DNA of 64,000 nt from Promethearchaeati archaeon (GTDB lineage Archaea > Asgardarchaeota > Heimdallarchaeia > Heimdallarchaeales > Heimdallarchaeaceae), in NCBI GenBank assembly GCA_013166775.1, contig JABLTJ010000003.1, forward strand, positions 128,001 through 192,000, in the 5' to 3' direction. The position numbers and the translations under genes were made by a program. Under the pieces are notes generated by a model. That model saw only the letters and a list, made by a program, of their open reading frames with translations. It did not search any database and was not told the origin of the DNA. Every line of letters begins with the position of its first letter. Position 1 is the first letter of the stretch. Of this stretch, positions 1 through 64,000 are shown piece after piece.

Positions 1-1209
1 TTCACAATTAAATTCTGGAGTTCTAAAGATCCTAAATACTCTCCAAGGATGGGTGGGAGAAATTTAATACTGGTTTTTCTCCCTTTGATATATCTTTTTG
101 GATTTGAGATTATTATCGATTTCTTCTCTGTGCTAAGCGAACCTAGATTTCATTTTAATACACTTCAAATCACTTGGGGTCTAATGTACCCCTTCATGTT
201 CATTTTCATCCTTATAGCTGTTTTAATAAGCTCAAAGAAAACAATTAGAGAAAAAATCACAATGCAGGATGCAAGACTTGCTGAATTTAAGAGAAGAGAA
301 TCACTGCTAGAAGACAAAGGCTTTTTTGCCCAGTTTAAATATAGTACAAAGACTAATTGGAATGAATTCTCGCAGATCTTTTTCAGGAGAGAATCAGCTG
401 AAAAGAGAGATATTGATAAAAAACCTAACGAAATTCTAGTTAAGAGTATCTGGATCTCTTTATTTGCTATATTCATCCCATTTGGACTTATCCTACCATG
501 GAATCTCTTCCCACATGATGGGCTTTTGGTTATTGCAGCCTTGATAGTTGGCTATCAATATTCAATGATAAAATATGATCGCGAAGAAATCGATGTATTA
601 TCTGAACCTGAAAAGAATGAGGAAATAGATCCTCCTGAGATTAGAACTAACAGTATGGCAATAAATACTACAAGGTTGATTCTTTTACCAACAATTGTTT
701 TCGTAGTAACTCAATATCTAATAAGTGGAATAATATCAAATCCTTTAGCTGTAGTAGGTTTCACATGGATTTCTTTGCTTCTTGTAATACCGATTTCAAT
801 TCAATTAATCACTTATATCAATGCAAATACAAAGAATAACAGAACACTTGAGAATATAAGAATGCATAGAAATTTAATGGTTATACTAGCTCTAGTTCAG
901 CTTGTCTTTCTGGTAGGTTCTGTAATAGGAAGATATATGGGTAAAGAAATGGGATTGGAATTCTTTCTCCCTACTATTGCTATCATTATGCAAGCAGTGC
1001 TGCTTCTTGTTCTACTAATTGTACCAATAGTCTATCAATATATTCTACCTAAACTAGATGACAAGCAATTTAAGATTGTCAGAATTGTTTTTTATCTTCT
1101 AATTGCAATACTAAATGTATTAATTATTGCATGGTTTATCGTTGATATCCTAAGTACTTTTGGAATATTAACTTCCGATTTCTACAATAATTTCTTCAAA
1201 CCACTATAG
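1..1209 (+). CDS. Polytopic membrane protein, unknown function (5' end probably outside window)
   Basis: Frame of ORF 49..1209 is open from base 1 (ttc aca att aaa...). Many hydrophobic segments separated by charged loops. Confidence 0.7.
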   Translation, partial: FTIKFWSSKDPKYSPRMGGRNLILVFLPLIYLFGFEIIIDFFSVLSEPRFHFNTLQITWGLMYPFMFIFILIAVLISSKKTIREKITMQDARLAEFKRRESLLEDKGFFAQFKYSTKTNWNEFSQIFFRRESAEKRDIDKKPNEILVKSIWISLFAIFIPFGLILPWNLFPHDGLLVIAALIVGYQYSMIKYDREEIDVLSEPEKNEEIDPPEIRTNSMAINTTRLILLPTIVFVVTQYLISGIISNPLAVVGFTWISLLLVIPISIQLITYINANTKNNRTLENIRMHRNLMVILALVQLVFLVGSVIGRYMGKEMGLEFFLPTIAIIMQAVLLLVLLIVPIVYQYILPKLDDKQFKIVRIVFYLLIAILNVLIIAWFIVDILSTFGILTSDFYNNFFKPL

Positions 1210-1262
1210 GATGAAACCATCCTTCTTTTTTATATATTTTCTCTTCGGATTAGCTGCACATA

Positions 1263-2231
1263 TTAAAGACCAATATATGTACTAGCCTTCTTAACTGGTC
1301 CTTCAGAGGTAGAATCAGCGTAATAATGGAATAAACCAGATTTGTTTGTTACACCAACACATTTACCTGATTTATCCATTGATAGAATGTGAAGCACTCC
1401 TTCCTCATTCAAATCCTTTAGCTCTAAAATACCCATTTCTGCAGCTTTTTCTATTGCTATTTTTTGATGAACTCTTTCCACAACCATTCTTGAAGTGCAT
1501 AATCTGATTGCAAGTTCACCTGTGCCTGTGCAAGCACTTCCTACTTTACTAGAACAATAAATACCCGCACCAAAAATAGGTGAGTCACCGACTCTTCCAG
1601 GAAATTTCATTGCTAAACCTGAAGTCGAAACTCCTGTAGCTAATTCTCCATCTTGATCTAATGCAATTACATTGGTGGTCCCATGCTTATCAAAACTTAG
1701 CTTTCTGTACCATTCCTTCACAGGATATTCTTCCATTACTTCTTTAAGATGAACATCAAAGTGCATGAAGAGCTCTCTAACTAGTTTTTGTGCTTCAGGT
1801 GGTATATCCAAGCTTTTACCTTCCATTATATTATGATAGTTTCTTATACCCAATTCGTCTAATATTTCTTCTTCCTGAAATCCCAAAGCTTTTGCAAATC
1901 TTTCAGCTCCATCTCCAACTAACATAGCGTGAGGTGTTAGTTCCATGACTTTTCTTGCAATGGAAATTGGATTACGATAATTTTTTACTGCTGCTACTGC
2001 ACCAGCTTTACGTGTTTTTCCTTCCATAATAGACGCATCTAATTCTACTATCCCCATTAAATTTGGAAAACCATTGAATCCCACTGTAATATCAAAAGGA
2101 TTGTTTTCAATAAGTTTGATACTTTCTTCGACAGCATCTAGAGCTGATCCTCCTTTTGCTAAGATTTCAAGTCCTTTAGGGAGACCTATAATAGAATTTC
2201 TTGTCCCGCAGATTGCATAATCTACATTCAT
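1263..2231 (-). CDS. Isoaspartyl peptidase/L-asparaginase, glycosylasparaginase-like (Ntn hydrolase, Asparaginase_2 family)
   Basis: Motifs SALDAVE, ELDASIM, HGT (autocleavage Thr nucleophile), STSGL, GRVGDSPIFGAG, TGTGE. Confidence 0.92.
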   Translation of the reverse strand: MNVDYAICGTRNSIIGLPKGLEILAKGGSALDAVEESIKLIENNPFDITVGFNGFPNLMGIVELDASIMEGKTRKAGAVAAVKNYRNPISIARKVMELTPHAMLVGDGAERFAKALGFQEEEILDELGIRNYHNIMEGKSLDIPPEAQKLVRELFMHFDVHLKEVMEEYPVKEWYRKLSFDKHGTTNVIALDQDGELATGVSTSGLAMKFPGRVGDSPIFGAGIYCSSKVGSACTGTGELAIRLCTSRMVVERVHQKIAIEKAAEMGILELKDLNEEGVLHILSMDKSGKCVGVTNKSGLFHYYADSTSEGPVKKASTYIGL

Positions 2232-2291
2232 TGAGTTTTTAAATAAAGAATAAATAAAAGCATATCCTATACAACATATTAATCAAATCTC

Positions 2292-3311
2292 TTGAAAATC
2301 CAAAAGCTTCAGGAATTAACAAAGATGAAGAAGTCTGATATACTAGGTTATTCTGCTGCTATTCTAGGAGGATTTTCTTTTGGTATAATTCCTGTTATTT
2401 CTGGAGTATTAAGAAATTTAGATGCATCTAGTGTTGAACAATCCGTTTTACGTTTGTTTTTTGGTGCTATGATAGCTTTCGGTATTATCTTATTTTTCCT
2501 TTTCAGAAAGAAGGAAGAAATTAGAGTGTGTCTTTCTTGGAAACCTCAGCTTTCTTTCATTCTCCAAGGAGGAATTCTTGCTATAATGATAGTATTATAT
2601 CTTTCCTCAATTTCTCTTTATACACCTGCGGGTGAAGCAGCAATTTTGATTCAAATCCATCCTGTATTTACTTTACTTCTTGGATGGATTTTCCTTAAAG
2701 AAACAATCACAAAATCAAAGTTAGTTTCAATTGCTTTAGCATTGTCCGGAATTGTCGTATTAACTCAACCATGGCAGTGGTCTTCTTTCATGTCTTCAGT
2801 TGTAGGAGATTCTCTTGCTATGTTTCTAGGTGTTTTATATGCAGTATACCTTCTCATCAATAGGTGGGCTTCTGAACATACAAAGAATGCATCCTTTTTA
2901 TTGTTAATTGCATGGGTTTTATTATGGGCAGTAATCATTGGTTTACCGATGTTATTATTGCTCTCTGTCTTTCCTTTACCTACTGAAATAATAGGTTTCT
3001 CATTTACTGGAATTTTGACTCCAAAGATTCTTGGATATGGGTTTCTACTTGCATTTTTTGGGAGTCTTATCCCGTATAGCTTAATTATGATTGCAACTAG
3101 ATACATTGAATCATCAAAGGCATCACTTTTACTTTTAACAGAGCCAATAGGTGCAGTTGCTCTAGCTGCTATAATCCTAAAGGAAACTATAACAATTTGG
3201 TATATAGTTGGGGGACTAGCAATAATAGCAGCTGCTTGTATAACAATTCTAACTTCAATAAAAGAGTCAAAAATAAATTCCGTAGAAGAACTACCAAATA
3301 ACTCTAAATGA
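2292..3311 (+). CDS. DMT/EamA family transporter
   Basis: About 10 TM helices in two halves. HPVFTLLLGWIFLKE and EPIGAVALAAIILKE repeats. Confidence 0.9.
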   Translation: MKIQKLQELTKMKKSDILGYSAAILGGFSFGIIPVISGVLRNLDASSVEQSVLRLFFGAMIAFGIILFFLFRKKEEIRVCLSWKPQLSFILQGGILAIMIVLYLSSISLYTPAGEAAILIQIHPVFTLLLGWIFLKETITKSKLVSIALALSGIVVLTQPWQWSSFMSSVVGDSLAMFLGVLYAVYLLINRWASEHTKNASFLLLIAWVLLWAVIIGLPMLLLLSVFPLPTEIIGFSFTGILTPKILGYGFLLAFFGSLIPYSLIMIATRYIESSKASLLLLTEPIGAVALAAIILKETITIWYIVGGLAIIAAACITILTSIKESKINSVEELPNNSK

Positions 3312-3349
3312 AAGTTATGAAAAAGGTTTTAGGAAGTTAATTCTGAAAG

Positions 3350-4387
3350 TTACTTCCTTTTTCTAAGATTAAGTGTTAAACAAATGATTGCAGGTATTGC
3401 AGATAAAATGAAAACAATATGAGATTTGGAGTATTCCTCAATGTAAGGTATTCCAGTTGAGTTAGATAAGAAGTAGTTTACTAAATTATCAATAAACATT
3501 TGTCCGTAATGAATACCTCCATTATATATACCACTTATAGTATACTGGTCATACATATTCATGTATTCAGCAAAAATAACTTCACCTGCTAGTATAATAT
3601 AGCTAGTATTTTTACCAATATTGAGTATTTCGCAAACCACAGCTGGATAATTCCCGTTCTCTAGAGCAGTAAGATTATCTTTAGAATACAGATCATATTC
3701 AGTCATACTAAAATCAGTATCAACTGCCGTAGCATTCACACTGTAAGAAAGCAGGATCTCTACTCCTTCTAGAGTATTATTTCGTAAATCTACAACAGTA
3801 GAATCATTATATCCAACAATTGCACAAGGAGCATGCATTGAAATTCCAGCATCACAATTTTGTTTAAGAATATCTCCGATAGTTCCATTTCCATAATTCA
3901 CTGCAAATATTCTCCAATTTTCGCCATCATTGATAACATCATCATATATAGAAGTAGAATCCATACGTATTTTCAATCCTAAAAAAACAAGTAAATCATT
4001 AACAAAATCTGGTTGATAGTAACCTCCATAATCCGAGTCTCCTCCAATAAAGAGAGTTTTGTTACCTTTTGATAAGAATTCTAAAATAGAAGACATTTCT
4101 TGAACTGTATAACCACTATCGGGTTGGGAAATAAAAAGAGCATCCATCCTTTCAGGAAGCTCAAAACTTTCATTAGCAATTATGACTTCATTATATGCAT
4201 CAGTTAGATTTCCTATAAAATCATCAAACTCAGTATGATATGCAGTTCTGCTTATATCCATTACTACTGTAGTTCCAACAACTGTTATCTCAGTAAAATA
4301 AGCTTCAGATAGAGTTCCTTTGCAAGATATCAGAATTAAACTTATGCACAGCAATGTGATTAGCTCAATTTTACAATTAGAAAACAT
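3350..4387 (-). CDS. Secreted, C-terminally anchored surface protein (GldG/DUF4350-like alpha/beta domain)
   Basis: N-terminal signal peptide, LFIGGDSDY...VNDLL motif, many N-x-S/T sequons, C-terminal IEEY + TM + RKRK tail. Confidence 0.6.
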   Translation of the reverse strand: MFSNCKIELITLLCISLILISCKGTLSEAYFTEITVVGTTVVMDISRTAYHTEFDDFIGNLTDAYNEVIIANESFELPERMDALFISQPDSGYTVQEMSSILEFLSKGNKTLFIGGDSDYGGYYQPDFVNDLLVFLGLKIRMDSTSIYDDVINDGENWRIFAVNYGNGTIGDILKQNCDAGISMHAPCAIVGYNDSTVVDLRNNTLEGVEILLSYSVNATAVDTDFSMTEYDLYSKDNLTALENGNYPAVVCEILNIGKNTSYIILAGEVIFAEYMNMYDQYTISGIYNGGIHYGQMFIDNLVNYFLSNSTGIPYIEEYSKSHIVFILSAIPAIICLTLNLRKRK

Positions 4388-4506
4388 TGATATTTCTTTA
4401 ATTGTAAATATTTAAGTCTTCTTCAGAACAATGAATCCGAAGCTAGAAGTTCGAAAATAAAATGAAAACATAATTTTAAGAATGCATCTGTTACAATTAA
4501 ATCAGA

Positions 4507-5283
4507 ATGTCTGAACTAATGGTTCAAACTACACAATTATCAAAGTATTTCAAAACTGTACTAGCAGTAAACAAGATTGATTTGGAAATCCCAAAAGGAT
4601 CAATTTATGCTCTTTTGGGACCGAATGGAGCGGGAAAAACAACAACCATCAGGATGCTCTTAGGATTACTTAAACCAACTGAAGGACAGATTCTTGTTAA
4701 CGGAATTGATGTTTCTTCGAATCCCAAAGAAATACGTGGGAAGATAGGATTACTTCCTCAATTCTCAGCAGCTTATTATGATCTCACTTCAATGCAGAAC
4801 ATCAAATTTAATCTTGAACTAAACGATATTAAAATGGAAACAGTTCAACCTGCTTTATCTGATTTCTTCAATAGATTGGAGATAACTCAAGAATTGCTCA
4901 ACAAACCTTTCTCCAAACTTTCTGGTGGAGAACAAAGAGCCATTTGTTTCATTATGTCAGCAATCACAGATAAAGATTTTCTGATTTTGGATGAACCAAC
5001 AAGTGGACTGGACATTGCAAGAGCTAAATATATCAGATCAATAATCAAAGATCTTTCAGAAGTACAAGGGAAAACTATTCTTCTATCATCACACATAGTT
5101 TCTGATTTAGAAGAATTAGCAGAATATTGTGGAATTCTTGTAAAAGGTAAGTTAGTCTTTCAAGGTAAGAGAGATGAAATAATTGAAAAATATGCTCCCG
5201 AAACCAAGGATTTTGAAGATGCCATAGTTCGCGTATTTAATTCAAAGAAGAATGATGTGAAAACGCCTTTAGGAGGGATTTGA
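4507..5283 (+). CDS. ABC transporter ATP-binding protein
   Basis: Walker A GPNGAGKTT, signature LSGGE, Walker B LILDEPT, H-loop SSH. Confidence 0.95.
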   Translation: MSELMVQTTQLSKYFKTVLAVNKIDLEIPKGSIYALLGPNGAGKTTTIRMLLGLLKPTEGQILVNGIDVSSNPKEIRGKIGLLPQFSAAYYDLTSMQNIKFNLELNDIKMETVQPALSDFFNRLEITQELLNKPFSKLSGGEQRAICFIMSAITDKDFLILDEPTSGLDIARAKYIRSIIKDLSEVQGKTILLSSHIVSDLEELAEYCGILVKGKLVFQGKRDEIIEKYAPETKDFEDAIVRVFNSKKNDVKTPLGGI

Positions 5284-6486
5284 ATGGCAAAGTCTAATAT
5301 ATCAACTAAGCAATTTCGAGCGATTCTAAAAAAAGACCTTTCCATGTTATTTAGAAAAAGGGTTGCTATCTTTGTCTTTGGAGGACCTTTCATTATGATG
5401 TTTATTCTCTTAGGGTTGCCTTCACTTTTTACTTCACAACAAGCGATAACTCTACTTGTATTCAGTGATGATCTAGGATATACAGGAGTGAACATAGGTG
5501 ATGCCATAATTGGTAACATTAGTTTATATTATGAAAATGATGACACAATAACAGTTGAGGAAGCAGATAATTTTACAGAAGTTCAGCAAACTAGAGCACT
5601 TGGTACATATATACCTTCTAACTTCTCAGAATTATCGTTTACTGGTTCCCCTTCTATTTATACAATAGATGCTACTCAGTCGCTCTTTACCTCATCTCTT
5701 TTTACAGAGATATATACGATTGCTTCAAAAGTAATGAGTAATTTTGTAGCAAATAGATCAATCCCGAATATTCAGAGCATTCAACTCCCTCCAACAGCTT
5801 TAGCTGAAGAAGAAATACTAGGACCAAAAGCTGCAGCAGTTGCAATGCCTCTGAGTTATATGATTTTTCTCTTAATAGCACTTAATTCAGGTTCATATTC
5901 AATAATTGGTTTTGCACGAGAAAAAAGAATGAGAACAATGGAAATACTGTTAGCTTATACTCATAAACATAGTTTATTGGTTATCTCGAAAGTTATCACT
6001 GGTCTTGTAGCCTCTCTGGGATCAACGCTTTCATATGTTTTAGGAATTCTAGTTGGTACTAGTCTTTCAGGAGACGCAACAGGAGATCTCTTTGATATAT
6101 TCGGTTTAAATTTCAAAACTTTGGGAGGAGGTGCAATTGTATTAAGCTTCATATTTGTTGTTTTAGCACTTCTTATTTCTACTTTAATTACTATGGCAGT
6201 GGACACAAACATGGCTAGAGAAGCAGCTGAAAGAATCAGTCCGTTAGTTTCAATTGGACTTGCGATGTTCTTCTATTTCATAGTATTAACTAGTCCTCTT
6301 ACAGTTTCAACGATACTCCTTATCAATCCCTTTTACTGGTGCTATAGGCTGTGTTTACTTTTGGTAGCTGGTAAATTCACTACTGAGGTGTTAATCTACT
6401 TCTTACTGATTGCAGGCTTAATTTTCATTCTTATACAACTAGCAACAAGAGGAATACAAAAAGAAAAGAGTTTGTATCTAGAGTAA
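5284..6486 (+). CDS. ABC-2 type transporter permease
   Basis: Abuts the ATPase gene. One N-terminal TM, a large extracellular loop, then about 5 TMs, with an EKRMRTMEILL motif. Confidence 0.88.
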   Translation: MAKSNISTKQFRAILKKDLSMLFRKRVAIFVFGGPFIMMFILLGLPSLFTSQQAITLLVFSDDLGYTGVNIGDAIIGNISLYYENDDTITVEEADNFTEVQQTRALGTYIPSNFSELSFTGSPSIYTIDATQSLFTSSLFTEIYTIASKVMSNFVANRSIPNIQSIQLPPTALAEEEILGPKAAAVAMPLSYMIFLLIALNSGSYSIIGFAREKRMRTMEILLAYTHKHSLLVISKVITGLVASLGSTLSYVLGILVGTSLSGDATGDLFDIFGLNFKTLGGGAIVLSFIFVVLALLISTLITMAVDTNMAREAAERISPLVSIGLAMFFYFIVLTSPLTVSTILLINPFYWCYRLCLLLVAGKFTTEVLIYFLLIAGLIFILIQLATRGIQKEKSLYLE

Positions 6487-6491
6487 GATTC

Positions 6492-7388
6492 TCAGTTTTT
6501 CTTCTCTTCCTTTCCTTCTATACCTAGTATGAAATCTCTGATTTTGTTAGATGTCACTCTATCATGAGTCTTATGATAATGAACTAGATTCTCGAAGGTT
6601 GAATCAGGAATCTTCTCTGCAATATCAACACTATCTTGATAAGAATGCATTTTATCAGTAGAAGCTGCAAAAATGTAAGTAGGACATTTGATTTTGGAAT
6701 AATCTATTTCTGATTTGTAGTTAAACATATGCAATGCACATTTCTTCATCCTTCTGGGTTTGCTAGTTGTCATATTTCTCTTATTGAGATAATATGTTCC
6801 TGCATCATTTTTCATATCAGTTCTGAAATGCTTTAGAACCATTAAAAGAAAAGGCAGAAGAGGATAATAAAGCCAATGAGGAGCTACACTAAACAATTTT
6901 TTCATCCATCCTGAAAATGCAAAACTCTTTACTGGACTTATTAATACTAATCCCTTAGGTGTTGGATAACCCTTATCTAAATAAGTCACAGCCATCTCAC
7001 TTCCAAAACTGTCTCCAAAAAGATAATACTCATCTAAATTATAATATTGAGTAATCTTGTAAATATCATCTGCATAGGTTTCCATTGAGAAATCTACATT
7101 TCTCTTTGAGTGTATTGCTGAACTTTTCTCTCTTGACTCAATATGATATACTGTACCTACCTCTGATAACTGCTTATCTAAATCGATCCATCCAATGAAA
7201 TGAGAAACAAGACCAGCTACAACTAGGATTTTTATTTTCGAATCCTTATTCTTACAGGATATTTTGAAAACTCTGAGTTTAACTCTCTCCTCAACTTCTA
7301 CATAATCAAGCTTAAGCCATGGAAATTCTCTATAATCTATTTTCCTCTTTGAGGATGTTGGAAGTTTTTCCAGAGGCATATCTCGCAT
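6492..7388 (-). CDS. Alpha/beta fold hydrolase
   Basis: Nucleophile elbow GDSFG, candidate catalytic Asp (STDK) and His (YHKTH). Confidence 0.85.
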   Translation of the reverse strand: MRDMPLEKLPTSSKRKIDYREFPWLKLDYVEVEERVKLRVFKISCKNKDSKIKILVVAGLVSHFIGWIDLDKQLSEVGTVYHIESREKSSAIHSKRNVDFSMETYADDIYKITQYYNLDEYYLFGDSFGSEMAVTYLDKGYPTPKGLVLISPVKSFAFSGWMKKLFSVAPHWLYYPLLPFLLMVLKHFRTDMKNDAGTYYLNKRNMTTSKPRRMKKCALHMFNYKSEIDYSKIKCPTYIFAASTDKMHSYQDSVDIAEKIPDSTFENLVHYHKTHDRVTSNKIRDFILGIEGKEEKKN

Positions 7389-7456
7389 ATGAATTTAAAT
7401 GGAGCTGTACTCTTTTTTTAAGTTTTTTATAAATGAGTTGAATTGTTTAATCTAGA

Positions 7457-8701
7457 TCAATTTTTTCCTGATCTTAGCTCTTTTGTAGATAGAATTAGGA
7501 GAGGGATTATAGCTAAAAATCTTGCAGCTGCGATTATTAACATGTAAATTTTCATTATATACAAAAAATCATAAGTTTCTAGTAGATTCCCAAATATTGC
7601 TCCACTAATAAAAGAACCTGCAAAAGTGATGATTCCTGTGAACAAATTATAGATTCCCGTATATGTTCCTCTCATTTCTGATCCTGATATATGAAGTAAC
7701 TCTGAATTTAAAGCAACCATAAAAAATCCGTTCCCAATTCCACCAAATATATTTGCGATAAGAATAATATACCATGAGTAAGTGAAAGCTAATATCACTG
7801 GAACAAAGCACAAAATAATGAAACCCAACGCTGTAGTAAATTTCCTGCCTATTTTGTCAGCGAATTTTCCGCAAATCAATTGACCAACTGCGATAAATCC
7901 AGAAAAAACTGCTGAATATACAGCAACCTGCCATGTAGTTGGAGAAACACTGTCCATTATAAAAGGGGAAATAGGCCATAGGAAACTCATTACAAACCAC
8001 CAAAGCGCAGTTGATCCCAGAAACACTAGAAATGATTTTTCTTTCAAAGGGAAGAATTGAGAAATTTTCTTTTTCTCTTTTCCTTCTTTAAAATTAGTTT
8101 CTTTTATTAATAAAACAAGGATAGATGCAATAGCAAAGAAAAAAGAACCAATTAATATCATAGTTCTATATTTACTGAGCAATTCTCCCTGTAATCTATC
8201 TGTTAGAAATCCGAGTATCAACAGAATGGTTGAGGAACCTAAAGTTGCGATTATACCTAGTTGACTTATAAAACGTGTTCTAGTTTCCTCTGTACTCATA
8301 TCTCCCAGTAAAGCATTCCACGTTGGAATAATCATACTTAGACCGATCGAATACAGAGCAATAATAATCATGAAGATTAATGGATTAACTAATCGTGAAA
8401 GCACTATCGTGGTGATTGTAGCTATTACAAATCCCATAATCAACACTATTCTTCTGCCTATTTTATCAGACAAACGACCAAAGAATCCTTGAAGTAAAGC
8501 TGACCCCAGATTTTGGATAGCTGTTATGAAAGACATCTGGATTGTAGATGCTCCTATACCAACTGCAAGCAAAATCCCATAATTATAATAAAGTTGCTGA
8601 CCTCCACTGCTTCCTATGGCTATTGCTTTAGCAAAAAGTGTCTGCTTTTTAGAGGCCTGTGCTTCTAATACATTTTCTTTGTTTGATTTCACGATTTCCA
8701 T
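7457..8701 (-). CDS. MFS transporter
   Basis: About 12 TMs. Motif A occurs twice (GRLSDKIGRR, GKFADKIGRK). Confidence 0.93.
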   Translation of the reverse strand: MEIVKSNKENVLEAQASKKQTLFAKAIAIGSSGGQQLYYNYGILLAVGIGASTIQMSFITAIQNLGSALLQGFFGRLSDKIGRRIVLIMGFVIATITTIVLSRLVNPLIFMIIIALYSIGLSMIIPTWNALLGDMSTEETRTRFISQLGIIATLGSSTILLILGFLTDRLQGELLSKYRTMILIGSFFFAIASILVLLIKETNFKEGKEKKKISQFFPLKEKSFLVFLGSTALWWFVMSFLWPISPFIMDSVSPTTWQVAVYSAVFSGFIAVGQLICGKFADKIGRKFTTALGFIILCFVPVILAFTYSWYIILIANIFGGIGNGFFMVALNSELLHISGSEMRGTYTGIYNLFTGIITFAGSFISGAIFGNLLETYDFLYIMKIYMLIIAAARFLAIIPLLILSTKELRSGKN

Positions 8702-8895
8702 TTCTGGAGTTTATAACAAATAATAAAGTCTTTGCATACATGATGAAGAGGGAGTGTATATTGAATGAAGTATTAATAATTGTTGAAATCTTAAAAAACC
8801 TTTAATATTTCCGTAAAATACAGTGCATACAGAAACTTTAAAAATGTAAATTCATCTCGAATGAACAAATAATAAGGTTACTTGAGGTTATATAG

Positions 8896-11544
8896 ATGAA
8901 GGCAGCGAAAAAAGGACAAAATCTTTTCATTGTGACTTTTATCATAATATTATTTTCAGTTGGATTTTTCAGGGGAACCGCTCATAATTTTATAAAAATG
9001 CAACCCCCTATTGATGGTCTATGGGATATTACAGGTCAAGAGCTAATTGATTATGACGTTATTTTAAATGGTTCAGTTAATATTCAAGCAAGCGGAGAAC
9101 TAACAATAATTAATGCTAACGTTTTATTTGATTCAAATAGTACTCATTCTCTTACAATTGACGTCTATGGATCACTAATTATCGAAAATAGTAATATTTC
9201 AGTTACAAATCTGAATTATAATTTTACAATTTCTGGCAAAGCAAGTTCAATAATCTCTATTACAGGTAGTATGTTGGATAACGTACGTTTTTCTTTGCTT
9301 ATCTGTGATTTTACATTAGAAGGCAGTACTGTAAACAATTTAATGTCATTTAATGCATTTTATCTGGATGCATTTATTTTAACAGATTCAATATTTCAGA
9401 ATTCTCCAACAGGTATTAATTTAGTTGATTGTGGTTATGCAACTTTAACTAGTAATGATTTTCTAAGCATTGAATTTGGAATTAATATTGTTACTGCTGA
9501 TAATGCCACATTCACTGATAACCTATTTCAAGATATACCTACAGTAGGTATTTACGTAGAATCTGTGGGAGTAATCTATGCAATAAATAATGATTTTGTA
9601 AATGTGACAACAGGCATTCATGTTAGTGAAAGTGAAGCACAAATTATATCCAACAGGTTTGAACAAAATGATATAGCTGTTCTTCTTGATAATGCTGATT
9701 TTAGCACAATTAGTTTAAACAACTTTACAAATATCCATGATATAGGATTAGAAGCATCGTTTGTAAGAGAACCAACTATTGCTGGTAATCGATTTGTTGA
9801 TTCTCCAACTGGTATAGACCTAATGGGTTCTATTGATCCTTATGTATACGGTAATATTTTTGACAACATTGAAAACGCTTTCGTAGCAATTGATTGTGAT
9901 AGAACTACATTAGAAAATAATGATTTTATGAATATTATAAGCATAGGTGTTGAAATAACAGACAGCTGGGATGTAGTTATTTTAGAAAATGAGTTTGTTA
10001 ATGCAACTGTAGCTATTAATATTATTACAGGAAGAAGAAATCTAATACAAGGAAATAATTTCTTGCAAGTTGCAGAAGGTATAGGCGTTATCTCCTCAAG
10101 GGAAATTGAAATCCTCGGAAATATTATTGAGGAAACAGTAACAGGAATATATCTTGAGCAGACACAAGAAGCTATCGTTACAGCAAATGGAGCAATAAAA
10201 GCTACTTATGGAATATCACTTTGGTCTGTTAGTGATGTTACTCTTGCAAGCAATGGTGTATTCGATTCTATATATGGATTCTCTATCTGGTTTTCTGAAG
10301 GAGTAAGATTACTTGGAAATGAAGTCAATACTTCTGATATTGGTATAATAGCAAGAAGCTGTAATAGGCTCCAAATAAGAGATGGGAGCTTGAAAGCTTT
10401 GGATATAGGTATTCAACTAATCGAAACTACCAATCCTCGTATTTCTGGAAATACTTTTGATGAAATACTTGGTGAAGCTATTGTATTAAAATACAGCAAT
10501 GATTTTTCAGTCTACCAAAATAATTTCAAAGATGTTGGATCTTATGCTGATATAATTGACTGTTTAGGCACTTTCTATAAAGTGGTTGATAATGAAACAG
10601 CTTATGGCAATTACTATAATGAAGTCGTAACGGGTCCTGTCTATATTGATACTGTAGGTATCATCGAAATATACGATGAATATCCATTAGATTTAGCATA
10701 TGTAGTCAAACCAACAATTGAGTTTGTTTCTAGAGATAATGCTATTCCAACTGATATTGATGATGTTACAGTTGAAACACAAATTTTCGTTCCAACAGGA
10801 GTAGCTATTACTGTTTATCTTGAGTATATAGCTAATTATGAAGATGATTGGACAGCCATAGATATCACACCTTCTGAAGATCCAGTTGGTCAGATTGGAG
10901 CAATAAATAGATATTCAGGAATTATCCCTGCTTATCCTTACGATTACACAATCATCTATAGAGTAAAAGTTCAATATTCAGAGCAAAGTGTAACTGCAGA
11001 TATTATAACAGAAAACAGCACTTATACAATAATTGAATCACTTGAAACACCAATAATCATTGGAGATCCAGACGTTTTAATTGAAGTTGAAGATGAAGAG
11101 GGGCTTGTAAATACTATCGCAACTAGTAGTTTCTATCAAGATGAGATATATATTATTTCTGTTTTCATCATAAATAGAACTGACATAGGAAGACTAGCAG
11201 GATTTAGACATGTCAATTTAACATGGACAGAAATTAACACATTAACTAATGAAACAGAAAGCGCAACAGCAATTATGTATTACAATGAAACTGCTAATGA
11301 TAATATCTATTCTTTTGCATTTGAACAAGGTTATGATGCTGGAATTCTGATAGATTTCTACATCTCCGTAGTTGATTCCAATGGAACATTGTACAGATCT
11401 GTTGGTAATATTACAATGACAATTAATGTCCCTCCTGGTGAAACAGGTTTTGATACGATAACACTTCTGAGTATCGGAGCTACACTGTTGATTGTTCAAG
11501 CTTTAGTTATTATTAGAAGAAGACGAAAAAGAAAAGAGGAATAA
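8896..11544 (+). CDS. Large cell-surface right-handed beta-helix (NosD/PbH1-repeat) protein
   Basis: Signal peptide, about 20 repeats of roughly 22 aa (GI.l..s....I.nN.F), Ig-like acidic C-terminal region, GF + TM + RRRRKRK anchor. Confidence 0.85.
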   Translation: MKAAKKGQNLFIVTFIIILFSVGFFRGTAHNFIKMQPPIDGLWDITGQELIDYDVILNGSVNIQASGELTIINANVLFDSNSTHSLTIDVYGSLIIENSNISVTNLNYNFTISGKASSIISITGSMLDNVRFSLLICDFTLEGSTVNNLMSFNAFYLDAFILTDSIFQNSPTGINLVDCGYATLTSNDFLSIEFGINIVTADNATFTDNLFQDIPTVGIYVESVGVIYAINNDFVNVTTGIHVSESEAQIISNRFEQNDIAVLLDNADFSTISLNNFTNIHDIGLEASFVREPTIAGNRFVDSPTGIDLMGSIDPYVYGNIFDNIENAFVAIDCDRTTLENNDFMNIISIGVEITDSWDVVILENEFVNATVAINIITGRRNLIQGNNFLQVAEGIGVISSREIEILGNIIEETVTGIYLEQTQEAIVTANGAIKATYGISLWSVSDVTLASNGVFDSIYGFSIWFSEGVRLLGNEVNTSDIGIIARSCNRLQIRDGSLKALDIGIQLIETTNPRISGNTFDEILGEAIVLKYSNDFSVYQNNFKDVGSYADIIDCLGTFYKVVDNETAYGNYYNEVVTGPVYIDTVGIIEIYDEYPLDLAYVVKPTIEFVSRDNAIPTDIDDVTVETQIFVPTGVAITVYLEYIANYEDDWTAIDITPSEDPVGQIGAINRYSGIIPAYPYDYTIIYRVKVQYSEQSVTADIITENSTYTIIESLETPIIIGDPDVLIEVEDEEGLVNTIATSSFYQDEIYIISVFIINRTDIGRLAGFRHVNLTWTEINTLTNETESATAIMYYNETANDNIYSFAFEQGYDAGILIDFYISVVDSNGTLYRSVGNITMTINVPPGETGFDTITLLSIGATLLIVQALVIIRRRRKRKEE

Positions 11545-11657
11545 AAAACTCCTCTACTTTATTTCTTTAGTTTTTGTTTAAAGCTTATAAATATCTAATT
11601 TCACTTGATTCCTTGCTGGCATAACAAACTAAATAAATACTTATTTTTCACTAGAGA

Positions 11658-12404
11658 TTGAAGAAAATGCATGGGATACCCAAAGGAAAAAGGAAAGTAC
11701 TTAACAGAGAAAATTTGGTACAGCAAGTAGTTTTTGGCGTAATAATTTTTGGATGCTTTATTTATGCATTCTTCTTCTCTGAAAGTAAAGTATTGAAATT
11801 TCTTACTGCAATAGCTGTTGGTGGTGTGGGAGTAATGCTAGTTATATATTATGTTCTGGAATTCATGTCAGGAAAAGGTTCTGGAATTGCAGCAGCTATG
11901 AATGAGTTAATTTATTTAGTATTAGGTATTCCTCTTATGGTAATCGCAGCTGGTTATTTACCAGTTAGTATCTATTTATCATTCTTTAGCAGAGGAAGTT
12001 CTCAAGCTATCAAAATAGGATTATATATTGGTGTAGGAGTATTAGAAATTCTTTCAATATCTTATCTAATAATTAGACACCTTAGAGATAAAAACATGAA
12101 TCTATTCCAATATCTCAAATATCTCTTTGATTTTGAAAGACGAACTGATGAAGTTAAAAAAATCAAAGAACGTAGAGATCAAATTGATACTTTCTATGAT
12201 GATTTACACAAGGTAGAACAAAAAATAGCAACTAAATTAGAAGAAAAATCTTCTGGCTTTGATCAATTTGATTGGAAAGAAAGAGTGGGTCAAATAGGAG
12301 CTAAAACAATTCAAAGCAAGAAATGTTGGAACTGCCAAGCTACAAATGATGATGATGCTTTATTCTGTGAAAATTGCCAAGCTCCTCTTGAAGGTAAAAA
12401 TTAG
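11658..12404 (+). CDS. Membrane protein with C-terminal zinc ribbon
   Basis: 4 TMs, a coiled-coil-like region, then CWNC-x10-CENC. Confidence 0.8.
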   Translation: MKKMHGIPKGKRKVLNRENLVQQVVFGVIIFGCFIYAFFFSESKVLKFLTAIAVGGVGVMLVIYYVLEFMSGKGSGIAAAMNELIYLVLGIPLMVIAAGYLPVSIYLSFFSRGSSQAIKIGLYIGVGVLEILSISYLIIRHLRDKNMNLFQYLKYLFDFERRTDEVKKIKERRDQIDTFYDDLHKVEQKIATKLEEKSSGFDQFDWKERVGQIGAKTIQSKKCWNCQATNDDDALFCENCQAPLEGKN

Positions 12405-12465
12405 GGATTTTTTCTACCTAATTATCCTACTAGACTGAAGATATCAATACTCTTATGGCGATGAA

Positions 12466-13119
12466 ATGAAAAAAAACTCTGCTAATCCCCTGCTAATTAT
12501 TTTCGATTTTGATGGCGTTCTTGCAGATTCAAAAAGTGCCTATACAATCCAAATGCAAAGAACTTTAGAAATGTTTGCTAACAAAGAAATCTCAGCAAAA
12601 GAAATAAGATCTCGAGTAGGAAATACGGACCAAAGAGACGATTTTATTGAATTTTTAGGGACTAGTGATTCTAAGATAATAGAATCAGCTATCGAAATTT
12701 ATGTCGAGTTCACAGAAGAGTACGCGTATATGAGAAATTTATATCCAGGAGTGAGAGAAGTTTTAGAAAAACTCCATAAAGACCATTTTACTGGGATTGT
12801 TTCTAGAAAATCCCAAAAACGAATGGAATATTGGTTAAAGCATTTCAAAATCACTCACTTGTTCGATATAACGATTGGAACATTAGAGAGAACCAAAACA
12901 CCTGCGATTCTAAAGATAATGAATCAGCTAGAGATGGAAAAGAACAGGACAATAATGGTCGGGGACACTGAGTTTGATATTCAAAGCGCTAAAGATGCAG
13001 AAGTTCATTCAATATTAGCTTTATATGGGGCTTCTGAACCTGAAAAGGTTCTAAAACTTAATCCAGACTATACAATATCACATATCACTGAAGTCCTCAA
13101 CGTCACAAACGAATTCTAA
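12466..13119 (+). CDS. HAD-superfamily phosphatase (phosphoglycolate phosphatase-like)
   Basis: Motif I DFDGVL, motif II IVS, Lys of motif III, motif IV GDTEFD. Confidence 0.9.
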   Translation: MKKNSANPLLIIFDFDGVLADSKSAYTIQMQRTLEMFANKEISAKEIRSRVGNTDQRDDFIEFLGTSDSKIIESAIEIYVEFTEEYAYMRNLYPGVREVLEKLHKDHFTGIVSRKSQKRMEYWLKHFKITHLFDITIGTLERTKTPAILKIMNQLEMEKNRTIMVGDTEFDIQSAKDAEVHSILALYGASEPEKVLKLNPDYTISHITEVLNVTNEF

Positions 13120-13150
13120 TCTCAGTCTTAATCTTTTATTCTTCCACAAA

Positions 13151-13158
13151 TTTATATA
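13151..13158 (+). promoter_or_regulatory. Archaeal TATA box, probably leaderless transcript
   Basis: TTTATATA lies about 21 nt before the ATG at 13180. Confidence 0.55.
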
Positions 13159-13179
13159 GAATCAATATTCAAAATAGAT

Positions 13180-13992
13180 ATGAAAGTAGGATTTCTTCAA
13201 TTTCAACCTATTTTAGGGGATGTAGAAGAGAATATTGATAAAATTTCTAGAATAATTAGAACCACTGATTCTTTTGATTTGATAGTTATTCCGGAATTAG
13301 CTAATTCTGGTTATATTTTCGCTGATAGAAAGGAGTTGGAGAATATCTCTGAAGAAATCCCTTCTGGTTTCTTTGTAAACAAGTTAATCGAGTTAGCTAA
13401 AGAAAAAGATGGTTACATTGTGAGTGGAATTTGTGAGAAAAAGGGAGATCTTTTCTTCAATTCATCTGTTTTACTTGGACCAGAAGGCTATGTCTCTAAA
13501 TATAGAAAAATCCATCTTTTCGATAGAGAGAAACTCTTCTTCGAGCCAGGAGATGGTCCTTTCAAAGTATATGATGTAAGAGGAATGAAAGTGGGATTGC
13601 TAATATGTTGGGATTGGATTTTTCCAGAAGCTACAAGAAGTTTAGCAATTCAGGGAATGGATGTTTTAGCTCATTCAGTGAATCTTGTTCTTTCTTTCTG
13701 TCAAAATGCAATGAGTACACGTTCAATCGAAAATCAAATCTATGCAATTACATCAAATAGAATAGGTAAGGAAACCAATCAAGAGTTCAAACTACATTTT
13801 AAGGGAAACAGTCAGGTTACATCTCCTGATGGGAAAAGGTTGGTTCAAGCAAGTACTGATAAAGAAGAATCACATATAGTTAGCATTGATCTTGAGAAAT
13901 CTAGAAATAAATGGTTAAGTGATAGAAATCATATTTTCAAAGATAGACGTCCAAATATGTATAAACTTCTAATTGAAGAAGAAGAGTTTTAA
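13180..13992 (+). CDS. Carbon-nitrogen hydrolase (nitrilase superfamily)
   Basis: Catalytic triad Glu (IPEL), Lys (YRKIHLF), Cys (ICWD). Confidence 0.93.
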   Translation: MKVGFLQFQPILGDVEENIDKISRIIRTTDSFDLIVIPELANSGYIFADRKELENISEEIPSGFFVNKLIELAKEKDGYIVSGICEKKGDLFFNSSVLLGPEGYVSKYRKIHLFDREKLFFEPGDGPFKVYDVRGMKVGLLICWDWIFPEATRSLAIQGMDVLAHSVNLVLSFCQNAMSTRSIENQIYAITSNRIGKETNQEFKLHFKGNSQVTSPDGKRLVQASTDKEESHIVSIDLEKSRNKWLSDRNHIFKDRRPNMYKLLIEEEEF

Positions 13993-13994
13993 AA

Positions 13995-14924
13995 TTGCAA
14001 ATTCTAAGGAGCATAGAAATGAAAAATACTCAAACCAGAAGAAAATCAAAAGGATATGTTCCTCACAAAGCTGCTGCTGAATTTCAACCAACGATGGATT
14101 GGTCAGTTGAAGAAGCAAAGGATCTATTCTCAGGCAAGATTTTTACTTTTGAGGTTGATAAGATATTCTATTCAGATTGTATTGAGGGTATGCAAGATCT
14201 TCCATCTGAAAGCATCAATATGGTTATAGCAGATCCACCCTTTGGTTTGAATTTTGGAGAAATGGAGACACTCTATAACAGAGATAGTGATTTGGTAGCT
14301 GAAGGATATCATGATGTAAAACTGGATAATTACACTGAATTCACAGAGAAGTGGATTTCAGAACTCCCAAGATTATTAAAACTAGATGCAGGAGTATGGA
14401 TTTTTAGTGGCTGGACAAATCTAGTAGATATTTTGAATTCTTTAAAGAGAAATAAGTTGAAACTCATTAATCACATTATTTGGAAATATCAATTTGGTGT
14501 GTTTACTAAAAGGAAATTCGTTACTAGTCATTATCACTTATTATTTGCAGTTAAAAATGAAAAAGAATACTTCTTTAATAAGATTGAACATTACCCTCAA
14601 GATGTTTGGGAAGTGAATAGGGAATATGATAGAGGTGTCGAAAAAAACGCAACTAAGCTACCCCCTGAAGTAGTTCACAAATGTTTTGATTTTGGTAGTC
14701 GGCCAGGGGATTTAGTTCTAGATCCATTTATGGGGAACGGAACAACAGCTACTGTTGCTAAAAGCTCCTTCAGACACTTCTTAGGATTCGAAGTAAACCT
14801 GAAACTACAAGATATAATTGAAAAAAATATTGCCAATGCAGAATTAGGAAGTAATTATATCCCTTATTCAGACAAACCAGACGAACTTGTAAGAAAAGCA
14901 AGAGAAAGATTCGGAAAAAAATAA
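13995..14924 (+). CDS. Site-specific DNA methyltransferase, N4-C/N6-A, beta class (likely start ATG 14019)
   Basis: Catalytic motif IV DPPF precedes SAM-binding motif I DPFMGNGT. AAGGAG RBS before 14019. Confidence 0.9.
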   Translation: MQILRSIEMKNTQTRRKSKGYVPHKAAAEFQPTMDWSVEEAKDLFSGKIFTFEVDKIFYSDCIEGMQDLPSESINMVIADPPFGLNFGEMETLYNRDSDLVAEGYHDVKLDNYTEFTEKWISELPRLLKLDAGVWIFSGWTNLVDILNSLKRNKLKLINHIIWKYQFGVFTKRKFVTSHYHLLFAVKNEKEYFFNKIEHYPQDVWEVNREYDRGVEKNATKLPPEVVHKCFDFGSRPGDLVLDPFMGNGTTATVAKSSFRHFLGFEVNLKLQDIIEKNIANAELGSNYIPYSDKPDELVRKARERFGKK

Positions 14925-14926
14925 TT

Positions 14927-15142
14927 TTAGTCTTCTTCCAATTTAAAGCTTAGATTAACTTTGGCTCTAAAAGCCTTAACCTTATCATCTTCCAATCTTA
15001 CATCAAGCTTAACAACTTCAACTACTCGAAGATCTCGAATAGACTTTGATGCTTTGGCTACAATAGAATGAATTGCATCTTCCCAGGATGTGGGGGAAGA
15101 ACCAACTAGTTCTACAACTTTGTATACTTTTCCATCTTCCAT
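14927..15142 (-). CDS. Dodecin (flavin-binding protein)
   Basis: 71 aa, VYKVVELVGSSPTSWEDA...FRAKVNLSFK dodecin pattern. Confidence 0.92.
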   Translation of the reverse strand: MEDGKVYKVVELVGSSPTSWEDAIHSIVAKASKSIRDLRVVEVVKLDVRLEDDKVKAFRAKVNLSFKLEED

Positions 15143-15297
15143 TTTTATACCTCTGATAGATTTTTTTACGAATTTTGTAATTATTGATAAAATCAGTATC
15201 AGATTTATTTAAAGCTTCTTTCAAAATAATGAAAATGACTGTCTTTAGGAATTAATTTAAGTATGAAATTATATTATGTATTTCGAGGATTATAAAA

Positions 15298-15999
15298 ATG
15301 AAATCTAAAACATTGATTTACATAGTTCTTATAAACATTGGATTATTAATAGTATTTGCCGATGCTCAAGTAACTACTAGTATGCTTTTCAATGATAATG
15401 ACTCATTAGCAGGAAGTTACTGGGTAAGATACCAGTATGAGATTTCTCATTCAGATACAACAATCAGCGTTGACATAAATTCATCTGAACCCATTGACTT
15501 TGGAATCTGTGATAAAGACGAAATGGAAGATTGGCAAAACGGGGAATCTGAGCCCTCATGGTACGTTTATAGAACAAATGTTACATTAAACACAATTACT
15601 GTAACAGTAAATAGAGGTACTTATGATTTTGTACTCATCAATTGGGGAGTTTCAATCAGTTATTATGAAATAACAACTTATGAATCTTATGATCCTTCAT
15701 TTAGTTTTGGAAATAAATTGTATTCAATTATAGGAATTGGGATTACTATATTTGTTGTAATAGGAATAATTGCATTTGTTAGATCAAAAAGGAGAAGAAG
15801 AACACCTGTTCAATATCAAACTCAAGTTGGGTCTTATCAACCATTCACACAACAGCCTTCAGAATATCAACCCCCTTCAAGCGAGCAAACAGTATTTGAA
15901 GCTAAACCCAAAGGCCTTCAAATTTGCCCGAATTGTGGTGCTGATGAAGAAATATCAGCAGCATTCTGTACAAATTGTGGTGGTAAACTAGATAACTAA
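15298..15999 (+). CDS. Single-pass membrane protein with extracellular beta domain and cytoplasmic zinc ribbon
   Basis: Signal peptide, TM followed by RSKRRRR, Q/P-rich linker, CPNC-x10-CTNC. Confidence 0.8.
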   Translation: MKSKTLIYIVLINIGLLIVFADAQVTTSMLFNDNDSLAGSYWVRYQYEISHSDTTISVDINSSEPIDFGICDKDEMEDWQNGESEPSWYVYRTNVTLNTITVTVNRGTYDFVLINWGVSISYYEITTYESYDPSFSFGNKLYSIIGIGITIFVVIGIIAFVRSKRRRRTPVQYQTQVGSYQPFTQQPSEYQPPSSEQTVFEAKPKGLQICPNCGADEEISAAFCTNCGGKLDN

Positions 16000-16118
16000 G
16001 TTTCCTCTTTTCTATTTTCTTTTCTTTATCTTAAGAATTTCCTAAATGATTTTGGTCTTTAGAACTATTTTTAAAAGATACAATTTATCGAATTTTAAAG
16101 TTATACTATTATTACAAG

Positions 16119-16883
16119 GTGATAAAAATCACTTCAGAAAAAAATGAAGTCTCTTTAGTTGCAGAAATGATTAAAGAATCAGAGTATCTTGTAGTTTTTA
16201 CAGGAGCAGGTATAAGTACTGAATCAGGTTTAGCAGATTTCAGAGGAAAAAATGGTCTCTGGACAAGGAGGGATAAAGGCTTACCTCCTCCAAAATCGAA
16301 ACATTTCGATGAAGTGGAACCAAATCCTGCTCATCTAGCATTAGTTGAGCTGCAAAATCAAGGAAGAATGAAGTTTCTAATTTCGCAGAATGTTGACAAT
16401 CTTCACTTACAATCAGGAATCAAGTTAAATCAAATCTCAGAACTACACGGTAATTATAAATTAGTTAAATGCCTGAAATGTGATTCAAGATTTAGCAGAG
16501 ATGAAGTTGGTTGGATACGAGATATTCATGGAAGAGGTTCAAGAAAAGAACCTCCACAGTCAAACCAACCCATCTGTAAGAAATGCCAAGGACGTCTGAT
16601 ATCTTCCGTGGTGGATTTCAATGATCCCATGCCGGAAAAAGAAGTAGAGCTAGCAAAATACCACTCACTTGAATGTGATTTAATGATTGTAGTAGGTTCC
16701 AGTCTTTCTGTTTTTCCTGCAGCTAATTATCCAAAACTAGCTAAAGACAATGGCGCAAAACTAATTATAATCAACACAGATCCTACAAGATTAGACCACT
16801 TAGCAGATTTGCATATCAGAGAAAAAGCGGGGGAATTTCTCCTAAAGCTCATTAAAGAACTAGAAAAACGTCTTAAATCTTAA
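16119..16883 (+). CDS. NAD-dependent protein deacylase, Sir2 family (SIRT6/class IV-like)
   Basis: GAGISTESG.DFRG, SQNVDNLH, ELHGN, CxxC...CxxC zinc site, GSSL, IIIN. Confidence 0.95.
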   Translation: MIKITSEKNEVSLVAEMIKESEYLVVFTGAGISTESGLADFRGKNGLWTRRDKGLPPPKSKHFDEVEPNPAHLALVELQNQGRMKFLISQNVDNLHLQSGIKLNQISELHGNYKLVKCLKCDSRFSRDEVGWIRDIHGRGSRKEPPQSNQPICKKCQGRLISSVVDFNDPMPEKEVELAKYHSLECDLMIVVGSSLSVFPAANYPKLAKDNGAKLIIINTDPTRLDHLADLHIREKAGEFLLKLIKELEKRLKS

Positions 16884-16998
16884 TTTCAGAAAAAAAAACT
16901 CACTTATGTAAATTTCAATGATTTTTTAATCTAGAGGAGATTCTTCATACATAGAATACCTATAATTGAATAAGATATAGAAAAAAGAGGTCTAGTAT

Positions 16999-19176
16999 TT
17001 GTCAAATATCTCAGCTAAGGAAATGGAAGTAGTAGAGAGATTCATCAGAATTGGTGAATATTTCGAAGCTTTAGAGTTGATAGATATTATGATAAAATGG
17101 GAGAATCTTGATAATTTGGATCTTCTGAAAGTTAAATTGTATCAGGTAGATATTTTTTTAGATTTGGGAAGGTATAAAGAAGGTCTTCAAACAATAGAAA
17201 AAATCATAACTGACAGTCAAAAATCAGGTTTCAGGGAAATAGAACTATCAGCTTTACTAATACAATCAAAACTCCTAATCTATACTGGAAGATTCAAAGA
17301 ATCTCTAGATATTCTCCTTAAAATAGAGCTCAAATTTGATACTAATCTTAAAAGCAAAACAACTTTTTCTAAAACTCTCAAAGTGAGATTCTTAAGACTA
17401 AAAGGAATATGTTGCAGAGCAACAGGAGATAATGAATCAGCTGAATCCTCCATGATTGAAAGTCTAAGAATTGCTGAAGAATTAAAGAACGAATTAGAAG
17501 TTTCAAAAACGCTTGACAGACTAGCAATGCTGCTTCACCCAAAGGATACTAAAGAAGCGCTAAAATTATTAAAAAGAAGTTTACTCATTAGAAAGGAAAT
17601 CGGAAATAAATATTTCCTAGGTCAAACTATGAACAGATTAGGTATAGTTTATCTTAGAAAAGGAATGCTAGATGAATCATTAGCATATTATATTCGGGGT
17701 TTGGAGTATACGAAATCGTATGAAAATAAAGATTTTCAAGCGATTATCAATATGAATATAGGAACTATCTATAAGAATCAAGGAAAATTAAACAAATCAT
17801 TAGAAAATTATATCAAGAGTCTTAATCTTTCAAGAGAAGTAGATAACAAAAATATGATATCAGCTTCACTCTACAATATCTCAGCAATATATCGTCAAAG
17901 AGGGGAATTAAACAGAGCTTTAAAGTATCAAGAAGAATGTTTAGTTGAATTTAAGCACCTAAATTATCCCAATGGAATATCTGCTTCATTACACAATATA
18001 GGGATTATCAATTATCACAAAGGAAATCTTGAGAAAGCAGATAGTTTTTTCAAAAGGAGCTTAAGTATTAGAGAAGAAGCAAAGAATCATGTGGGTACAG
18101 CTGCTTCAGCTTTTTATTTGATTCAAATATCCTTAGATAAAGGATTACTAGATGACACAAAACATTATCTAAGAAAATTAGAGTTTATTAAAAATAAAAT
18201 CGAGCATAAGCTTGTGAGTCAACAGTATTCTATAGCTGAAGCATTATTACTGAAGGATAGTGCTAGAATTCCAAAGAAAGCGAAAGCAGAAGAACTTCTA
18301 AGGAATGTAATTAAGGACGATATCATAGATCATGAGATAACAACACTAGCATATCTCCTTTTAAGTGATCTCCTTCTTGAAGAACTAAAGTTAACTGGAG
18401 AAAATGAAGTTTTAGAAGAAATAAAAACTTTAACAGACCAGCTTTTCGAGGTGTCGAAAAATCAACAATCATCATCTTTAATGGCGGAAACTTTGTGGCT
18501 TAAATCTCAACTCTTCCTTATCAGTATGGAAATGAATGAAGCAAAACATCTTTTGACTCAAGCACAACTAATAGCTGAAGAAAAGGATTTGAAAAGATTA
18601 GCTTTGAAGATTTCAACTGAATATGATAAACTTATCAATCAAATGAATAAATGGCAAACATTAATGAAACAAGATGTTCCATTAACAGAAAGAATAGCAA
18701 TAGCTGATATCGATAACCTTCTAATTAGAATGATAAAAAGAGAAGAGATCACTCTTCTTGAACATGAAATTGAAGATCCAGTCTTTTTAGTGATTCTCAA
18801 TAAAGATGGGCAAACATTATTTACTCATAGATTCTCAACTCTTTCAAAACTAGATGGAGCTCTTATTGGAGGTTTTATTGCAGCAATCAATTCTTTTGCT
18901 TCAGAGATACTTAAAGCTCCTGGAAACATAGAAAGGATAAAATATCAAGAGTACAATCTAATAATCAAAGCTCATGAAAAAATGCTTTTCACCTATGTTT
19001 ACAAAGGACAATCTTATTCTTCTTTGAATAAACTAAATAATTTTGTAGAAATCATTAAAACTACTAAATTAGTTTGGGAAGCATTAAATGAAGCAGTTGA
19101 GAGACCATCTACTCTAAATGAAATTATAGAAACCACTTTAATTAAAAAAGCTGATCAGATATTCGTGACAAATTAG
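16999..19176 (+). CDS. Tetratricopeptide repeat protein with C-terminal longin-like domain
   Basis: About 40-aa TPR repeats (NIG.IY...G.L..AL.Y). C-terminal LVILNKDG..LF...LIGGFIAAINSFASE pattern. Confidence 0.85.
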   Translation: MSNISAKEMEVVERFIRIGEYFEALELIDIMIKWENLDNLDLLKVKLYQVDIFLDLGRYKEGLQTIEKIITDSQKSGFREIELSALLIQSKLLIYTGRFKESLDILLKIELKFDTNLKSKTTFSKTLKVRFLRLKGICCRATGDNESAESSMIESLRIAEELKNELEVSKTLDRLAMLLHPKDTKEALKLLKRSLLIRKEIGNKYFLGQTMNRLGIVYLRKGMLDESLAYYIRGLEYTKSYENKDFQAIINMNIGTIYKNQGKLNKSLENYIKSLNLSREVDNKNMISASLYNISAIYRQRGELNRALKYQEECLVEFKHLNYPNGISASLHNIGIINYHKGNLEKADSFFKRSLSIREEAKNHVGTAASAFYLIQISLDKGLLDDTKHYLRKLEFIKNKIEHKLVSQQYSIAEALLLKDSARIPKKAKAEELLRNVIKDDIIDHEITTLAYLLLSDLLLEELKLTGENEVLEEIKTLTDQLFEVSKNQQSSSLMAETLWLKSQLFLISMEMNEAKHLLTQAQLIAEEKDLKRLALKISTEYDKLINQMNKWQTLMKQDVPLTERIAIADIDNLLIRMIKREEITLLEHEIEDPVFLVILNKDGQTLFTHRFSTLSKLDGALIGGFIAAINSFASEILKAPGNIERIKYQEYNLIIKAHEKMLFTYVYKGQSYSSLNKLNNFVEIIKTTKLVWEALNEAVERPSTLNEIIETTLIKKADQIFVTN

Positions 19177-19189
19177 TAGTTAACTAATT

Positions 19190-20284
19190 CTATCTCCATT
19201 CTACATAAACAGATTCTATCTTTTCTGGTAGATCAATGTTTTTCAGATTGAATATATCTAAGGATAATCTTTTTGGGAAAAAGATGAATTTAGCTTTCTT
19301 GAGAGGTTTAGAATCGAAATAAGGAATGTAAGGCGTTTGAATACCTGCCCAACCGATTTTTTTAGCTTCGAAGCACAATCCTTTTGCTAAGTCAGATGCT
19401 TCTTTTGAAGACAATCTGTGTATATGTACAGCATCTAACCAACCAAATGGAGTTTGGTTACCAAAACCTGCTAGGACGAATTCCCAAGCAAAAATAAAAC
19501 CATTTATTTTACCAATATCATTTTCATGTACAACACAAACTACATTCGGATTATTTAGCATCCACTTGAGATCCTCATAATTAGGAACAATCGAAATTTG
19601 GTTTCTTTCAGCGAAATCTCCAATGAGCTCGAATATTTGGTCAATATCGTTTTTCTGATATCTTCTGACAGATGAACTTTTCGATTCTCTTACTTCTTGT
19701 AATAATTTGAAAACTAGCTTTTCGTACCACTTTAATTTTACAACGGAAGCTGCTATTTTTGCATCAAAAATTCTAATAACATACTTAGTAAGATAAAAAG
19801 CTCTTCTCATTGGAATATTGGTCTCTCTTGCAACAGCTTCTGCTGTATCAATCCCTCTTTGTTCTGGTTCAAAAAGAGCGAAACCACAATCATAACCTGC
19901 TGCTAGTCCCATTTCCAGCATTTTCTTTCCCATTGATTTTGCTAGACCTTGTCTCTGATGATCAGAACGAACAGAAATCCAGGAAGGAATTGCTGATTTA
20001 TACACTTTTTCGTTTACAGCTAGTTTTCGAGGAATCAAACCAAAAAAACCAACTAATTCATTTGTTGGTTTATGTATTACTCTAATAAAGAAGTCTTTAT
20101 CGATAGAAGGACCTCCAAAAATTGTTTTAAAAGTCTGTTCTGTGAAAATAATACTAGCTCCAACTAGCTGTGCATCTGCATCAGCAAGAAAAGCTGTAGT
20201 AATCAGTTTTGAATATTCTTCAATATTGCTCTCGTCTAGGGTAAATTGCTCAATACTGTATTCCGATTCTTCTTTCTTATTCAT
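19190..20284 (-). CDS. Tandem GNAT acyltransferase, N-myristoyltransferase-like fold
   Basis: Acyl-CoA motif V..DHQRQGLA. Second GNAT half starts at [16 protein letters not shown]. Collinear with NMT by eye. Confidence 0.7.
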   Translation of the reverse strand: [364 protein letters not shown]

Positions 20285-20431
20285 ATAATCACTTGAAATT
20301 ACTATTTATGATGATTTGCAGATTCGTTTCTTTAATTGCTGTTTTATATAAATCTTACTTGAATTTATGAGAGTAGGGAAACATGAAATTTTGAAATTAG
20401 TTTTTTAAACAAGTTATTCAGTTTATTTTAT

Positions 20432-22426
20432 ATGATTGATTTCAAAGATTTAGTAAGAAAGAATTATTCCATTGTAATTCTATTCACAATACTCTTCCTT
20501 TTCTTCCTACAAGCTCTCTCTGACATAGTCGAGAGAATTTATGCTTTTGCTTTACTTAACCTGGAACCAGATGAGAATATTCTAGGACTTTTATTCTTCT
20601 TATCACCAGTAGTTTTGCTTTTTTTTAGAAAGAAATTCCCTGAAATAGCAATGTTAATAGTAGGAGAAATAATGATTATATCTAGACTAATTGAACCTCT
20701 TGTGACTAAGCAAGGAATCTACATCACAGCAGGATTAACAGTAGCAAGTTTTCTAATATTCCTCCCTACTTTTTATGGGAGAACAAAAGATAAGAACAAG
20801 AATATTGGCTTAGATTTGGGTATAAGTCTCGCAATTGCTGTTTCTCTCTCAATTCTTTTCAGAACAATCAACGCTTCAATAGATATCTCTCAATACAAAC
20901 TAGGGCAAATTATAGGATGGATATTAGGTTTAATTGCTTCATTCATTCTATTTGGTTACTTCCTAACAGAAAAAGAGTCAGTAATTAAAGACGAAGAGAT
21001 TGAAATAAAAGCTAGTTTCTGGAAAGTTCTAGGATTAACAATAGGAATTTTTAGTATCTTTGTGATTTTATGGTTCGTTTTCATGAGTCCGACTGTGATA
21101 ACAAGATGGACTGAAGGAGATTATATAGGAATTATAGTTGGAATTCTATCTATGATAGCAATTTCTGTAACAGTAAAACTGTGGAGACCTGATGTAATAA
21201 ATAAAATTAAAACCTGGATGTTATGGGTTTGGAACGGTTTATTCTGTTTGTCACTCACACTAACAGTATTAGTTCATCAGTTGAGATTTCCAGATGATCA
21301 TACTCTTTATCCCATAGTTGCTCCTCAAACTGCATGGTTCCATCAGATTCCCCTAGCACTGATGATTATCAGTTCACCAATAATATACCTTGATTTCCTT
21401 TATTTAACAAGAGAAATCATTACACTAAAACCATCGACTAGAAAACTAGGTGGAGCATTTTTAATAGGTGGATTGTACTTGGTAATTATGCTCTTTTTCC
21501 AGATTCTTCCCAACATATGGGGTTACTTAGAACCTATAAGTCCAGGATTTAGGGACAAATACTGGCTAGCTTTTCTTATTCCAAGTCTTCTAGCAGGTTT
21601 GGCAATAATTCTAGTTAAAAAGGAATCTTTGAATCTTGGAAAATTAAAAAGATCATATAATTCCAAAATTATAACTGTTGTAGTAGTAGGAATGATTTTT
21701 GTGGGAACCTTGGTTGGTGCATTTATAACTGCTCCAAAACCAGACTATTCTGCTGCAGGTAAAACTTCCCTCATAATTATGACATATAATATTCAACAAG
21801 GAGTGAATGTTTCCGGAGATAGAAATTACGATGGACAATTAGAGTTAATCCAAAGCATTGATCCAGATATTATTGGTTTACAGGAATGTGATCCTACAAG
21901 AATATCAGGTGGAAATTTAGATGTTGTAAGATATTTTGCTACTAAATTAAACATGTATTCATATTACGGTCCGAAAACAGTCACCAACACGTATGGATGC
22001 GCAATTCTTTCAAAATTTCCTATATCAAATGCGGAATCATTTTTCATGTTCAGTGATGAAGAACAAATAGGTTCATCACAAGTTCAGATTACTGTAGGTA
22101 GTTCTATCTTCAATGTATTTGTAAATCATCCTTCAGGGGACGAAGACATAACCACTGTTTATCAACAGCAAGAGATTTTGAGCAGGACAATAGGTCTTTC
22201 AAACATCATTTTTATGGGTGATTTCAATTTTAGACCTTATTCACAGGAATACAATCTGACTTTAGATGCAGGATTAGAAGATTCTTGGTCTCTAAAATGG
22301 GGAATACCTGCGGATGATAGAATAGATCACATCTTTCTTAGTACAGGAAGAATAGTTCTTGGTGCACAGTATATTGAAGAAGGACAATCTGATCATCCCG
22401 CATATTGGATAGAAATGCAACTGTAG
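20432..22426 (+). CDS. Polytopic membrane protein with C-terminal EEP (endonuclease/exonuclease/phosphatase) domain, Cwh43/PGAP2IP-like
   Basis: About 13 TMs, then MTYNI, GLQE, GDFN, IDHIF and SDH EEP motifs. Confidence 0.85.
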   Translation: MIDFKDLVRKNYSIVILFTILFLFFLQALSDIVERIYAFALLNLEPDENILGLLFFLSPVVLLFFRKKFPEIAMLIVGEIMIISRLIEPLVTKQGIYITAGLTVASFLIFLPTFYGRTKDKNKNIGLDLGISLAIAVSLSILFRTINASIDISQYKLGQIIGWILGLIASFILFGYFLTEKESVIKDEEIEIKASFWKVLGLTIGIFSIFVILWFVFMSPTVITRWTEGDYIGIIVGILSMIAISVTVKLWRPDVINKIKTWMLWVWNGLFCLSLTLTVLVHQLRFPDDHTLYPIVAPQTAWFHQIPLALMIISSPIIYLDFLYLTREIITLKPSTRKLGGAFLIGGLYLVIMLFFQILPNIWGYLEPISPGFRDKYWLAFLIPSLLAGLAIILVKKESLNLGKLKRSYNSKIITVVVVGMIFVGTLVGAFITAPKPDYSAAGKTSLIIMTYNIQQGVNVSGDRNYDGQLELIQSIDPDIIGLQECDPTRISGGNLDVVRYFATKLNMYSYYGPKTVTNTYGCAILSKFPISNAESFFMFSDEEQIGSSQVQITVGSSIFNVFVNHPSGDEDITTVYQQQEILSRTIGLSNIIFMGDFNFRPYSQEYNLTLDAGLEDSWSLKWGIPADDRIDHIFLSTGRIVLGAQYIEEGQSDHPAYWIEMQL

Positions 22427-22530
22427 GTCTAATCACCTACTTTCTTCTTATTTTTTGTTAGCAAAATTTGTGCTTAATCCTTTTAAGTGTCTAAGGATTA
22501 TTTCTGCTGTAAATTTGAGGAAGAGATAAT

Positions 22531-23031
22531 GTGGATTTTATAATTCGAACTATGAAGAAGAACGACTCTTCAGATAAGGAGTTTTTTGACTATACGAATT
22601 TCGAATCTTATAAAACAACGTTAAAGGATTCAGAAAAATACTCAGAAGAAGAGTTACATAAGAAATTTCAGCAATTTGAAGAAGATGATCCATTAGATAT
22701 CAATGAATCAAAACACTCTGTTTTCATTTTGGAAACATATAATGGAATAAAAGTAGGTTTAATTTGGATAACTAATCGAGAACCATTTTGGAGATTCAAC
22801 GATCAACTTGCATGGATTTACAATTTACATACTATTCCTGAGTTCAGAAAACAAGGATTAGCGAGGTTATTAATGATTAGAGCAGAAGAATGGGCAGTTG
22901 ATCAAAATTTGAATTCAATTGCATTGCATGTGTTGAATGATAATACATTTGCAAGAAATTTGTATGAATCTTTGGGATATGAGTTAGTGGTAACTCACAA
23001 TACAAGTTGTTTTTATGAGAAAAAAGTGTAA
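22531..23031 (+). CDS. GNAT N-acetyltransferase
   Basis: PEFRKQGLA motif and N..ARNLYESLGY. Confidence 0.9.
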   Translation: MDFIIRTMKKNDSSDKEFFDYTNFESYKTTLKDSEKYSEEELHKKFQQFEEDDPLDINESKHSVFILETYNGIKVGLIWITNREPFWRFNDQLAWIYNLHTIPEFRKQGLARLLMIRAEEWAVDQNLNSIALHVLNDNTFARNLYESLGYELVVTHNTSCFYEKKV

Positions 23032-23102
23032 ATACATTGAAATGATTTAGTTTAATCAAAGCAATCAATAATTCTTTTAAATTCTATTTAACAATGTAAC
23101 AT

Positions 23103-23882
23103 ATGTCGTTTGATCGTGATATAATTTTGAAACATAGAAGAGTCCTAAGAGCTTTTGATGAGGATATTGAGAAATTTCCAAAAGGATTCCAAACAGATCA
23201 AGAGAAAAAAATCCCCAATCCACCTCTGCAGAAACCTTACCCAAAAGATGCGAAAATCTTAGATTTAGTAGAAATCGATGATATTAAATGTGGTAAAGAA
23301 ATTCCATTATTCTTTACTTTGGAAATGAGAAGAAGTCATAGAACCTTTACTGATACTCCTTTAACATTTGAAGAGTTTTCATTTCTTCTGTGGTCAACTC
23401 AAGGAGTACATGAAGTTACCAAACATCATGGTGCAGGAACAAAGAGGGTTGTACCAAGTGGTGGTGCTAGACATCCATATGAAACATATTTAATCGTCAA
23501 ACATGTAAAAGGACTAAATCCGGGCTTATATAGATATCTTGCAACTGAGCACAAATTACTCCATCTAAAGAATATAGGTGAGAATGAGCAAGAATTAATT
23601 GAAGAAATAGCAAATCAAAAATTTATCCCAAAAGGAGCTGTGATTTTCGTGTGGGCTACAATTCCTTATAGAATGGAGTGGAGATACTCTATCATGTCTA
23701 ATAAGGTGATTGCAATTGAAGCAGGACACATATGTCAGAATTTGTATTTAGCTTGTGAAGCATTGGGATTAGGAACATGTGCAATTGGAGCTTACAATCA
23801 AGAAATAGTTGATACTCTGTTTGATTTAGATGGAGAAGATGAATTTACAGTCTACTTAGCACCAGTAGGAAAACTGAACTAA
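23103..23882 (+). CDS. SagB/ThcOx-type nitroreductase family dehydrogenase
   Basis: RRSHR, PSGGARHPYE, EAGHICQNLYL, GLGTCAIG motifs. Confidence 0.9.
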   Translation: MSFDRDIILKHRRVLRAFDEDIEKFPKGFQTDQEKKIPNPPLQKPYPKDAKILDLVEIDDIKCGKEIPLFFTLEMRRSHRTFTDTPLTFEEFSFLLWSTQGVHEVTKHHGAGTKRVVPSGGARHPYETYLIVKHVKGLNPGLYRYLATEHKLLHLKNIGENEQELIEEIANQKFIPKGAVIFVWATIPYRMEWRYSIMSNKVIAIEAGHICQNLYLACEALGLGTCAIGAYNQEIVDTLFDLDGEDEFTVYLAPVGKLN

Positions 23883-23896
23883 ACCTGAAATTTATT

Positions 23897-24481
23897 CTAG
23901 TTGTATGCTTCCTTGTTTTCTTCCCACCATTCTATCCAATCTTTTCTAAGTTTATCTCTATTGTTTTTTGAAACTCCACCAACAAAACTCCAGAAAGGAT
24001 CATCAAAGATTCGACGCAAAAGAACAATTTGTCCAGTATGCCCCATAAAATGCAAAGTGATTCGTTGCATCATGTGCTTCAAATTTTCATTATTGTCTGG
24101 GATTTTAATTCTGTGAAAATCTTCATCAGTTAGAATTTTGAGTTTTCCAAAGAATTCTTCAGAGATAGATAAATAAATATCGATCAAATCATTAAAAGAA
24201 AATGGAAATTGTTCTATTTCGTCTTTTGAAACTCCATAAGCGTGATACTTCCGTTGTTTATCTGTTAGCTTTCTTTCTTTACTAAACACTGAAAGATATA
24301 AATCCATATGAGATATACAATGACCAATTATCCAAGCAATATGATTAACATCATCATGAAATTGTTGAGTAACTATCTCGGATTTGATTCCTTTGAAAGA
24401 TTGAAGAAAATTGATTTCAGCAATCTCAAATGTTTCAATTAACACTTCTTTTGAGCTCAATATTTTATTTGCTGCTACCAT
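23897..24481 (-). CDS. DinB family protein
   Basis: NHIAWIIGH and HFMGHTGQI metal-binding His pattern. Confidence 0.85.
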   Translation of the reverse strand: MVAANKILSSKEVLIETFEIAEINFLQSFKGIKSEIVTQQFHDDVNHIAWIIGHCISHMDLYLSVFSKERKLTDKQRKYHAYGVSKDEIEQFPFSFNDLIDIYLSISEEFFGKLKILTDEDFHRIKIPDNNENLKHMMQRITLHFMGHTGQIVLLRRIFDDPFWSFVGGVSKNNRDKLRKDWIEWWEENKEAYN

Positions 24482-24605
24482 AGTAAATCGACCTTAAGAT
24501 TAAGCTGTTCAGGGAATTAAAAACATTATGCGATTCTGAAACAGTCTATTACTACGTAACACTTATTTAATCTGATACTTTATCAATTAGTTAGAATAAT
24601 GATAA

Positions 24606-25571
24606 GTGGTTTCAATGAATAAGAGAAATATTTGTATTATAAGCACCAGTATTCTATTTCTGCTAGTACTGGTTAACATTCCTGCATTAAATGCTGTAAC
24701 CTATGAAAGAGGTTGGAAAGTTGGTACTGCAATGGAGTACTCTTGGGAAGGTATAGAACGGGATTCTGTTGAAGCAACTAATGACACGACTTATGTGATT
24801 TATGAATTCAAGATGCAAGCCCTGGTGAGAATAAATATTACAGAGATAGATGAATTAAACAAAGAGGTTACAGAAGTCCAAACTGTAGTTGGAGGTTATT
24901 CAGGTGAATCTGTTAAGGATTTCGACGCAGATTATATAAGCAATGAGTTAGCTAGCAGTCTATTTGATTTCTACTATTACTGGGATTATAACTTCAATCG
25001 AGCAATATTAACATCTTTTAGTATTGGTTTGTATGGCTTTTTACCCAACTTTCTGGAACCGGATTGGACAACATTCAATGAAAATTTCGTTACAATTATA
25101 GATGAAAATCAAACAATCGCAGCAATTGATACAGGTTATGAGATTCAATATATCTATCTAAGTGACTTTCTAGAAAAAGTCTCATTTCTCATAAATGGAA
25201 AAGAAAATCTTATTGAAGCTAAGAATTCTTTTACTTCAGATACTTCAAAATGGATTTTTGTGTTCGAAGTATCAGAATATATCTTAGACCGTGATTACAA
25301 TTATGATGAAGATATTTATGAGTATTTTGAATATGATAAGTATGAAGTGAAATTTGAACTGGAATATACTAAAGGTGGTATACTAACTGAAATGAGAATT
25401 AGTAGTTATTCTTCAATCACAAAGGATAATGTAAAACATATTTATGAAGAATATTATTCGTTTGTAGAAGGGGACAAAGGAACATCTTCGATAAGTTACA
25501 ATTTGCTTTCAGCACTTGTTGTGTTAGTCTTACTACCTGTACTATTACATTTCAAACGAAAAAAGAACTGA
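24606..25571 (+). CDS. Secreted, C-terminally anchored acidic protein, unknown function
   Basis: Signal peptide, Tyr/Glu-rich beta region ending EYTKGGIL, TM + KRKK tail. Confidence 0.7.
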   Translation: MVSMNKRNICIISTSILFLLVLVNIPALNAVTYERGWKVGTAMEYSWEGIERDSVEATNDTTYVIYEFKMQALVRINITEIDELNKEVTEVQTVVGGYSGESVKDFDADYISNELASSLFDFYYYWDYNFNRAILTSFSIGLYGFLPNFLEPDWTTFNENFVTIIDENQTIAAIDTGYEIQYIYLSDFLEKVSFLINGKENLIEAKNSFTSDTSKWIFVFEVSEYILDRDYNYDEDIYEYFEYDKYEVKFELEYTKGGILTEMRISSYSSITKDNVKHIYEEYYSFVEGDKGTSSISYNLLSALVVLVLLPVLLHFKRKKN

Positions 25572-25590
25572 GATGATAGAATTTCCTCTT

Positions 25591-26760
25591 CTACTTCTCT
25601 TTTTCGAATTCTTCTTTTGCTTTTGCTAGAAGCTCTGGTTTTGTAAAAACATCCAATGCAGTCATTGCAAGAGCTTTCGCAGCTACTACCATCCTATTCT
25701 GACCAAATTCAGATATTGATGCGGCTGTAAAATCCTTTGAATGACCATTGATTTCAGTTTCACTTATACCAATGTAAGGGTGAATTGTTGGAACTTCATG
25801 ACTTACATTACCAATATCACTTGATCCTAAACCGCTTCCTGGAGGAATTGGTCGTATTGGAATCTCTAGCGTTTTTAGATTTTCAAGAAAAGCTTCACCA
25901 AGGGTTCGATTGACATTTCTTGATCTATATGAGTGCCCCATTCTTTCAAATTTAAGTTTCGCACCTGTACTCAGAGCTGCACCTTTAGCACATTTTTCCA
26001 CCTTGTTTACGAGTTCTTGACAATAATTATCATCCAAAGCTCTCACATAGAATGAAGCTGATGCATAATCTGGGACTATGTTTGGTTTAACTCCTCCATG
26101 ACTTATAATCCCATGAATTCTTGCATCACTAGGGATATGTTGTCTAAGAGCACTTATAGAGTTGAAGGTTTGAATAACTGCATCCAATGCATTGATGCCT
26201 TTTTCTGGTTGAGAAGAAGCATGAGCTGATTTACCAAAAAATTCCATTTTAACCTCTACTATCGCAAGTCCACCTCTCCCAACCATATTGTAAATTGAAG
26301 AAGGATGAAACATCATCGCAGCGTCTACATTCTTAAAGAGACCTGCATTAATCATATAGATTTTTCCTCCTCCTCCTTCTTCAGCAGGTGTTCCCATAAA
26401 GATAAGTTTACCAGGAATCTCAGATTTTAGTGATCCGATAGCTAAACTCGCTCCAAGTGCAGCGGTAGCAATCAAATTATGACCACAAGCATGGCCTATT
26501 TCAGGGAGAGCGTCATATTCTGCTAGAATAGCTACAACAGGACCTTCACTCTCTTTAGGATGTACAGCAAGAATAGCAGTATCCAAATCCGCAACACCTA
26601 ATTCGACCTTAAATTCAGCTTTTTTGAGCTCATCAGCTAACAGTTTGGATGCTTTAAACTCTTCGAAACCTAATTCAGGATTTTCATGTATCTCTTTACT
26701 GATTCTAAAAAGGTAATCTTTATTCTCATCTATAAAAGAACAAACTTTATCTTTTGACAT
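25591..26760 (-). CDS. M20D amidohydrolase (AbgB/PM20D2-like)
   Basis: HENPELGFEE, EYDALP, HACGHN, GTPAEE, GSSDIGNVS motifs. Confidence 0.93.
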   Translation of the reverse strand: MSKDKVCSFIDENKDYLFRISKEIHENPELGFEEFKASKLLADELKKAEFKVELGVADLDTAILAVHPKESEGPVVAILAEYDALPEIGHACGHNLIATAALGASLAIGSLKSEIPGKLIFMGTPAEEGGGGKIYMINAGLFKNVDAAMMFHPSSIYNMVGRGGLAIVEVKMEFFGKSAHASSQPEKGINALDAVIQTFNSISALRQHIPSDARIHGIISHGGVKPNIVPDYASASFYVRALDDNYCQELVNKVEKCAKGAALSTGAKLKFERMGHSYRSRNVNRTLGEAFLENLKTLEIPIRPIPPGSGLGSSDIGNVSHEVPTIHPYIGISETEINGHSKDFTAASISEFGQNRMVVAAKALAMTALDVFTKPELLAKAKEEFEKEK

Positions 26761-26886
26761 AAAATTTCACATCTACTGAAAAGAATAACATCCTATCTCT
26801 ATAAAACAATTTCTAAGTCTATTAAGACGAAGTGCATGTTTTTTTCTTGGAAACATTAATAACTATTCAGCTTTTCTGAATCAATA

Positions 26887-27954
26887 ATGGGAAAACTCAG
26901 CTTAATCTCTAATGAAATTTATACAATTTTGATATTAGCTCTGGTTTTAGGTTTGGATTTTCCTTTAACATCTGCGAATTTATTTACTCTTGATTTTAAT
27001 GAGACAAATGCCTACAATCATATTTCAACTCAATTAGATTTTGGTTTTAGGGTTCCAGGAACAGCTTCACATAATAATTGTGCTGATTGGATAGGTGGCC
27101 AAATAGGAATCTACACAGATGAGGTAATGATTCATGATTATTCGATTCAGATTGGAGAACAACCGAGTTATTTCTGCCAAGATATTTTGGGAAAACTAAA
27201 TACTGAAAAAAACAAAATTGTTATACTTGGAGCACACTGGGATTCAAGAAATGTTGCTGAGAAAGACACTTACAATCAAAGTCAACCGATACCTGGTGCA
27301 AATGATGGTGGATCAGGAGTAGCAGTTCTAATCGAATTAGCTAGAGTTCTGTCTCTTTACAAAGATAATCTGGATTGTCAAATCTGGTTCCTCTTCATAG
27401 ATGCAGAAGATCAAGGTTATTCCCGGGGGATGTATGGGTTAGAATACTGGGATTGGAGTGAAGGCTCAAGAGTATTTGTAGATGATATAGATGAATTCTA
27501 TGATTCAAGCGCAGAAAACTTCGATAGTTTCATATTGCTTGATATGGTAGGTGGCTCAAATTTACAGTTTATTAGAGAAGCAAATTCGGATTCAAACTTG
27601 CATAATAGAATATTTAGGGAGGGTCAAAAGCTGGGATATAGTAGTGCATTTCCTGAAAATCCAACTGTTATGTCAATTATAGACGACCATATTGCTTTCA
27701 AGGATTTCGGGATGCCTGTTATTGATTTGATAATCGATTTTGTAAATGGAGAGTGGGAATACCACCATACTCATTCCGATAATTTGGAAAACATAGATCC
27801 TGAGAGTTTGAAGATAACAGGTCAGACAGTAGAATCATATATGAAGAATTTCTACACTGTAGGTTTTCCCGTCTGGGCGTATTTTGTTATCATCTTAGGT
27901 TCAATAATCCTTGTAATCATTCCTATAGTACTTCTTTTCAGAAAAAGACGATAA
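26887..27954 (+). CDS. M28 family peptidase / glutaminyl cyclase-like, membrane anchored
   Basis: HWDSR, GANDGGSG, DAED, DMVG, DDH, HHT motifs. Signal peptide and C-terminal TM + RKRR. Confidence 0.88.
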   Translation: MGKLSLISNEIYTILILALVLGLDFPLTSANLFTLDFNETNAYNHISTQLDFGFRVPGTASHNNCADWIGGQIGIYTDEVMIHDYSIQIGEQPSYFCQDILGKLNTEKNKIVILGAHWDSRNVAEKDTYNQSQPIPGANDGGSGVAVLIELARVLSLYKDNLDCQIWFLFIDAEDQGYSRGMYGLEYWDWSEGSRVFVDDIDEFYDSSAENFDSFILLDMVGGSNLQFIREANSDSNLHNRIFREGQKLGYSSAFPENPTVMSIIDDHIAFKDFGMPVIDLIIDFVNGEWEYHHTHSDNLENIDPESLKITGQTVESYMKNFYTVGFPVWAYFVIILGSIILVIIPIVLLFRKRR

Positions 27955-28012
27955 AAACCTCTTAATTTTTCGTCCATTCAAAATAACTTTTAAACTCAAT
28001 ACAAATCTTTGA

Positions 28013-29839
28013 TTGATTAATTTGACAAAGGAAATTACAATAGAAAAATTAGCTTCTATTCCAACCATTATGTTTGTAAAACCAAATAAAGATAAAGATG
28101 AATTTGGTTTCTACTGGAATAAAACAAAAAGACAAGAATTCTATACTCTTAAACCGGAAACATTGGAATACAAGCAGATAACTGACGGTCACCTTCCTAA
28201 AGCTATTAGAGCAGGTTATGTGTGGCTAAATGATAAAAAACACATTACCTATACAAAAGATAAAGATGGTGATGAACAACATAATTTGTATCTTTTTAAC
28301 CTAGAAACTAAGGAAAGTGTTCAATTAACAGATACTCCAAAAGCTCAGGAAATTCCTATTACTGTAAGCCCTGAAGGAAATAACTTGCTCTTTCTTTCTA
28401 CTCGACATGGTCAGTTGAATCATTTCATTTTGAACATTGATACAAAGGAAGTCAAGCAATTAACTGCTCATGAAAAACCTACTTGGGGAGATGCAGTATG
28501 GAGCAAAGATGATTGGATATATTATAATTACAACGATTCCTACAGCATTAAGAATTCAGATGTCTGGGCAATACGAAGTGATGGAAGTGACATTAAGAAA
28601 CTCTTCAGCGTATCAAATCAATCAAATGATGAAGTTTTCTCTGTAAATAAAGATGGAACATTGTTAGCTGTATCTAGCGATTCTATTGGTATTGATCAAG
28701 CTGGTGTATTTAATACTAAAACTTTGGAAACAAAATGGTTTGGTAAAGGAAAGTATGAAGAAAGGGCAGTACAATTTTCACAAGATGGTAAGAAATTGCT
28801 TGTTAGCCGCAATCTTGAGGCAGAAGTTAAAACTATTATTTATGATATTGAGACAGGAATTGCCAAGGAAATTGATGCTGAAGGCTATACAAGTAATATA
28901 GGATTCTGTTTAAAGGACAAATACTTGCTTTACACAAGAACAAGTCCAAAAACTCCAATGATTTTCGTTAGATATGATTTAGAAAAGGACATAGAAGAAA
29001 TAATTATTCCTCCTCAGACAGAATTCACTGAAGAAGATTTCTATGATGTAGAATATGTCAAATATCCAACTTTCGATGGACTAGAAATAGCTGCTTGTTT
29101 AGGGAAACCAAAACTTGAACCAGGTAAAAAATATCCAGCTCTAGTAAACGTACATGGAGGTCCAACCAGTCAATATTACAGAAACTTCAACATCTTTACT
29201 CAGGTCTTTGCTCATAATGGTTTTGTAATTCTCCAACCAAATATCAGAGGTAGTACCGGTTATGGTAAGGAATTTATGGAGTTAAACCTAAAGGATTGGG
29301 GTGGAGGTGATGCTAAAGATATAATCTGGGGTAAAAAATATCTAGAGTCACTTGATTATGTTGATCCTGAAAGAATTGGTGTTTTTGGCGGATCATATGG
29401 TGGATTCTCTACTTTTATACAATTGACAAAATATGCTGATGCAGGATGGAAAGCAGGTTCAGCTTGGATTGGTATTTCTCATCTCAAGAAGATGTTTGAT
29501 AAATCACTACCCCATTTCAAATATCTCTTAATTCAACATCTGGGTACTTATGATGAGAATAAAGAACTTTGGGAAGATCGTTCTGCATTGAATCATATTG
29601 AAAACATAAGTGCCCCTATCCAAATCATTCATGGAGTTCATGATCCAAGATGCCCAATAGAAGAAAGCAGGCAATTCAGAGATAAACTCGTTGAAATGGA
29701 TTGGAAAGAAGGAAAAGAAGGGGACAAAACTTACGAATACTTAGAATTCGAAGATGAAGGTCATGGTGCATTTTCTGACATCCCAATGAGAATCAGAACT
29801 ACCAAACTCTTCATTGACTTCTTTCAGAGAAGGCTTTAA
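28013..29839 (+). CDS. S9 family serine peptidase (acylaminoacyl/dipeptidyl peptidase) with beta-propeller
   Basis: HGGP, GGSYGG, D (HDPRC), H (EGH) triad after an N-terminal propeller. Confidence 0.95.
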   Translation: MINLTKEITIEKLASIPTIMFVKPNKDKDEFGFYWNKTKRQEFYTLKPETLEYKQITDGHLPKAIRAGYVWLNDKKHITYTKDKDGDEQHNLYLFNLETKESVQLTDTPKAQEIPITVSPEGNNLLFLSTRHGQLNHFILNIDTKEVKQLTAHEKPTWGDAVWSKDDWIYYNYNDSYSIKNSDVWAIRSDGSDIKKLFSVSNQSNDEVFSVNKDGTLLAVSSDSIGIDQAGVFNTKTLETKWFGKGKYEERAVQFSQDGKKLLVSRNLEAEVKTIIYDIETGIAKEIDAEGYTSNIGFCLKDKYLLYTRTSPKTPMIFVRYDLEKDIEEIIIPPQTEFTEEDFYDVEYVKYPTFDGLEIAACLGKPKLEPGKKYPALVNVHGGPTSQYYRNFNIFTQVFAHNGFVILQPNIRGSTGYGKEFMELNLKDWGGGDAKDIIWGKKYLESLDYVDPERIGVFGGSYGGFSTFIQLTKYADAGWKAGSAWIGISHLKKMFDKSLPHFKYLLIQHLGTYDENKELWEDRSALNHIENISAPIQIIHGVHDPRCPIEESRQFRDKLVEMDWKEGKEGDKTYEYLEFEDEGHGAFSDIPMRIRTTKLFIDFFQRRL

Positions 29840-29857
29840 AGCCTGCTCCTTTTTATT

Positions 29858-31333
29858 CTATTTTTTCAAATATCTGTAAGCTATTAGTAGGTAAAGTTTA
29901 GTTATATCTCTAAAGGTTTTAATTTCAGCATATTCATTTGCAGTATGTGCATTTCTTCCACCTGGACCAAGAATGAATATATCTTTCATTCCTGCTTCTC
30001 TCATGTTCCCACCATCACTAAAACCTGTCATAAAACCAAATATTGGACTAGTCTCATAAAGTGCTGTAAAAGCATTCTGCATTAGTTTTCCAAATTCAGA
30101 GTTAGGATCTGAAGCTGAACCTTCACCAACAGTTAGAATTGATATTGTTATATCGACTGGTTCATCTTTAAATTTCTGAATAGAATGTTGAAGGTTTGTG
30201 TATCCCTCTGGAATCTCAATACGATAGTTAAGTTTGGTACAATACTTTACTATTGCATCAAAAACTTGTTGAGTAGACAAACCAGGCATTGCTCGAAAAT
30301 CTACTTCTAATTCACAAGTATCAGGAATAACGTTAGTCTTTACTCCAGCTTTTATCTGATTGAAGCTGAAAGTTGTATTGTAGAGTATTTTTCCTCTCTT
30401 TGTCTTGTCCTTGTCAAGTGGGCTTTTCTCTCCTGTATATGCCACAATCTTTCTGTAATCAGCGAAACTTACCCTTGATAAAAGCATCTTGATTTGTTGC
30501 CATTTAGTAACTGGAGCTTTTCGTTTGGGAAATTTCAAATTGCGTTTTGCTTTGCTCATGAATCTTACTGCTTTGTTTAGAGCACTGCTTTTAATTTTAG
30601 GCCATGACCCGTGTCCAGCTACTCCGTGAAAGATAAATTTCATCCAATGAGGACCTTTTTCTCCCAAACTTATACCTGGACTAGTTAAAGGAACTCTTAC
30701 TGTAGGTTCGGAAACAATAGTTGCATCTGCATTCACTACATCGAGATGATTTTTTACCATAAAAGCTGAGCCATAAGCACCATGCGTCTCCTCATCTGGA
30801 GTAAACCACATTTGTAATTTACCTTTGATTTTTACTTCAGAATCTTTAAGCAGCTTCATTGCAATCATCTGACAAGCTATTCCTGCTTTCATATCTACAG
30901 ATCCACGACCATACAGCTTACCTTCTTTAATTACTCCTCCTAAGGGGGGAGTATCTTCATCCCATTTGTCAGGATTGAAAGGGACAATATCTAGATGACC
31001 ATTAAACTGGAGAGTTTTACCTGGATCTTCTCCTTCGTATGATGCAATTAAATTGTAATAGAACTCATTTTTCTTATTACTGAAGAAAGGAGCTTTAAAG
31101 AGTTCAGTTTTGAATCCCGCATTATCCATGTAATTTTTTGTAAAATCAAAAATCTTGTTTATGTTATGATACTGGAATTCAGAATAGTTGAGTGAATTTA
31201 TTTTTACTAACTCTTGCAAGAGCTCAGCAATTTCTTCTTCTTTATCATCTACTAAAGCTAGTAATTTCTTCTCCTCTGCTGTTAGAGGTATCTTTGGAGT
31301 AATTTTCTTCTCGATTATGTTTATTGCTGTCAC
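29858..31333 (-). CDS. M20A ArgE/DapE family metallo-deacylase
   Basis: NGHLDIVP, GRGSVDMKAG, DEE, SEPT, AHTANE motifs. Confidence 0.9.
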   Translation of the reverse strand: MTAINIIEKKITPKIPLTAEEKKLLALVDDKEEEIAELLQELVKINSLNYSEFQYHNINKIFDFTKNYMDNAGFKTELFKAPFFSNKKNEFYYNLIASYEGEDPGKTLQFNGHLDIVPFNPDKWDEDTPPLGGVIKEGKLYGRGSVDMKAGIACQMIAMKLLKDSEVKIKGKLQMWFTPDEETHGAYGSAFMVKNHLDVVNADATIVSEPTVRVPLTSPGISLGEKGPHWMKFIFHGVAGHGSWPKIKSSALNKAVRFMSKAKRNLKFPKRKAPVTKWQQIKMLLSRVSFADYRKIVAYTGEKSPLDKDKTKRGKILYNTTFSFNQIKAGVKTNVIPDTCELEVDFRAMPGLSTQQVFDAIVKYCTKLNYRIEIPEGYTNLQHSIQKFKDEPVDITISILTVGEGSASDPNSEFGKLMQNAFTALYETSPIFGFMTGFSDGGNMREAGMKDIFILGPGGRNAHTANEYAEIKTFRDITKLYLLIAYRYLKK

Positions 31334-31399
31334 ATTGTGAAGCTAAAAATGTTACTTATTTACTTTTCTCAATATCAGTGAGTTTTAAGCTCATTGTGT

Positions 31400-32573
31400 C
31401 TAAATAGAGCAATCACACTCTTTTGTAATTGAAAAAAGTAATTGAATATGCAATAATTCAGCTTGTATTCCATTAGAAATCAATATTGCACCCTTACCAG
31501 TTGTTGGACTACTAATCATCATACATACTGCACCCAGTACATTTGTCCTAGGAAGGACAAAAAATATGCCGTTTTTATTTTCAAATAGAATCAAACCTAA
31601 GCCCTGCACAGTAAAACCAAACATTTTGATTGGATCTAAGCAAATTCTAATGATATCATATGTTTGATTATTTTTTTTGATAAAATTTTCTCGTATTTCC
31701 CTTGATATGTTTTAATTAATTCCACAACAAACCTTGCTATACCAGAAGGAGTTGAAACTAATCCTCCATGACCAAAGACTCCTGAAATAAACCCTAAATC
31801 TGTTGCATTACCTTCGTTATCGTGATGAATATCATTCTCTTCCTTAATTCTTCAGATGGATGTTGGAAAAAACTATTTTACATCTCCAATGGAAGGAAAA
31901 TCTCTTCTCTGATATAATCGGATAAGCTGTTTCCTGTAATATCTTGTATTAATTTTTCAATTATTATATATGTTAAATTTGAGTACTGATGATTAGTTCC
32001 AGGTACAAAACAAACCTCAACGGGATCATTCAAAGTTGGTGATTCTCCTTTGAGAATTTGAATAAGAGTTGGATTTTTCCCTTTTTCACTAATGAACATT
32101 GAATCTGGTCTATTTATACCAGCTGTGTGAGTTAATAATTGTCTTAAGGTAATTTCTTTATCTTCAGTGAAGCTATTTTCTGGAATCTTCCAATCTTTAA
32201 GCTTAGTATTTACGTTTTCATCTAAATCAATCAATCCATTTGTAGCGAGTTGAAGAGCGGTAACTGCTATGATAGTTTTTGAAGTAGAACCTGCTTCAAA
32301 TAAGGTATCAAATGAGATACTCTTATCTTCTCATGGATCTACAATTCCATAGTTTTTTTCCCATTCTATCTTAGAATCGTTGATTAATGAAATACTCAAG
32401 CCTAGAACGTTATATGCTGCCAATAGATTTTGTAGGTTTGATTTTTCTTCCCAGTTAGGTGAAGGAATTCCTTCTTTAAAACTAGCTTGAGGAATAGATG
32501 ATTCAATCCTTTTAATACGTTCTTGTATCTCATCTATTTGGTTTCCGTAAATATTTGTTTGATTTTTCTTCAT
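31400..32573 (-). pseudogene. Degraded serine hydrolase (beta-lactamase family)
   Basis: In-frame TGA at 32331-32333 and TAA at 31878-31880, then a frameshift. Remnant motifs FEAGSTSK, LLTHTAG, YSN and GGLVSTP are spread over the fragments. Confidence 0.85.
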
Positions 32574-32673
32574 TTGAATGCTTTCATTAATGATACTCTA
32601 TGTTCAATTCTCATATGTAGATATTACTATATGCAAAATACAAAAGAGAATTTGAGTTCATCTCTTCTTAAAA

Positions 32674-33795
32674 CTACTTCTTTTTTCCTACTTCTTTAAA
32701 ACAATCTTGACAATAAATAGGTTTTCTAGCTTTTGGTTTGAAAGGAATCATTATCTCCTTTTTACATGTTCTACAAGTTGTTGTATGCATTCTTTTGTTT
32801 GTTCTGTAAGGACCTTTTCTATCACCAAATCTTTCAACAACTTCATCATTTTTGATTTGATTTTTCTCTCTTGCTGGTGTGGATTCGGTTTTTGGTTTTC
32901 TTGCTAGCTTGAATTCAGTTTTTGGTTTTTTACCTTGAAAACACTCTCTACAGTATACTGGTTTGTCTCCTGTGGGTTTGAATGGAACCTGGGTTTCTTT
33001 CTTACATTTAGAGCATATAACTGTATGGAGTTGTTTAGATCTACCATCAGTTCTAGTTCTGCTTCTATCTTCATATCTTGATGATGATCTGTTTGAAGAT
33101 CGATAATTTGGTTTAGTTCTAGATTGTCTATCTGAACTTCTTGAATCTTTATATCCATCTTGAGGTTTATGTTTCTGATAACACTCTCTACAATAGACTG
33201 GTTTAGCTCCTGTTGGTTTAAAAGGTACTTTAGTTTCTTTCTTACACTCACTGCATGTTGTAGTATGTAATTCTCTTGTTCCTCTCTCTGAGTGTTTTCT
33301 GTTTCTGTCATCATATCTCCTAGATGACCTGTCAGAAGATCGATAATTTGGTTTATCTAAAGATCTACTGGCAGAACTTCTTAGTTGTTTGAAACTCTCT
33401 GGAGGTTTATGTTTCTGATAACATTCTCTACAGTAGACTGGTTTAACTCCCGTTGGTTTGAACGGTACTTTAGTTTCCTTCTTACACTCACTACATCTTG
33501 TAGTGTGGAGTTCTCTTGTTCCTCTATCCGAATGTCTTCTGTTTCCACCGTCATATCTGTTGGATGATCTGTCAGAAGATTTGTAATCTGTTTTACTCCT
33601 AGAACGACTAGAAGGACGTTTTCTTGATCTAACTACCCCTCTATCTCTAGAACGATTGTTTGGTTTAGCACCTGATTTAAATTTGGGTTTGTCTCTTGCT
33701 ATAAAATTAGCTTTTGTCTTAGAACTTCCTCTGCTAGACATTTTTTTTGCTGATTTGAGATTTTGAGCGTTTCTTCCAGCTCTGTTATTTGACAT
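32674..33795 (-). CDS. Basic protein with four CxxC-x17-CxxC domains and Arg/Ser-rich linkers
   Basis: Four copies of C..C.KE..VPFKP....PVYC..C. Confidence 0.9.
   Translation of the reverse strand: MSNNRAGRNAQNLKSAKKMSSRGSSKTKANFIARDKPKFKSGAKPNNRSRDRGVVRSRKRPSSRSRSKTDYKSSDRSSNRYDGGNRRHSDRGTRELHTTRCSECKKETKVPFKPTGVKPVYCRECYQKHKPPESFKQLRSSASRSLDKPNYRSSDRSSRRYDDRNRKHSERGTRELHTTTCSECKKETKVPFKPTGAKPVYCRECYQKHKPQDGYKDSRSSDRQSRTKPNYRSSNRSSSRYEDRSRTRTDGRSKQLHTVICSKCKKETQVPFKPTGDKPVYCRECFQGKKPKTEFKLARKPKTESTPAREKNQIKNDEVVERFGDRKGPYRTNKRMHTTTCRTCKKEIMIPFKPKARKPIYCQDCFKEVGKKK
32700..33585. repeat. Intragenic tandem repeat, 240-bp period
   Basis: Equivalent positions at 32761, 33001, 33241 and 33481 (tttacatgtt / cttacattta / cttacactca / cttacactca). 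Confidence 0.9.
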
Positions 33796-34064
33796 GAGTA
33801 TTCACTTTTGTTGCAGTATATTGTATAATAGTAAATTCGAAAGATCTGTTCCAGAATTGAAAAAAGAATTCCAATCAACCTTCACACTTTAATACATATT
33901 GTTAATCCGATACTGCACTAAGCTCAAACCTTTTGCTTACTTTTAAATCCGACGATTTAAGTTCGGAATCTGATAAGTTGATTTCATCTTGACTTTTTTA
34001 AGTTGCTATTTTAATCTCAAAGTAAAATTATATGAAGATAAGTTTAAAACTATGACATCTTTTT

Positions 34065-34997
34065 TTGCCTATGAGTTTCAAGTTCAAAGATTACAAACAT
34101 GAAGAAGATTTTACAAGAATAAGAGATTTTCTTATTCATTCTTATAAAAAAATTGGCAAACCTTCTAATTGGACTTTAGAGAGATGGAATTATGCTTTCT
34201 TCTTCATTCGTGATATGTTTGGAATAACCTTACAGGAATGGGAGAAATCTATCGGTATCTGGGAAGATGAGGGGGGTACAATAGTTTCTATAGTTAATGC
34301 TGAAGGATTAAACAGGGGAGAAGCTTTCTTCCAACTGAAACCAGAAGATTATGATGTTTTGCTTTTGAAGGAAATGTTTACTTTTGCAGAAGAGAATCTA
34401 ATTCTTGAGGATGATGACAAATACATCTTGAAACTACGAATTCGCGATAAAGATGTATCTATAGAGGAAATTGCGAAGGAGAGGGGATATTTCAAAAACG
34501 AGAAAGCATCGGAAACCACTTCTATAATCTCACTTGACAGAGATTTTTCTTATCCTGATCTCCCAGAAGGATATTCTATTAGAAGTATGGCGGATAAAAA
34601 TGATGTAGAAAAACGAACCATTGTTTTTGCTAAAGCATTTGGAAATTATGGTACAAAAGATGAGGTACAACCTAGTTCGTATCATGAACTTCAGAAAGCA
34701 ATTGATTACAGAAAAGACCTAGATATATACATTGAATCTCCAGAAGGAGAATTTGTATCTTTTTGTTTAATTTGGTATGATGAGAAAAATAAAATTGGGA
34801 TTTTGGAACCAGTAGGAACAGATCCTGACTATAGGCGAAAGGGTTTTGCTAAAGCAACTAACTATGAAGCAATTAAACGAGTAAAAGAGGAAGGAGCAGA
34901 AAAAGTCTATGTTGGTGATGGACAACAATTCTATATGTCAATAGGTTTCAAAAAGCAATCAGTCAGCAATATTTGGATTAAGGAGATAAAGAAGTAG
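34065..34997 (+). CDS. GNAT N-acetyltransferase (two-domain)
   Basis: EPVGTDPDYRRKGFA and FYMSIGF motifs. Confidence 0.9.
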   Translation: MPMSFKFKDYKHEEDFTRIRDFLIHSYKKIGKPSNWTLERWNYAFFFIRDMFGITLQEWEKSIGIWEDEGGTIVSIVNAEGLNRGEAFFQLKPEDYDVLLLKEMFTFAEENLILEDDDKYILKLRIRDKDVSIEEIAKERGYFKNEKASETTSIISLDRDFSYPDLPEGYSIRSMADKNDVEKRTIVFAKAFGNYGTKDEVQPSSYHELQKAIDYRKDLDIYIESPEGEFVSFCLIWYDEKNKIGILEPVGTDPDYRRKGFAKATNYEAIKRVKEEGAEKVYVGDGQQFYMSIGFKKQSVSNIWIKEIKK

Positions 34998-35024
34998 AAG
35001 ATAAAGGATTTCAATTTTTCATTT

Positions 35025-36647
35025 TCATTTATTGATTTTTCTCCTTTTTAGAATTCTAATGAAGACAAATGCACCAACAAACAGTGTTATTAAAGTAGCA
35101 CCAAAAGAACCTATCCAGACCCATTGTCTTATTCCATGACCAGGTTCAACGTCTAAAGTAAGATTCTCAACATAAACATTCATATTTAGTTCATCGGATG
35201 TAAGGTTATATCCTGCTCTAACTAGCTCGTCTTTTGATTTGTTTAACCATATACCAAAAGCTTCTGTTAATCCTGTTGTGACAGAGCTGTCAGGATCTAA
35301 TGAATATGAGTCAATATGACCAATCAGCTCAGATGTCTGAAGTAAAACATTTTTAGCAGACCAGTAATCTAAAGCTACAGGATCAACACCTGCTATCAAT
35401 ATGTTAACTCTTGTTGCCATATTATAACTAGTTCCTGGTCCTACAGTAACAGAAGATTCTGGATTCGCATTGACCCATATTGCATCAATTATGTTGAGTG
35501 TTGGAAGACCACACTCTACCATTAACGTACCCATTCCACCTGTAGCTACTTTATCATGACCGTTTGCTAGAGCTTCTGTTTGAACCCCCATATAATTTTT
35601 CAGAGTAGCAGTTACTCCATAAATACTATGAGATTTCAAAACTGGTAAGTTGATTACCTTAAGATTATGTATGTATTCTGCATCATTCCAGATACCTTGT
35701 TTGAAACTTATTTTTGTACCATAATCAGTCTCGAATTTAGGATAAGAAACATATATCTCTGTTTCTGGATCTTCATCATCATAAACAATATATCCATTTT
35801 CCATATCTCCTTCTGAATACTCTTGAACTTCATTTCCTCGAATGTTATCCCATAAAAATGTAGAAACATCATAAGTTAGAGCAAAACTATCAACAACTTC
35901 TTGAGCTGATTGTTCCTTATCTTCAGAATTGGTTTTGCCAAAGTTCATACTCCCTCTCCCTTGACCATTGTCTGCAACTACTATTTCTCCATCAAAACCA
36001 TCAGGATGATCAATGATAGCTTGAATGAGTTCTTTCAAGAAATCAGTATTCGTTCCCCCACGCTGAGACCATTGACAATTTGTCTTCAATAAAACAACAT
36101 CTGTTGCTGAAATCAATCCATCTGGTCCTTGATTTACTCCTGAAATTGTTGATTGATAAAATGAGAAATTTTGCGATCCCATCAGATTAATTAAATCAGT
36201 AACATGAGCCACTTCTGGACCATTTACAACAAATATCTCTGAAACAGTTTCTGATTCAGAAGCTCTAGGCAGTATTTCTAAAGTAACCTCCTGGGGTGAG
36301 AATGCAGAATTCAGTATTACTCCAGTTGAAACTGTTGATACGGTTAGCATAATAATAATAGCTGCTTTGCCATATGAAAACCAAGTTTTTACTTTCAACC
36401 AAATAATGCTTAGTGAAAAAAGTGGGATGATTGCACCAATGCTTATTGAAACATTCTTTAGAGCATCTTGTTGACAAGGATAAATAATACGACGTGGTTT
36501 GGTTCCAGTACGGAAAATAAACCAAAGTAGATTGAGAAGACCGAAAATTAGTAGATTTTTCCGATATTTTTTCTTCTTTGAGAGGTTATCTTCAAGGTGA
36601 AGGTCAAAACTAGGGATTTTCATCGATAAAATGAGTTGTATAAACAT
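35025..36647 (-). CDS. DUF362-domain protein, membrane anchored
   Basis: DVVLLKTN, INLPVLKSH..GVT.TLKNYMG, DPVALD motifs. N-terminal TMs and C-terminal TM + KRRK. Confidence 0.75.
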   Translation of the reverse strand: MFIQLILSMKIPSFDLHLEDNLSKKKKYRKNLLIFGLLNLLWFIFRTGTKPRRIIYPCQQDALKNVSISIGAIIPLFSLSIIWLKVKTWFSYGKAAIIIMLTVSTVSTGVILNSAFSPQEVTLEILPRASESETVSEIFVVNGPEVAHVTDLINLMGSQNFSFYQSTISGVNQGPDGLISATDVVLLKTNCQWSQRGGTNTDFLKELIQAIIDHPDGFDGEIVVADNGQGRGSMNFGKTNSEDKEQSAQEVVDSFALTYDVSTFLWDNIRGNEVQEYSEGDMENGYIVYDDEDPETEIYVSYPKFETDYGTKISFKQGIWNDAEYIHNLKVINLPVLKSHSIYGVTATLKNYMGVQTEALANGHDKVATGGMGTLMVECGLPTLNIIDAIWVNANPESSVTVGPGTSYNMATRVNILIAGVDPVALDYWSAKNVLLQTSELIGHIDSYSLDPDSSVTTGLTEAFGIWLNKSKDELVRAGYNLTSDELNMNVYVENLTLDVEPGHGIRQWVWIGSFGATLITLFVGAFVFIRILKRRKINK

Positions 36648-36720
36648 TTCTAAATGTTTTGCTGTGCAAATTTATGCACAATCAAGGAAAAAAAAGAAAA
36701 GAATAGAATTGGAATGAATC

Positions 36721-37839
36721 TCAAAATGCTATTCTCTTATCTGGGAAAGTAACTTCATATTTATGCTTCTTAGTTTCATCATCTAATGAAAACAAGTACC
36801 AATCATTGTGAGTGGGTGGTCCAAAACAAACCTCGATTTCTTTTTCCATAACATCGAAGATAACAGACCATAAAGTTCCAAAATTATCTGTATACCAGTG
36901 ACAGGTTAATCCATCAGGAAATTCTTTAGATAAAATGTCTCTAAAATTATTCTTAGTTAATTTTGGAGAATTGTTTTTGAAAGCTGTTTCTATTATCTTA
37001 TACCTTTGTTTTGAATTAGGTAGGAGCCAAGGATTGTTGTATTTGTTGTTTTCCTCGTTTTCTTCGAGATTATAATGATTCGTTGAAATAATGTATTTTT
37101 TATCGGAATCATTATCGAATTTCCGCTTATTGAAAATACTGTCTAGACTTTCAAGATATGCTGCATTTCCTTTATTGTCTGTCAAGATGAAGTTATTTGT
37201 CCCTTCAATAGGAATGCTTTCAAGTCTGTCCAAAGCTTCACTAACATTCTTACAATTATCTAGTAAAACTCGAACTGCTAAAGCCCAGTTAACTCCTTTA
37301 TTCTTTCTAGGAGCACCCCATGCACCTCCAGAAGAAGCAGTTACACAGAGACCTTCCTCATTCAATCCTTCGAAGCGACCAAAAATCATTCCTGCGAAGC
37401 CCAGGTGTTTGTATTTTCCTTTAGCTTTTGTGGTTCGAAGTTGTAAATCTTCTTCTAAATGATTCCATTCATAGCTTCTACCTGCAAATGTGTGACCATT
37501 CTCTGTGAAAGGAGGAAGTGCAACCATTTGACTGCAGTTATTCTGTATTGAAGTTGGGAAATCATAAATACATATTCTTTCCAAATCCACTCCAAGAACC
37601 TCAGCAAATCCCTGTGTTTCATCACTAAAACCTGGACAATGTTCATCAAAGAAATCATATACATCCTCGAAATTTGAAAATAACGACTTTTTCGCATCGA
37701 ATTTTCCTGACGTATAAAATTTGGTCATGTGATCATATTTTTTAATAATCTCACCTTGTTTTTTTCCTATTTCATAGTGAGTACCTACTAGATTGTGGTG
37801 CTCAAAGATAGTTTTGTTTATTGTGTATTTTTCATTCAT
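36721..37839 (-). CDS. C45 family peptidase (Ntn hydrolase, acyl-CoA:6-APA acyltransferase-like)
   Basis: GTHYEIG..QG propeptide, nucleophile Cys in NCSQ, GRSYEW, EGLNEEGL, TNHY. Confidence 0.88.
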   Translation of the reverse strand: MNEKYTINKTIFEHHNLVGTHYEIGKKQGEIIKKYDHMTKFYTSGKFDAKKSLFSNFEDVYDFFDEHCPGFSDETQGFAEVLGVDLERICIYDFPTSIQNNCSQMVALPPFTENGHTFAGRSYEWNHLEEDLQLRTTKAKGKYKHLGFAGMIFGRFEGLNEEGLCVTASSGGAWGAPRKNKGVNWALAVRVLLDNCKNVSEALDRLESIPIEGTNNFILTDNKGNAAYLESLDSIFNKRKFDNDSDKKYIISTNHYNLEENEENNKYNNPWLLPNSKQRYKIIETAFKNNSPKLTKNNFRDILSKEFPDGLTCHWYTDNFGTLWSVIFDVMEKEIEVCFGPPTHNDWYLFSLDDETKKHKYEVTFPDKRIAF

Positions 37840-38199
37840 TTTTGAACCTCTCTTGATTCTAATAAAAACAGGAGTTTTGGACGTTTATATCGTTTGGTGT
37901 CCTATTTTTAATTTCATTCAGAGAGATTTAAATTGTTATTTAATACGCCTTACATTTTCTCGATTTTTCGTGTGAAAAAATTGTCACATTTATTTAATTT
38001 CATCTACAGAAATTTACATTGAATTTAAATATGCCTTACTTGAAAATATAGGGCCCAGAGAGATTTCTATTTAAACGATTATTGAAAGTTTACGAATTTC
38101 TCTCACATTTTGAATACTATTTTTTCAGTTTCAAATGCAGAAATCAATGCATGTAAGATTTGTGATTTGTTTTTTAAAAAAAAAAGAAAATGGTTTTTG

Positions 38200-40242
38200 T
38201 TACTTGTTATTTTTCTTCTTTTTAGATACAAGGAAATGTGTTGTTAGGATAAGTATCGGTAGGAATATGAAATAATGAATTGATCCAAACTCTGGAACAA
38301 CTGGATTGACAGTTACAGTCACAGCATCTTGTGCAGTATTTCCTGCAAGATCAGTAACTACTATCAAATAAACGTATGTTCCTTCAGCTAAACCATCAAC
38401 AGTTATTTCTATTGGAGTATCAGAGTTCCACGTATCAGTATAGTCCTCTACACTGTCTATATAGATGGTATAAGTTCCTGGATGCGTATCTGTAACATCC
38501 CAGCTTATGATATTACCTGTTTCTCCTATAATATAATCAAAATCTGCAACATCGGACACATAGGGATTGCGAAAATCAATGGTTGTTTCTATAAGATTTA
38601 CTTCCATTTGACCAGGTACTTTAAAGTAATACATGATATTTGAGCCTTGTTCACTATATATAACAGTTGTAGTATCCATATACTGTAATGTCCAGATATC
38701 TGTATAGCTCCAGGATTTACTTCCGTTAACCGCCAGAATTTCAAACCATTCAGTCATCACTGTTTTATCTCCAACTTGGGGGTTAGGTAATAAGCCAATG
38801 AAGGGGAAGAAATGTTTTGATAGAAATTGAGTTGTTGAATCTACTGAAACATAACCATTTAGCACATTAATCACAATATTATATTCTAGATGCATAGGAA
38901 CAACATCATATATATGCATAATAACTGCAGTGTTCATTTCAAAAGGAGAAAGCCAATTAGTAAATGTACAGTTATAATCAATTTCTTGTGCCTCAGTTAA
39001 AATATCATATTTATAATTTAAAATGTCACCTTCCTTGAGATCAACCATAGGAATAACGTTAATAGAATTAATATCAACAGAATCAGAAGCAGTAGACATA
39101 TCAAGCCAGTAAGCTTCTAATTCGATAGTATTTGTTCCATTTCCAAAAACAGGGACAAAAAATTCTGATTGGAAAGGTGGACCACCATCTACAATAAATG
39201 TTGTTATAAGAACTGTATTGACATTTACTTCAATGTAATTTAAGTTAAGTATATCATTTGCATCGCAACTAACGAGAACCAATCCTCCTTCAATAGTTTC
39301 ACTATCAGAAGGAGAGAGGATGTCAATTGCATGAACAATCGGATCTAGATAGAGATCCAACTGTTCTGTGTCTCCATCAGTTACAATCGTTACAGTATCT
39401 TCTTCCGTTTCATAACCAGTCATTGAAGCTTCAACATAATATGTGTCAGCACCAAATCCTGAGAAAATGTAGTATCCATCGCTAGCTGTAAAATAGACAT
39501 CTATTTGGTCATCATATTCGGTGAGTAAACGAACCCATGCTCCTTCTATAGGATCTGAAGTACCAAAAGTATAGATATAACCTTCAATTTCACTGGTTCC
39601 AACAACATAACCAGGATTGAGATAGAGATCCAACTGTTCTGTATCTCCATCAGTTACAATCGTAACATAATCACTGTTCGAAAAATACTCCAGCATAGAT
39701 CCTTCAACATAATATGTACCAGCACCGAGCTCGATGAATGAGTAGAGACCATCACTATCTGTAAGTCCTTCTGTTATAAAATAACCTACATCATTGGATA
39801 ATTGAACTACTGCTCCTTCTATCGGATTTGAAGTGGCAAAATCATAGATGTAAACATTAATGGAACCGGTTCCTGGTGTGTAAACTAGATCAAGGTAGAA
39901 CTCGATAATTTCATCTCCATCATCAATAATTGAAACAGGTGCGGAATCATAATAATAACCATCAGCGTAAACTTCAACATAGTAATCGCCATCACTTAGA
40001 GCGGTGAATTCGAAGAATCCATCAATATCAGTAATACCTTCAGAAATATACATCATGAAATCCTCATAGAGTATAACAGATGCTCCTTCTATAGGATCAC
40101 TAGTAAGTGAATCATAGACATAGACTTCGATGGAAGCTGATTGAGCCTTCACTAATAAAGAAGGGGAAAACATTGTTGCCATTATTCCAAGTAACAAAAT
40201 AGATAAAATAAATCCAAAAAGGAATTTTTTACTTTTATTCAT
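38200..40242 (-). CDS. Surface protein with three carboxypeptidase-regulatory-like (SpaA/Cna-B-like) repeats and PEF-type C-terminal sorting signal
   Basis: Three PIEGA.V.L...T..DG.Y.F repeats, DLAGN Ig-like end, VPEF + TM + KKKK. Confidence 0.85.
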   Translation of the reverse strand: MNKSKKFLFGFILSILLLGIMATMFSPSLLVKAQSASIEVYVYDSLTSDPIEGASVILYEDFMMYISEGITDIDGFFEFTALSDGDYYVEVYADGYYYDSAPVSIIDDGDEIIEFYLDLVYTPGTGSINVYIYDFATSNPIEGAVVQLSNDVGYFITEGLTDSDGLYSFIELGAGTYYVEGSMLEYFSNSDYVTIVTDGDTEQLDLYLNPGYVVGTSEIEGYIYTFGTSDPIEGAWVRLLTEYDDQIDVYFTASDGYYIFSGFGADTYYVEASMTGYETEEDTVTIVTDGDTEQLDLYLDPIVHAIDILSPSDSETIEGGLVLVSCDANDILNLNYIEVNVNTVLITTFIVDGGPPFQSEFFVPVFGNGTNTIELEAYWLDMSTASDSVDINSINVIPMVDLKEGDILNYKYDILTEAQEIDYNCTFTNWLSPFEMNTAVIMHIYDVVPMHLEYNIVINVLNGYVSVDSTTQFLSKHFFPFIGLLPNPQVGDKTVMTEWFEILAVNGSKSWSYTDIWTLQYMDTTTVIYSEQGSNIMYYFKVPGQMEVNLIETTIDFRNPYVSDVADFDYIIGETGNIISWDVTDTHPGTYTIYIDSVEDYTDTWNSDTPIEITVDGLAEGTYVYLIVVTDLAGNTAQDAVTVTVNPVVPEFGSIHYFIFLPILILTTHFLVSKKKKNNK
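39345..40140. repeat. Intragenic repeats of about 91 aa (about 273 bp)
   Basis: Near-identical gatagagatccaactgttctgt.tctccatcagttacaatcgt at 39348 and 39621. tgctccttctat also recurs three times. Confidence 0.8.
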
Positions 40243-40402
40243 TTCAATAACATCATTGTTATTTTGATAAATTTACAAAAAAATTCATCGATAAACAGTT
40301 TATATGTTGTTGATAAAGGTTTCTCCTAATATTATATACTAACATACACTTATTGTACGAATCTTTTATTTATATTAACTATTTGTAAATTAAATAGATT
40401 TT

Positions 40403-41611
40403 CTAAATTGAAGATAATACTTTAAGCATTTTTTTCTTTAAAATTTTAATTTCTTCCTCTTTTATTGTTAATGGAGGTAGGAGTCTGATTAACTCTTTTT
40501 GAGTACTGTATCCAATAATAATTCCTTCTTGCAATAATTTGTTTTTAATGGTGTAAATGATCTCTTCAGTAGTCATATTACTACTTGATTTAATTTGAAT
40601 TGCAAAAATCATACCGAATGATCTTACCTCTTTTATGCAAGGATGAGTAAGCGATCGGAAGAAGGAATCGAGAAGATTGATTTTCGATTGGATATTCTCT
40701 AATATCTTTTCCTCTGCAAAAACATCAATAACTGAGTTCACTATTGCAGCACCAAGCGGATCTAATTGATGAGACTGAGCATAGTAGAGCTCTGAAGAGG
40801 AACATTTTGTTTCAAATTGAGACTGTGTGATGACTGCACTAACAGGATACCCATTTCCTAATGCTTTTCCTAAGACTATCACATCAGGAGTAATTTCAAA
40901 GATTTCGTAGCCAAACTTTTTTCCTGTTCTACCAAATCCTGTGGTAACCTCATCAATAACTACAAGTCCTCCAACATTTTTTGTTTTCTCACAGATGTAT
41001 TGAATAAAACTTGCACATGGTTTAAAAATACCTCCGCTAACCATAATTGGTTCTAGAACAAAACAAGCGATTTCATCTTTGTTTGTTTTGAAAATAAAGT
41101 CAATTGATTCTTTGTGTTTTTCTAAACAATCGCAATCAGTTTTATCACATATAGGATATCTAATTTTCAGCTTAGATTGTTTAGAAGAAGTGAAAGAAGA
41201 TTCTTTTGATTGACCATAAGCACCAAGATAGGAATCTTGTAGAGATAAAACTTTTTCTCTCTTTGTTACTTTCTTAGCAAAACTAATACTAAATTCCATT
41301 GCTTCGCTTCCACTGTTTAAGAAAGTTATCTTATCGTAATCGTTTGGAAGGAAGTTAAGTAATCTCTCTGCAGCTTCAAGAGTTGCGGGAGTAAGAAACA
41401 TCTTGTTTCGGTGCCAAATTTTATCTGCTTGATCTTTTATTGCTTCAACTGTTTTAGGGTGATTATGACCTAAATTAACACACCACATTCCTGATTCGCA
41501 ATCAAGATACTTTTTGCCATTTGTGTCCCAAACCCATGATCCTACAGCTTTATGTAACAATAATGATTCAAATTCATTTGTTTTTAGAATGTGAGATTGC
41601 ATCTTAGACAA
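40403..41611 (-). CDS. Class III PLP-dependent aminotransferase
   Basis: LGHNHP, NSGSEA, EPI, DEVTTGFGRTG, PDVIVLGKALGNG motifs. Confidence 0.92.
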   Translation of the reverse strand: MSKMQSHILKTNEFESLLLHKAVGSWVWDTNGKKYLDCESGMWCVNLGHNHPKTVEAIKDQADKIWHRNKMFLTPATLEAAERLLNFLPNDYDKITFLNSGSEAMEFSISFAKKVTKREKVLSLQDSYLGAYGQSKESSFTSSKQSKLKIRYPICDKTDCDCLEKHKESIDFIFKTNKDEIACFVLEPIMVSGGIFKPCASFIQYICEKTKNVGGLVVIDEVTTGFGRTGKKFGYEIFEITPDVIVLGKALGNGYPVSAVITQSQFETKCSSSELYYAQSHQLDPLGAAIVNSVIDVFAEEKILENIQSKINLLDSFFRSLTHPCIKEVRSFGMIFAIQIKSSSNMTTEEIIYTIKNKLLQEGIIIGYSTQKELIRLLPPLTIKEEEIKILKKKMLKVLSSI

Positions 41612-42040
41612 ATATGTATCTATTAGAATTTTAATTAATTTATCTGAATGTATATGCTCTCAAACTGTTATTATTACTCATATTAAATTTTGTTCTGAAT
41701 TCAATCGTTTCTTAAGTTAGAGATTATATCAGTGAGACTTAGATTGTATGTGCTCTGAAAAATTTCATAATTTTTAATCATATCACTTGATGAGATAACA
41801 ATCTCACAAAAAGAGAAACGTATATAAATGCCAGTTGAGCTACTAGCTAAAATCTATGAAATAAAGAACTGAAAATAGAATAGATTGATACATTGGTATA
41901 AAATAGGGATGCAGTCTAAGGAAATTCAGAACAATAATTTGGTACATCTAGAATCAGAAGTTTAGTGTTTTTCTTGCATTCCTACTTTATATATCAATGT
42001 CTAATAAGTCATTAAGTAAGAAAAATCATGAGTAGATTAT

Positions 42041-43039
42041 ATGACTGATATATTGAGTTTTAAACAAAAGTTAATTGATAAGGATAATCCTCCAGAAAAA
42101 ACTGAAGCTGCAATTTCCCTTCTTACAGATTTTCATAATTATCTGCAAGAGCGAGATAAAACTTTCCTAAAAATTACAGATGAAGATTTCTATGCATTTT
42201 CAAATCATTTAATCAAGAATGAAACAAATACGCGTTTCAACTATGAAATAATAATAACATTTGGTCATTTTTTAAATAATAAAAATCTAGTAAGATTAGG
42301 AAGAGAAGTATTCGATGGAATAGAAGTTATAGAAAATTTATCAAAGAGATTAACAGAAGAATATAGTAAAGATTTCAGAGATAAAATTTTTGGAAGAATG
42401 GATTTACCCCCTTTAGGACTAGATCCTAAGGCTAAACCAGATTATACAAAGAAATTGATTAGTAAGCTTGTAGAGGAGATCGGAGAAGTAGAGAGTGAAA
42501 AATTCCTAGCCAAAGGATTAAGAGATTCTTACTATGAGTGGAGGAAACCGGATCGTGAGAAATTCCTTAAAGCAAAAAATATTGATGAATTTCTTAAAGA
42601 AAAAAGAGAAAGGCAAATTGAAAACCTTGAGAAGCATAGAGACGAAGAAACGCTTTATTTCACTCAAGAAATTAATGATGATGTTGTTGAATATGTCAAA
42701 AACGATCTACGAATAGAAACAGGTGTAAGAGAAGGGAATATTCTTACCACAACTAAAATTCCTCATGAAACATTAAAATTCTTGAATGAAACAGATGAGA
42801 AGATGAAAGCATACTACTATTGTCATTGTCCTTGGGTCAAAGAAGCAATAAAAGATGGAACTGTTGACCAAATCCCAGATGTTTTCTGCAACTGCAGTGG
42901 TGGATATTATAGAAGCTATTGGGAAATAGTTCTTGATCAACCTGTAGAAGTAAAAACTCTGAAAACTGTTATTAGAGGAGATCCTGTTTGCGAATTTGCT
43001 ATTGAGCTTCCAGAAAACGTAGTAGAAAATTTGAACTAG
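42041..43039 (+). CDS. Hypothetical protein with Cys-rich C-terminal V4R/DUF6144-like domain
   Basis: YCHCPW, FCNCSGG and GDPVCEFAI motifs. Confidence 0.65.
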   Translation: MTDILSFKQKLIDKDNPPEKTEAAISLLTDFHNYLQERDKTFLKITDEDFYAFSNHLIKNETNTRFNYEIIITFGHFLNNKNLVRLGREVFDGIEVIENLSKRLTEEYSKDFRDKIFGRMDLPPLGLDPKAKPDYTKKLISKLVEEIGEVESEKFLAKGLRDSYYEWRKPDREKFLKAKNIDEFLKEKRERQIENLEKHRDEETLYFTQEINDDVVEYVKNDLRIETGVREGNILTTTKIPHETLKFLNETDEKMKAYYYCHCPWVKEAIKDGTVDQIPDVFCNCSGGYYRSYWEIVLDQPVEVKTLKTVIRGDPVCEFAIELPENVVENLN

Positions 43040-43114
43040 CTAGATAGTATTTGTCAGATTTTTACTCCCTTTTTCATTTTACATTCTGAAAAAATATCTT
43101 TAACAATATCAATT

Positions 43115-43615
43115 TTAAGAAACTTTTTTCATTATTTCTCTCGCAAACTCTTTAGCACGTTCTATCCTTTTTTCATCAGGTTGACCCTTTGATTTTGGAC
43201 TTTCTTGTGCAAAATAACGTAGCGTTGGATTTTCTGATTTGTTCAATGAATCTATTACCATTTGAGCTACTTCTCCTTGATAATTAGATAATCCCAAGAA
43301 TTCTGCTGAATTATCTAAAGAATCACGACATTGTTCTAACCATGGAGTGAGATAATCACTAAACTCTGGAGATCCATGTGTGACAAATAAAGCGATTCTT
43401 TTGTTTGAAGAATTCTTTTCTAGAAATTCTTTTACATTATTAGAAGGTCCAAAATTTTCTATTGGAAATCCAAAGAAAATTATATCATAACCATTAAGAT
43501 TTTCTAATTCATCCAGCTTCTTGATTTCTTTATCAGTCTTTATCTCTTCAAAAATCGCTTTAGCTATTTTTCCAGTGTTATTGGTTCGTGTCAAATATGC
43601 TACTAAAACTTTCAT
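43115..43615 (-). CDS. Flavodoxin-like protein
   Basis: VAYLTRTNNTGKIA FMN loop, GFP, ALFVTHG. Confidence 0.88.
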   Translation of the reverse strand: MKVLVAYLTRTNNTGKIAKAIFEEIKTDKEIKKLDELENLNGYDIIFFGFPIENFGPSNNVKEFLEKNSSNKRIALFVTHGSPEFSDYLTPWLEQCRDSLDNSAEFLGLSNYQGEVAQMVIDSLNKSENPTLRYFAQESPKSKGQPDEKRIERAKEFAREIMKKVS

Positions 43616-43703
43616 TTATTCATGAATATTTTATTTATATAATAAATTTTTTCTTGTTAAGTAAATAGAAAAAACTTAGGAAAAAATCAAGTTTGGGAAG
43701 TAA

Positions 43704-44621
43704 TTAGCTTGTTTGAATTGCTTGTTTAAATTCCTTCAAAGTATGATTATAATCTGCAATTCCTTTTTCAGTTTGATAAGATTTTATATTCAGTTTCAGT
43801 TCATCTACTGTTTTTACACCAAAAACTACTGTTTCAGCTCCTGAGTCTAATCCATAATTAAAGCATTGAGCAGGTGTTGTAGGTTTATTCAGTGTTAATG
43901 TGAATCTATTCCCTCCGCAGAAATAAGCAGGATAATCAGTTTTCTTAGTTGTGAATGCCTTTCCTTTCAGAAGATTCTTTATTGCAATCACAGCTATACT
44001 TCTTTCTTTGCAGCATTGTATAAGCTTCTTTGTTGAATCCAGAATACCTGTAGCAAAATTTAAGGGTAACATTATGACATCGAGTTCATTCTCTTCTATG
44101 ATCTTAATAAGTAAATCAGGTTTATGAGCGCTTAAACCAACTGCTTTAGCTTTTCCTTCCTTCTTGAGCTGAAAGGCATAATCGAGCAGACCATTTTTAA
44201 CAACTTTCTCATAATCTTCTGAGTGAGTTACAAATTGAATCAATGCAATATCTGCATAATCAACATCTAGATTATCAAGCATTCCTTCATATGTTTGCTT
44301 TATTTTGTTTAATGAGCGTGTCTTTGAATGACCATTAGCTTTTTCGTTGTAAAAACTACCCAAATGTGTAGTGAAGGTGATTTTTTCTCTTTTATCTTTA
44401 ATAAATTCTCTGAAAACATCAAAGAAATAAGGTAAATTGAAAACTAGATCAAAGTGAGTTATACCAGACTTGTAAGCTTCATCTAAAATTAATTTGCTGT
44501 TTTCATCTCGTGTCAAATTAGTAGCTTTCCGCACTCCTCTAGCAAAGTGCTCAATGCCTAAACCCAATGTACTGAGATTTATTCCATTTGATTGATTTTT
44601 CTTATTTGAATCCTTACTCAT
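43704..44621 (-). CDS. Aldo/keto reductase family protein (divergent)
   Basis: LGLG, GITHFD, LKKEGKAKAVGLSAH, G.KTVDEL. Canonical DTAxxY and catalytic Lys appear altered. Confidence 0.75.
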   Translation of the reverse strand: MSKDSNKKNQSNGINLSTLGLGIEHFARGVRKATNLTRDENSKLILDEAYKSGITHFDLVFNLPYFFDVFREFIKDKREKITFTTHLGSFYNEKANGHSKTRSLNKIKQTYEGMLDNLDVDYADIALIQFVTHSEDYEKVVKNGLLDYAFQLKKEGKAKAVGLSAHKPDLLIKIIEENELDVIMLPLNFATGILDSTKKLIQCCKERSIAVIAIKNLLKGKAFTTKKTDYPAYFCGGNRFTLTLNKPTTPAQCFNYGLDSGAETVVFGVKTVDELKLNIKSYQTEKGIADYNHTLKEFKQAIQTS

Positions 44622-44833
44622 TATGAAAGTTTCTTAATAATTCAATATAAAAAGATGAACACAGCATAAGGACTGAAATAACAGTTAAATAACCGTTTTA
44701 AGGACTGGATACACAGAATCTTAATACTTCTATTTAATCTCTCCATCCTTTCTTAACAAAGGGAATCTACTCCTTCCTACTTTTTTTGGTTTTAAAGGAC
44801 AACTTTTTTATCTTATAAATTCGAATTTTTCTT

Positions 44834-45226
44834 GTGATCAAAATGATTGAGGAAGAAAGTAGTTCTACTGATTTAGCACAAACAATTTTTAATGAAGTTA
44901 TGGATGAAATTGAAGAAGAAATAATGGATGGTTTAGGAGAATTAATCACTGAAGAAAAACTCAAAACCATAATAACAGAGATTCAAGAAGCTGTTAAAGA
45001 AAAAATATCTGAAATAATTCCTGAAGATGTTTCAGAAGATATTTCAGAAGTTCAGAAGTTCATTATTGGGGAAAAAATCGCTCGAGTTGTTACAAAGGAT
45101 GCAAAAACAAAACTAGCCGATTTAGTCTCAGTAATTGTAGAGAAGACCTACGAAGTATTGTATGAACTTCGAAATGAGATTATTGAGGAAGTCTTTGAAG
45201 AAACAGAGATAGAGGAAGAAGAGTAA
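44834..45226 (+). CDS. Small highly acidic helical hypothetical protein
   Basis: 130 aa, about 30% Asp+Glu, poly-Glu C-terminus. Confidence 0.65.
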   Translation: MIKMIEEESSSTDLAQTIFNEVMDEIEEEIMDGLGELITEEKLKTIITEIQEAVKEKISEIIPEDVSEDISEVQKFIIGEKIARVVTKDAKTKLADLVSVIVEKTYEVLYELRNEIIEEVFEETEIEEEE

Positions 45227-45231
45227 TTTTT

Positions 45232-46059
45232 CTATTCCTTCCATTCTTTTGGAGCAACAACAGGTGGATGCACAAATCGGCGAATTATTGAAATTTCATC
45301 AATTTTATGTAAATCCTCTATAGGTAATTGAATATCTATTGCTCCAAAGTTATCTTTCAAATGGTTTAAACTTGTTGCTTTTGGAATTGGAAATGCACCC
45401 TTACTAATCACCCAAGCTAAACATACTTGAGCTGCACTTACCTCATTTCTTTTTGCTATTTCTTGTATTGCTGTATCTTTTAGCGCATGTCCTCTAGCTA
45501 ATGGAGAATATGAAACTACTTGAATTCCTTTTTTACTATGATGTTCAAGTAATCGTTTTTGTTGAAGGTAAGGGTGGTGTTCAATTTGATTTACAAAGAT
45601 TGGTTTGTCACAAACTTCCAGAGCTTCATCAATCATATTAGGAGTGAAATTGGAGACACCTATCTGTCTAACTCTACCTTCATCAATCAACTTGCTAATT
45701 GCTCCCAAAGTTTTCTTGTGAGAATATCCCAAAAGAAAAGCAGGAAAATGTACATATAAGATGTCAATAAAATCTAGTTTTAGTTTTTTGAGAGATACAT
45801 CAGTTGATTTCAAAACTGATTTTGGTCTAAGCTTGAGAGGATGAAGTTTAGTAGCTACTGACACTTCATCTCTTTTGACAATCCCATTATCAAAAATCTC
45901 TTGCAGTCCTTCTCCCACATACTGTTCATTTCCATATCCTTGTGCGGTATCAACATGTCTATACCCAAGTTTTATTCCTTCAATGGTAGAATATTTAGCT
46001 GCAGATTTTTTAAGCATCCAAGTTCCTAAACCAATTTTTGGTAGTATCAATTCAGACAT
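45232..46059 (-). CDS. Aldo/keto reductase (2,5-DKG reductase-like)
   Basis: GLGTW, DTAQGYGNE, ATKL, IGVSNF, NQIEHHP, YSPL, PIPK. Confidence 0.93.
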   Translation of the reverse strand: MSELILPKIGLGTWMLKKSAAKYSTIEGIKLGYRHVDTAQGYGNEQYVGEGLQEIFDNGIVKRDEVSVATKLHPLKLRPKSVLKSTDVSLKKLKLDFIDILYVHFPAFLLGYSHKKTLGAISKLIDEGRVRQIGVSNFTPNMIDEALEVCDKPIFVNQIEHHPYLQQKRLLEHHSKKGIQVVSYSPLARGHALKDTAIQEIAKRNEVSAAQVCLAWVISKGAFPIPKATSLNHLKDNFGAIDIQLPIEDLHKIDEISIIRRFVHPPVVAPKEWKE

Positions 46060-46147
46060 AATCTATTTTTTTTCTCTACATATAAAAAATCTTTGCAAAA
46101 AATAGCTTTTTATCATTTCTACCTAATATTTTAATAATAAATAGAAA

Positions 46148-47728
46148 ATGAAGATTATGGAATACCGAATGGTATTTGATGTTGGTTCCACTGCTGTAAA
46201 ATGTGCTATAGCTGATGAGAATAATAATTTGGTTTCTATTGAATCTTTCATTCCTAAAGCAATTAGTTTTGCTGACGGTTTTGGGAGAATTAGAGACTCA
46301 GTTACTTATTGGGAGAATATACTGAAACTTGCAGAGAATTCTATAAAGAGAGCAAATATTAATCCAAAAAATATACGATATCTTACTTCTACTGCAATTA
46401 GACCTAGTGTTGTATTCAGTGATGAAGATTTGAATGCTGTTTACATAGGTGCTAGTTTTGATATTATAGGTATGGAGTATGGCGATGAAATTGAAGAGAA
46501 ATTCATGGAACTAAGTGAAGATACTTTATATCAAAGAACAGGGCATTTTCCAAATTTCTATATGGTGCCAGCAAGATTGGAATGGTTACGAAATAATCCA
46601 GAGATGTTGGATGGAAAGAGAATAGCTCATTATTTCCCAGTAGATAGCTGGATTCTAGCTAAATTAGGAGGAGAAATACACACAAACAAATCTAGTGCAA
46701 TGGAATCAGGTTTCTTTGATGTAGAAAAGGAAATTTGGATGGAAGAATGGTTGTCAATCTTCGATTTGGAAGATGATTTTTTTCCTTACCATGTCCTATC
46801 TGGAGAAATAATTGGGCATGTATCTGAATTTGTTCAAGAAAGGTTAGGTCTCGATTCTGAAGCTGAAATTGTTGCAGGTTTACCTGATACTCAAGCTGCT
46901 CTGTTAGCTACAAACTCAATAACTCCAGGATGGATAGGTATTGTTCTCGGAACTACTACACCTGTGCAAGCTGTAGCAGATAAGTATCACGTAGATCCTG
47001 AAATACATACATGGTCATCTGGAATTTTTATCAAGAATTTGTGCAAAAACTACATTGTAGAAGCAAGTTCAGGAATAACAGGGCAACTTATCAATTGGGC
47101 AGCACGTATGTTTGATTCTGAACAAAAGCAGGAATTCTCTGATCCTACAATAGAACAATATGAAACACTTAGAGTACGATACAAGAAATTTGATGAAATT
47201 GAAGAAGCATCTTCAGAAGAAAATATTACCTCTCAAGCTGTATACGCAAGTTTAGGTCCCATGCCTTTAGCTACCACTCACACTGATAGAATGGCTGGTG
47301 AGTTTTATTTTCCAAGTCCAAGTGGAGTAGAAGAATCTTATCTTCATCAAAATCAGTTTATTGGTGCTGTTTTTGATAACATTACATTTGCAATTTCAAA
47401 AAATGTTGAATATGCAAAGAAGATTGCTAAATTAGATGAAGTTTCTTTATCAATTTCAGGAGGAATATCAAGATTCTCATTGTTATGTCAGAGAACATCA
47501 GACCTATTAAACAAACCTTTGCATTATTTGAAAAGACCTGAATCTTCTATCTACGGACTTCTGAAGCTATGTGATATAGCTAGTGGAAAAATCAGAAATA
47601 TGGCTGATTTGAAAAAACAATCAGCAGAGAAGAATGAATTCCAAACAATGGAACCTCGAATATCAATGACTAAAAAACTACAATTAAAATATGAAAGATG
47701 GTTGCAGATTGTGGACTTTAATCTATAA
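46148..47728 (+). CDS. FGGY family carbohydrate kinase
   Basis: DVGSTAVK phosphate-1 motif, PARLEWL, PDTQAA, LGTT, SGGIS. Confidence 0.85.
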   Translation: MKIMEYRMVFDVGSTAVKCAIADENNNLVSIESFIPKAISFADGFGRIRDSVTYWENILKLAENSIKRANINPKNIRYLTSTAIRPSVVFSDEDLNAVYIGASFDIIGMEYGDEIEEKFMELSEDTLYQRTGHFPNFYMVPARLEWLRNNPEMLDGKRIAHYFPVDSWILAKLGGEIHTNKSSAMESGFFDVEKEIWMEEWLSIFDLEDDFFPYHVLSGEIIGHVSEFVQERLGLDSEAEIVAGLPDTQAALLATNSITPGWIGIVLGTTTPVQAVADKYHVDPEIHTWSSGIFIKNLCKNYIVEASSGITGQLINWAARMFDSEQKQEFSDPTIEQYETLRVRYKKFDEIEEASSEENITSQAVYASLGPMPLATTHTDRMAGEFYFPSPSGVEESYLHQNQFIGAVFDNITFAISKNVEYAKKIAKLDEVSLSISGGISRFSLLCQRTSDLLNKPLHYLKRPESSIYGLLKLCDIASGKIRNMADLKKQSAEKNEFQTMEPRISMTKKLQLKYERWLQIVDFNL

Positions 47729-49459
47729 TCAACCAAAATTCAAATCCTTCATAATGTCAAACATCTCTTTTTCTGCTTCCTCTGCTTCTTCAGGAATCGC
47801 ATATACAGTTCCTAACAAAGCAGCTCTATATTGGATTTTAGCTGCCATTTCAACTTGCTGACATACAATCCACGCTTGTTCCAATGAAGCTCCACAACCT
47901 ACATTACCGTGATTTGCTATGAAAACAGCTAAGTTTTCTCCAAGAGCGTCCACTGCATTGTTTGCTAAATCATCTGTTCCTGCCATTCCGAATTCAGCAA
48001 CTTCACAACCACCAATAAAAGGAATAACTTCATCAACTATAGGGCCTATAGGCATTCGTGCAATTGATAAAGCAGTTGAGTACGGAGCATGAGAATGAAC
48101 TATTGCTTTGATATCTTCTCTTTCTCGATATATTGCTTGATGAAGTCTCCTCTCAGAAGTTGGATTTCTTGAACCAACTATTGTGTTTCCCTCTTCATCA
48201 ATAAGAACAAGATCTTCTACCTGCATATCTTCATATTTAACTGTACTAGGAGTGACTAAGTATGCATCTTGACCATTAGGTAATTTGACTCGAGCGGAAG
48301 CATTACCTGCTGTTCCAATTATGAAACCTTTGTCTATCATTTCATTACAAATGTTAATTATTTGTTGTCCTTGTCTTGCATAATTTTGAAGAGAAATTTC
48401 GATATCTTCAAATTCATCTTTTTTAACTTGAGTTTCAACTGAAGCATTTCCCTTCAGCACTTCAGGATTTTTTACATTATCGGGAATTTGATTGTTGAGG
48501 ATTTGTTTTATTCCGTTGACCATCAGCATTGAATGTTTGTGGTTAGTATCGAATGTATCTCCTCCAATGTGAGGTGTAACAATGACATTATCGAGTTCCA
48601 GAAACTCGTTATCTTGATCAACTGGTTCTATTGAAAAAACATCCAAAGCTGCTCCAGCAATCTTCTTCTCTTTTAGTGCATCTAGAAGAGAATATTCATC
48701 CACGATTGATGCTCTAGCTGTGTTGATGAAAAGAGCATGTGGTTGAATAAGTTTAATTTGTTTTTCTCCTATCATGTCATCTGTTTCATCTGTAGGAGGA
48801 CAATGCAGTGTAATTATGTCTGATCTAGATAATAAATCCTCTAGATCAACTGATTCTCCATTAATTGCATCTAATCTGCTCTGATTTACATAAGGGTCAT
48901 TGACTAAGAATTTGACTCTGAATGGCAGTAAAAGCTTTGCTACAGAAAATCCAATTCTTCCTAATCCTATTATACCCACTGTTTTTCCTTGTAATTCAAA
49001 ACCCTTGAACAAATTATAATATTTGATATAATCTTCAAACTCGTTAACTTCAAACTCATTTTCGGAATGAAGAATACGTTCAACTGAATGTAATTTTCGT
49101 GCAAGAGCTAATATTAACCCAATAGTCAACTCTGCAACTGATATGGTATTTCTATCTGGAGCATAAAGCACCGGTATCCCTTTCTCTGTTGCAGTTTCTA
49201 AATCAATATTATTTGGATCTCCTCGAGTTGAACCAATGATTTTAAGGTCAACATTTTCGATAACAGTTTTTTTGACATTATCGCCCTCACAAATGAAGAT
49301 TTCAGCATCTACCTCTTTTATTTTTCGAATAAGATCTTCATCCTTGAAATATAGATTCTTTGTTGTTCTCCAACTTTCGTAAACTATTTCATCATTCAAA
49401 ATAGCTTTTAGTTCTTCGAGAGCTTCTGAAGAGAATTCTGCTGTAATAAACGCTTTCAT
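47729..49459 (-). CDS. Fusion of D-isomer-specific 2-hydroxyacid dehydrogenase and class II aldolase/adducin domain
   Basis: N-terminal GIIGLGRIG, INTAR, LDVF..EP, TPHIGG. C-terminal GNASAR, VTPS, PTSE..LH, HSH, NHG. GAGGTG RBS upstream. Confidence 0.9.
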   Translation of the reverse strand: MKAFITAEFSSEALEELKAILNDEIVYESWRTTKNLYFKDEDLIRKIKEVDAEIFICEGDNVKKTVIENVDLKIIGSTRGDPNNIDLETATEKGIPVLYAPDRNTISVAELTIGLILALARKLHSVERILHSENEFEVNEFEDYIKYYNLFKGFELQGKTVGIIGLGRIGFSVAKLLLPFRVKFLVNDPYVNQSRLDAINGESVDLEDLLSRSDIITLHCPPTDETDDMIGEKQIKLIQPHALFINTARASIVDEYSLLDALKEKKIAGAALDVFSIEPVDQDNEFLELDNVIVTPHIGGDTFDTNHKHSMLMVNGIKQILNNQIPDNVKNPEVLKGNASVETQVKKDEFEDIEISLQNYARQGQQIINICNEMIDKGFIIGTAGNASARVKLPNGQDAYLVTPSTVKYEDMQVEDLVLIDEEGNTIVGSRNPTSERRLHQAIYREREDIKAIVHSHAPYSTALSIARMPIGPIVDEVIPFIGGCEVAEFGMAGTDDLANNAVDALGENLAVFIANHGNVGCGASLEQAWIVCQQVEMAAKIQYRAALLGTVYAIPEEAEEAEKEMFDIMKDLNFG

Positions 49460-49472
49460 TTTCTACACCTCA

Positions 49473-50348
49473 TTAAAACATTAATTTTCTCAATTTCAAC
49501 ATGTTTTTCATTTCACCTTTAACTTCTAAACTACCACTTGAATATGCTTTGATAGGATTGATTTGTTTGGTCATCATCTTTACAAAAACTGTTGAATCCA
49601 TATTTACCTGAACTGCTGCATTCTCATCAACACCTTCAGATAACTCCAGACCTTCTTCTCCATTAATCTTAAACAAAAATGATTTTGAAATATCTGGAAA
49701 TGTAATCATTAGTGTATTATGCCACTTTCTGAAAGCCTTTTTGACCTTTTCAGAGTTATACCGATCTACAATATTCTGAATCCCATCTGTATAACTGAAG
49801 TCAGAAGGAATTTGAGAAGGAGTAGATTTAGTAACAGTTTTAGCAACTTCAGGTACTGATTTTACTGGTTCTTCTTTCTTGAGTGAAGGTTTTTCAGTGA
49901 CACGTCTATCCGAAACTGTCTCTTCAGTAGAGCGTATTTTTTCTGTTTTTGATTGTGTATGGGGACGAATAATTTGTAATTTGCTTTGAGATTCATAAGA
50001 TGATTGATTTTTAGAGAAAGAACTTTCCAGTAGTTTGGGAAATATCTTATTTACTCTTCTAGAAAAAGATAGACTTCCAATGAATCCAAACAACAAAAGA
50101 GTCAATCCTAAAACTGCAAATACAATCATGAAAACTAGGAATAAATTGATTTCTAATGCATTCGTATTTTCAAAAAGACTGTATCTAGATAACAGATATG
50201 TTGCTAGCCCTAATAATCCAAAACCAGTAATCATAGATACTGTAAAAATCTCTGTTAAGCCTTTAATTTTCACTTCTTTTCTCTGTTCTACCATACAACT
50301 GTCTTTATTTTGAAGTTTATAAGAATTATCGCGAAATTTTAAAATCAA
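49473..50348 (-). CDS. Two-TM protein with C-terminal SCP2 (sterol carrier) lipid-binding domain (likely start ATG 50294)
   Basis: 2 TMs, S/T/K/E linker, then AAVQVNMDS.VFVKM...INP.KAYSSG.LEVKG. Confidence 0.85.
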   Translation of the reverse strand: MILKFRDNSYKLQNKDSCMVEQRKEVKIKGLTEIFTVSMITGFGLLGLATYLLSRYSLFENTNALEINLFLVFMIVFAVLGLTLLLFGFIGSLSFSRRVNKIFPKLLESSFSKNQSSYESQSKLQIIRPHTQSKTEKIRSTEETVSDRRVTEKPSLKKEEPVKSVPEVAKTVTKSTPSQIPSDFSYTDGIQNIVDRYNSEKVKKAFRKWHNTLMITFPDISKSFLFKINGEEGLELSEGVDENAAVQVNMDSTVFVKMMTKQINPIKAYSSGSLEVKGEMKNMLKLRKLMF

Positions 50349-50489
50349 AGTGCTTAAAAGGGTAGAATTTTCACCCTAAGAAGCTGTACCATATTTTATA
50401 AGTGTGAATACATCAAAAAAGAAGAAGAATCTTTGGAAAGATTTGTTAAGTATTAATAGTGCAGCAATTAATGTAGAAGAGGAATAAAA

Positions 50490-50726
50490 ATGAAAAAAAT
50501 TTTCAGATTCAAAGCTATATTTTTAATCATTGTATTTACAGGATTAATTATCTCTTCTCTATTATTCTTGTTAGTAAGCAGTTTATTCTGAGCAGAAATC
50601 AAAACTCTAAAAAAAAGATTCTTACCTACATTGAGCTTAGATTCAGAATCTGATAGAGTAATACTGGATGGTGGAATAAAAGACAGTTATATAGAAGATT
50701 CCTATCCTTTATTAGAAGATCCATAG
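50490..50726 (+). pseudogene. Possible remnant of a secreted-protein gene
   Basis: GAGGA RBS, signal-like MKKIFRFKAIFLIIVFTGLIISSLLFLL, in-frame TGA at 50589, then 44 further sense codons to TAG. Confidence 0.3.
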
Positions 50727-50790
50727 GAATACATGATTTCTCTAATTTACTACTATATCTTGTTCTAGCTAATTGATCTATTTCTCACCG

Positions 50791-52299
50791 TTAGAATTTC
50801 TTTTTTTCTTGCTTACAGATAATTTGAGCAACAGTTCTCCCGCTCATAAAAGCGTTTGGTACTCCTCCACCAGGTACGGTCCAATGTCCTATCATAAAGA
50901 AATTTGCTAGATTTGGTAGTTCTTTTTTTATTGGTTTATTTTCAAAAAGATTCTCATTTGCCCAACCTTGAGTAGAACCTTGCCAATTATTTGTATATCT
51001 ATGGAAAGTAGCAGGAGTAGCAACATCAATCATATCAACATTTTCCTTAAGATTCTCGAAATGGTCATTCAACATATCAATAATTTGGGATGCGATTTCA
51101 GTTTTGATTTTCTTGTATTCTACTCTATTCTTAGCTCTTAACTCTCTCCAATATTCAAAATTTCTTGTTGAAAGTTCTACAATGAACAATGTTTTACCTA
51201 CTGGTACTAAAGGAGTTTCAAAGTTGAATATTCTCAATTTAAGAAGATCAAACACATTTCCATCAGGAGTCTTAAATGGTTTTTCAAGATTTATGAAAAA
51301 AGTTTGTGATTCATCTTTATACTCTTTATTTACTCCAACTGAGATCAAGATCATTGAAGGATTTAGATCAGCTTTGTTGTAAACCTTGCTTAGTTTTTCA
51401 TACAGATATTGTCCATCTAACAATTCGAAGAGAGTTGAATACCCATCCATTGCACTAATAACAATATCTGTGGAAATATATTCTCTATTTTCTAATGTGA
51501 TTCCGGTTACTTTGTCTTTCTTATTTTTTTCATCATAAGTTGTGTTAATCTTAGTAACTTTCGATTTATAGTGAATTTTTCCACCTAATTCTAGATATCT
51601 TCTTTCGAATTGTTTACTAAAGTTTAAGGAACCCCCTACTGGGAATCCTGAACGCTTCAAATCCATTTCTGTAAAAACAAGTATCTCAAAGAGAACAGGT
51701 GACAAGAAACTTCTCACAGCTTCCTTTATAAAAGGGTGCTTAAACATTTTCGAAAATTCTTCAGCAGTGATTTTTTGCCATTTCTGCATAATTTTCAAAG
51801 CTGGAAGTAATTTAACCATTTTTAAGTAATCAAATATATTATAAAATTCCATAGGTTTTCCAGCTATTATACTAAAAGCATCCATCTTCTGGAGTTTTCG
51901 TATATCTTTGATATAATCTTCAATAATAGGGGAGTCTTCAGGAGAGATTTCTTTCATATACTTCTCTAATTTCTCCAAATTGTAGTATTTGATGAATCTT
52001 TTCTTGTCTCTAGTAATAATGACAACTTCTTCTCCATCAAAAATTTCTAGATTCTTCATGTCTATTATTTCATCCCATAAATCGTACATAGGATGATCTG
52101 GGGAAGAACCTACTAAACCATGAATACTACCATCTATTGTGTAATCTTTCCTTTTCCAAGAAGTTACACATCCTCCAGGGAGATTGTGCAGTTCGTAAAT
52201 TTCTGTTTCAAATCCATGCTTCTGTAGATAGCAACCTGCTGTTAAACCTGCAATTCCAGCTCCAATAATAATGATTTTTCTTTGTGTCACATAAATCAC
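50791..52299 (-). CDS. Phytoene desaturase-like FAD-dependent oxidoreductase
   Basis: IIGAGIAGL dinucleotide motif, PGG, DVATPAT, GHWTVPGGGVP. Confidence 0.88.
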   Translation of the reverse strand: MIYVTQRKIIIIGAGIAGLTAGCYLQKHGFETEIYELHNLPGGCVTSWKRKDYTIDGSIHGLVGSSPDHPMYDLWDEIIDMKNLEIFDGEEVVIITRDKKRFIKYYNLEKLEKYMKEISPEDSPIIEDYIKDIRKLQKMDAFSIIAGKPMEFYNIFDYLKMVKLLPALKIMQKWQKITAEEFSKMFKHPFIKEAVRSFLSPVLFEILVFTEMDLKRSGFPVGGSLNFSKQFERRYLELGGKIHYKSKVTKINTTYDEKNKKDKVTGITLENREYISTDIVISAMDGYSTLFELLDGQYLYEKLSKVYNKADLNPSMILISVGVNKEYKDESQTFFINLEKPFKTPDGNVFDLLKLRIFNFETPLVPVGKTLFIVELSTRNFEYWRELRAKNRVEYKKIKTEIASQIIDMLNDHFENLKENVDMIDVATPATFHRYTNNWQGSTQGWANENLFENKPIKKELPNLANFFMIGHWTVPGGGVPNAFMSGRTVAQIICKQEKKKF

Positions 52300-52889
52300 A
52301 TACTTTGAATTAAATTGTCGATTAATATTTCTAGAAATTCATCTCTTTGCTTTTTATCATAGAAATCATAACCTGTTGTTTTTTGAATAACATCTGATCT
52401 GATAAATGCAAGTTGAGCACTAGATAATAATGTGTGTGCGATAATCATGATTTCCTCTTCTGGTTTATTATCTCCATAGATCTCTCTGAAAATCATCATG
52501 TATTTATCTATTGAACGTGATGTATTATCATCCACAGCAGGATTCAAATAATCGTGAATCATGGATATTCTTCCAAAGAGAGGATTGGTATCTATTAAGT
52601 CTCCTGTCCCCTTTAACATTATTTTAAGCTTATCAATTGAGGGCATTTTCATTGTTTCATAAATCGCATCCCAACGATCAATAATCATGTTAGTATCATA
52701 ACGAATAGCTTCGCTGATAAGTTTGTCTTTAGTTCTGAAATGATAATTGATGATTCCTACTCCCTTGATACCAGCTTTTTGTACAATTTTACGAACTGAA
52801 ACCTCATTTGTGTTTCCAGCTTCTCTCAATAATTCTAAAGTAGCATCTATGATTTTCTTTTTAGTATTTTCACTGCTCTTGCTTTTCAT
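52296..52889 (-). CDS. TetR/AcrR family transcriptional regulator
   Basis: N-terminal HTH VSVRKIVQKAGI..GIINYHFRTKDKL. ATG at 52889 preferred over 52919. Confidence 0.9.
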   Translation of the reverse strand: MKSKSSENTKKKIIDATLELLREAGNTNEVSVRKIVQKAGIKGVGIINYHFRTKDKLISEAIRYDTNMIIDRWDAIYETMKMPSIDKLKIMLKGTGDLIDTNPLFGRISMIHDYLNPAVDDNTSRSIDKYMMIFREIYGDNKPEEEIMIIAHTLLSSAQLAFIRSDVIQKTTGYDFYDKKQRDEFLEILIDNLIQSM

Positions 52890-53293
52890 ATTGAACACCG
52901 TTCTCGAACAGTTTTTCATCTTTAGGCCATCTGAATACTAGTAATGCTATGATCACAATTCCACTAACCACAGGTCCTGCTACCCAAGAAATTGGTTCTG
53001 GTGCTAATCCATCCCATAAGAACAAGTATGCAATCAGAGAGATGAATGAGGCTACAACTGCAACAATTCTCCATTCTTTCCGTTTCAAAAAAATTATAAT
53101 TCCTGCTGCAACAAATCCAATTATTGTTAGACTCCAAAGCATAAGACCAATAATTGTAACAGCTGTTTTCCCTAAAGCGTCAGATAATATCCATGATTGT
53201 CTAGTCCATCCAACATAATCACTTACTAAATTCAAACATTATATGTATTAAACCATGAATTATAAGAAAGGCTGATAATAATTTTCTTTTCAT
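52870..53293 (-). pseudogene. Small 4-TM membrane protein with 5' frameshift
   Basis: ATG 53293 gives MKRKLLSAFLIIHGLIHIMF, out of frame with GWTRQSWIL... The two parts together match the intact paralog at 58682..59092. Confidence 0.7.
52891..52913. promoter_or_regulatory. Second degenerate operator copy just upstream of tetR
   Basis: TTGAACACCGTTCTCGAACAGTT, beginning 2 nt from the tetR ATG. Confidence 0.55.
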
Positions 53294-53308
53294 TTTTTTC
53301 ACCAATTA

Positions 53309-53337
53309 TTGAACACTGTTTTGAACACTGTTCAAAA
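53309..53337. promoter_or_regulatory. Putative TetR operator (palindrome plus direct repeat)
   Basis: Perfect inverted repeat TTTTGAACA-C-TGTTCAAAA (53319-53337) with tandem TTGAACACTGTT (53309-53320). It lies between the minus-strand TATA box (53341-53348) and the ATG. Confidence 0.75.
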
Positions 53338-53527
53338 ACATATATAAACCTTTTGAAATGAAAGTTGAAAACAAAAAAAAGAGATAATTCTCCAAGCACT
53401 TAATCATCTGTTAGTTCTTTTAGATCCTCTATCTTTTGAAAAGAAATTGAAGGAGTGTTATAAATAAAAATATAACAGAGAGCTAATAATACTCTATCAA
53501 AGAAACTATTTTTTTTCCGATTTTGGT

Positions 53528-54436
53528 TTATTTAATCTGATAAGGTGATTCTCTCATTTGTTTGGAGAGTTTTTTCAAAGTAAGAACTTGCTCAACATTC
53601 TTCTTCCCATAACTATCATAGAGTTCTGCAGTCGTAAATCCATTGTCACTCGCTACTAAAATTTGATCAACAATTGAGAAACCTCCTAAAAGTTCTCCTT
53701 TGTTATCTATTCCTGGCATCACATCAGGATCTGCATATTTTTCCCTAATGAATTTAGGAACCTCTAAATATTCTGCTATCAGTTCTAATTGGCTTCGATA
53801 AATGTGAATCAAAGGCATTACATCTGCACAATGATCAACTCCCCATTTAGAAAAAGTTCCTGTTAACCATTCTGTTTTGTTAGCAGCTCCCACAACCATG
53901 AGATTATTTATCTCTGCATATTGGTAGAGAATTACCATTCGCATTCTGTGTTTTGTTACCGCATAAGCGTTACCTTTAGCAATCCAAGATTTTGCTTCTG
54001 GTTGTAAACGACCTGCTAATAAATTCTCTTCCTCCTCTTCAGACAGAATTTTAGATTTGCTTTTTCTTACAATAAAACAACGTAGTCTTCTGCTTGGAAT
54101 GAATCCAATAGGTAAGAGTCTGTATCCCTTTGCAGCTTTTACTAATGCAGTAATTTTTTTAGTTTTCAATTTCACTCCTAAATGCTTAGCAAGTTCGTTT
54201 GCATGTTTTTTATGTATTGGTTTACTATCCTTTTCAGGAAGATTGAATAACTGAACTCTTTCTGCACCTAAGCTCTTTACAGTAAGGGTAGCTGTTACAG
54301 CTGAATCCAAACCTCCACTTAATCCTACAACAGCACCATCCTTTCCAAGTTCTTTCATAGTAGTTCTGATGAGAGTCTCAATTTCCGTACAGATCGCTGG
54401 AATATTGATCTTGAGTTCTTGGAGTACTGAATTCAT
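53528..54436 (-). CDS. nadE: NH3-dependent NAD+ synthetase
   Basis: GLSGGLDS PP-loop, RMRMVILY, NKTE, FSKWG.D motifs. Confidence 0.88.
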   Translation of the reverse strand: MNSVLQELKINIPAICTEIETLIRTTMKELGKDGAVVGLSGGLDSAVTATLTVKSLGAERVQLFNLPEKDSKPIHKKHANELAKHLGVKLKTKKITALVKAAKGYRLLPIGFIPSRRLRCFIVRKSKSKILSEEEEENLLAGRLQPEAKSWIAKGNAYAVTKHRMRMVILYQYAEINNLMVVGAANKTEWLTGTFSKWGVDHCADVMPLIHIYRSQLELIAEYLEVPKFIREKYADPDVMPGIDNKGELLGGFSIVDQILVASDNGFTTAELYDSYGKKNVEQVLTLKKLSKQMRESPYQIK

Positions 54437-54674
54437 TGTAGACTACCTACTGTGATGAAAAATATATTTAGATAATTTAACGCTATACTAAGATAGGATA
54501 TTTAAAAAATTTGAGTAAATTAGTTTACATATTTTTAGAATTTAGATTTTAAGATTAGAAAATTAAAAGATCTTGAGATGAATTTAAAATTCCAAAATTT
54601 CTAAGTATTGAATGAGTTCGATGAATTTTCGGAAAAAATTTTAAATCCAATAACGAATTACTCTTGATACAGAT

Positions 54675-55334
54675 ATGAGTTTTGTTTTAATGAAAGTACT
54701 TGAGTCTGCTCCTCATAGATATGACAAAGGGATAAAGATTCTCACCTTGGGAAAGATTGACAAAGCATACGACAGATTAATTGAAAGTATAAAGAAAGAT
54801 GACAATACTTTAGATATAGGTTGTGGAACTGGAATGTTATCTTTTAGAGCTGTTCTCAAAGGAGCGAAAGTTACCGGTATTGATATTAATCCAGAGATGC
54901 TTGAAATTGCAAAGAAAAGAGTTAATGAGCTTGAAGTAAAAGATAAAATTGCGTTCCTTGAGATGGGAGTTGCAGAACTGGATCATTTTGAGAATGATTC
55001 TTTTGATGTAATAATGAGTGGTCTCTGCTTCTCAGAATTAAGTGATGATGAAATTTCTTTCACATTAAATCAAGTCAATCGAATCTTACGTAACGAAGGA
55101 AAATTTCTACTAATTGATGAGATAAGAAGTAAATCAATAGTTAAGAGAATCATTAACTGGTTTCTGAGGATACCTCTTGTTGTAATAACCTATATTCTTA
55201 CTCAAACTACTTCAAGAGCCTTGAAAAATATTGAAAAACGAATAACAGAGTCTAATTTACTAATACAATCTCGTAGGTCTAATTTCCTAGATAATTTTGT
55301 AGAATTTATTATAATTAAGGGGGATAAGAAATGA
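54675..55334 (+). CDS. Class I SAM-dependent methyltransferase, corrinoid-protein-associated (CpaM-like)
   Basis: LDIGCGTG, GIDIN, FDVI motifs. Stop overlaps the start of the HgcAB-like gene. Confidence 0.85.
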   Translation: MSFVLMKVLESAPHRYDKGIKILTLGKIDKAYDRLIESIKKDDNTLDIGCGTGMLSFRAVLKGAKVTGIDINPEMLEIAKKRVNELEVKDKIAFLEMGVAELDHFENDSFDVIMSGLCFSELSDDEISFTLNQVNRILRNEGKFLLIDEIRSKSIVKRIINWFLRIPLVVITYILTQTTSRALKNIEKRITESNLLIQSRRSNFLDNFVEFIIIKGDKK

Positions 55335-56473
55335 ATATTTCAAATTATATTTATTATGGTTTTTTCACAATTATTGAGACACTTCTAAGAATGTTTCCCT
55401 TTCCAGCTAAAACAGGATATCAAAAAGTAGGAAAACCAAATGAAGACTCTCCTGTCTTGTTAACGTGTAATTTTCATCTAACAATCTTAAGACTCAAGAA
55501 AGCTACTAGAGGTTTGAACTACCATCTTTTAATTGCAAACAGTAAGGGAATAAATGTTTGGTGTGCTGCTACAGGTGGTAGTTTAAACAATCACTCTGTG
55601 ATTTCAGTCATAAAAACAAGTGGAATTGAGAACAAAGTAAATCATAGAAAAATAATTTTACCTCAATTAGCTGCTTCTGGAGTAGAATCAAAAGTGATAC
55701 AACAAAATGTTGGATGGAAAATTCTTTGGGGACCAGTTAACGCTCAGGATATTCCTGAGTTTTTTGAATCAAGCTTTGAAAAAACCAATGAAATGAAACA
55801 AGTGGAGTTTAGATTTGTTCAGAGAATTGAAATGGCAATCATGTGGATTTTTCTTGCCACTGCTGTTTTGATGCCTATTTGGGGACCTTTGTTTAAACTT
55901 GAAGCAGCATTCTTATTGGCACAGATTTGTTTTATCTATTTCTTAGTTCTAATTTCTTTCCCAATCTTTGAAAGAATCTTTCAGAAAGAAATTGAAAAGA
56001 AGAAAGCGTTTTTCACTATAGGGAATCTTGTTGTTCTTTTAATAAATTTAGTTTATGCTGCTATTGGTGTAGTTTTGTATGTTATAGTATATCAGAAGGA
56101 TTATTCGTGGATTTTACTTAGGTGGAGTATAGTATCATTCCTACTAGTTCTATTGGTAAATATGGAACTTAAAGGATCATCTTCAACTTACAAAAGTGAT
56201 TCTCATGCAGATAAGCTGTATGATATAGCAGTAGATTTGGAGAAATGCAAAGGAACTGGAATTTGTGTTGATGTTTGTCCTCGTAATTGTTATGTTTTGG
56301 ATACTGAACAGAAGAAAATAACTATGCCGAGACAAAAATTCTGTGTTCAATGTGGTGCCTGTATTGTCCAGTGTCCTTTTGATGCACTCTATTTTATGAA
56401 TAGAAAAGGAGACATAATCCAGCCTGAAATAGTAAGAAAGTTCAAACTAAATTTAATGGGAAAAAGAACCTGA
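55331..56473 (+). CDS. Fused HgcA-HgcB-like protein (corrinoid-binding domain, TM domain, ferredoxin)
   Basis: SPVLLTCNF.LT, GINVWCAA cap helix, ILPQLAASG, WGPV, about 4 TMs, CKGTGICVDVCP and CVQCGACIVQCP. Confidence 0.9.
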   Translation: MNISNYIYYGFFTIIETLLRMFPFPAKTGYQKVGKPNEDSPVLLTCNFHLTILRLKKATRGLNYHLLIANSKGINVWCAATGGSLNNHSVISVIKTSGIENKVNHRKIILPQLAASGVESKVIQQNVGWKILWGPVNAQDIPEFFESSFEKTNEMKQVEFRFVQRIEMAIMWIFLATAVLMPIWGPLFKLEAAFLLAQICFIYFLVLISFPIFERIFQKEIEKKKAFFTIGNLVVLLINLVYAAIGVVLYVIVYQKDYSWILLRWSIVSFLLVLLVNMELKGSSSTYKSDSHADKLYDIAVDLEKCKGTGICVDVCPRNCYVLDTEQKKITMPRQKFCVQCGACIVQCPFDALYFMNRKGDIIQPEIVRKFKLNLMGKRT

Positions 56474-56513
56474 GAAAACATTCACAAGAATTTAGCTAGC
56501 TTTATCAAAGCCT

Positions 56514-57662
56514 ATGTATAAAATTTCTCAATATTCTGTGATGGAAATGAGAAAAAATCAGAACAATATTCTTGTGTTTTTCATAATTAGTATCTTAATA
56601 ATATCTTCTTCAATCCTTCTTATCTACATGAACAAAATTAATTTTCAATCAAATGAAGAACCAATCGCAGATTCCAATTGTTCAATTTTTACAGTAAAAG
56701 ATGAAACTTCAGTTTTCTTTGGAAATAATGAAGATGAAGGTGGAGATCGTAAGAGGACAGATATGTGGTTTGTTTGTGCTGCTGATAATCAATCTTATGG
56801 TTGTGTTTATGTAGGTTTTGCTGAGAACGAACCTGGAGGGGATGATGTTGATGGTATTGAAATTGGAGGTATGAATACAGAAGGACTCTGTTTTGATGGA
56901 AATGGTATCTTTCCAGGAGAAGATGTCAATTATAGAGAAGATTTAGGTTCTCATTATTATTATCTAACAAGTAGAGGGATAATTTTACGCGAATGTGCAA
57001 CTGTTGAAGAAGTAATTGTTTGGTATCAAACCCACAATATGGGAGGAACTTGGTGGGGACAAACACATTGGGCTGATAAAACTGGAGCTGCAGTTGTCGT
57101 GAGTCCTGCAGTGGATGGTAGCATAGCGTTCACTCGAATATCAGGAGATTTTCTGATATCAACAAATTTCAACGTTGATCATCCTGGTGGAACCTATTAT
57201 CCATGTCCTAGATTTAATTTTTTGACAACAAGATTAACTGACATAATAACAACAGATAATGTCTCCATAGAGACTTGTGCAAACCTATTGGAAGCAGTTC
57301 ATGTTCCTCAAACATTTGCATATGCAGGAACTGTTTACTCGAATGTTTATGATTTAAAGAAACAAATGATTTACCTTTACGTTCAAGGTAATTATGACGA
57401 TGTTGTAACTCTAAATCTTTCTGCTGAATTAGCTAAGGGTTATCATAGTTATATAATAGAAAACTTGGAAAGTTCTACTCCTGAGGAGCTATATAATGTC
57501 TCTAATCTCTGGCCAATAGAACCAAAGCTCAGTATTTCTTCTCTTGCTATTCTTCTTACGCTAGTTGCTGTCCCAATTTTCATTTCTGCTGGATACTGGA
57601 TTTTTGTAACAAGAAATATTCGTAAAGTAGATGATAAAAGAGGTAAGAAAGATGGTAATTGA
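56514..57662 (+). CDS. Membrane-anchored Ntn linear amide C-N hydrolase (C45/C59-like)
   Basis: Nucleophile Cys in NCSIF, FGNNED, GGMNTEGL, ISTNF, TVYSNVYDL. TMs at both ends. Confidence 0.8.
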   Translation: MYKISQYSVMEMRKNQNNILVFFIISILIISSSILLIYMNKINFQSNEEPIADSNCSIFTVKDETSVFFGNNEDEGGDRKRTDMWFVCAADNQSYGCVYVGFAENEPGGDDVDGIEIGGMNTEGLCFDGNGIFPGEDVNYREDLGSHYYYLTSRGIILRECATVEEVIVWYQTHNMGGTWWGQTHWADKTGAAVVVSPAVDGSIAFTRISGDFLISTNFNVDHPGGTYYPCPRFNFLTTRLTDIITTDNVSIETCANLLEAVHVPQTFAYAGTVYSNVYDLKKQMIYLYVQGNYDDVVTLNLSAELAKGYHSYIIENLESSTPEELYNVSNLWPIEPKLSISSLAILLTLVAVPIFISAGYWIFVTRNIRKVDDKRGKKDGN

Positions 57663-58653
57663 GTTGCAAAAAACCTCATCAATTTTACTGGCTATCTTGA
57701 TTCCAATTATAATTCTTGTACTAACAGTTATTATTAGTTATCTAGCTAAAAAAGAAAGTAATTCGAAAATAAATAGAGTTGCAAAATTCCTAACAGAACC
57801 TTTCCAATTTAAACCTTTATTGAAAGATTCTGACTTGTCAGAACTACCAGAAATTAAGACACGAAAGATTATTGGAAAGGAAATACTTTTCCGTTTAAAT
57901 CTTGTATATTATATTATCGTGATCTTTCTCCTTTGCAGTTTCTTAGGAGAGCTCTATCAAGTTCTTGCTGATCGTACATTATTAATAATCTTCACAAATA
58001 TTGTATCTGATTCAGCTCCTTCCAGCTCTATCTGGTCAACAATTGTAATTGAATCACCTTTTAGTTCTGGTTTTAGAGGATTTCAACCATGGTATGGAAT
58101 GTATCCCAATCCAATACTAGAATCTCAGTACTACCATCAAACATGGGAATGGATTTTTTACACTAGTGGAGTGTATAACAATTTCTTTCCAAATATGCAA
58201 TATCACTTCTTTGGAGAATCTGTGAATACATTGGTGTTTTCATTTTCAGGATTGCTTATGGTTTTCATGCTAATAATAGGAACAATATTTCTTCTCCCAT
58301 TGCTTTGGAAAGAAATACGAAAATCCTTTCTAGCTTCGTTATTCTTTTTGGAAGCAGGAATGATAATCGGAACAAAAGGAGTTTTTTCAAGCTTCGCTCA
58401 AGCTTGGAAAATAGAGGTAAACGATCAATTATTGCAGTATGGTGCGATTGCTATATCAAGAGCTTCAATTGCTGCAGAATGGGTGATTCTAGGACTAATC
58501 CCTGTTATAATAGGATTCTTCTTCTTCTTCCTCTGGATAGGAAAAAGAATCTGGAAAGTTCACTACTCACAAACAGAATCAATAAGTAAGAAGACATTTC
58601 TGATTGCTGTAAGTATAAACTATTTTGTAGCACTCATTGTTCTTCTTTTCTAA
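57631..58653 (+). CDS. Polytopic membrane protein, unknown function (likely start ATG 57652)
   Basis: About 6 TMs with an aromatic-rich loop. Overlaps the upstream stop. Confidence 0.65.
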   Translation: MIKEVRKMVIELQKTSSILLAILIPIIILVLTVIISYLAKKESNSKINRVAKFLTEPFQFKPLLKDSDLSELPEIKTRKIIGKEILFRLNLVYYIIVIFLLCSFLGELYQVLADRTLLIIFTNIVSDSAPSSSIWSTIVIESPFSSGFRGFQPWYGMYPNPILESQYYHQTWEWIFYTSGVYNNFFPNMQYHFFGESVNTLVFSFSGLLMVFMLIIGTIFLLPLLWKEIRKSFLASLFFLEAGMIIGTKGVFSSFAQAWKIEVNDQLLQYGAIAISRASIAAEWVILGLIPVIIGFFFFFLWIGKRIWKVHYSQTESISKKTFLIAVSINYFVALIVLLF

Positions 58654-58681
58654 AACCTAAGCTCTAAAAAGACTTGAGATA

Positions 58682-59092
58682 TTATCCGAAGATGATAATA
58701 TCTGAAGGCCATTTATCAATCAGTAGTGTAATTATGTTAACTATAGCAATTATAGGACCCAAAATGAAGTATTTTGGTTTTGGTTTTAATTCATTCCAGA
58801 AGAATGCAAATGCAAAAAGTGAGATGAATGAAGTAATGATATCAATTATTCTCCACGATTCATTCTTCGAGAGAATTACAATACCAGAGACAACAAAACC
58901 AACCATAACTAATATCCAGAGAACAATACCAACAATCTTTACTATTTTCTCATCAAGGAATCTATCTAGTAACCATGATTTTCTTGACCATCCAAAATAT
59001 CCTTCTTCCTCAGGTAGTTTAATATAAATTAGAAACATAAAGAAAACCAATCCATGAATTATGAGAAGAATTCCAAAAAGTATGTGCAACAT
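58682..59092 (-). CDS. Small 4-TM membrane protein
   Basis: LIIHGL...GWSRKSWLL...WR motifs. Paralog of 52870..53293. Confidence 0.75.
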   Translation of the reverse strand: MLHILFGILLIIHGLVFFMFLIYIKLPEEEGYFGWSRKSWLLDRFLDEKIVKIVGIVLWILVMVGFVVSGIVILSKNESWRIIDIITSFISLFAFAFFWNELKPKPKYFILGPIIAIVNIITLLIDKWPSDIIIFG

Positions 59093-59178
59093 ATGAGATT
59101 TTGGACTTAGTATCTATTTAAATTTTCTCCAATTTAATAAGAAACACATTTATTACATTTTTCAGTTCTTTATTTAGG

Positions 59179-60267
59179 ATGAAAATTGAACAGCAAGAAT
59201 CTATAGTTAGTTCTGTACAATCTGAAGTTGCTGATAAATCAGAAAAAGATGAGATCAATTTTGAAGAGAATAAGAAACGTTTTCTGAGTATTGATTTATT
59301 TAGAGGTTTAGCAATTGTAGGAATGGTTTTTGTCAATATTCTTACTGAGTTTGATAATACTCCTAGCTGGTCTAAACACGCTGTAGATTATGGTTTAACT
59401 TATGTAGATTTAATCGCTCCTTTCTTTATTTTTGCAATATCTTTGACTTATAAAATGTCCTTTGATAGTACATTGAAGAGAGAAGGTTATGTGAAAACAT
59501 ATACAAAATTTGTCACACGATATGGTGCCTTAGTGGGTTTTGGATTCATAGGAACTCTCTCTATCTTCACAAATGAAGGAATAAAATTTTCTTGGGGGGT
59601 TTTGCAAGCTATAGGTTATGCTGGTATTTTTACACTATTCTTTATTCTTCTTCCAAGAATTGTCAGATTTGTAATTGGTATAGGAACATTAGTTGGATAC
59701 CAATTTATCCTTAATATTTCAGTAGAAGTAGAAGGTGCAATGATGACTTTAGCAGATTTGAATTTACTAGATGAACACGGGGGAGTAATAGGTGGGATTG
59801 GTTATGCAGCCTTGATGTTAACAGGTACAGCTATCATAGATGATTTTAGAGAAAAAAGAAAACTTCCAATACTAGTTAGTGGAGTTGTTTTTTCAGCTAT
59901 TGGAACAACAATTCATTATATCTGGAAGTTCAAAGGAGTTCCACTTTATGGAGGATTGTCTAAGGAAAGAATGACAGTATCTTATGTGTTCCTTACATTG
60001 GGTTTAGGTGCAGTTTTGTTCTGGTTGATTTGGTATCTATTTGATAAAAAAGAAATTACCAAAGGTAAAAGCAAAATACTTCAGCCTTATGGGAGAAATT
60101 CACTTTTCTTGTACCTTCTTCATCCTCTTTTTATTCTGTTCGCAATTCTCTATCTACCAGAGAGCAGTCATGCAGCCTTGGTAATGTTTGTAGCTGCAGT
60201 AAATGTAGCAATTCTTTGGTTACTTGCATTTGTGTTGGATAGAAAAAAAATATACATAGTAATCTAA
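59179..60267 (+). CDS. HGSNAT-like (heparan-alpha-glucosaminide N-acetyltransferase family) membrane acyltransferase
   Basis: RFLSIDLFRGLAIVGMVFVN, H...GLTYVDLIAPFF, GVLQAIG, GRNSL.LY motifs. Confidence 0.85.
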   Translation: MKIEQQESIVSSVQSEVADKSEKDEINFEENKKRFLSIDLFRGLAIVGMVFVNILTEFDNTPSWSKHAVDYGLTYVDLIAPFFIFAISLTYKMSFDSTLKREGYVKTYTKFVTRYGALVGFGFIGTLSIFTNEGIKFSWGVLQAIGYAGIFTLFFILLPRIVRFVIGIGTLVGYQFILNISVEVEGAMMTLADLNLLDEHGGVIGGIGYAALMLTGTAIIDDFREKRKLPILVSGVVFSAIGTTIHYIWKFKGVPLYGGLSKERMTVSYVFLTLGLGAVLFWLIWYLFDKKEITKGKSKILQPYGRNSLFLYLLHPLFILFAILYLPESSHAALVMFVAAVNVAILWLLAFVLDRKKIYIVI

Positions 60268-61313
60268 AAGATATCCCTAAACCATTCTTTCAAATCTTTA
60301 GGAATTGGAATAATTTGCTTATCTGATTCAACTCTATCTTTGAATTCAGGAATCCATTCTTCTAGTTCTTGTAAAACTCTTTCAGATGCTGTTTTTTCTT
60401 TGTCTGTTTCCACTAATGTTGCATATATGTCAAATTCTCTCCATTTGAGGAAGTCTGGCAAATAATCTAACCACTTTCTATCAAGATTGTATTCCTCACA
60501 GTATCCTTTCCATAAGCTTGGAATGAAACGATTTGCAAATTCCCTTTTCTTTTCATCAGGAACATCCCATACTGCTTCATGAATACTTGCTGCTAAATCA
60601 TACATAAAAAAGAAATAATAAGAATCATCAAAATCATATACAATAATTTTCCCATTATCTATGTTGAAATTATCTGCGTGAAAATCATATTGTATTAAAC
60701 CAAATGCATTATTATCTCTAGGTAATTGACTAAGCTTATCTTTTAGTTCGTTGAATCTTTTGATTACAGTACTTTCAATAAAATCTAAACAATTGTCAAT
60801 TTGAGCTTGAACACTCTCAAAAGCTGTTAATCTTTTAATATCTAGTCTTTTGGAATTATATTTTACTGCAGCTGAATGCATTTTTCCCAAAGTTCTCCCC
60901 ATTTCTTCCCATAAGTCTTCATTCCATACTTCTGGATTCCGATAATCTACTGCTATTCCAGGAGCTTTTTCGAATACCATGGCGTTAATGATTTTTTCTT
61001 TATATTTTATTAATTCCAGATAATTCTTTTTCTTTGATTTAATAGGAATAGATACTTTCACTCCTGAAGAGTCTAAATATAGAATCCAGTCTAATTCAGC
61101 TTGAACTTGCTCTGAAGTATGACGTGTTCCTCCCCTTAATATATACTTCTTGTTATTTTTTTGATATTCAAAAACAAAATTATTATCCATTGCCCCAAGA
61201 AAATTCAAATCAGTTAAAACAATATCATAAAGACTACAGATCTTTTCAAGTAATTGAGTATTCATATCTTCTGGATTTCCAAATATCATTATCTTATTTT
61301 TGAGGACTTTCAC
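60264..61313 (-). CDS. APH/choline-kinase-fold phosphotransferase (type II homoserine kinase-like)
   Basis: NFVF, LGKMH, Brenner-like GLIQYDFHADN, VYDFDD. Confidence 0.85.
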   Translation of the reverse strand: MKVLKNKIMIFGNPEDMNTQLLEKICSLYDIVLTDLNFLGAMDNNFVFEYQKNNKKYILRGGTRHTSEQVQAELDWILYLDSSGVKVSIPIKSKKKNYLELIKYKEKIINAMVFEKAPGIAVDYRNPEVWNEDLWEEMGRTLGKMHSAAVKYNSKRLDIKRLTAFESVQAQIDNCLDFIESTVIKRFNELKDKLSQLPRDNNAFGLIQYDFHADNFNIDNGKIIVYDFDDSYYFFFMYDLAASIHEAVWDVPDEKKREFANRFIPSLWKGYCEEYNLDRKWLDYLPDFLKWREFDIYATLVETDKEKTASERVLQELEEWIPEFKDRVESDKQIIPIPKDLKEWFRDIF

Positions 61314-61357
61314 AAATATTTAAATTAATCTAAAAAGAAGGAAACCGTGAAATAAAA

Positions 61358-62455
61358 GTGAATCCTCTAGAAGAAAAGCTGCAAGATTTCGTTAGAAATA
61401 CAGTTGATAAGAACAAATACATCTTTAATTTTCTATTAACGCTTTCAACAGGCAATAAAGAATTTAACTGGTCAGGAGCTGAAGGTGTTATTAGTAGAGA
61501 ACAAAGAATTATTGCAACTCCAACAACTCCATTCTTTATTGCAAGTATAACTAAGCTGTTTACAGCAACAACAATCATGAAATTATATGAAGAAAAGAAA
61601 ATAAACCTAGAGGACAAAATTGTTGATTATTTGCCTGAAAGCTTAGTAAAAGGACTTCATATCTTCAAAGGTGTTGACTATACTGAAACAATTACAATAA
61701 GACATCTCTTGAGTCATACCTCAGGGATAGCTGATTATTTTCTTGAGAAACCGAAAGATGGTAAAAGTTACTTCAAGATGGTTTTGGAGAATCCAGAAAA
61801 AGAAATAACTATCGATCAAACTATTACAATTGCAAGAGAGAAACTTCAACCAAACTTTGTACCTGGAAACAGAGCCAAATATTCTGATACTAATTTCCAA
61901 CTTTTAGGAAGAATAATTGAATCTGTTGAGAAAAAAGAACTCCATGATGTTTATCTTGACAAAATCTTTACTCCTCTAGAAATGAAAAACACTTGGCTAT
62001 ACAGGATGTCTGAACCAATTGAGAAATCAAAAGAACCAGTCGCTGAAATTTACTACAACAATGATGTAATCTCTTCTAGTAAACCTTTTTACGCTGCTTG
62101 GGCAGATGGAGGATTAATCTCTACTACAAACGATAGTTTAGTTTTTTTGAGAGCTCTTTTCAATGGTGAAATATTAGATAAAGAAAAAACATTAACCCTA
62201 ATGCATCATTGGAGAAGTATAGGTTTTCCATTGAAGTATGGACTGGGAACAATGTATATTGAGTTTCCAGCTGTTATGACTATGTTTCGCAAACTTCCTG
62301 GTTTAACTGGTCATTTAGGTTCAACTGGAACTTTTCTTCTATATGCAGAAGATATTGATTTATACCTTGCAGGAGCTATTAATCAAGCTAATTCTCCTTC
62401 AAAAGCTGTGATGATAGTATTAGAATTACTAAGAAAAATAGGAAAAGAATTCTAG
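61358..62455 (+). CDS. Serine hydrolase, beta-lactamase family
   Basis: SITK (SxxK), LLSHTSG, YSDTNF, GHLG. No signal peptide. Confidence 0.9.
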   Translation: MNPLEEKLQDFVRNTVDKNKYIFNFLLTLSTGNKEFNWSGAEGVISREQRIIATPTTPFFIASITKLFTATTIMKLYEEKKINLEDKIVDYLPESLVKGLHIFKGVDYTETITIRHLLSHTSGIADYFLEKPKDGKSYFKMVLENPEKEITIDQTITIAREKLQPNFVPGNRAKYSDTNFQLLGRIIESVEKKELHDVYLDKIFTPLEMKNTWLYRMSEPIEKSKEPVAEIYYNNDVISSSKPFYAAWADGGLISTTNDSLVFLRALFNGEILDKEKTLTLMHHWRSIGFPLKYGLGTMYIEFPAVMTMFRKLPGLTGHLGSTGTFLLYAEDIDLYLAGAINQANSPSKAVMIVLELLRKIGKEF

Positions 62456-62470
62456 AATGATTTCAATTAT

Positions 62471-63340
62471 TCAGATTTCTTTTACCTTTAAGAATAGCTC
62501 AGAACTATCCCAATTTTTATGGTGTCTTCTGAAAAATTTCTCCAATGCTTTAGTTCCAAAGAGCTTAACTTGAGATTCATAACATTCAAGAGCTAAGAAT
62601 TTAAGTTTTTCATAACCTTTGATTGAATTTATTTTAAGTCCCCAATCAATGTCTAAATATTTAGATGAGAGAAGTTTTTCAATTTTCTGACCAGAAATCA
62701 TCGAATTAACAACAGAAGTGATCATAAACCATTTTATGCTTGATTTTTCAGGTTTCTTAGTTCCTAATGTCATGAGTTTGTTTCCTAGATAATGCTTCCT
62801 TCTTATTTTTGTGCTAGCCATTCCATAGAAATCTATATAGAACAGAAAATTATCGAAGAGTGCATTATCTACCATAAACATCAAGGAAGCAAGAAAAACT
62901 TCAACATGATCAAAATGATTTCCTATTCCAAGAGGAGCATAAATACATGACTTCGGATTTTCCTCAAAAATTCTTTCTAGTTCTTCTTGTATCTCTGCGA
63001 TATTCAAAAACTGCTTAATTCCCTCTGATAGGTTGATCTTGAACACATCTGTGGGTTTCTTGATTAAAGGTGTTCTATAAGCTCTTTCTTCAATATCCAT
63101 CCATTTATAATCTGCACTCAGTTTATCAAGTGCTTTTTTATCTTCTCTTTTTCTTTGGTCGTAAATAGCAAACTTATGGAAGTTTTTTGGAATTGATTCT
63201 AAATCAAGTTCCTTAGTATAGACGGTTATAATCAGTACTTCCTCTCTTTCATAAACTAGTTTAGCAATAGTTCCTCCACAACTGGCTACAGCATCATCTA
63301 AATGAGGAGAAAGAAAGATATGTTGCATAACCAAGTACAT
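62471..63340 (-). CDS. PIG-L/LmbE family deacetylase
   Basis: SPHLDD, R.RED, HFDH, K...CYESQ. Confidence 0.88.
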   Translation of the reverse strand: MYLVMQHIFLSPHLDDAVASCGGTIAKLVYEREEVLIITVYTKELDLESIPKNFHKFAIYDQRKREDKKALDKLSADYKWMDIEERAYRTPLIKKPTDVFKINLSEGIKQFLNIAEIQEELERIFEENPKSCIYAPLGIGNHFDHVEVFLASLMFMVDNALFDNFLFYIDFYGMASTKIRRKHYLGNKLMTLGTKKPEKSSIKWFMITSVVNSMISGQKIEKLLSSKYLDIDWGLKINSIKGYEKLKFLALECYESQVKLFGTKALEKFFRRHHKNWDSSELFLKVKEI

Positions 63341-63718
63341 TTAACCTAAATTATTAAGATTACTGCTCATTATCTTCAGAAAGCTAGTTTTTTCAATTTG
63401 AAAATCTTGAGATAGTTTAAAAAAGTCCAAAGTATATTCAACTAGATAGAAATGAGATTAAAGACTATCTTGAGATACATCGAAGTTTTGCTAATAGTAG
63501 GAACAATTCTTACTCCAATAATCTTCTATTTTACTCCTCTGAGTATATTTGATAGATTTGCATCGTTTGGTTTTAAAGAACTTCTATTTGATTAGTCAGT
63601 GGTCAACAGTTGGTGGAGGAGTACCTGTAGGAATCAGGTCAGGTAGAAACATAACTCAGGTTATTTGTAAAAAGGACAAAAGAAAGTTCATTACTTCTTG
63701 AACTTCTACTGAAATCAT

Positions 63719-64000
63719 TCAGCAACATCTAGTTCCTTTATTCGTGGTTGTAGAACAACCACAAGTAGAAGTGGGTTCTTTTTCACTAATTTCTTGGTTA
63801 AGTTTCTCGATTTCCACAACAATTGAGTCTTCTTGCAAAGAGCTATATCTTGCAATTTCCTCTTTTAATGCAGGATTTAATTCCTCAGGAATTTTTCTAT
63901 TTTGTTTAATCCTTAATCCTTTTACAATCATTGAATTAAAAGTGTCAACACAACAAATACCTTGAGGATTTTTGTATCTACAAGTATTTCCAAACCTTCC
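63719..64000 (-). CDS. 3' part of a CopZ-N-terminal-like Cys-rich (Zn/2Fe-2S) protein, truncated by window edge
   Basis: Frame is open to base 64000 and reads GRFGNTCRYKNPQGICCVDTF (C..KNP.G.CC motif). C-terminus reads TCGCS...RCC. Confidence 0.7.
   Translation of the reverse strand, partial: GRFGNTCRYKNPQGICCVDTFNSMIVKGLRIKQNRKIPEELNPALKEEIARYSSLQEDSIVVEIEKLNQEISEKEPTSTCGCSTTTNKGTRCC

Follow-up and report, generated by a model that had tools for sequence, protein, structure and literature searches.

Eukaryotic N-myristoyltransferases (NMTs; EC 2.3.1.97) contain two GNAT lobes in a single chain, which are represented by the Pfam families PF01233 and PF02799. N-myristoylation is treated as a hallmark of eukaryotes. 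A module for writing and erasing protein lipidation in archaea, if real, would bear on the origin of membrane targeting in eukaryogenesis. A literature search found no paper tying NMT to Asgard archaea; the search was incomplete, and an earlier description is possible. Among sirtuins, human SIRT6 and Sir2Af2 of A. fulgidus share a compact Sir2 core without the helical module (cofactor-binding loop). Long-chain deacylation is not peculiar to SIRT6, since Sir2Af1 and Sir2Af2 also perform it, according to the citation of Ringel 2014 in PMC8339906. The longin topology bb-a-bbb-aa is found in AP sigma, in VAMP7 and Ykt6, and in the TRAPP subunits Sedlin and Bet5. PGAP2IP and yeast Cwh43 contain a C-terminal EEP domain preceded by a transmembrane region, which belongs to 6TM+6TM families in PGAP2IP and includes Frag1 in Cwh43. 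Asgard archaea are not known to have GPI anchors.

The window, which is the whole 64,000-nucleotide stretch of DNA that was analyzed, contains four neighboring genes whose products resemble these systems. The open reading frames and the divergent intergenic region are as follows:

16119..16883, + strand, sirtuin gene (254 aa)
16999..19176, + strand, TPR-longin gene (725 aa)
19190..20284, − strand, NMT-like tandem-GNAT gene (364 aa)
20285..20431, spacer separating the divergent starts of the NMT-like and EEP genes (147 bp, from the coordinates of the reading frames)
20432..22426, + strand, membrane EEP gene (664 aa)

The sirtuin and TPR-longin genes, separated by 115 bp, are the only co-oriented neighbors at the locus. 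The NMT-like gene lies on the opposite strand; its stop is convergent with that of the TPR-longin gene at a distance of 13 bp, and its start is divergent from that of the EEP gene across the 147-bp region. The host genome contains three sirtuin, two NMT-like, five EEP, and four TPR-longin genes. Because several copies are present and the theme of acylation was picked post hoc, a simple probability does not answer whether the genes came together by chance. Chance and linkage were judged by comparing genomes. Contigs C16 and C47 of the host genome carry its second NMT-like and its second EEP copy, respectively; these paralogues are not close to each other and have no sirtuin gene nearby. The catalytic activities given below for the four proteins are predictions.

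The tandem-GNAT protein is a true but distant relative of NMTs and belongs to a small, conserved, mostly Asgard family. It matches the Pfam family Acetyltransf_9 and, with its N-terminal lobe, the NMT family PF01233 (31.2 bits, gathering cut-off 25), which is also matched by 28 of the 48 members of alignment A1. The C-terminal lobe scores below the cut-off of PF02799 (17.7 versus 27.9 bits, E-value 0.0031), in which it differs from NMTs, and NCBIfam holds no model for the protein. The profile of alignment A1 matches NMTs at 3e-34, but A1 includes one bona fide NMT (P0067), and therefore the family was assigned with the clean alignment A2, which contains close relatives of the NMT-like protein. 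All 35 matches of the A2 profile in the PDB are NMTs, the best at 1.6e-13. The AF2 model of the protein has a pLDDT of 95.7 and a pTM of 0.92, and its best 50 PDB matches in Foldseek are all NMTs (E-value 2e-23, TM-scores of 0.75–0.79, approximately 370 aligned columns).

Similar to eukaryotic NMTs, the NMT-like protein has two GNAT lobes per chain and the NMT fold over its full length; the identity to NMTs in structural alignments is, however, 13–19%. It lacks the N-terminal basic (ribosome-binding) extension of NMTs, and its 364 residues begin at the catalytic core. Profile positions 11–18 align with NMT residues 55–82 of the crystallized constructs. The last residue is arginine in 120 of 122 family members and the chain ends in Trp-Arg in 117 of them, whereas NMTs end in a hydrophobic residue or glutamine. 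The distant relatives end at the same register as the close family. Judged from the sequences, this fixed end point of the chain appears consistent with the use of the C-terminal carboxylate as in NMTs. The enzyme most likely moves an acyl group from acyl-CoA onto an amine, with its own C-terminal carboxylate as the base. In contrast to eukaryotic NMTs, the family is archaeal and occurs patchily, in 33 of 251 Asgard genomes. A mostly bacterial wider family was considered, but two contigs with genes for distant relatives gave no taxonomic signal. One distant relative belongs to Sigynarchaeota, and a member of the family is encoded by the cultured Candidatus Lokiarchaeum ossiferum, so that the substrate is open to an experimental search. 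The presence in Asgard archaea of a small, conserved family of NMT-fold acyltransferases is thus confirmed.

The sirtuin matches the Pfam family SIR2 (3e-33) and contains a GAGIS motif at position 29, the catalytic HGN motif at 110, and zinc-binding CxxC pairs at 118 and 153. The catalytic histidine and the zinc cysteines of SIRT6 and Sir2Af2 are thereby kept. The best PDB match is human SIRT6 (3.5e-51), and Sir2Af2 is matched at 5.7e-45. Residues 12–248 align with residues 35–269 of SIRT6 as one near-gapless stretch. As in SIRT6 and Sir2Af2, the helical module is absent, and the Pfam match omits model positions 27–56; unlike SIRT6, the protein has no C-terminal extension. The profile of the sirtuin family (A5) scores 213.6 bits with SIRT6, 208.9 with Sir2Af2, 170.6 with Sir2Af1, and 143 with SIRT7, and since the values for SIRT6 and Sir2Af2 are similar and that for SIRT7 is much lower, the scores do not establish membership of class IV. 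The protein probably removes acyl groups from lysines in an NAD-dependent reaction and represents the compact SIRT6/Sir2Af2 type, which is widespread in Asgard archaea.

The TPR-longin protein is composed of TPR repeats (residues ~200–530; Pfam TPR_12 at 2.8e-36 and TPR_MalT at 2.5e-18), followed by a helical linker and, at the C-terminus, a longin-fold domain (~590–725). The AF2 model of residues 560–725 (pLDDT 78) has the bb-a-bbb-aa topology within the last 140 residues, and its best Foldseek matches are AP sigma, the longin domains of VAMP7 and Ykt6, and TRAPP subunits, with E-values down to 9e-6 and TM-scores up to 0.60/0.70. The structural neighbors of the protein in the Atlas are Sybindin/Sedlin and Longin; Pfam gave no longin match. 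In contrast to known longin proteins, the longin fold is joined here to a long TPR array in a multicopy Asgard family, with 2–10 paralogues per genome. The locus has no evident GTPase partner. The protein, as one of several paralogues, probably acts as a protein-protein scaffold.

The EEP protein contains approximately 13 predicted transmembrane segments (residues 1–431, from hydropathy peaks) ahead of an EEP domain (450–664) with intact catalytic motifs LQE483, GDFN596, DHI632, and SDH653. As in PGAP2IP and Cwh43, the C-terminal domain exceeds the cut-off of PF23226, Exo_endo_phos_PGAP2IP (8e-22; 78.1 bits, cut-off 27), but the generic model PF03372, Exo_endo_phos, scores almost as high (2.8e-21; 76.7 bits). 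Residues 1–440 have no Pfam match even at E-values up to 10, and thus lack the similarity to the PGAP2IP 6TM+6TM families (PF23022, PF23021) and to Cwh43 Frag1 (PF10277). The architecture is similar to that of PGAP2IP despite the missing transmembrane-family match, because ~12–13 membrane segments are predicted in front of the EEP domain. The nearest Atlas clusters are mostly bacterial (Chloroflexota) proteins with transmembrane segments and an EEP domain, and eukaryotic PGAP2IP appears at rank 7 with a score of 0.96. The protein is most likely a phosphoesterase with 12–13 transmembrane segments that would act on a membrane-lipid phosphodiester.

An earlier note on this DNA had described the layout of the four genes, and its coordinates, strands, and 147-bp divergent gap are borne out by the list of reading frames. 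The same note had named the products NMT-like, TPR-longin, SIRT6-like, and Cwh43-like. The NMT-like assignment is upheld by PF01233, the A2 profile, and the AF2 and Foldseek results, and the TPR-longin assignment by the longin fold of the C-terminal domain in AF2, Foldseek, and the Atlas. The likeness to SIRT6 holds for the compact core and the best match, but by the A5 profile the sirtuin is equally near the ordinary archaeal Sir2Af2. The likeness to Cwh43 applies to the polytopic architecture and the PGAP2IP-type EEP domain, but the nearest relatives in the Atlas are mostly bacterial.

The whole region is conserved within the genus of the window (g1), with genes for a HAD hydrolase, a CN hydrolase, and a DNA methylase on one side and an M28 peptidase on the other. 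These flanking genes are unrelated, and their position is at least as conserved as that of the four genes. In most genomes of the genus the genes stay within a few kilobases despite internal rearrangements. With SIRT for sirtuin, TPR for TPR-longin, NMTL for NMT-like, and EEP for membrane EEP, the core order is SIRT-TPR-NMTL-EEP in genomes G000 and G006; SIRT-TPR-EEP, on one strand and without NMTL, in G021 and G003; SIRT-TPR-NMTL, without EEP, in G011, G004, and G022; SIRT-EEP...DinB-NMTL, without TPR, in G024, G013, and G012; SIRT-NMTL in G017; and EEP-NMTL-SIRT in G014. Each partner is dispensable there in at least one g1 genome. The divergent arrangement of the EEP and NMT-like genes with the 147-bp spacing recurs in G006 and on contig C32 of G014. 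A search for related loci with the single NMT-like protein retrieved the contig of G006 only.

Linkage of the genes is confined to genus g1 and is loose, at 8 kb, in the sister genus g10. Of 17 NMT-like loci in genus g12 and in families f6, f26, and f10, not one lies within ~10 kb of a homologue of the sirtuin, TPR-longin, or EEP gene, and these partners are also absent next to the NMT-like genes of two Lokiarchaeota, one Gerdarchaeota, and two metagenomic contigs. Genus g11 is represented by two closed genomes, in which 258–284 kb separate an NMT-like pseudogene from the sirtuin gene, yet the unrelated flanking block still adjoins the NMT-like gene. The sirtuin is present in 86 and full-length homologues of the EEP protein in 76 of the 251 Asgard genomes. 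In family f13, sirtuins were found in 43 and EEP proteins in 25 of 54 genomes, and NMT-like proteins in none; family f22 has the sirtuin in all six genomes and the NMT-like protein in none. This type of sirtuin occurs in many Asgard lineages in which no NMT-like gene was detected. The sirtuin and EEP genes are on separate contigs in every compared genome outside the genus.

Linkage in independent lineages, matching presence and absence, and co-orientation of the four genes were not observed, and a module is not supported. We estimate a probability of about 70% that the four genes act separately and are adjacent through inherited local gene order in one Heimdallarchaeaceae-type genus. Some observations count against this reading, among them the adjacency of the sirtuin, TPR-longin, and EEP genes on one strand in G021 and G003. 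The NMT-like copy of G014 is only 48% identical, yet the exact 147-bp spacer is kept. Furthermore, NMT-like copies of three clades of the tree (A, C, and D) directly adjoin TPR-longin, sirtuin, or EEP genes in the genus, whereas the f6 family has sister copies without such neighbors, a difference that could result from local selection for linkage rather than from descent alone. Such filling of the same slot by different clades, together with the closeness of the genes through rearrangements and the validity of all four family assignments, would fit a genus-specific module, in which the NMT-like enzyme attaches fatty acyl groups to N-terminal or lysine amines of proteins, the sirtuin erases fatty acyl groups from lysines, the TPR-longin protein gathers enzymes and substrates at the membrane, and the EEP protein remodels a lipid anchor. 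We nevertheless consider this module, which narrows the idea of the earlier note to one lineage, highly unlikely. Outside the genus there is no linkage except for that over 8 kb in g10, the phyletic patterns are discordant (33, 86, and 76 of 251), every partner is dispensable at the locus, the orientations are opposed, the unrelated flanks hold their positions at least as well, and the sirtuin is common where no NMT-like gene was found. In addition, the tested Asgard Arf-like GTPases lack Gly2 or recognizable myristoylation sites (PMC11914678; bioRxiv 10.1101/2024.02.28.582541).

A smaller functional unit may be envisaged. The sirtuin and TPR-longin genes would be transcribed together, along with the EEP gene wherever it is their neighbor, and the TPR-longin protein would direct or control the deacylase. 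The NMT-like gene would be an insertion on the opposite strand with no relation to this unit. In the window, the sirtuin and TPR-longin genes are co-oriented with a 115-bp gap. They are adjacent in G000, G006, G011, G004, G022, and G016, and in G021 and G003, where the NMT-like gene is missing from the core, the gene order suggests that the adjacent sirtuin, TPR-longin, and EEP genes on one strand could be co-transcribed. This arrangement is nonetheless unlikely to be a functional unit, as the sirtuin and EEP genes are neighbors without a TPR-longin gene between them in G024, G013, G012, G018, and G009 and lie on different contigs in all compared genomes outside the genus, and the 2–10 TPR-longin copies per genome make adjacency by chance easier; linkage of the sirtuin and TPR-longin genes was compared within family f1. 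The earlier note had read the locus as a possible write/erase lipidation module, and the results went largely against it: beyond genus g1 and the loose case of g10 the neighborhood is not conserved, the EEP protein is closest mostly to bacterial proteins, the sirtuin is as near to Sir2Af2 as to SIRT6, and long-chain deacylation is shared by Sir2Af1 and Sir2Af2. Since the linkage is limited to a single genus, a shared protein-lipidation system is unsupported. We regard it as most improbable that the locus is a lineage-specific system of reversible lipidation and membrane anchoring, with the NMT-like protein as a true protein fatty-acyltransferase, and a prokaryotic forerunner of the eukaryotic control by myristoylation and defatty-acylation. 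No evidence joins the four genes into one pathway, and the cluster is removed as evidence for such a system. Separately acting genes in an inherited order remain the preferred reading.

Several other associations of the NMT-like gene were considered and rejected. A Ras/Arf-like GTPase gene is located directly upstream of the NMT-like gene in Ca. L. ossiferum, but its product starts with MTASK, not MG, and a GTPase gene does not recur beside the NMT-like gene at other loci. The clade D copy in G024 adjoins a divergent TPR-longin paralogue; in G013, G012, G005, and G010 the same paralogue is found on contigs that carry no NMT-like gene, and the other clade D copies (G021, G014) have no TPR-longin neighbor. 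Because of the multiple TPR-longin copies per genome, the pairing in G024 was taken as chance. The adjacency of the M28 peptidase gene reflects synteny at the level of the genus only. As a single case, one distant NMT-like locus contains three M28 peptidase genes and one M24 peptidase gene.

The four neighbouring genes that the earlier note had proposed to be a prokaryotic write/erase module for protein lipidation are located in a region of the window (G+C content ~32%) containing the following open reading frames:

11658-12404, + strand, C-terminal zinc-ribbon protein (PF13248/PF13240)
15298-15999, + strand, C-terminal zinc-ribbon protein (PF13248/PF13240)
16119-16883, + strand, sirtuin
16999-19176, + strand, TPR protein
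19190-20284, - strand, tandem GNAT (NMT-like)
20432-22426, + strand, membrane EEP protein
22531-23031, + strand, small single-domain GNAT of 166 aa (Acetyltransf_1, 4.4e-16)

The ORF check placed the four genes exactly at the coordinates and in the orientations proposed previously. The sirtuin and TPR genes share a strand and are separated by 115 bp, and the tandem GNAT gene is convergent with the TPR gene across 13 bp and divergent from the EEP gene across 147 bp, the gap expected from the earlier note (~147 bp). The closest related contig is labelled Candidatus Heimdallarchaeota archaeon RS_9_76, which places the window in an Asgard archaeon. A gap of 104 bp separates the EEP gene from the 166-aa GNAT gene that follows it on the same strand, and the homologue of this small GNAT gene in genome G017 (locus L036) directly adjoins the NMT-like gene. 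The zinc-ribbon proteins, one of which has a weak ABC-2 membrane-like match, flank a HAD/CN-hydrolase/methylase block, and both are retained in the syntenic block throughout the family.

The Asgard NMT-fold acyltransferase is the most interesting of the four components. The tandem GNAT matches the N-terminal lobe of NMTs (PF01233, 31.2 bits; cut-off 25), and its C-terminal half gives a weak PF02799 score of 17.7 bits, below the cut-off of 27.9. A PDB search with the single sequence returned only NMTs (5e-5). Searched exhaustively, a set of 1.84 billion representatives yielded just 80 relatives, and a profile of all the full-length ones matched NMTs at 3e-34. Since that alignment included one bona fide NMT, P0067, the search was repeated with only the ten closest archaeal members, and all 35 PDB matches were NMTs (best 1.6e-13). 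The AlphaFold model (pLDDT 95.7) retrieved NMT structures as all of its top 50 Foldseek matches, with TM scores of 0.75-0.79 over ~370 columns. The PF01233 match, the archaeal profile and the structural search agree with the previous NMT-like assignment, and the protein is a real but distant relative of NMTs. Unlike eukaryotic NMTs, it lacks an N-terminal basic extension. The family ends with arginine in 120 of 122 full-length members (Trp-Arg in 117) in a constant register, which is identical in distant relatives. In NMTs, the C-terminal carboxylate acts as the base, and the fixed end of the archaeal family would fit this mechanism. P0067 itself (364 aa, from JGI metagenomic contigs of ~1.2 kb; PF01233 2.6e-42, PF02799 1.2e-29) is as short as the archaeal proteins, also without an N-terminal extension, and may represent a bridge between NMTs and the archaeal family or else a compact eukaryotic NMT. 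Public records name the family "GNAT family N-acetyltransferase" or hypothetical. Its hosts are Asgard archaea of the Heimdall, Gerd and Loki types, Ca. Lokiarchaeum ossiferum among them, and one distant relative belongs to Sigynarchaeota.

The remaining three assignments also held, with qualifications. The top PDB match of the sirtuin is human SIRT6 (3.5e-51, a single near-gapless stretch), and its Pfam SIR2 alignment omits model positions 27-56, indicating that the protein, like SIRT6, lacks the helical module. The SIRT6-like label holds but is not exclusive, since a profile of 17 Asgard orthologues scored 213.6 bits against SIRT6, 208.9 against Archaeoglobus Sir2Af2 and 143 against SIRT7. 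Sir2Af1 and Sir2Af2 likewise remove long-chain acyl groups (PMC8339906, citing Ringel 2014), so fatty-deacylase capacity is not distinctive of SIRT6.

The Cwh43-like membrane protein has ~13 predicted transmembrane segments and intact EEP catalytic motifs, and its EEP domain scores 78.1 bits with the PGAP2IP-type model PF23226 versus 76.7 bits with the generic one. It shares this domain type with PGAP2IP/Cwh43, whereas its transmembrane region matched neither the PGAP2IP nor the Frag1 family in Pfam. The nearest clusters in the Atlas protein-cluster resource are mostly bacterial (Chloroflexota) proteins combining transmembrane and EEP regions, followed by eukaryotic PGAP2IP/Cwh43 clusters.

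The last 140 residues of the TPR protein have the predicted fold bb-a-bbb-aa, and their best structural matches are AP sigma subunits, VAMP7/Ykt6 longin domains and TRAPP subunits, so that the TPR-longin designation is correct at the level of the predicted fold. The protein belongs to a multicopy family (640-830 aa, 2-10 copies per genome in the window's Heimdall family), with paralogues in the window's genome, G000, at C7:50133-50570, C62:43048-43593 and C103:62845-63282. In the Atlas, fusions of this longin-type domain with Arf/Ras-like GTPases are seen in Thorarchaeota.

The proposal of a four-gene acylation module is not supported. The linkage amounts to synteny at the level of the genus, with a composition that varies, the genes differ in phyletic pattern, and they do not constitute an operon. 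The synteny includes unrelated flanking genes encoding a HAD hydrolase, CN hydrolase, DNA methylase, DinB and M28 peptidase, and the core differs among genomes of the genus:

sirtuin-TPR-NMT-like-EEP: G000, G006
sirtuin-TPR-EEP, without NMT-like gene: G021, G003
sirtuin-TPR-NMT-like, without EEP: G011, G004, G022
sirtuin-EEP...DinB-NMT-like, without TPR: G024, G013, G012
sirtuin-NMT-like: G017
EEP-NMT-like-sirtuin: G014

Each of the supposed partners can thus be dispensed with at this locus in at least one genome. The window's genome has second, unlinked copies of the NMT-like gene (contig C16) and the EEP gene (contig C47).

The neighbourhood is not conserved across Asgard genomes: none of 17 NMT-like loci from genus g12 and families f6, f26 and f10 had sirtuin, TPR or EEP homologues within ~10 kb, and these partners were likewise absent beside NMT-like genes on the Loki, Gerd and metagenomic contigs examined. 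The sirtuin and EEP genes are on separate contigs in every genome compared outside the genus. In sister genus g10, 8 kb separate the sirtuin and NMT-like genes. Two closed genomes from sister genus g11 carry an NMT-like pseudogene that lies 258-284 kb from the sirtuin gene and still adjoins the unrelated flanking block, a signature of plain synteny. Of these decayed copies (G065:C1:1011617-1012693, L066; G109:C1:1138313-1141232, L067), one is interrupted by two TAG and one TAA stop codons within the matched region and the other is broken into two pieces, so the family is dispensable in that lineage. Among 251 Asgard genomes, the sirtuin family is present in 86 across lineages, full-length EEP homologues in 76, and the NMT-like gene in 33, concentrated in three families; in family f13, 43 of 54 genomes have the sirtuin, 25 the EEP protein and none the NMT-like gene.

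The NMT-like tree (loci L023-L036 and L048-L065) contains at least four deep clades interleaved with copies from family f6. Clades A, C and D each adjoin a TPR, sirtuin or EEP gene within the genus, where they fill one syntenic slot in different genomes, and their f6 sister copies are unlinked. The shared slot suggests either ancient paralogy followed by differential loss or a replacement at the locus; for the linkage itself, an ancestral multi-paralogue region with differential loss, locus replacement and weak local selection are all possible causes. The pairing of a clade D gene with a divergent TPR-longin paralogue occurs only in G024 and is not repeated wherever the paralogue or clade recurs.

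In Ca. Lokiarchaeum ossiferum (CP163304.1, L045:9191-12156), the NMT-like gene has a co-oriented Ras/Arf-like small GTPase gene upstream and a CDP-alcohol phosphatidyltransferase gene downstream. The GTPase, which starts with MTASK and lacks Gly2, was rejected as a one-off neighbour. A distant NMT-like gene (P0010, 40% identity) on a metagenomic contig (L041:1-10634) is accompanied by three M28 peptidase genes in tandem and by genes for a RuBisCO large-subunit-like protein, an acyl-CoA ligase-like protein and an M24 (Xaa-Pro type) peptidase. An M28 peptidase gene is often the direct neighbour in the window's genus too, a possible link to N-terminal processing that is confined to these two contexts.
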